Origin: Piromyces finnis finn
Lineage: Eukaryota > Fungi > Neocallimastigomycota
Assembly (NCBI GenBank): GCA_002104945.1
Contig: MCFH01000007.1
Coordinates: forward strand, 62,001-126,000
DNA: 64,000 bases
Reading direction: 5' to 3'
Below the pieces are notes generated by a model, which was given only the letters and a program-made list of their open reading frames with translations, did no database searches and had not been told where the DNA came from. The position numbers and the translations under genes were made by a program. Positions 1 to 64,000 of the stretch are shown here, one piece after another (the first letter of the stretch is position 1; every line of letters starts with the position of its first letter).

Positions 1-875
1 TCTGTTATTTTTGTTATTTGATCCAATGTGAAATATTTTTTACTAAATGGAGGTCTATCAATACTATGATCTAATATTAACTTTTGAAACAATGCATAGT
101 CTTCATCTAATTTCATATAGGGTGACGCTTTAACAATAATAAAAATTAATTTATGAAATATTAACATAACTTTATATTCTATATTTATACTTTTTTGATA
201 TATACAAATACAATTTTCATGGGTTTTTTTCATAATAGAAAAAAAGATTGATGTTTGAATCGGCTCTAAATGAATTTCTTTAGCAAACCTATTTGAAAAA
301 AAAGAAATAATAGAATTTTAGTTCCACACTATATATAATCATTTAGATAATAATAAACATAAATACAAAAGCATAGATTTTTTAAATTTTTATTTGGCTT
401 ACATTAGTATAAAATAATAAAAATCGTATAGTATTCTTTTTTTATTAGCACTATCATCTGATGGAAACCATGATTCAATAAGACTTATTTTGTATTATGT
501 GTAAAATATTTATAATTGTATTAGTATTAATACTTTTAATATCATACATTCTCAATGTTATGTGAATTAAAACTACCTTATTGCATTTTGTTGAATTACA
601 GTATCATAAAATTGATTAATTTGCTTTAATGATAAATCTTGCCTTTTTTATTTATATAGGAATAATAAATATTTATTATTCAATATGTAATGATTTATGC
701 ATTAGAGATAAACATAAATACTTTCTATATTATAAATTAAATATATGAAAAAATACCATTGCATTGAATAAGCCTATTTTATTCAAACAAATTAAAAAAT
801 AAAAAATATTTAATAAAAGGGAACAATATAAACTTTAAAAACATGCTTCATTCTTTTTTAATTTTAACATACCAT
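1..875 (-). CDS. CFAP119: CFAP119/CCDC189-like flagellar central-pair protein (C1a-32/CLAMP family), 3' end outside the window
   Basis: Not in the ORF track. Exons 875-873 (ATG only), 773-757, 642-577, 483-403, 288-206 and 127-1, all GT-AG and in frame: MAYSMQWQDLSLKQINQFYDTVIQQNAISLIESWFPSDDSANKKRILYDFYYFILMFAKEIHLEPIQTSIFFSIMKKTHENCISSPYMKLDEDYALFQKLILDHSIDRPPFSKKYFTLDQITKITE. Matches the recalled family motifs FAKE..F...QTS.F.SI.K.TH and HS..RPPFS...F. Confidence 0.75.
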
Positions 876-1165
876 TTTGAATATATATTATTTTTAAAAA
901 ATATATATTAAAAATGAAAAGTTTTTTTCTTCTCCTCTTTAAATTCTATCTTTTTTTTAAATTATAAAGTATTATAAATATCCTTATAAACAATTTTTTT
1001 GTGTTGTGAAAAATTTATTAATTAAAGTTTTAAAATTTTATGGATTAAATTATATATATTTTTAATTAATAAAAAAAAAAAAATCAAAAATGGAAATTTT
1101 GAAACTTTAATTTCAAAAAAAAAAAATTTGTTTTTTATTTTTTAATTGAATATAATTTATTTGTT

Positions 1166-1330
<165 letters not shown>

Positions 1331-1334
1331 TAAT

Positions 1335-2904
1335 TTAATCACTTTGTTTAATAAATTTATATAATGTTTCACCATCTTTATTTGTATTTTTTGATAATTT
1401 TTGATTTGTTACTAAATAATTAAGAGCCTTTTTTACCACCTTTTCAGGGGCATATTTAAATGCTGTTGTATTTGACAATAGTTTTAAAATATCTTGATAG
1501 GAAACACATTCATTTTTATTCTTAAGAATTCCAAATATTGCTTCTCCGAGATTATATTTATAATGAATTAATGCATAGGTATCGTGATAAGAATCTAGTT
1601 GAAATATGACTCCTTCTTTTACTAGTTGATAAAAAACTTTTTGGAACAATAATGATATTTGATTTTCAGACGCTGAATTATTTTCTTTCTTTTTATTTTT
1701 TTTATTGTTAAAAATATTTTAATATAATAATATTAATAAAAATGATTAATATTAATTGTAGATTTTAAAATCATTTTTATAAATTTGAATAATATTTTTA
1801 CTTCTTCCAATAATTCAATAGCTTTATTTCTTAATTCATTTTCTTTCATAATTTTTGAAAATTGGAATGAATAAAGTTTATTATCACTGAGATATTTCAT
1901 GACATTACATTTTAAAATGTTTTCGTCTTTGATTATTGAATTATTTCCTATTTTTTGTCTCTTGGAATTGTCCAATTTTTTGAAAATCTTATATAAATAT
2001 ATATAATTAATGTTTTATTCTTTCAACATAATAATTAATAGTTCGGTTCTGGACAATTATGTATCAAATATATATTAAAGATACCTCATTATAATTATAA
2101 AAAGATTTTTGTTTTGCATTTAATCGTTTATTACTATAAAATTCTTTTACGTCCTTTTTTGATTCTTCAGTAATATTATACTCTTTTTGATATTCTTTAC
2201 GTTGTTTTATTACTTCTAACCAGAAAAAAGCTTCCACATTGCGATCATATTCCTTTTCTTATTATTATTGTATTCAATTAAATGATAATATTAATGGAAA
2301 AATAAAAATAAAAGTAAATTTCAAATAATTATAGTAATCCAAAATGTTTATTATATTTACTTATACTGATAATGTTCAATTTCCTTTGTTTTTTAAAATC
2401 ATATATTTTTCCTTTTATACTAATTGTATCAAATAATTGAAATTGTGATTTATCAGATATTTCATTTTCATTCAAATCTTTTTTAAACATAATACATTCT
2501 ATTCTTTCAGAACCATCGTCAACTATATAATTTAAAATTATTGAAAATTTTCATATTAATACTTTTTATTATTTTTAATATAGAATTATTATTATTGTAG
2601 TTAATTAAACCTGTGTATGATATTATTTTAGAATTTATATCTTTTGCTGTAATAACACCTAATATTTTAACTTTTAGTACTGGATTATTATAGTAATTGT
2701 AATATTCTAGATTAATAATAGTTAATTAAAATAAATTCAATGTTAATGAATTTTGATAACTCTAATTATTAAAAAGATACCTGTAATACTGTTATATGAT
2801 TCCATTAAATAAATATCTTTTATGAACACACTTGGTGTTGCCCAAAATTTTGGATTTAATCCCCAGTATAAAATATTATTATTAGTATTTGGTTTTTCTG
2901 CCAT
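1335..2904 (-). CDS. STN1: CST-complex subunit Stn1 (OB-fold plus C-terminal winged-helix), multi-exon
   Basis: Spliced product MAEKPN...YWGLNPKFWATPSVFIKDI...NPVLKVKILGVITAKD...SYTVDDGSERIECIMF...IKGKIYDFKKQRKLNIISIKKEYDRNVEAFFW fits the Stn1/RPA2-type OB-fold. The early YWGL motif and the length favour Stn1. The last exon includes ORF 1335-1649. Confidence 0.7.
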
Positions 2905-3193
2905 TGAAATTTATGCATTATGAATAAAAAATTTTTCTTTGCTAAAATATCTAACAAAAAAAATTTAATATATATAGTAGTTTTTAATATATAAATGATA
3001 CTATAAAAAATTCTATCTTTATTTTTTAAAATCTATTTGAGGATACATTGTATACTATATTATATATACATTGTATACTATCTTTATAATAAATGACAAA
3101 ATAATAAATTATTTCTTATTTAAAGCCAATATATCAGCAAATAAAAAAAAAAAAAAAAAAAAAAAAAAAAGAAAAAAGAAATAAACATATATA
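2905..3193. promoter_or_regulatory. Compact bidirectional promoter region (STN1 / TPR-like gene) with a 16-bp direct repeat
   Basis: ATGs 289 bp apart, head-to-head. ATACATTGTATACTAT occurs at 3043-3058 and 3066-3081. Confidence 0.55.
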
Positions 3194-6100
3194 ATGGATT
3201 TTCTTGGTAGAAGATGTAGTAAATGTAATTTTTATAAATGTAATATCCACACTTTTTCGTTTAATGATTTCAATGAGCAAAATTTTAAATGTGTTTGTAC
3301 TTTAACAGATTTTATTTGGAGAAATAAAAATAAAAATGCCATTGAGCTTTTTATTGAATTATTATTATTATATATTAATGATAAAAAAGAAAACTATTAT
3401 AATATTAAACAGCTTATAGAAAAATTAATATACACAATATTTTCTGAAAAAGATAACTTATTAATACCTAGTAATGAAATCTCTTTAAATATAGATAGTA
3501 CTAAAGGAAATGATAAAGATATAATTAAAAGAAATAAAATAGGAAACAAGGAAGAGTTTATTAATGATAATTATCTTGCAATTAAAACAATTGAATCATG
3601 GCTTAATGAAAATTTAAATTCTATTTCTTTAGAATATTTAAATTTTATTTTAAATAAATTAAATTGGTATTTACAATGTTTTATATTTAATTTTAATGAA
3701 TTAGCATTAAAAGAATTAAGTGGTAGGTTTTTTAAGTACAATATTAATTTTATTATAATTTCTTTCCTAATAATTATAAACTTTAAATTTCAAAGAATTT
3801 AATCCATTATCATATGAAACTTTTAATATTAAATTGAATAATTTATACATAAAATATAAGGTAATTAATTTAATTGTATAAATATCCTAGTTTATAAATA
3901 TTAATTATATTTAATTTATTTATATAACAGAAGCAGGAAATTAAACCAAAGAAAATTTTGAATGAAATAGAAATTTGTTTAAATATTATTAAATGTAAAG
4001 TATATAAATATTATGTTTGCCTTATTATTATTATGACTTTATTATAATAAATTTAATAAAAATAGATATAATTATTCTTTATTTTATTTTATTTTTTTTA
4101 TAATATTAATAAAGTATATTTATAATTTTTATAATTTGATATTTAAAGTTTCAGAAGAAAATTATTCAAAAATAATTTTTGTATTAGGTGCCTTTTATAT
4201 GCATATTTTTTTCCAGTGTAATAGTTTATCAGCATCATCAGAAAAAATAATAAAAATCTTAAATTTTTTTGATTATTTTAGTGTAGATTATCTTAGAGAA
4301 TTAAAAATTTATAATCAAGAATGGATAAAAAAGAGGCTTAATACTCAAATCAAATTTCATAATTCTCATACTAATCCAAAAAAAAGAATAAAATATACAA
4401 ATGCATCTATTGATGATCGATTATTAAAGTTAGAGAATGTATTATATGAAGAAGGAATTAAAGGATTATTAAGTCTTTCTACTACAGAAAAACTAATATT
4501 ATTATATAATTATATTATTGGACCATATTTGAATAATAATCAAGATAAAATTTACAATTACTCAGTAGACAACTCACAACAAAATAAAGAATCAATTCAA
4601 TATATATTATTTTTGTATATTAAGATTTTATCTACTTTACTAAATGAAGAGGAGCAAAAACCAACATTAATGTTTATGCAAGAACTTTTAGAAAATATTT
4701 CGAATAATCCAATATTATTATCCAAAACTGGCATTGAAATTGGTGATTTGTTAGATAATAATATTCTAAAACATTCTAAACACTCTGAAGATTTAATATT
4801 TACAGATATATTATCTGATAAACATATATTAACTTCAAATTTAATAAAAAATAATCATTTTGAAATAATAGAAACCATAAAACTTTTCCCATATAAAAAT
4901 ATTATAATCATACCAATTCTTTCAAATTATTATAATATTTATATATTATTATTTAAGAAACATTTTAATATATCATTTAGTATTTTAGAAGTATTTGAAA
5001 GACAATTAATGAAATTAAAGAGATTTAATAATTTTTTTTTTGAAGGATGGTTATTACTATCTTTCGCGTACTACAAACTTTTTTCATATAAAAAATCGAA
5101 GAGAATTTTAAAGTATTGTCAAAGTATTTTGTATTTCCAAAAACAAAAAATTCTTGAGAATAATGATACCAATAATTATAAATTAAATTATTATGATACA
5201 ATAATCGTTATGCTTCAAGGATGTAGCTATTATAGTATAGTTAGTTTTACAACATAATAAAATAAAAAATATTTTTATTATTATATTAGATAAATAAGTA
5301 TTTTACTGATAATTTTTTTATTATATATATTTATATTATAGAAAAAATATGAAAAATCAATTATGAGATTCAAAGTATGTGTTGAATCAAATATATATTA
5401 TGAATATTCATTGTGGAATTTATATTTAATATATAAACAACAACAGAAAAAAGAAGAACAAATGGAAATATTGTTTATATTAATACAAGTAATGATACAT
5501 ATGAAAATATAAATATATATATATTGATATAAAACACTTTGTCACTAATGTATTAAATTATTTTAATATAGATTACATATCAAAGAGGGGAACTTGCACA
5601 AAATATACCAATGAATTTAATATTTTTAAGAATGTTTCAATTATTATATGAGAATCAGTCAGAAGAAGAAGTTCTTGATTTTATAAACAATATTTGTTTG
5701 AAAAAAGATATTTTATTAAACAATTCAAGTGGGAAAAATGATATATCAACTCTTTCTCTATTTAGAACAATTTTTCGATATTCTATTAACAAAAATAATA
5801 TCGAAAAAGCCATTGATATATTTACATTTATTAAAGATATAGAACCTTTTGATATTATTGGATCTATTTATTTTTCTGAATTATTAATTTCACAACAACA
5901 TGATACGAAACTTATCCTCAGAGGAATAAAAATCTTGAATCATATAAAAAATTATATTAATTTTGTTGAAATTGCAAGTAAAGAAGATAAATTATGCATT
6001 ATGGATATTAATGATTTTTCAGTAGCAAAAGATAGAAAAATATTTTCAAACGAGTTATTAATAAATATACTGAGTAATAACAATTATAAAAACCATAGTA

Positions 6101-6475
6101 TTAGTGATAATAGGAATAAAAATGAAAAAGATAAAAAAATCACTAACCCATATGAAAAATTCGATATTCTTATTGGGTTTGAACAGGATAATATCGAAAA
6201 ATATTTTGATACTATTTATCAATATATGAAAGCTAATAAATTGATATTTGAAGATTTTTGTTACAGTATTTCAAGTCAACATCATCTTTTGGTATGCCAT
6301 AAATATCTATATTACAAAAAATATAATAATTCATTTTTTTTTTATATTAACGAAAATATTTCTATATATATATATAGTCTATTGTAAATTGGCATTTATC
6401 ATATAGTTATTACTCATTAGGTTATGTTAATAAAGCTTATGATTTATCAAAAGAAGCATATATTTTAGATTCTGG

Positions 6476-6510
<35 letters not shown>

Positions 6511-6746
6511 TTCATTTAAATAATTTAATAATAATTAATAAATTATTGTATTTTATTAGAAAATTTGAAAATCGCTTATAATTATTGCATATTATCATTA
6601 AAAATTTTTGGTGTAAATACATATGAAAAAACAGCATATGAATGGAGGGATTGTCGAAATAACAATAAAAATATTATTTATTCTGAGGAAGAAGTAAAAT
6701 ACAAAAAGTTAGATCAATGGGTTGATGAAATTATTAAATACAATAA

Positions 6747-6753
<7 letters not shown>
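3194..6753 (+). CDS. Uncharacterised 968-aa alpha-helical/TPR-like protein
   Basis: Eight exons (3194-3722, 3796-3860, 3931-3994, 4149-5239, 5342-5488, 5572-6291, 6378-6474, 6560-6753) join in frame via GT-AG (2907 nt). TPR-like segments include GWLLLSFAYYKLFSYKKS, MLQGCSYYSIKKYEKSIMRFKVCV and WHLSYSYYSLGYVNKAYDLSKEAYILDSENLKIAYNY. Confidence 0.7.
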
Positions 6754-6782
<29 letters not shown>

Positions 6783-7151
6783 AAATATTATAATAAGAAT
6801 ATAAATATATATACTTTTATTTCCCTATATATAATAGGGATACTGTTGTTTAATATTTTTTTATTTTATGTAATATATTACTAATTTTTATTATATTTTT
6901 TTATATTATAAAGAAATTTTTATCGATAAATGATATTATTTATTATAGAATTAATTTTATTTATATTAATGTTTTATTATTTTATAAGAGATAAATTATT
7001 TTATTGAAATATAATGAAAATTTATACAATATTCAGATATTGTACTTTATTATATGATATATTTTAGTTATTTATTATTTTTATTAATTTACTTAATTAT
7101 ATTTATAATATTATTATAACTTAGTTTTTTATATTATTAACATCCTTAATG

Positions 7152-10100
7152 TTAGATACATTTTTTTCAAAAACAAAGTTGAAAATTTCTTCATACCATC
7201 CAACTGGAATACCAGTTATACCTTCCTTAATATAATCTGGGAACTTATTCCAGTCATTTTTATTATCTTCTGGGAACAATATATATTTAACACCAGATCT
7301 CTTAGCAGCGATTGTTTTTTCTAATTAATAAATTAAAGTTATTATTACTGTCCAATGATAATTATATTAAACAAAATCTATAGTTTAACGATTAATACCT
7401 CTTAATCCACCGATTTTTAAGATTTTACCAGTTAAGGTAATTTCACCCGTCATAGCAATATTATCTTTTACAGATTGATTCATAGCTAGTGATAATAAAG
7501 CAGTAGTGATGGTACAACCAGCTGATGGGCCTAATTTATTGAATTAATAATGATTACATTATACAAAACAATTTATTCTTCTATTTTTATATAAAACTAT
7601 GTAAAATTACTGTTAGTGAACTTACCATCTTTTGGAGTAGCACCTTCAGGAACGTGCATATGAATAGAGGCATATTGAAAGAAAGTATTGGATGGATCAC
7701 GCTTTAATAGGAATGATTTAGCAAAAGTGTATGCAATAATTGAACTTTCCTTCATAACACTTCCTAATTGACCAGTTTGATTGAATTGAGGTGTTGAGTA
7801 AATTTTTTTATTTTCAGAGTTATAATATGATAATGGCTTATCGAGTGTTGACTCAATGTATAAAGAAGAACCACCCATTGATGTCCACGCTAAACCCATA
7901 ACAACACCAGGTTGGGTTTTATCGTAAAGTCTTTCACTAGTGAAAATTGGTGGACCAACAAAGTTCTTTAAATTTTCAGCTGTAATATCTAAATTCATAT
8001 TTTTAGCCTCTTCAATTTCTTCTTTTGTGGTAGCAAGTTCTTCAGCCTTTACAAGTTTTAATGCTGCTTTACGATATATTTTATCAATAAGCTTTTTTAA
8101 TCCACGAACACCACTTTCACGGGCATATGAATGAATTAAGAGTTCAATAGCATCTTTATGTAATTTTACATTTTTCTTTTCTAAACCATTGATTGCTAAA
8201 GCTTGTGGCGATAAATATTGTAAACCAATATTTGTTTTTTCCTCAGCAACATATCCTGATAAACTGATGACTTCCATTCTATCTAATAATGGTCCTGGAA
8301 TAGTATCTAAAACATTTGCAGTACAAACAAATAAAACTCTTGATAGATCAACAGGAACATCCATATAATGATCAAGGAAAGCATTATTTTGTTCTGGATC
8401 CAAAAGTTCTAATAATGCAGAAGATAAATCACCATGTGTTCCTTTTCCTAACTTATCAATTTCATCAATTAAGATTAATGGATTTTCAGTTTGTACTTTC
8501 TTTAAAGCTTGAATAATTTTACCAGGCATAGCACCAACATAAGTTCTTCTATGACCCTTAATTTCAGCAACATCAGAAAGACCACCAACACTAAATCTAA
8601 AGAAATCCCTATTAAGTGCACGGGCAATAGATTTACCAACAGATGTTTTACCTACACCTGGTGGGCCAACTAAACAAATAATCTTTCCTTCTACAGAATT
8701 TTTTAATTTACCAACTGCAATAAATTCCAAAATTCTATCTTTTACTTCCTTTAAACCATAGTGATCTTCATTCAATACCATTTCAGCATGCTTTAAGTCA
8801 AAGTTTTCTTCACTTCGTTGACCCCATGGGATTTGAGTAATCCAGTCAAGATAATTATTTGTTACATTAAATTCAGGTGAAAGACTATCAATACTTTCTA
8901 ATTTATTTAATTCCTATTTTTTTTTTTTTAATATTTTTAGTTAGACATGTTGATTAATTAAAACCAAAATGAATTTTATATTATATTATATTATTTTTAT
9001 ATTAAAATTTATAATATACAAATTCTAATTATATAAGAATTGATTACTTACTTCATTAAACACTTTTTGAACTTCTTCTGGCATTTTTAATTTTGAAACT
9101 CTATTTTTAAATTTTTCTATTAATTTTTCTTTACCATCAGTATCAATACCTAGTTCTTTTTTAATACCTCTTAATTGTTCCATTAAGAAGTATTCTTGTT
9201 GCTTACGAGTAATCTTTTTATCAACCTCTTTTGAAATTTCTTGCTGAAGCTTTACATTAGCTAATTCCTTTTTAATAACAAGTAAAGCTTTTTGAAGTCT
9301 TTCTTCAATATCTAGACATTCTAAAACACTTTGTAATTCTGATGGTTCACCAGTTGACACTGCAGCGGCAAAGTCAGCTAATTGAGGTGCTTCTGCAAAG
9401 AATGTTCCACCATTTTGAATAGAAAATGAAATAATTTGTTCACGGAATAATTGGTTAATTTGTGAAATTTCTTTTAATACAGATAATAATTCTGCATTTA
9501 CTGCTTTGATTATTGAATCTTCTGGGTTGTATTTCTCATCTTCTAAGTTAACAACATCAACTACCGATACACCGAATTTTGCTATTGGGATATTAACTTC
9601 TTCGAATTTATCTAAATCTTTATATTATGAAAAATATTTAATATATATATTTTTATTTTAAATGCTAAATAACATTTGATAATAAAAAATATTAATTTTA
9701 TTTTTACATTCTTTTGGTAATTCAGTTTCTTTTTTTTCATCTTTATTTTTATTTTCACTTTCTTTATTAATTTCCTTATTTTGAGTTTCATTAGCATTGT
9801 CAGATTCCTCTTTTACTGGTGGAATTAAATTTTTAATTTTTATTCTTCTATGTGGGTAAAGTAATATAGTGAGTCCTTTGTTATCTGGTCCTGAATGATA
9901 AACATTTGAAATTTGTGCAAATACACCAACATCATATATTTGAGACATATCATTTACAACATCACCATCAAATGTTTCATCTTTAGTCATAAATACACTA
10001 ATAAATGGTTGCTTTCTAGCCATCAAATCGTTAATGGCGTTAATAGCCTTTGGGTCTTTCACAAACAAAGTCTTATAGAATCCTGGAAATAAAGGTCTTC

Positions 10101-10785
10101 TTGTTAATGGAAGTGCCATTACTTGAGGGTATTCTTTTGGAACTTCAATTTTTTCTTGTGGATTATTTGGTAGTTTTGGGTCTAAATCAAGTAATTGTGC
10201 AAGTCTTTTAACTTCGGAAACGAAACTTGTATCGTTAAATTCATTATTTTTTACCTCATTATCTTTATTATCATCCTTTTTAATTTCATTTTTTTCAGAT
10301 TTTTTTATATCATCATTTGATTTATCATTTTCTTTATTTAAATTATTACCATCTTTTTTATCTGCCTCTGAAATCAAAGTTGATTCACTATTTTCTATAT
10401 TTTCATCTTTTTCATTCTTATCATTTTCATCATCATTGTTATTGCTATTATTATTCTTTGTCGAATAATTGTTTAAGTGAAGTAAGTTGCTAATTGAGTT
10501 TGTAGAAGAAATGTAATTTGATAGTGCGAAATCATTTTTTAAATATAATTTTTGAGAAATCTGATTATTTGATACTTTTAAATTAAAAATATTATTTGTA
10601 TTAATGGAATTTCCGAGTAAAATACTTTTTGAAGAATATAATTTTTTGTTCTCTATTATTGATGTACTTTTATTTGAAATTATATTACAAATTTTAGAGG
10701 AAATGATTTTATTTCCTATTGAATTACTTTGATTTAAATTCGGTGTAACACATATTTTTGAATTATTTCTAAATAAAAAATCCAT
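7152..10785 (-). CDS. PIM1: Mitochondrial-type Lon protease (PIM1/LONP1)
   Basis: LON N-domain ([14 protein letters not shown]), Walker A GPPGVGKT, Walker B ILIDEIDK, catalytic Ser motif PKDGPSAG and Lys in [14 protein letters not shown]. Canonical introns; long N-terminal presequence-like region. Confidence 0.96.
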
Positions 10786-10813
10786 TTTTTTTTTTACTTT
10801 TGTAATAATAATG

Positions 10814-10846
<33 letters not shown>

Positions 10847-10954
10847 TTTGTAAGTTTAAAAATTAAAATATTAATGAATAAGGTGTAAATAATATATAAA
10901 TAATATATGTGATATGTGATATAATGAACAGTGAATAGTAAATAGTGTTAATTT

Positions 10955-10986
<32 letters not shown>

Positions 10987-11883
10987 TAAAGAATTATAAA
11001 ATAATAGTAATATGAATGGATAATTCACTTTTCCGAGAAATTATCAAAGATATAATTGAAAATAGAAATAATATTTAAGTTTTTGAGATGAAAATAATTT
11101 TAATAACATTATTACTTACATTTAAATCAATTATGTGAATTTTATATTGAAATACCTATATCAAGAATTAATAAATGAATAATTAATTTAGTTTTTTTTT
11201 TTTTTTTTTTTTTTTTTTTGAGTTTTAGTTTGATTTTCCTTTTGATTTTCCAATATTCTACTTTTACTTATTTAATTTTTTTTTGTTTGTTTATTTTATT
11301 TTTTATTTTGTTTTTATTTTGCTTTATTTATCTATTTATTTTTTTTTATTTTTTTATTTTTTTGTATTTTTTTTTTTTTCAATTTGTATTTTATCTTAAT
11401 CTCTTTTATTTGATAAAATTCAATTATAAAATTTACTTATTTTATTTTAATATTTTAATAGAATAAGCTCAAAGTAATTAATTATGAAAAAATGGAAACA
11501 ATTTTTAATGTATAAAGTTATTTTTATAATTTATTATATAATAAGATTATTTATTATATTATTAATTAATAATAATTGAAGAATATAATGAATAATTAAT
11601 TTAATATAAATTAGTAGTAAATTAATAGGTAAATAATTTAAAATATTCTTAATTTTTCTATCATTCATATCATTCATTATAAGTAATATTAATATTAATA
11701 TTTACATTATTATTATTTAAAAGAAGGAAATAGCATGAAATTAATATTCATGTTATTTAACATTCTAATAAGTTAAAGTTTATTGTAAATATAAATAAAA
11801 GAAAATAAATTAACTAGGGATTATAAATTCTATCTTTTGTATTTATATATAAAGAATATATCTTTAAATAAAAGTTTATTAGA

Positions 11884-13328
11884 ATGGGATTAAAGCACAG
11901 CAAAGATATTCCTGAAAATGAATTTGTTTTCGAGAATCCATTACTGGTATTAATTTATATTATTGAAATATTTATTAATTTAATTATTATTATATATATA
12001 ATTTAATAATCTAAATAAAAATCATTTTAATGTTTGTATAAAATTCTTATTTCAATAATTATATCTAATTGAACTTTTTAATACTCTAGACTACAACAAT
12101 TACATTTCAATTGCCACCTAAGGATGAAAATGGTGAATTACCAAAAAAATTAAGTGAAAAGGAAAGAAATAAACCTGAAAGTGTTACCACATTCCCCTCA
12201 CCTCTAAAAACAAAGAATTCAAAAGATGAGAATATATTTGAGAGTGAAACAACCAGTATGAATGATATAAATGAAAATTCAAAATCTCAATTTAATGAAG
12301 AAATTAACAATAACAATACTATTAACAATACTAAAAAAACAAACATTAATTTAAAAAAATCAAATGAAATAAAAGACAATAAATCAAAAATTTTAAATGA
12401 AATAAATGACAATAAATCAAAAAATACAAATAATTTAAATGAACCAAAAATTCAAAATGAAACAAATGACAATAAATCAAAAAATATAATGGAGGATCCA
12501 ATTATTAGTGAAGAAATTAAAGAAGAGATAAAAGAGGAAATTAAGGAAGAAATTAAAAATGAAATTAAAGAGGAATTAAAAAAAGAAGTAAAAGAAATAA
12601 AAGAAGTTGAAGAAATTAAAAAAGAAAAAAAAAAAATATTTAAAGAAGAACCACTTCCTACTGAGGATACATATAAGCCATTGAGCTTGGAAAAGGCAGA
12701 TATAATTCTCACACCAGAAAATCTTGAAGAAATTATTCAAGAACATATTAAAGAAGAAATGTATAGTATCCAAAATGAACAAAAAATTAAAAATTTCAAA
12801 AGAGATAAATTATTAGAGAGAACAATTAATACTATAAAATATGGAAATTCAAAGTAAGTTTTTTTTTTTTTAATTAATTAGTAGTGAATCTATATCATCG
12901 TATTATGTTTTAATTATCAATTTTTGATTTTATATAAAAGCTTTAACTATAAAGATATTAATGATAAATATCGTAAAAGTCAAAGAAAAGTTCTTGAATG
13001 TATGAGGTATTGATTGTTACATAAATGTTTTTAAATAAATATTAAGTTTTAAAAATTATTAAATATAATCATTATTTGTATATAATTATTTAAATTATTT
13101 AAGCAATAATGATTCTTGTACCTTAAGTGAAAGAGATATTGCATGTTATCAAGAATTTGAGGAATTTAAAAATAGTATTAGAATGTTATATAAGGTAATA
13201 TTTTTCATTATATTTATTACTCAAAAAAAAAAAAAAAAAAAAAAAAAGCTAATTTATAATTTATAATAAAAATTTCTATGTCAAAAAATTTTAATTTTAT
13301 TTTACATAAGAAATATTATAATGCTTAA
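11884..13328 (+). CDS. MIC19: MICOS subunit Mic19-like protein (333 aa) with an E/K/N-rich insertion
   Basis: Exons 11884-11946, 12090-12853, 12941-13006, 13104-13194 and 13311-13328 join in frame. N-terminus MGLKHSK (myristoylation-type). C-terminus KVLECMSNNDSCTLSERDIACYQEFEEFKNSIRMLYKKYYNA resembles the recalled yeast Mic19 end (ECLLAN...LNCYEEMEEFKKLV). Confidence 0.6.
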
Positions 13329-14069
13329 TATATTTACATCACATTATAATTAAGAGCAAAACCAAAAGCGGAAAACAAAAATATATATATACGAAATTAT
13401 AACATTACTTTCTTTTAGTTTCTACATTTTTTTTTAATCATATATATTATTATCCAAAAAAATTCTATTTTCTATTAAAAATTGAAGAAAAATGAAAAAG
13501 AGTTTATGGATTACCAATATATATAATATATATCTATCTTTCTTTATACAAAACATTTATATAATACCAACAATTTATATTTATTATATTTTTCTTATTT
13601 TATTTTTTTTTCTCTTTTTTTTTAAAAAAAAAGAAAAAAAATAAATAAATATCTATCTTTTCAATTATACCCTTCTGCTAATTTCATCTCAAAGTAAAAT
13701 TAATAAGTAAAAAAAATGAAATAAAAAATAAAATAAAATTGCTGAAAAAAGTTAACTTCATCACATAATTTAAATTTATGGTATAATAATTATTATAAAA
13801 TTATATTATTCGATTAAAAAAAAAAAAAAAAAAAAAAAAGTGGAGGGGAATAAATAACATATAATAAAAAGGAAATAAAGGATAAACAAATATATATATT
13901 AATAAATAGTATTTTATATATTCGTTCTTCAGAGTAAGTAAATAATATTACTAATATTACTAATAATGAAAATAATATATCTATTTAACAATTTTTAGTT
14001 AATTTCATTAGATATAATGAAAAAATATATATTTGATTTTTAATTATGATTTGTTAAAATGATAATTAC

Positions 14070-14264
<195 letters not shown>

Positions 14265-14418
14265 TGTTATTATCATTGTTATTATTTTAAATGCTTTTAA
14301 ATGTTACTTATTAATTAGCAATAAATTTTTATTTTTTTTTTTTTAGATAAAAAATTTTGTTGCTTATTAATAAGAATATATTTATAAAACTCTATAAATG
14401 GTGTAATATTTGAATAAC

Positions 14419-16843
14419 TTAGAATACAGATCCTAATGCTTCAAACCATGCTAAAATAGTAATATCTGATTCAGCTACTCTTTGAAATTCTTCAAAAGTT
14501 AAATAATCATTACTTTTAGCATTTGCTAAAGAGAATGTTTTATTGACAACTTCTTCTATGGTATCTTGTGACATTGCTTCCATTATTGGTAAATTATTTG
14601 ATCGTCTTAAAGTTTCATAATGATGTTTCTTATTTATTTTAGTAATAAGATTAGCTTGAGTTTGTAATGCGCTGGAAGTGTCTGCTGAAGATGGAGTAAT
14701 AGACGATAATTGGATACTACTTCTCTTTTGTTTAAGTCTGTTATATGGATTAGACGACGTTGGTGCAGAAGTTGAAGAGGATGCTATGGCACTATTGTTA
14801 TTATTAGTAGAAGTTGGTGATATGATAATTGATACATTATTTTTCTTGTTATTACTTGATGCATTTATTTCATTTTTATTTTCTTCAATTTCATCCTCAA
14901 AATTTAACTTCTTTTTTATTTTATTTATATCTGCATCCGCTATATATAACTTATCTTCGGCATTTTCATATATTATTTCATTTGTTAATTTTGTTTTTTC
15001 TTTTGCTTTTTCATAGCTAATATTAAGATCACCCGTACTAACATTAATTTCACTATATTCATCTTCAATTGATCCATCATCTCCATAGCCACCTTTTTCC
15101 TTTTTTTCTTTTTCATCAAAATTATTATTACTTGATGGAATTGGTGCTGCAAATACTGAAGATACTGGTTTGCTAGCTTCATCATCAAAATTTTCCATTA
15201 TACCTTCTTCCATAATTTTAACAACATCCCTTACTAAATTCATACTAAGTTTGAAATATGCTGTAAGCATTTTATGAAGTTCAGAACGACTAATCTTACC
15301 ATCTTCATCTAAATCGTAACCAATAAATGTGTCTTCATATTTTTTGTTAAAAAATTAATATAATGATTATGTTAGTAATTTTATATTTTATTAAAGTGAA
15401 ATTATGTCCAATAAAATAAACTCTCACGCTTAATTCTTTCGTCTAAACTTCCTTTACATAAAATGGACAACCCACATACTAATTCTTCAAAATTTATTAC
15501 GCCATCATGATTTTGGTCAAAAAATCTGAATAGTCTTTCTATAATTAAATTTTTTTCTAAACTCAATGGACCTAGACATAATTCAAATGTATTATGAGTA
15601 ATACCTCCGCCTTCACCTTCAAAAGTTGATAAAGAGTTATATTGATCATAAAATGCTTCTAATTCAACAATATCAACTTTGTTATTAATATATAATTTAA
15701 ATATTATTAAATATTACAATAATATAAATATATATTACAATATTTAAATATAATCAAAAATTATAAAATGTATATTAATATATATAGTGTTGATTTAAAT
15801 ATAAAAGTTAATAATAGCATATATATTAAATTTAAATTTTATTTACAATGTGTTTTCAAATGTAATCTTTGAAGTTGTTTTTCATCTAAAGTTTTTGATA
15901 TAAAATCATTTCCTGGATAAAATATTGGGAGGAGAGCAGAGCGAGGATTAGCTAAAGGTGGAATAGATATTCTTATTTTTAGAAATACATGTGTTATGTA
16001 GTGAACACCTAAAGCTTCACAAGTTTCACATAAATCATAATCAACACAATTTGTACATTTATATCTAAACCCTTGAATTTGTTCTCCACAATTATTACAA
16101 ATAATAGAACGATGAATATAACCCTCTATAATTCATAGTTAAATAGTAATAAAAGTTCATTTTTAGTAATATTTTATATAAATCAAATACTAATAATAAT
16201 TTCATTATTTCATAAATATATAACTATATAAACTTATTTTTAGTTTTTTTTATTTATTTATTTTTTGTACCTTTTCTTGCTTGATCCTCAGCAATAGAAT
16301 AAAGTAATGTTAATAAACTTTGACTTTCTTCGGTATATCCATTTTCTATTTCATCTTCATCATCTTCCTCCTCTGAATCTGTAAAGCTATTATCATTAAA
16401 ATTTGAATCATCACCTTTTATATATATATATTGAATTATTTGTTAAATAAAAATTATGAAATGTAATTATTGTTGAAATTATGAATATTATAAAATTTTA
16501 ATTATTACTTTCTTCATTTATATCTTGTTCTTCCTTATAAAACCTTTTTTCTTTATTAAATACATTTTTACATAAAATTAAGAATATATAAGTATAACTT
16601 ATATTATCATTATTATTACTATCATTATTATTATCTTTATTATTTTATATAAATAAATTATTTACCTTGCTCTTTTTCTTCCAACCTTTCTGTTATATTT
16701 GTATAAATATGAGGTACCTCCTTTTGAAGTAATTTAACTTTTGGTAACATAAGGTTGTAAGCTAATATTGTTGATAACCCAACTAATATACCAGCGAAAA
16801 AAAAAGGTATTGAAGGATCTTTTTGCATTATATTTAAAGGCAT
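14419..16843 (-). CDS. ZZ-type zinc finger and EF-hand Ca2+-binding protein with an N-terminal membrane anchor
   Basis: TM segment FFFAGILVGLSTILAYNLML; ZZ finger HRSIICNNCGEQIQGFRYKCTNCVDYDLCETCEALGVHYITH; EF loops DQNHDGVINFEE, DLDEDGKISRSE and a degenerate NAKSNDYLTFEE. Six exons, GT-AG. Confidence 0.85.
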
Positions 16844-17879
16844 TTTGAAAAATGAATTGAATGATGTTTAATGTTGTTTTTTAATTCTTATTATTAAATT
16901 TCACAAAAAATTCAACTTGCTGTTTTCTTTCGAAATTTAAACATTTATAATTAAGTTAAAAAGATATTTAGATTTTTATTATTAGAATTATATTTTCTAT
17001 TATTTTCTGGTTATTTTTTTATTTTATTTTATTTTTTTTTTTTTTTTTTTTTTTGATAATTAAAATATAGAATGTGAAAGTAACTCTAATTATAATTTTT
17101 TGAAAATTAACATGACAGCAAAAATTATTTCTTTTTCTTTTATATTAAATATTTTAAATATTTATCACTTTTTATTATTCTATTATTATTTGTATTAGCA
17201 TATAATTATTGCATTTTCTTTTTTTTAAAAGGTATATGTATTTTATGTATTTAATATTATTTTTATTTTTATTTTTTTTTAAACTTCTTATTTTATATTT
17301 TTGAAATTTTTCTTTTTTATTTATATATTATTTAATTTATACAGAAAAAATAAAGAAGTAATAAAATAGTTAATAAAAAATATTCCTTTCCTTTATTATG
17401 TATAATTAATAAATATAAAGTTTTGATATTAACAATTGTTTTTTTTTTATTAGATTTTATTTTTATATTTACTTTTTCATTAAATTAAAATTTTACTTCT
17501 TCCAAACTTTATTTTTAATATTTTTTAAAATTCAAATTTTAATAAAAAATAATGTATTGAAATAAAAGAAAGAGAATATAAAATGATAATAATTGAATAA
17601 CTATTTTATTATTTTATTATTATTGAAATAACATAATAATTATTATAATTCAAAAATATAAAACACTATAAAATTTTTATTATATATTGTTTAATAAAAT
17701 AAAGAAAGAATATATTAATTATAATTGTTTATTGTTATATTTACATTTTTAAATTAAATATTTGAAAATTATTTAAAATTAAATAGTTGTTTGTTTTTAT
17801 TAATCTATAATATTATTTGATGATTTTTTTTTAAAAAAAGAATACATAGTATTTAAAAGTTGTTGGGTTAATTACACAA

Positions 17880-19776
17880 TTATGCTTCTTTGGTTTCTAT
17901 TTCACTATTAACTTCATTTGATTGAATATTTTCGGAGTTATCTTTTTCATCCTTTTTATTATTTTGTGGATCCTCACTAACTAATGAAAAACTAATAGTA
18001 CTATCTTCTTTACTACTTATACCTTTACTCATATTCTTTAATAATTCTTTTTCTTTTCTAACAGCAGCGGCTGAATCAACAAGATATTTCTTAATTTGTG
18101 AATCTTTACCTCCATCTAAGGCAGAAGCCTTTTTAAAGCTATCAAATGCATCCTTATATTTGTGTTGCTCATAAAAACAAACGCCTTTTCTATAACTAGC
18201 TTTAATTTTGTCTGATTTTAATGCATTTGGATGATCAAGTACAATAATACATTCAGTTATTGCTAAATTATAATCTTTTTCTTTAATATAGCATGCTGCT
18301 TGATTTAAATGTAATGAGATAGCTAAGCTATGGAAAAGTTTGGTTTTCTCATCATTTTCTTCAGAACTTGGGTATGAGTAATACATTAAATAACGAAGTG
18401 CCTGATTATTAAAAATACAAATATATAGTTTAATTAATAACCAATTCTAATGTAATGTATAATTAATATTTATTAATACTGCTTACCTTTTTATATAATC
18501 TAACTGCTAATTTATATTTACCAGTACAGAATTTATCATTACCATTTTTTTTAATAGATTGAGCAATTTCAAGATAATCTGGATTTTCTGCTTCATAATA
18601 TTCTTTATTTCATACATATTAATATATATTTATTTGAAAGAAAAAAAAAAATAAAAAAATAAAATACATGTATTATAAAAACTTACTTGGGAAAATTGGA
18701 TATCCATCTTCTTGACTGGATTTTTTCATGCCTTCTTCCCAAATACCACAGTCAGAAATAACACAGTCATCAATTGGTTTATCACCACTACCTTCAATAG
18801 AAATAGTTTTCTGAGATTCAATTGACTTAACAATATCCATACCATAAACAACCTTACCAAAAGCAACGTTTTGACCATCAATTTCTGCTATATCATAATC
18901 AGTTACAATAAAGAATTGTGAACCATTAGTGTTTTTATAACCACTGTTAGCCATTGAAACAATTCCTTCTTCATGCTTAATTTCAAACGTTTCATCTTTA
19001 TATATCAATATAGAATAACAATTTAAATAAACATTTTAATGATTATTTATATATACTTTTCATCTTATTTAATAAAATATAGAGTGAAGATTTTTAACTA
19101 TATCTTAATTAATTTAATCGTTCATGAACTAACCATCAAAATATTTGCCATAAATTGATTCACCACCAGTACCATCATTATTTTCTATATCACCACCTTG
19201 AATGATAAAACCCTTCATGATTCTGTAAAATAATGAACCCTTATAACATAATTTTTTACCATTTTTTTCACATTCCCCTTTTCAGAAAATAAAATAAAAT
19301 TATATATTGATTTTATATACATTTTAATAGGATTTAACGAATTAATCAAAATTATATATACATAAAAGGTATTATATAATATTACATAAATATATGCTCA
19401 TTAATAACATAAGTTTTATATTTTATATACATACCTGTACATAAGGCTTTAAAATTTTTACAAGTTTTAGGTGCTACGCTTTCATATAATTCAATAATAA
19501 TTCTACCCTCTATATTGAATTTAGAATTTTGTTTTATTAACAGTTAATATTTTAATAATTTCGGTTATTATTATTATAAAAATAATAGTAATTAATTTAA
19601 TTAATATATAAATATATTGTTTAACAAATATTTATTTTTTAAACTAAATGTTAAAAATATATTAGAAGCATTTCTAAATAATGAAATTTCAATTCTTTAC
19701 CATATTCTCCCCCAATATCAATATCTAAATAAACGAAAGAATTTTTCTTTTCTAAAGTTTCCGATTTTGATTCCAT
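17880..19776 (-). CDS. PPID: Cyclophilin-40 (PPIase D: cyclophilin plus TPR domain; Cpr6/Cpr7-like)
   Basis: [20 protein letters not shown]...[14 protein letters not shown]...[14 protein letters not shown]...[16 protein letters not shown], then TPRs [17 protein letters not shown] and KASYRKG. Confidence 0.92.
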
Positions 19777-20431
19777 TTTTATTTTTAAAAAAGAATATAA
19801 TAAAACTTTAATATTTCAAAATTTTTCTTATAATTTATTTTATTTTTTTCAATTTAATTGAAATTAATTTTCAAAAATATAATAAAATTTAATAGATAAA
19901 AAAAGAAAAATTAAAAAAAAAAAAAACTAACAATTAAAGTTCCTACTCTAAATTTCTTTTTATAACTAAATGTTACATTAAATATAAATTTTGTATTAAT
20001 CAGAGAAAAAAAATGTTGATATGATAAATTTGTTTTATTGGTTAAAAATAAAAACTTCTTTTTTTTGTTTTTTTATCTTTTAATATTAATCTACTATAAT
20101 TTAATAAAATAATATTCTTTTTTTTATTAAAAATAATAATAACGAAATATATTTTAGATATATAAAAAGGATAAAAAAAGTTTTTTTTTCTCTAACACTT
20201 CAATTAAAATATTAAAACCTATAGCTTTTTAATAATTTTTTTTTTTTTTTTTATTTCAATTTTGAATTTATTTTATGGGATTTTTTAAATTTTTATGGAA
20301 TAATTAATTATAAATAAAAGCTTAACAAAAATATAATAAATAAATACTTTTAAAAAAATAATTTTTTCATTTTATTAAATTCTTATTCTAATAAAAATGA
20401 AAAAATAAAATGAATAAAATCATTATTTTAT

Positions 20432-23400
20432 TTAAATCTTTAATTTTTCTAATTCTTTAAGTAATTCAGATTCACGACCAAGTTTTGTAAGCTAGAATAA
20501 GAATAAATGAGAAAATATTTATATATCATTAGTTAAAAACTTTATAAAATTATTATTTAAAAATTATACTTACTTGAGCTTCATCTAAAACAGCACCGCT
20601 TGCCTTTTTGGCCTTTAATGTTTCTATTTCACGTAATTTCTTTTGAACTTGTCTAAGTTTCTTAGCTGGATCTACTGTGGCTGGTTCTGGTGGTGGGGTA
20701 GATGGATTTGAAGCAGCAGCCTTAGCTTCAGCCTTCTTTCTATTTTTTCTTTGATTCTTCTTTTGACTTTTTGTCAATTCTTTTTTTTCTATTTATTAAT
20801 AATAATTATTACTATTTATTAATAAAAATAAATATTTTTTAGAAAAGTATATTTCAATATTGATATACCTTCTGGAGGAACATAACCTGGAATAGCAGCA
20901 GTCTTTTTAGCAGAAATTATTTCTGTTGATCCAGTCTTAACATCTTTGTGTAAAATATTTGATGGAGTGTTTCTGCCACGAGCACCTGGTGGTCTGTAGA
21001 CACCAACTGGCTTTTTAACAACTATATGTGGTTTATTTTTTTAAATATATATATTTAATTAATTTATTATATACAAAATATTTGATTCCATATTATAACA
21101 TTACCTTTAACTTCAGTTTCTGGACCACCAATGAATGGTTCTGGAGCTGGAGCAAGATTAGTCTTTTCAATAAAGTTGTCAACAGCAATTGGCTTCCATT
21201 GAACCTTTTAAATTTTTAATACTTTAATATTTATATTTATTTTGATAAAATATAATAATTATAAAAAAACTTACTTGATATAATTCATTAATTTCTTCTT
21301 GGAATACCTTGACACCAGTGTAATGCCAAATCTTATAACCATTATCAACACGAAGTCTTGGAGTTAAAGTAGCAGTAATAATATGTTGACCATCTGGACA
21401 CCATTCACAATATGAAGCATTTGAAGCTTGAGCTGATCCAATTTTTTTTAAAGTTTTTAAGTCCCAGAAATCCTTATTTATTTTTTATACATTATTCAAA
21501 AATAAAACTTTAATATAACCATAACTTAAAAATGAATGTAATAATAAAAATATTAATATATATCAAAATTTATTTAATACCATTTCACCAGCAAGATTAC
21601 CAAAACCAGCAAGGCAAACTAGTATGTATCAGTTAAGATTAATATTTATTTTTATACACATATTTTTATATTTATTAAGTATGTAAAATATTAAAATTAA
21701 AAGGATATCTCTTCCATGGCAATTGAATTTAACAAAGTTTCTGTGATTTCTTGGGAATTCAAAAACTGGCTTAGCACGATAATCAAACAAAATAGCTCTT
21801 GATGGCATTAAACCATAAATAACAATAAATTCTCTAGAATTTGGACTCCATGCAACATCATGAATTGGAGCCCCAGTTTCTGTTATTTTAATTTTTAATT
21901 AACAAAATCAATATTTATGATGAGTTAATTGATAATTGGAAAGATTTGTTATTATTATAAACTTGATAATACTTATCTATAATAAAACTTACCTAATTCA
22001 ACTCTGCAATCGTAATTACCAGCAATGGCTAAGAAATATAAAGCAGTTTCACCATAGTAAGTGGTACCAGAAGTATCAACATCAGTGTGGGTTAAAACTA
22101 ATAAATTAGTACCTACAGAATAATATTTTTTAAAAAATATATATAAAAAAGGTATATTAATATCATTAATATAATACATATTAAATCAAATATTTATATA
22201 ATCATAAAATATATAAAAGCAATATGGATTTAAAATATAAATTCACTAGTAAAAATTTACCAAGATCATTCCAATACATATCAATATTATCTACTCTAAA
22301 GAAACTTTTGGCTGAAACTGGACTCTTATAATTGTTATAACTATAAATCTTAACAGAGGCTGGGTTACCCTTAATTTCTGGGACAAAAGTAGCAACAAAT
22401 GGACTTTTTCCTGGAGAAATAGAAAATGTAGTCATACCCTTTAACTTAAATTTATTAAGTAAACCTGGAATAATTTATGTATTTATATTAATAACTTATC
22501 AATATAAATATTTTTATCAACTAAGTAAATATAAAAAAATTATTTTTTCATTACTTTTTTCACTAATATTAAAGAATTCAATTTGATCATTAACAAGACG
22601 AGCAACAACGGATTCATCTTCAGTCCATTGAACTTCCCAATTTTTTGGATTTTTTTGGGTAAATTCCATCTTAGCTTCCCCAGAAAGAATATCATAAATA
22701 ATTAAATTTTTGTGAGTTGGTTTATTAGGATCACTAACTTTAACTATTTTCAAGTAGTTTGATATAAAAATAAAATTATCAAAAATAAATTTATTAATAT
22801 AAAAACAACTTTATTATATTAATTAATAATAATTAATATATACCATATTTTTCATAGGTTGAAATATATGTATTTCTTGGAGAAAAAGCAATATCCATAA
22901 TTCCTCTTTTTGTAACTTCCATAATAATTTTGTTATCTTCAGTGTTTAAAACGTAAACACTATTTTTCAAAAGCATTTGAATACAAAAATTATAAATATA
23001 TTTCAATTAAAATTTTATTAAATAATTTTTATATACTTATTTAAATATTTCAAATGTATCCAAATGTATTATATTACCCATCAGCTGTGGCCCAAGCGAG
23101 ATATTGGCCATTCTTTGAATACTTAAAAACTCTAACATTTTTGTCATCTCTATTATATAATAAAATACATTAAAATCAAAACATATAACTATAATTATAA
23201 TACTTATTTTCAATATAAAATTGAAAATGTAAAATATTCAATGATAAAATATATATATAAATACTAACTTATTAAAATTTGTTGAAGTTTCATATTTTTT
23301 TGGAGTACAACTGGTATCATAGACTTTTAATCCAGTAGCACTACGAACTTAATTATATATATAAAATATAAAGATAAAGATATAAAATAAATTATAGGTT

Positions 23401-23937
23401 ATTACTAATTTTTTTTTTTTATAAAAATTAAAGAGGATAAATTGAAAAACAAAAAAAAAAAAAAAAAAGGTTTTTTTTTAGTGTTATGAATAATATAAAT
23501 ATTCCTATTTAAAAAAAATATTAATAGATTAATAGCAATTTAAATTTTGAATTTTATACATCATTTAATACATTCATTAATTTATTATTTTAAGTTTGTT
23601 AGAAAATTAAATTGATAATATAAAAAATATTTTAAATGTAAATATAACTGGATTTAGATGTAATACTGATTTTGATTTTTCACAATACTTTTGTATAATT
23701 TTTAAATTTGTTGTAATAATAATCATTTATAATACTTATTGATGTAACTTTAAATTACTTAAAAATTAATAGAAATTAAATTAATACGCTTTATTAAAGA
23801 AATGTTTAATTATTATATTGTTATAACTTGGATTCCTTTAATTAAGAATTAAGAATTGCAAGATTAATGTATTATAATTCCTCTCATTAATAATGAAAAA
23901 ATTAATTACCAGTAAATTGAGGGATATTTCCTGGCAT
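20432..23937 (-). CDS. EIF2A: Translation initiation factor eIF2A (WD40 beta-propeller)
   Basis: Start MPGNIPQFTVRSATG; hallmark motifs TDVDTSGTTYYGETALY, GAPIHDVAWSP, CLAGFGNLAGEM, TATLTPRLRVDNGYKIW and YRPPGARG. One intron is AT-AC. Confidence 0.95.
21622..21708 (-). other. U12-type (minor spliceosome) AT-AC intron, 87 nt
   Basis: 5' site ATATCCTTT; branch-like TCTTAAC followed by 10 nt to a terminal AC. Removal restores ...NCHGR-V-VCLAGFG... in frame. Confidence 0.85.
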
Positions 23938-25135
23938 ATTTATCTACAATAAATAATTACAAACATATATATATTAATATAAATTGTTTAAATAAGAAAA
24001 AAAATAATTTAATATCTATATATAATTCTATATTCTTAAAACAATGCTTAATCAATATATAATAATTTCAAATTATTTTTTTACAAAAACTTTTATAATA
24101 TATACTTTTATATAATTTCATGTTTATTGATTTATAAATAAAAAAAATAGCATTTGAAAATATTATTCTGATAAATATCTTTAGATACCAAACATTACCT
24201 GTTAAAAGATCTTCAAATTATATAATAATAACAAAATTCTTTTAATCTTTTAATACAAAATAATTATTTAATCTTTAATTATTATTTTTGATCATAGTAG
24301 TGGTTATTCCATACAAACGAAATTTTATTGGTTGGTATTTGTTATAAATTATTAATTAAGTATTATTCATTTACATTCAAATACATTAATGTACTAGAAA
24401 CCATAAAATCTATAAAAAAATTTAACAGAATTATAAAATTTAAAAAATTAATGATTGTTGTTATTAAATTGTTCATTATATTTACTTTCTAATATACATT
24501 TTATAATTTTTTGCACCTTTGAAAAAATTAGTAATTATATATATTAATTAATATATAGCATTTATTTTTACACATATCTAGTATTAATATTATATTTTTA
24601 TATTAAACAAGCATTTTTCTCTAAAAAAAAAAAAATAATTTTACTATATTAATAAAATAATGAAAAAAAATGTTTACCTTAAAATTAAATTGAATTATAT
24701 TAAGAAAATAATGTTACACAAGTATTGAAAATTAAATTTCTATTAAATTATAAATAATGTATTATTTTAAAAAAAAAATAAAATAAAAAAAGCATATATA
24801 TATACTCAAAAATTATAAGGTCTTGATTATTCTTCTAAATAAAAGTAATGTTTATAATAATATAATGTTTATTATATTTTTCATTTTATGAAATTGAAGT
24901 TAACAACACAATTATATTTTTTTATCCTATAATAAAATAAAAAAAAATTTAAAATTTAGATTTGCATATGATTGGTTAAAAATAATTCTTTTTTAAAAAT
25001 AATTCTTTTTTTTTTTTAAATTTGAATATTAATTATATTTAACTGAATTATAGAATAAAAAGAATTTATTTTAATCTTTAATTTCTTTTTAAAAATAATT
25101 TAAAATTTTTAAATAATTATTATAACAATATAAAG

Positions 25136-26811
25136 ATGGGTTTAGCCGGTATATATAATATTATTAAATAAAGTAAATAGCATATATAATTAATATAATA
25201 TATTTAAATTAATAAATTTTTATAAGGACCAAGAAACAAACAAAGAATTTCTATCGATCCACAAAATAAAAAGTGGTCTCAAGGTAATTTATTAATGTAT
25301 TGTTAAAATTATATATAATCAATACTTACTGGTATAATTAATGATTAATTTATATTAAATAAAATATAAACATAAATATATACTAAAAAAAGATAAATCA
25401 AAATATGGGTAGGTCTTACAGTATTAATATATCATAAAATTTTTTTGCCAATTGGAATAATATAATAATAATGAATATTATCATTACTATTAATGTTATT
25501 GTTATTGGTATCCCAAAATATAATAATAAGCAAATAGTTTTAATTAATTAAACATAATCAAATTAATATTTCTTTTATTTCATTTATATAATTAATTAAA
25601 TTTTATATATAGTATGAAATTAATGAAAAAAATGGGTTGGGAAGAAGGTAAAGGTTTAGGTTCAGATATGAGCGGTAAAACTGAACATATTAAAGTTCTC
25701 CAAAAATCAAATAATTTAGGTAATTATAAAAACACGAAGTATCACAAAAGCTTCCAAAAAAATAATAATATCACCCGATTTATTATTTGATTTTTATAAA
25801 TTAAAACAAAATAAGCTATTAACTTACTTAAATTATTATAATGTAAAATCAAAAAATAAAAATAAAAAAGGTATTGGTGCAACAAAAAAAACTATGGATA
25901 ATTGGTTAGATAATACTAATGCCTTTTCCGAGTTATTAAAAAAATTAAATGAAAGAGTTGAAACTGGTAATGTTTCAGATGATGATTCTAGCAAAGATGA
26001 AAAGAAACCAATTGCTTATGGCCGTTTATAGTAAATATTAATATATTATAAAAAAAATTGGGATTATAATAATGCATACTAATAAATGTGATATATGCAA
26101 ATTAATTTTTAAATAAAATATAATAAATACAAATACACAGTCACAGAAAAAGATTTGTACGTAACAAGCAAGTCAGCAACTATGATAAAGAAAATTTAAA
26201 CATGATTCTTGGTGTTAAATCAACCAGTAATACTGCTACTCCAATTACTTCAGATGATGTACATATTCATTATTATACATTAAAATGAAATTTATCAATA
26301 GATATAATATATTTATTTAAAATATACGTTTATATTATTATTTTGAATAATAAAATGTAGGAATCTGAAAAAAATAAGAAAAAGTCATCAGAATCCGAAA
26401 ATTTAAAGGTTAAAATCCAAGAAATAAGTGCAAGTGACTACTTTGCCAATAAAAAGAAAGAAAGATTATTAAAGAGTAAATATTTTTAGAGCATATGATA
26501 AATTTTAAATAAATAAATATATATATTAATATATAAAATAATTTTATAATAAATTATAAGATTCAACTACCTCCACTCCAGCAGAATCTGAAACCGAAAA
26601 AACATCTAATGATGAAAAGGATGATAAGAAATCAAAAAAAGATAAAAAGAAAGAAAAGAAGGATAAGAAGGATAAGAAGGATAAGAAAGAGAAAAAAGAA
26701 AAGAAAGATAAAAAGGAAAAGAAAGAAAAGAAAGAAAAGAAGGATAAGAAAAGAAAAAGTGAAGATGAGGATGGCGAATCAAAGAAAAAGCACAAAAAGT
26801 CAAAGAATTAA
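25136..26811 (+). CDS. PXR1: G-patch nucleolar protein Pxr1/Gno1 (PinX1 family)
   Basis: MGLAGPRNKQRISIDPQNKKWSQDKSKYGMKLMKKMGWEEGKGLG...KVLQKSNNLGIGA...WLDNTNAFSELLKKLN, with a C-terminal KKD/KKE repeat tail. Confidence 0.92.
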
Positions 26812-27893
26812 ATTCATACTAGTATTTTCAACAACAGAATATAAGAATAATAGCATGTTAATTGTTATCATATTAGGGACCCTTTTTTATATATATATAT
26901 AAAAATTAGCAATTATTATTTAATGTTATTTTTTTTTACACCCATTTTAAACAGCAAATTATTTAACTTTTTTTTAATTGATATAATTGATAAACATAGA
27001 CAATATATATACAAAGAGTAATTTATTAAAGTTTTTTATATATTTAAATTTTTTTTCTTTTGTTAATTTTAAATTAATTGTGTATATGCAATTGTTTTTT
27101 TAATACTCCACAAATTACTTATTATAATAAAGATCTATAAATAGAATGATATACCAAAAAAAAAATTGTGAAAAATTTTAATTTTTAGGGTATTTAGTTT
27201 AGAATAATTAATCTTTAGTTTTTATGAATAAAAAAAAAAAAAAAAACTTGTATTAAATATATTTTAATTGTTCTTATCCTCATAAACATTAAAACATTAA
27301 TCGTAAATATGTTTAAAATATTAAATATAGTTCAATATTCTTGTTAAGTTATAATCATACACAAAAGAATTTAAAATTAAATTTATTTTTCAATATTGAA
27401 ATAATAATAAAATTTAAAAAAATGAAAGTTTTTATATATTATTTTGCTTTTTTTTTTTTTTATTATTATTATTAGTTTTATTTATTATTTTGCATTTGTA
27501 ATTTAAAATCTTTTTCTATATACTTCATAACTTATTTTTCTATAGAGAATAATAAATTATATTTTTTTATATTTTTATAAACTATCAATAAGTGTATTAT
27601 AAAATATAAATTTCTATTACTTTTTTTAATTTAGGTTATTGATTTTTTTTGATTTTTTTTTAATTGCTTATTATCTATTATATTTGCTTATTAATTAATT
27701 TTATTATTTATAAGTTTAGGTTTTTCGTTTTCTTTTTGTTTTTGTTTTTGTTTGATGGTTTTGTTTTGTTTTTTTTCCCTTGTTAGTAATTTTTTTTATT
27801 TATTTAAAAATGCTTAAATAGGTATAATTTTTTATATGAAAAAATAAAAAGATTTTAAAATAGGTATCAAAGATGGCTATATTTTTAATTTGC

Positions 27894-29621
27894 TTATAAT
27901 TCATCTTTAACATTTTCCTTCTTTTCTTCTTCCTTAGCTTCTTCCTTAGTTTCTTCCTTAGTTTCTTCTTTAACTTCTTCCTTTTCTTCTTCTTTAGTTT
28001 CTTCCATTTCTTCTTCAGAATCATCATTGCTTTCTTCTTCATCAGCATAAGCTTCTGGGTGATTTTCTCTTTCTAACTTACGTCTTTTTTCATTCATTTC
28101 TTCAGCCTTCTTAGCAGCTCTCTTATTCTTTTCATCCATAATCTTCTTTCTTTCAGCTGCAACCTTTTCTTCATCTTCCTTTTCAGCCTTTATCTTATCC
28201 ATAACTTCAGTGGCGAAAGTCTTAGCTTCTTCAGCATCATCAGTAACAACAATATCATCGAAGATGGAACCAGCCTTTACTTGCCATAAATCAAAACCAA
28301 CGAAACCACTGTCATAGACATAGATTTCCTTATCATCGAAGTAGTCTGGGTTTGGAATTTCTGGTTGAATCCACTTACCCTTATATTCTGGATTCTTAAT
28401 CTTCTTTGGAGTCCATTTACCCTTGTATTTTGGATTTTCTGATTTTGGAGCTTCCCATTCACCATCCATATCATCATCCCAATCTTCTGGCTTTTCAGCT
28501 TCTGGATCATCAATGTATTGTGGTTCATCTTCATCCCAGTCATCTGGCTTCTTATCATTTGGATCATCGATGTATTCATCATCAACCCAATCAGCTGGTT
28601 TAGTTTTTTCTGGGTCTGGAATTGTCTTTGGTTCTAAGAAGTCCCAATCTTCGAAACTACCAGAAGCCTTTTCAACATTATCAATTGAAACTGAGTAAGT
28701 TTGATCTGGCTTAATAACTAAGGTGTATAAGTGAGTGTAAGTATCATCTTCGGTTGGAATTTCCTTCTTGATGAGATGATTCTTACCCTTGTAAGATAAA
28801 ATAAGGTGGGTCTTCTTGTTAGCACCACAAATATCAGAACCAAACACTATTTAATTTAAAATGTTCAAGTTTTTTTATGAATATCACTTATTTAAATTCT
28901 TTAATAATAAATATTTAATTATATATTTTATATACTTACTGATATTGTATGGCTGTTTTATATTTATTTTATATTTATTTTCGAATACGAATACAATAAA
29001 AATAAATAAATAAGTAAATAAAATGAACTAATTATATTTAAATTACTTACAGTTTCACCGTTAAATTCCTTTGGATCAATATTTGGTGGTAAAACCTTTA
29101 TGTAACCACCACCACAATCAATGTTCTTTAAAAATTACACATTAAAATAAAAATTTATTTATAATCAGTAATGTTTCTATAATAATAATGTTATTATAAT
29201 GTAAATAAAAATCATATTATATATTTATTTTAGAGATTCCTTACTTGTTCGTGTCTAACGGAAAATTGAACAATTAAATCCTTTTCTTTGTTATTGAAAG
29301 CTTCATCAAATGGAGCTGAAATAGAATAGAATTTAGCATTTTGACTAGTTTGAAGACCACGAGACTTTACTGGATCAGCTCTGAATTCCTTACCATTTGA
29401 AATCTATTTAATATTTAAATTTTTTAACTGTTACTATAATATTTTATTTTAAATATTTATATTTATAAAATACTTACCTTAAATTTACCATAATCATCTT
29501 TATATGTACTTTGAACCCAATGCTTTTCCCATGAATCATCATCGAAAGTTTCATGGAAGTAAACTTTACCAAAAGCTGCAGCACAGAAAGAAAGAATGGC
29601 TAAAGTAGTACCGAAACGCAT
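27894..29621 (-). CDS. CALR: Calreticulin (signal peptide, lectin and P domains, acidic tail, KDEL)
   Basis: RHEQNIDCGGGYIKVL signature, IMFGSDICG, P-domain repeats (IDDPNDKKPDDW, GEWEAP, NPEYKGKW), VGFDLWQVKAGSIFD and C-terminal KDEL. No TM segment, so not calnexin. Confidence 0.96.
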
Positions 29622-31739
29622 TTTTAATAATTTCTGTTTTTTTTTAAAAAAAAAAAAAATGTTAAAATACAAATATATTAATATATATTATTATTACTAA
29701 AGTTATTCTCTAAAGCAATTATAATGTAATAAAATTTATTTTTAAAATATGTTAGCTGTACTTTTCTTTGAACTAACATCATTGTATTGCATTATTAACA
29801 ATAATATTACTATTTTTATTATATACTGTCTTTAGTAGTTTATTTATAATATTATCAACTTTTCTATTTTTTTATATTGAATAAACAATACGATTATTTT
29901 CTTTTAAGAATAAAAAAATTTTTATCACTTTATTTTATTTTACTTTTTATATTGTTGGGAATTACAATCATTTTTTCCATTTATTACTAGGTTTTATCAA
30001 TATTTATGTGAAAGATTATTATTTAAATATTATATATTTAACAATACAATGGATAACAATATTTATATTTTCTTTCTATAATATCATAGTCTCCTTTTAC
30101 TAATATATTTTCTTGTTTTTTGTTTTTGCTTTTTTTTATTATTACTAATAAAATTATTCTTTTTTCTTTTTACCTTTATATTTTTATAATAATTTTTTTA
30201 TATTTTCTATTATTTTTTTTTTTATTTAATTATATAATTACTTTAAAGAAATATAAAAATTTAAAAAAAAAGTTTTTATATTTTTTTAAATAATTCTTTT
30301 CTTTATATATTATTTTTTATTATTATTATTAAAATACAAAAACTTTAATATTATGATAATAAAATAATAATAAAATAAATAAAATATTAATTTAGTTACA
30401 TTAATTATTTAGAATATATTAAACTTTTAATTATTTTATTTGGATTATATTAAAAGGTAAAGTTTAAAATGTTATTTCAAATAATATATTAATATGAATT
30501 TCAATATATGCTATTAATTAAAGATTTTTTTTTTTTATTAATATTAAAAAATGATCTTTTGATATATATGAACATGTAATTATTTTATTGAATGAATAAT
30601 ATAATTAAATATATATTGATATATAACATATTATATTAGAATATAATTTAAGAATTTGAATTTAATTAAACAGTAAACTTTAATATTACTTAAAAAAATA
30701 AAAATACTAATGGCACTATTTTAAGTAATAGGAGAAAAATCAGCACAAAGAATTTTAATATCTTTATTAAATATTATGTAAAACATTAAATATTCTTTAT
30801 TTTAAAAAATAGGATTTGAATGTTTCGAAGCTTAAATTTACGACTTTTTTTAAACACAATTAAATAATTGTTAGCTTTTTAAATAATGATATATAATTTA
30901 ATTATAGCATCATTATGATAGTAATTACTTTTGAATTTTATTTTTTTTTATTCAATAGGAGATGATAAAATAAAAAAAAAATTAAAAAAGGTAAATCATC
31001 ATTTTTTCTTATTTTCTTTATAAAAATTATTAGTAACATATATACTTTATTTTCTTCTTTCTTTAATAGTATATAACAAATATTATTAAATTTACTATTA
31101 ATCCTTTATAATTAATTATTAACTCTATTCAATAGAAAGCATTATTTAACTTATTTTTGTTTTATTGTCTTTATATTCAATAATACACTTTCCATTTTTA
31201 CTATATTTTTTTCTTTTTTTTTTCCTTTATTATTTTTATTAAAATTTTTTTAATTAAAAAATGTAATATCCACTTTTTCTTTATAATATATTTTAGAATT
31301 CATAAGAATAATTTTGATTTAATTTATATTGACCTGGTTAAATTTTATTGGTTGCTTATAAAAATTTAATAAAATTTGAATTTATGAAAAGATGAAATTT
31401 TAAAAAAATAAATTGTGGTAAAAATATCCAATTGATCTGATATAAGCTTTTCTTAATGAAATATAATACATCTCTTTTATTAACATATGTTTAAACAGAA
31501 AATATATATAATAAAAAATTAAAATATATATTTATTATATTTATCAATAGTTAGTACAATATTAACTATTTATTCTTAAATTATTATAAAGATTATTATC
31601 CTTGAAGGATATAATATTTATTGTTAAATAAGTATAACCTACCATCTTTTGAATTTTTTTTTTTAAACTATTGAATTCAAGTAAAAGCATGATTTATAAA
31701 ATTACATAATATAATCCGCTATTATCCGATAAATTGTTT

Positions 31740-31774
<35 letters not shown>

Positions 31775-33175
31775 CAAAATTTTATTATTATTTTATTTAT
31801 TCAGTAATTTTTATTTTAATTTTATTTTTAATAAGAATAAGAAGAAAAAGAATGGTTACAATTGATTTAGTTATTAGTTATTTAAAATACTGGCGGATTT
31901 TAATAATTAATAAATTTGCTTTATGAGTCATATTATATGTAAACAATTCTTTAATCAAAATTGTAGTTCCAATTCTTACTTTCTTTTTTAAAAATAAAAT
32001 ATTAAAATTTTTATTATTCTTATTTTAATATATTATCAATATAAATTCTAGTTTTCCATTTTTTTATAGAATATTATTATAATGTTTTGTTTTTGTAAAT
32101 AAGAATAGCAATAAATATAACTAAAATATATAGATATATTATCAAAATATGTATAGAGAAATTGATTCAAATAATACAAATAATAAAAGCTTAAAGAATT
32201 AAAAAAAAATCAAATTTAAATATAATAGAATGATAAGCTAAAAAGAATCTTATATTTAAGCTGTCTATTAAATTGTGTATTATTAATAAATATTTTAATA
32301 TTTTACACAATATTATATTTAGAAATTTATATGTTTTTTTTATTTTTTATTTTACTACTTTTAAAATTAATCATCCAATAATTTATAATAAAATAATAGA
32401 TTGTTACTTAATGATTTATTAAATAATGTTATTTAGAATATAGTTGAATAATTTTTGATTGTAGATAAATACAAAAAGTAAATGCTAGTTAAAATATAAT
32501 GCTATGAATATCAAAAATTTTAAATAACTTTGATTTTACTCACTTTTTTATTATTAAAAACAAAAGAATCAATAATTAAATATAATTTAATTAATGTTTC
32601 TATTAATATAATTATAATAATAAGCATAATCATAATTATATTAAAAAGATTTTATAAACAATTTAACAAATATGGAAATGGTTTTATAATTGAAATACTT
32701 GATATTATTTTATAATTTAAAACAAAATGTTCAGTAATAAATAACAACCTAATCTAATCCTTAATTATTATACAAAAATTTTTGTATGAAAATGTTTGTA
32801 CATATAAACTATAAAAAATTTTTCTAGGCCCACACAGTGCCTTTTATTTTATTTTATTTTATTTTTTTTTTTTAAAAAGTTTCTAATTAAAGTTGTTATA
32901 AATGCAATTAAATTTTAAAAAAATGAAATAAATTGAAATTTATATAATTATAATGTAATATTATTTTTTAAATTTCAATTTTATAATCAATCATAAAATT
33001 TAAAATATATTTTATTTATATTTATTTGTATTTATTGAAAATTATTATTATATATTTTTTTTATAGTCTATTTAAAATTTGTATAAATTTTCAAACATTA
33101 AAAAAGAACAAAGCATTTTCTTTTCTTTTTCTTTTTTTTTTAAATATAATATATTCATCATTTAATTAAATCATA

Positions 33176-39472
<6,297 letters not shown>

Positions 39473-42400
39473 TTTATTTTTTTAAACCAAATCTAGTAGA
39501 CTCTTCAGGTTAAATTCTCTAGATATTTTTCAGAAAAAGAAATTTTTACGATAATATCATTAATAATACCATTTATTTTTTTTTTAAAAAAAAAACTTTT
39601 ATGCTTTATTAGTTTTTATTTATAATTCATTTAAAATATTCTCTATTTTATTTATTAATAAAACTAGTTTTTTTTTTTTTATAATTATCTTTTAATTTAT
39701 ATATAAAATATATAGTTTCATTTTTAATCCAAAGTTTTTTAGATTTTACTTAAATTTTTTTTTAACTTGATCTATATCCTTTATTTATTTTTATTATTTA
39801 ATTTTTTTTTATATTATAGACAATTACCCCCATATGTATATACAATCGATTCAACAAAGCAATTATTAAATAAATATTAGTAATAACTAAATAAGTCTAT
39901 TTTACACTGTTATAAAAATCAATCTTTAATTTCAAGAGTTGTATAACTCTATAAAACATTTTTATATTTATTTATTTCATTGTGCTATTATTATATTTTT
40001 ATAGATTGTATTTCATATAAAATCAAAGTATAAAGAAAATATATTTATTTGTAGTTTTAATATTTATTTTATTAACGATATAAAACTATAATTTATAATA
40101 ATAGTAAAAATAGTATTATCTTATTTCATTAAAACAATACTAATTGAGTATCCCTATGTCAATAGTTCATCATTTTTTACATTAAACAATAATTATGCAT
40201 TCTGGGAAATTGGGAATCTTTTAATATAACTGAACCTATTTCATTTCTAACCTTCATTTGTCCTATTAAAATTTCAATGGTGGAAAAAAATTATTATAAA
40301 TTTTTTTAATATGTATACAGTAAATTATAAATATATTTTAATATATATTATAATAAATTGTGTAATATATAATATATAGTATAATAAATAAATTTGTTTA
40401 TTTATTTAATGATATTCAAATTTAATTTATTAAGATTATTAAAGTTTTACAGGTTATTAAAAATTTTATAATTCTACCAAAATTTAATTGCTAAAAGAAT
40501 AAAAATATAATAAATAAGGTTTATGTAATTGTTACATCTTTTATATTAATTTTTTATTTCAATTAAAATAAAGACATTTAACAAATAAGGAATGTAAATT
40601 CTTTAAAATCAATTATACAGAAATATTTATTATATGAAAAAAATACATTATACTTTTTAACAAATAAAGATTGCATTTTCCCCTATTTCTAATTGGAATA
40701 TATTTTATAATTAAATGCATTGAAGAAATATAAAAAAAAAAAGTTTTTTAATGATATACAATTATTATTATTAAGATTTAACAATTAAGGATAAAACCAT
40801 TCTTTTATTTTTTTATATTGTTAAAAATCTCTATAAATATTTATGTTAATTATTTATATATATTTTATCACTGTATCATCCTTTTATTATTATTGTTTAT
40901 AATTCCTTGATTAATATTTATAAAGTGACAATCATTCATATTTTAAGTTTTTTTTTTTTTTGAATAAAATAAGGTTCTAGCATTTTTCATTGTTCTTATT
41001 TATTATAAGTAACTTCTAGTTGTTAAACTATAAAATTTTATGATAAAAAGGATAGTGAAAAAGGTAACATTTTTCCTTTTTTTATTTGTACAACTCATAA
41101 TTTTTATTCGTGGTAACCTTTTTTTTTTTAAGATATTTATATATTTAATGATATAAAAATAGAGTTCAATCAAATTCAAGTGCTTATTTAAAAATGAAAA
41201 TATTATTGATTGTTAATTGTAGTCTTTTTTTTCTTTTTATTTTATTTTTGTTTTCTCTGAATCTTTTAAAAGTCATTATTTTGAGAATATTCTAAAAATT
41301 ACTTCTTTTATGAATAATATTTTATAAATTAAATAGAATTATTAATACTATAATTCTTATTTTTTTATATATAAATGAAATATTAAAAAGAATTATATTA
41401 TATATTTTAATATTTCTTTTTCTTTTTTAGAACTTTTTTTTAATATTTATTTCATTTTCTATTTTCCGAAATAAGCTATTTTTTTTTATTTATTTTTCTA
41501 TTCTGTGTTAAGTGTGACAAAAAATTAATTTATATTTATAGAATATTAATAAATAATAAATCAAATTATATATTAAATAATTTTAAAAAAAAAATTGTAA
41601 TTTTGTTAAGCTTTTTTTTCTACTAGAAAATAGTTTGTAATTACACAGAAAAAAAAAAGACCTTTTGTATTTATAATGAACATTGAAATATTTTTCTAAA
41701 TAATTAATATTAGAGAAAAACTTAAAGCAATTCATTACCACTACTAGTATATATGATTGCATAGATCAAATCTAGATATTTAATTATATTACTGAATAAG
41801 AACACCAATAAGCTTTTTAAAAGTGAAAAATTAAAAATCTTTTTTTTTTTTTTTCTAAAAAAAGTATTCTTTTATTATACTCTCTTAACCTGCTAAATAA
41901 CTTATGATGCTTTAGCAAGTAAAAAAAAATATTTAAAGGACTTTCCTATTAATGATTTATTGGTTTTCAATCGTAAGAGGGAGAATCAACCAAATTTTTT
42001 TTTTTATTGCTGAAATTGAAACCGCCGTTAATATATAAAGAAAATTATTTTTCTTTTTTCCTTTTTTTTAATAAAAGTTTTTATATTAATTTTTTTTAAA
42101 ATGTCACCTTTTTTCAAAGTTAAACAAATAATAAATGAAATAAATGATCCATAAAAAGTTTTAAATTTTTTAATATAGTAATATATGTATTAAATGAAAT
42201 AATATATAACAATTATATTAAATTATATATTATTTTTAACAAATATAAATTATAGATAGATTTAATAATTTTATTATATAAAAATTAATTATTTAATTTA
42301 TATTTTTTTGTTTATTATATCACAGTAATACTATAAAATTTGTATGGTAGTTTCTGTAAATATATTTTTCAATATATCAATAATATATTCTATTTTTATT

Positions 42401-43520
42401 TTATATATATAATAAATATAATAAATATATTATGATTTTATATACTATATTTTATATTAAATTAATGTATTAAATTAATACTTGATTTATTTATAATATA
42501 TAAATTGTAGAATATAAATACATTATATATATTCTTTTTTTCATATAGAGTATAGTCTCTATGGTTAAAAGATAATATATTTCTACAATATATTAAATTT
42601 AAATATAATATATTATAATATATACATAAAACTAAAATAAAAATATAATTATTAAAGTAGGATGGTTAATAAGTAAAATTATTAAAACTAATTATAATTA
42701 TTATAAAAATAAATATTAATAAATAAAAAATATTAAATAATATATTAAAAGACAATTATATAGTAACAGAAATAAATAAAATATATATTATAATTATATA
42801 TAAAATATATAAAATAATATAGTGTATAATAATCAATTGATCAAAATGATTCCAATAAAATTTTTTATATAGTGCTATTTATTATTAATGATATTAATAT
42901 TATATAAGGCTTTTTATTATTTAATATATAATATTATTTTATTTGAATCCATATTTTTGACATATTTATATATTATTAAAATAATAATTAATATAGAAAT
43001 TTTAATATTAATTTTTTTTATTACTTCTATTATTTAAAGAATGTATTGTAATATATAGAATTCTATTTATTAATTAATTACAATTTGAATAGAATTTTTT
43101 TATAGTTTTAGTTTTAGTGATATTAAAAACAAATTTTAAAAATTTCAATTTTTTTTCTTTAAACTACAAATAATTGATTAAAAAAAAAAAAAAAAATTCT
43201 TGATGATAAATATATATTCACTATGTATATTTATTTGATAGATAAAAGAATGACAAATAACAGTTCATTTTAAAGATTAGAACAGAATCAAAATTTACTT
43301 TATATCGAAAAATAATCAAATTATTACTTTTGTCATTTTTATAATAATCATATAATCAAAGAATTAAAACCAAATATCAATAAAACATAATAAAAATATA
43401 AAATAATAATATATAAAAATAAAATTCAAAATACCTATATAGTAAACAGGAAAAATATTCTAATAAAGAATTATATAGATAATATATATCTTTTAAGACA
43501 AAGTTTGATATATATTTAAA

Positions 43521-43554
<34 letters not shown>

Positions 43555-44341
43555 GAATAAGAAATCAATATTATATATATAATTAAAACACAAACTTTTT
43601 ATCAAAAGTTATTTATATATAATAAAATTTCATCAATAATTTATTTAATTTTTTTTTATTAGTATAAACGATAAAACATAATATAATTCCTTTTTTTTTT
43701 CTTTTAAGTCACAAGCTTTATCACAATTTGTAAAAATAAAAAATAATCATAAACAACTAACCAAAAAGAATTATATTTTTAATTTAATATTTTATTTTAA
43801 TAACATAATAGTATTATTTAAAGTTACTATTTATATTAAAATAATAAATTAATCGGTATTTATATATACATTTAAAGAATCTAAAACTTAATATACAGGT
43901 ATATAAATTTATTAATTATTTATTATTTGCTGTGTATATTTTATTGAAATGTTAAAGTTTATGAATTTGATTGAGTATATATTTTAATTTAGTAAAAGTT
44001 ATTGACTTTTAAATGTTATGATAATTATATACATAAATTAATGTTTTAAATTTTTATATATAATTATTATTTATTAACAATATATTTAATTGTTTTTTTT
44101 TACTAGATTAATAGTAATAAAACAATAGATAAATTCAAAACAACATTTCATAAAATACTCATATAAACATATAGAGTAACAATAAATAGTTACCCATATA
44201 ATTAAAAGCAGCAATATAAATATTCAATTTTCTATATTCAATTTTCTATAATTTAGTTGTATAAATCATTTTAGTACTTATTAAACTTTCTTTTAATATA
44301 TCCTGTTAATATTTCTTTATTAAAAAATTACTGTATATAAA

Positions 44342-47300
44342 ATGGCTATCGAAAACACTTCAATAATTGATAATAATGTTATTATCGATTCAAATGAAAA
44401 TGAAATTATATCAATTGAAAATATTTCTAATGAAAATAAAAATGAAACTTTTTCAGAAGTAGAAGAAATAATTATTAAAGCAGAACCGGAAGAAATAAAA
44501 ATGAGTGATGATATAAATAAAATTGTAATTGTCAATTTATCTAATGATGACGATACAAATATACCCACACCAACTATCACTACTTCAAGAATAGATGAAG
44601 ATCCATTTGAAAAGGCTATGAGAAAAAATAGTGAGGAAATATCTAATGTTGATAATAATATTAATAATATATTAAATGAAATATCAACTGAAACAGAAAG
44701 CTCTAATGAACACTCTACCGAAAAAGCTTTATTAAATGAAGCTTCAAAGGAAAGTCTTATTAATAATAAACAAGATGAATCACAAGAAGTAACAGATTCT
44801 AGTTTAAGTGATATTGACCTTAATCAAATGATTTCTGAACAACTTAATACAGATTTTACAGAAGTTGATTTAAATTCATCAAGAGGTAAATTATTTTTAA
44901 AATGGTTATTTCATTAAGTTTTTTTTTTTTTCATTCATATTGTTAAGAAATTATATAAAAATAAAATTATTGTTAACAAAGTGCTAAAATTATATATATA
45001 TATTTTTTTAAACCATTAATTAATTTTATTCGAAATATTATCTATCAGATACAAACCATAATATTGATTTAGATAGTAATCCAGATAACTATTCAGTTAG
45101 TTATTTTGAAGAACCAGAATCAGTTCCCTTAGAACAACTTATTGATAATGTTGATCTAGACCATCCAATTAAGATTGGTAGTACCACTGCAGATATTATT
45201 AACTCAAGTTTAATGAAATTAAATTTAAATGAAGAAATTAATAATTCACTTGATTCAATTAGTTCAGAAAGTATTTCTAGTACTGAAAGTGATACCTCTA
45301 ATGATTCAATAAAAATTAAAATTATACTTAGTAATCCAGAAGATGAACAAGTTGAAGTTTATAATTCAAATAGTATTAAAATTATTGTTACTGATCCAGA
45401 TAATATTAAACAAACCATTTACCCATACCATGAGAATGGATTAAAAGAAGCTGTTAATAAAGCAATTGATAAACATAAAAATAAGACAAAATCAAAAACA
45501 AAATCAAAGACAAAGAAATCAAAGAAAGCCAAGAAGACTGTTCGCTTCAATATTGAAAATGATACATATTGTTCTGATAATGAAGTCATTCCAATGGTTG
45601 ATGAAAACTCAATGGAAAGTTTAAGAAAAGAAATTGATAGACTAAACTCACGTATTGTTGAAGAAATTAAAGCAAGAACCATTCTTCAGCATACTCTTGA
45701 TGACACAATCATTGAAACTGAAAAGGTTAAAAAAGAAGCTGTTGAAAAGTCTGATTTAAAGATACGTGAAACAATGGAATATGTACACCGTTTACAAGAA
45801 TCAATGGATAATCGTATAAATAAGATGCAAAATGAAAACTTGGAAAAATATAAAGAATTACAAGCTGCTCATGATGCTCGTTTAGAAGAAGAACGTGAAG
45901 TATGGAGACAAATTGATCAAGATGCTAGAAAGCGCCTTCAAGATGAACGTGATGAAAAGAATCATTTTATTGAAGAAAACAAACGTTTAGAAAAAGTCGT
46001 TGAAAAATTAAAGCGCCAAATTGAAGAAGAAGCTACAAATTCTGAAAACTTCCAATTAAGTGTTAAGCAAATGCTTGAAGAATATGAAAATAAATACAAA
46101 GAAGAACAACTTTCTAGAAAGAATGCAGAAGAAGTAATTGACCGTGTTTTGGAAAAATCCAGAGATTTCCAAGAAAATGTTGAAGACTTAAACTTTTTAA
46201 ATAAGTCTTTAAAAGATAACAATCGTGAATTATCTGAAAAATTGAGTGAAGCTGAATCCAAAATTGAATACAAAGAAAAGTTTATTGAAGAATTAAAATC
46301 AAAAATTGGTGATCTTAACTTTACCATTGAAATCTTAAAGGAAGAATCCGAAAATAGTATTCAAAAGATTAAGATTTTAAGTTCAGAAACTCAAAATATT
46401 ACCGATCGTTCTATCCAACAAATTAATGAAGTTAGAGAAGAGAATGTTAATATCTATAAATTATTGGATAGTACAACGAAAAAATATGATGAATTACAAA
46501 CATTATATAATATTAAGGTTGAAGAAGTCGAACTTTTAAAGAAAAAAATGGAACAAATGAATAAAAAGTTCAAGCGTATTCTTCGTAAGAATATTATGAA
46601 AAGTGGATTAGATAGTGCTACAAGCCCAGTTTCTGCAATCAATTTCAGCAATACTTCATTTGAGATTATGTCAAATAATCCAAATAACAGTAGTATTAAA
46701 GAAACACCAATTCTTGGAGAACCAAGTAATGTTATAGATGATACTGACGATAACAGTAGTGTTCACAAGCAAACTATTCGTAAAAAGGCTAGTAATGCTA
46801 GTATTTCAAGTACTACTTTATCGATTTCTAGTCTTTTAATGACCAGTCAAAATGATATGAACATGACTCCAATTCTTCCATACGGAATGAATGAAGTTAT
46901 AAAGGAGGAGGATGAAATTGAAGATGAAGTTATTTCATTAGAAGAAAAACAAGTTCCATTAGATCGTCGCGATAGTAAAGATAGCAATAACTCTAATAAT
47001 AGTGGAAATAAAATTAATGAAAAGAAACTTCCAAAACTTACAATTCAAACAAATAATGATGAAATTATAGAAAACATTTTAAGTGCTCAAGTTAGTGATT
47101 CTGATGATGATGATACTGATGATGCCGACTATAAGACTATGAATGATGGTGAACTCTCAACCATGATTGAAAAGAGAACTATGGAATTCAGAACAGATGA
47201 TACTGAATATCTTGACTTTGTTGAAAAATTAAAGATTCCAAGTAAAATAGCTACAGCTAAATTTATAAAACGTTGTGAAGTAGAAGAAATTACTGGTTGT

Positions 47301-47738
47301 TTAACATTTGAAGGCGAGTATTCTGGTTTCTTTAATAACAGAAAGCTTTGGAATAATGCAAAGGCAGGTACAATTTTAATTGAACCAATCACTAAGCACA
47401 CCGCTGCTTCAGAAAGTTCAGATGATACTGCTGTTGTTGAATCTCAACAACAATATGTTAATCTTAAATGTGCTCTATGTTCACTTCGTAAAACTAATTA
47501 CCATGATATGGCTAGTTGGTTCAAATTCAAGGCAGCTGAAACAGATCCAAACTATGAAAAAATCTGTCCATATTGTAGAGAAAAATTAGCTAATGCATGT
47601 GAATGGTATACTTATATTCGTCTCATTCAAAATAATATGATAAAGAAAAATCCAAAACTTATTTATTCAGATTTATTAGACATAAAAAGAAAACTTTTCT
47701 ATAGTAAGAATGGAATTAGTTTTAAATATCAAAATTAA
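44342..47738 (+). CDS. Sec2/Rabin8-family coiled-coil protein (1077 aa) with C-terminal Cys domain and a degenerate GEF motif
   Basis: Exons 44342-44885 and 45049-47738 join in frame. The C-terminus FIKRCEVEEITGCLTF...TILIEP...CALC...ICPYCREKLANACEWYTYIRLIQNN...LLDIKRKLFYSKNG matches the recalled Sec2/RAB3IP C-terminal domain. Confidence 0.7.
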
Positions 47739-48461
47739 TTTCCATATATTTAAGTATAGAAAGTAAATGTTACATTTTGAAAAACATAATTCTTTATATT
47801 AATTTTTATTAAATACATATTTTATCAGTCATATATATATGTTGGCATTAAAAAGTACAGTAAAAATGAAAATAAAATAAATATTAAATTCTATATATTT
47901 TAAAAAAATTACTGTAATTTATAAGTCATAAAATAGATTTCTTTTTCATCAATATTCATTTAAATGTAATATGGAAAAAGAGACAAATTAATCAGCTTCA
48001 TTTTTAATTAAAAATATCTTTTTGAGTTAGTTAAATTCTATCACAGGAAACAAACAAAACACATTATTAACAAATAATTTATTCATACTAAAAAAAGAAA
48101 ACTAAAAAAAAAACGAAAACAAAGTAACCAATTTATTTTACAGAAGTAATTTTTTTTTTTTTTGTATTAAGCAAAAAAGTTTAATTTATTATATGATTCA
48201 AAATAAAAGAAAAAAAGATAAAAAATTAAAAAAATAATAATAATAATAAAAAAAAAATAATAATAAAAAATAAATCCTCCTTTTTTTTATTTAAGTATCT
48301 ATAAATTATTTTTGAAAATATAATTTTGTTTTGTAAATATATAATTTTGTTTTGTCTTTAAATTATTAAATATTTATTTATATTTTATTATATTATTATT
48401 TTTAAAAGGTAACTGCTAATTAGTATTTATTTCTATGTATAAACTTTATATAAATTCTAAA

Positions 48462-48492
<31 letters not shown>

Positions 48493-48544
48493 TTTATATT
48501 AAGTTTTTGTTTTATTATTATTATTTTTTTTAAATGTAATTGTT

Positions 48545-60987
<12,443 letters not shown>

Positions 60988-61692
60988 TTTAAAATTCAAA
61001 GACAATAGCTTTTTATTATTTTTATTTAAATAATTTCATATATAAGAAATTTTTTAAAATTGACTATCAATGAAAAAAACTATAATTTAAAAATTACAAT
61101 TGTAGATTTTTATTAAAGTAAATTTTGAAATTTTACTATAAAAATGTTGTTAAATAAAGGACTTTAATGTATTAAAATTGTTTAATATTGGACTTCACAG
61201 TTAAAAAAAGGAAAAAAAAATAATGGGAATAAAAAATGAAATATAAAAGAAAATGTTTTTCTTTTTAAAGTTAAAATTTCAAAATAAGTATACAGAAAAG
61301 TATTCTTAAAATTTCAAAAGTTTTATGAAAAAAAGAGAATAAAATTTTAAAAAAAGGTTTTACCAAACCAATCATCATTTTATATCAATTTAAAAATTTC
61401 ATTTCATAAATAATTAAAAAATAAGATTTCATAATTTTAATGTATAATTCATTTTTTAATAAAATTTAAATTTTTAATATTTAAAATTTTAAAAAAATAT
61501 TTTTATATTAAAAAAAAGTTGTAGTAACAGAAATATAAAAATATACTAAAATTAATAGCAAGAGCATTTGAAAAAGAAATGTTCAATAATAATAGTTATA
61601 TATAAAATAAATTGTATAATGAGTGAACGTATTTAAAAAAATTTTTTATCTTTTTTCATATTTTATTTTAATTACACTATATATTAATAATA

Positions 61693-64000
61693 ATGGAATC
61701 TCAAGAAATTTCATTTGTTATATTGGGTACAAAGCAACCTGATTTAGAAGATGTTAAAAAAAAGGATTTAAATAACTACTTACCACTATGGAAGCAAGAA
61801 GTATTCACAATAAGATTATTTTTAATAATAAAATAAATAATAATTTGGAAAATCAATAGAATATATTTCTTTATTTCTTTGGAATCAAAAAGAAATGTAT
61901 TAATTTTTCATAATGTAATTTTTTGTTTTAAAGGTAAGAGATGAAAAAGGTAGAAAAAGACTTCATGGTGCTTTTAAAGGTGGTTTTTCAGCAGGATACT
62001 TCAACACCGTTGGTTCGAAAGAAGGTATAAATAGAAAATTATTCACCTTAAAAAAAAAATAAAGAAAATTGAAATATATAAAATATATTTTAACTATTTA
62101 ATTAAAAAATATAAATTATAAAGGATGGACACCAACACAATTCGTTTCTTCAAGAAGTAATAGACAAAAAATTAATTATAAACCGGAGGATTTTATGGAT
62201 GAAGAAGATTTAGAAGTAAATTTTCCTTTTCAATATATTTTTAATTACTCGAAAAAAAAAAGGGAAACAAAGAATAAATTAATAATAAAATTTCAAAATA
62301 TTATTTTTCATTTTCCATTTTTCTTTTTATAACAAATGATGAATGGATGAATGTTACCAATAAATTTCTTATTTAATAAAATAATAATAATTAAAATAAC
62401 AGGATTTTAATGAATCAAAAAGATTAGCAACAACTTCTAATTATGATGCTAATGCAGGACAGGAAGAATTAAAAGCAAGAAAACAAGCAATTTTAAATTC
62501 AGAAGAAAATAGAAATAGGTATTTTAATAACAAAAAAAGAAAAAAAAAATTTTTTATGTTATTTTACATATTTCAGAATGTTGAACTATAAAATATAATA
62601 AATTATCATTTCATTAATTAACATTGTTATCAAATTTCACATTTCAAAATTAAAATGAATTTATTTATAATATATTCAAATTAGTATATTCGGAGGTTTA
62701 ACAGAAAAAATATTAGATGATATAATTATTCCCAATACTGAGCCTATAGGTAAATAAGGGGGTAGACTTTTTTATTAAATAAGTTTATTAATAATAGAAA
62801 CAACAAATTAATATTGTTAATAAATATACAAACGAAATATTATCAATTTATTTATCATAAAAATAAAGGTATTAAATTGTTAAAATCTATGGGCTGGAGA
62901 GAAGGCCAAGGTATAGGTGCAAGAATTCACAAAAAAGGTGGGTACAATGTTTTAAAATATTTAATTACACAATATAATATTTTAATTATATAATAAAAGT
63001 AAAAATATTACTTACCCTGCTTTTTAATATCTTAACAAATACAATAGACACTGATGATATCTATGCAGAAAAATATTTATTTGCTCCAAAAGATGTTGCC
63101 ATGATAAGTTTTGATCAAAAAACTAACCTTTTTGGTATTGGATTTGATCCTTATAAAAATGCCCCAGAATTTCGAGATAATATTTATACCCAATCTCATA
63201 CAAATAAAAAATCTGAAAAGGAATCTAAAAGTTAGTATTAATTTGAAGTATGAAAAGAGAAAACCAGTATATATATATATTAATTATTTTAATATATGTA
63301 TATTTAATTTTAATTAAAAATAATTTTCTTAAATATTTTTTCTTCATATATTTATATAATAGAAACGCTAGGTTTTGGAGTAGGAATATTTGAAGAAGAA
63401 GATGATGATATCTATGGTAGTGGATCAATCGATAATTTTAATGATACCATTGATGATACTATCATGGATGACTATGAGGAAAAAATTGTTTTAGGAGGTA
63501 ACCCACAATCTTTTTCAAAAAAACTTAATGGCAATAACTTATATGATGAAAGAGACCAACTAAATAATGTAAGTTTTTTTTTTTTTTTATTTATAATAAA
63601 TAATATTATTAACTTTTATTTAATATAATTTATGAATACATAAATAAAATAGAATGACTATGAAAACTAATAAAATTTTTGTATTTTTTTGGTATGTTTT
63701 ATCTACTTATTTAAAAAAATAAATGTATAAAGAGGGTTAAAGAAAAATTACAAATGTGTAGTGATGGTACTTATCCTATTTCCGGGTTTATTGTTTCGTC
63801 TTCAGTAGAAAAAATTGGAAAATGGTAATAATAAAAGAAATCTAACAAAATAATAATAATAACAATAATAATAATTTAATTATATATATATTGGTATGTT
63901 CTCCTTATTAATAGGTTTAATCCTCCAGTTGTTCCTAAAACTTTTATACCCTATCATAAATTTAAAGATACACCAAATGACACAAGATCAACACAATCGA
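61693..64000 (+). CDS. GPATCH1: G-patch domain-containing protein 1 (GPATCH1/Gpl1), 3' end outside the window
   Basis: [48 protein letters not shown]...[11 protein letters not shown] (DUF1604-type) and G-patch [18 protein letters not shown]. Confidence 0.92.

Follow-up and report, generated by a model that had tools for sequence, protein, structure and literature searches.

The eIF2A gene and its eighth intron

The window, which is the whole stretch of 64,000 nucleotides of Piromyces finnis DNA that was analyzed, is very AT-rich eukaryotic DNA with a GC content of 18-20% overall and of 12-27% per 2 kb. On its minus strand, the coding region of eIF2A (20432..23937) was assembled as a gene model of 14 exons, amounting to 1746 nt that run from ATG to TAA without an internal stop and encode 581 amino acids. 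Two of the exons gave Pfam matches to PF08662 with E values of 3.7e-16 and 6.9e-25, exon 8 covering positions 60-113 and exon 10 positions 128-193 of the family. Exon 9, with the split codon included, contributes 14 residues that supply exactly positions 114-127 of PF08662, and Pfam coverage is thereby contiguous. The deduced protein matches structures that are named eIF2A, from human (8dys_A) and from Schizosaccharomyces pombe (3wj9_A). When the 91%-identical protein of a relative (L001) was used as query, 2742 homologues were obtained at E ≤ 1e-20 and, among the 120 matches listed, all of the functionally named ones are eIF2A.

Twelve of the 13 introns of the gene are of the GT-AG type with lengths of 70-562 nt, and intron 8 is the sole non-GT-AG intron. 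Intron 8 (21622..21708, minus strand), as defined by the sequence and by a transcript joint, is 87 nt long and lies in phase 1 between exon 8 (21709..21879, minus strand; 171 nt), which ends in ...NCHGR and the first nucleotide of the following codon, and exon 9 (21581..21621, minus strand), a micro-exon of 41 nt encoding (V)VCLAGFGNLAGEM. On the minus strand, exon 8 ends with ...CAT GGA AGA G at 21709, the intron opens with ATATCCTTTT and closes with ...AATCTTAACTGATACATAC, and exon 9 opens with TA GTT TGC CTT GCT GGT TTT GGT at 21621; the letters and the coordinates 21708..21622 that had been given in a preliminary description of this DNA were reproduced exactly. The peptide across the spliced junction aligns without gaps to human eIF2A (8dys_A, residues 335-370) and to S. 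pombe eIF2A (3wj9_A).

The 5' splice site ATATCCTTT (21700..21708, minus strand) agrees at 9 of 9 positions with the consensus of U12-type AT-AC introns, and the pattern [A/G]TATCCTT is found directly at the exon boundary, where gag is followed by ATATCCTTT at 21708. A branch-site motif, TCTTAAC, occupies positions 21632..21638 of the minus strand, with A 21633 as the likely branch residue at 12 nt from the 3' junction. This is the textbook distance for U12-type introns, in which 10-15 nt are usual. The branch box AATCTTAAC contains the exact CTTAAC core and agrees with TCCTTAAC at 6 of 8 positions, having a T at the second position, where a G-U pair with a U12 snRNA of usual sequence is still possible. 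Between the branch box and the 3' end lie the 10 nt TGATACATAC, and the intron ends in the terminal AC without a pyrimidine tract. Within the last 40 nt, CTTAAC is present in intron 8 only, the 12 other eIF2A introns being devoid even of CTTAA[CT] in that segment, and the chance of encountering CTTAAC there is about 0.4%, as calculated from intron composition.

By itself, the octamer ATATCCTT at the start of intron 8 is not significant in such an AT-rich window, for which 9 matches were counted versus 6.7 expected, a number of 9 being reached by 22 of 100 shuffled sequences. Intron 8 stands above chance because several features combine, namely the fit of frame and residues to eIF2A, the CTTAAC box, an exact transcript junction and the presence of orthologous introns. 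Eight ATATCCTT sites exist in the window besides that of intron 8 and GTATCCTT does not occur anywhere in it. Six of these eight sites were rejected as U12 donors because the open frame upstream of them is shorter than 30 codons and the GC content is low. The sites at 35879 and 35477 (minus strand) do have open frames but, as judged by eye, resemble the antisense of a plus-strand gene of coiled-coil type and are not exon ends. The long minus-strand open frames in 35000-36100, in which both sites lie, likewise have the look of an antisense strand to this Lys/Glu-rich gene and are not introns. A search of the whole window with Rfam at the gathering threshold yielded no snRNA and no other match.

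Transcripts and public gene models

Sequencing runs were compared with the window by sampled words. Run X1 contained 99% of these words and probably represents the source DNA, and four runs of the same organism contained about 35%, as would be expected for exons alone. Among the contigs, one of 1777 nt (run X3, study P3) and one of 1735 nt (run X4, study P4) omit exactly positions 21622-21708; both runs were classed as RNA by guess, and contigs such as these give no measure of retention levels, minor isoforms or strand. The joint 21621->21709 is reported in X3 and X4 as skipping 87 nt, with ends that read GT..AT in plus-strand orientation and AT..AC in that of the gene. It leaves no room to slide, the bases that flank it being different, and the ambiguity of the joint is 0 in both contigs. 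Removal of intron 8 from RNA at its exact boundaries is therefore found in two independent studies. Exon 8 is represented by contig pieces 21709-21879 in X3 and X4, and exon 9 by the joints 21621/21709 and 21471/21580 in the transcript contigs.

Ten further joints are present in both contigs and an eleventh, corresponding to intron 13, in X3 only; all of them read CT..AC, that is GT-AG on the gene strand, and the joints agree with the introns of the gene model if reported cut offsets are allowed for. In total, 12 of the 13 eIF2A junctions are listed or implied by the transcript contigs. Introns 1 and 12 lie in repeats that were skipped; the pieces on either side imply intron 12. None of these joints occurs in the contigs of DNA run X1 over 20400-24000. 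A metatranscriptome contig from a close relative (L001), with 87% nucleotide identity and coding for a full-length protein that is 91% identical, has the same junction peptide, as has the protein P0001 of a relative.

The public P. finnis protein P0002 (NCBI/JGI), annotated as an eIF2A-domain-containing protein, is identical to our 14-exon model over the exons that both share, which identifies the DNA as that of P. finnis. At the junction of intron 8 it reads ...NCHGR-DILLILIFYILNKYKNM-FCLAGFG, with ATATCCTT translated as D-I-L and 16 spurious residues inserted, and a GT..AG segment of 39 nt (21619..21657, minus strand), which is in frame, is removed instead of intron 8. It had been predicted that programs restricted to GT-AG introns would mis-model this gene, and the prediction was borne out, because P0002 reads into intron 8 and takes out this 39-nt piece; errors at this very junction are also found in four Glomeromycota models. 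The statement that no GT donor is available is accurate for the junction proper, where there is none, but not for the segment as a whole, since the in-frame GT..AG pair (21657..21619) lies inside it and is used by P0002, though not by the transcripts. Another GT-AG alternative, at TTT/GTTAAA with a TAG acceptor, was discarded because it breaks the frame and would remove the conserved VKFNCHGR.

When 120 homologues were aligned, the junction proved gap-free in 115 and irregular only in P0002 and the four Glomeromycota models. The models of Paraglomus brasilianum (P0026) and of one assembly of Rhizophagus irregularis (P0074) have read-throughs opening with H-I-L and Y-I-L, respectively, which are ATATCCTT translated, and those of R. 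clarus (P0088) and Gigaspora rosea (P0094) have suffered deletions of the flanking strand at the U12 junction. An annotation error thus recurs at one and the same junction in Paraglomus, R. irregularis, R. clarus and Gigaspora, and the public P. finnis model, in which the 16-residue insertion sits in a propeller strand, can be corrected. Further errors were noted in P0002: exons 1-3 are missing, 55 amino acids being replaced by MLLKNS, five residues (VVKKP) and 15 residues are dropped at introns 11 and 12, and intron 13 is read through. The transcript contigs favour the 14-exon model over P0002.

The intron position in other fungi

Comparison of eIF2A orthologues, which had been suggested in the preliminary description, showed that distant fungi have AT-AC introns at this codon and in this phase. 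In eight further genes or lineages, an AT-AC intron that opens with ATATCCTT interrupts the same site, 1 nt past the Arg codon of ...QGR/HGR. The eight are a P. finnis paralogue (P0004; L069, 84 nt), the Neocallimastix lanati counterpart of this paralogue (L074), Basidiobolus meristosporus (L070, 75 nt), Paraphysoderma sedebokerense of the Blastocladiomycota (L075), R. irregularis (L067, 98 nt), G. rosea (L073, 100 nt), P. brasilianum (L068, 187 nt) and soil contigs closest to Glomus (L009-L012, 89 nt), the 3' boundaries of the relatives having been placed by protein homology and matching, in addition, the annotated proteins of R. irregularis, Basidiobolus, the P. finnis paralogue and its N. 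lanati counterpart. All nine of the orthologous or paralogous introns read open with the same 8 nt, and their interiors vary widely, with lengths of 75-187 nt. When compared to the eIF2A introns of B. meristosporus, R. irregularis, G. rosea, P. brasilianum and P. sedebokerense, intron 8 is identical in position, first 8 nt and AT-AC ends, whereas the lengths differ. In the Glomeromycota (L067, L073, L010 and L068), the best CTTAA[CT] box is located 21-33 nt from the AC end placed by homology, which exceeds the usual 10-15 nt, versus 11-12 nt in P. finnis and Basidiobolus.

The paralogue belongs to a second, longer eIF2A of the Neocallimastigomycota with 726-748 amino acids and about 51% identity (P0004, P0008, P0003, P0006). 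Its AT-AC intron at the same codon is located at L069:2156-2239 in P. finnis (MCFH01000028.1) and is present in L074 of N. lanati, and in the metatranscriptome contigs L002-L006 the intron of the paralogue has been spliced out.

At the loci read from Phycomyces blakesleeanus, Podila epigama, Rhizophlyctis rosea and Hyaloraphidium curvatum, there is no intron at this position and coding is continuous. Phycomyces keeps minor splicing. Among 66 metagenome loci, an intron at this position was found in Glomeromycota contigs only. An animal-like eIF2A from a lake metagenome (L054:650-920) contains a GT-AG intron that lies 5 nt downstream of the U12 position, after ...QGTIL and in phase 0, which is a different site.

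The U12-type intron of eIF2A is ancient in fungi because the same codon and phase are used in Neocallimastigomycota, Basidiobolus, Blastocladiomycota and Glomeromycota. Judging from these sequences, the simplest history would be that of a single U12 intron that dates from the base of the fungi or close to it, was kept through the duplication in Neocallimastigomycota and was lost precisely several times. As such, it adds a marker intron for the base of the fungi, and its losses, that of Phycomyces included, fit the patchy loss of minor introns that has been published.

Splicing of intron 8 and alternative explanations

The preliminary description had put forward a U12-type AT-AC intron in eIF2A, and this identification holds for every sequence feature considered and is supported by transcript contigs from two studies. 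Considering the motifs, the exact transcript junction and the conserved position, intron 8 of P. finnis eIF2A is very probably a canonical AT-AC intron that depends on U12, that is on the minor spliceosome. Based on the established U12 pathway and on published work (Larue & Roy 2023), we infer the participation of the minor snRNPs: the U11/U12 di-snRNP would engage the branch motif TCTTAAC jointly with the 5' site ATATCCTTT, U4atac/U6atac.U5 would next take the place of U11 and carry out catalysis, and the 5' site would be attacked by the branch A that precedes the terminal AC by 12 nt. Exons 8 and 9 would thus be joined to encode ...NCHGR-VVCLAGFGNL..., a conserved beta-propeller strand of eIF2A.

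Catalogued U12-type AT-AC introns (intronIC/IAOD; Larue & Roy 2023, with more than 3000 eukaryotes including P. finnis) share with intron 8 the ATATCCTTT 5' site and the CTTAAC box at 12 nt from the terminal AC, as well as phase 1, the lack of a pyrimidine tract and a position that is conserved across distant lineages. There is no mechanistic difference, and the branch box of intron 8 departs only by a single T in place of C. Minor introns are most often in phase 1, less often in phase 2 and least often in phase 0, and the same study had already reported minor introns and minor snRNAs for P. finnis, no minor introns for Dikarya, and 205 and 249 of them for Rhizophagus and Basidiobolus, respectively (Larue & Roy 2023, PMC10639083). 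Its statement on the snRNAs agrees with the inference, made in the preliminary description, that the organism keeps U11, U12, U4atac and U6atac. Because minor splicing in P. finnis had been published, intron 8 does not constitute a new phenomenon, and the surprise implied in the preliminary description was too high for a feature already known from Neocallimastigomycetes (Larue & Roy 2023). The intron is a well-documented new example of what has been published for this organism and leaves the understanding of splicing unchanged. A text search of the literature and of supplements, some of them short or possibly incomplete so that the result says little about vertebrates, found neither an eIF2A U12 intron named individually nor eIF2A listed as a minor-intron gene.

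AT-AC termini alone do not prove dependence on U12, as a few AT-AC introns are of the U2 type, and intron 8 might be excised by the major spliceosome. In AT-AC introns of the U2 type, the 5' site is U1-like (ATAAGT-like) and the TCCTTAAC box is lacking. Excision by the major spliceosome is very improbable for intron 8, whose 5' site is a full U12 match followed by a CTTAAC box close to the 3' end, and whose ATATCCTT start is invariant in nine related introns with lengths as different as 75-187 nt. It is harder still to credit that the public model is right, at least for some transcripts, and that the segment begins with 51 coding bases (…GR-DILLILIFYILNKYKNM-F…), the 39-nt intron (21657..21619) alone being removed. 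Although the path of P0002 is in frame and makes use of GT-AG, its joint is present in no transcript contig, the AT-AC joint being present in two; 115 of 120 homologues have nothing that corresponds to the 16 extra residues, the other introns of the gene are, at 70-562 nt, much longer than 39 nt, and read-through of the same type is seen in the mis-modelled proteins of Paraglomus and Rhizophagus.

A different question is why a U12-dependent intron is kept in eIF2A. It might act as a control device by which slow minor splicing throttles eIF2A output; such regulation by inefficient U12 splicing is a published hypothesis (PMC4615840), and no fewer than four fungal phyla, as well as both paralogues of the Neocallimastigomycota, have kept the intron at this site. 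Yet four fungal lineages have lost the intron precisely and kept the gene, which argues mildly against a necessary role, only the spliced form and no retention isoform is seen in the contigs, which are a weak test in this respect, and the survey of fungal and other genomes considers that most retention of minor introns is probably due to neutral processes and reports no cell-cycle-linked regulation of minor splicing in fungi (Larue & Roy 2023, PMC10639083). We regard a throttle as unlikely, and intron 8 has most likely been retained from an ancestor without serving any special regulation. Also unlikely is the combined proposal that the intron is older than the fungi, so that a minor or converted intron of animals, plants or Amoebozoa would occupy the same position, and that it was kept in both Neocallimastigomycota paralogues as slow splicing tunes the dosage of eIF2A; if this were true, the intron would be no relic but a point of control that has been conserved.

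A Glomeromycota eIF2A from soil (L010) is without an intron at the site matching that downstream of exon 9. In P. finnis, exon 9 (21581-21621, minus strand) is bordered by a U12 intron upstream and by a U2 intron downstream.
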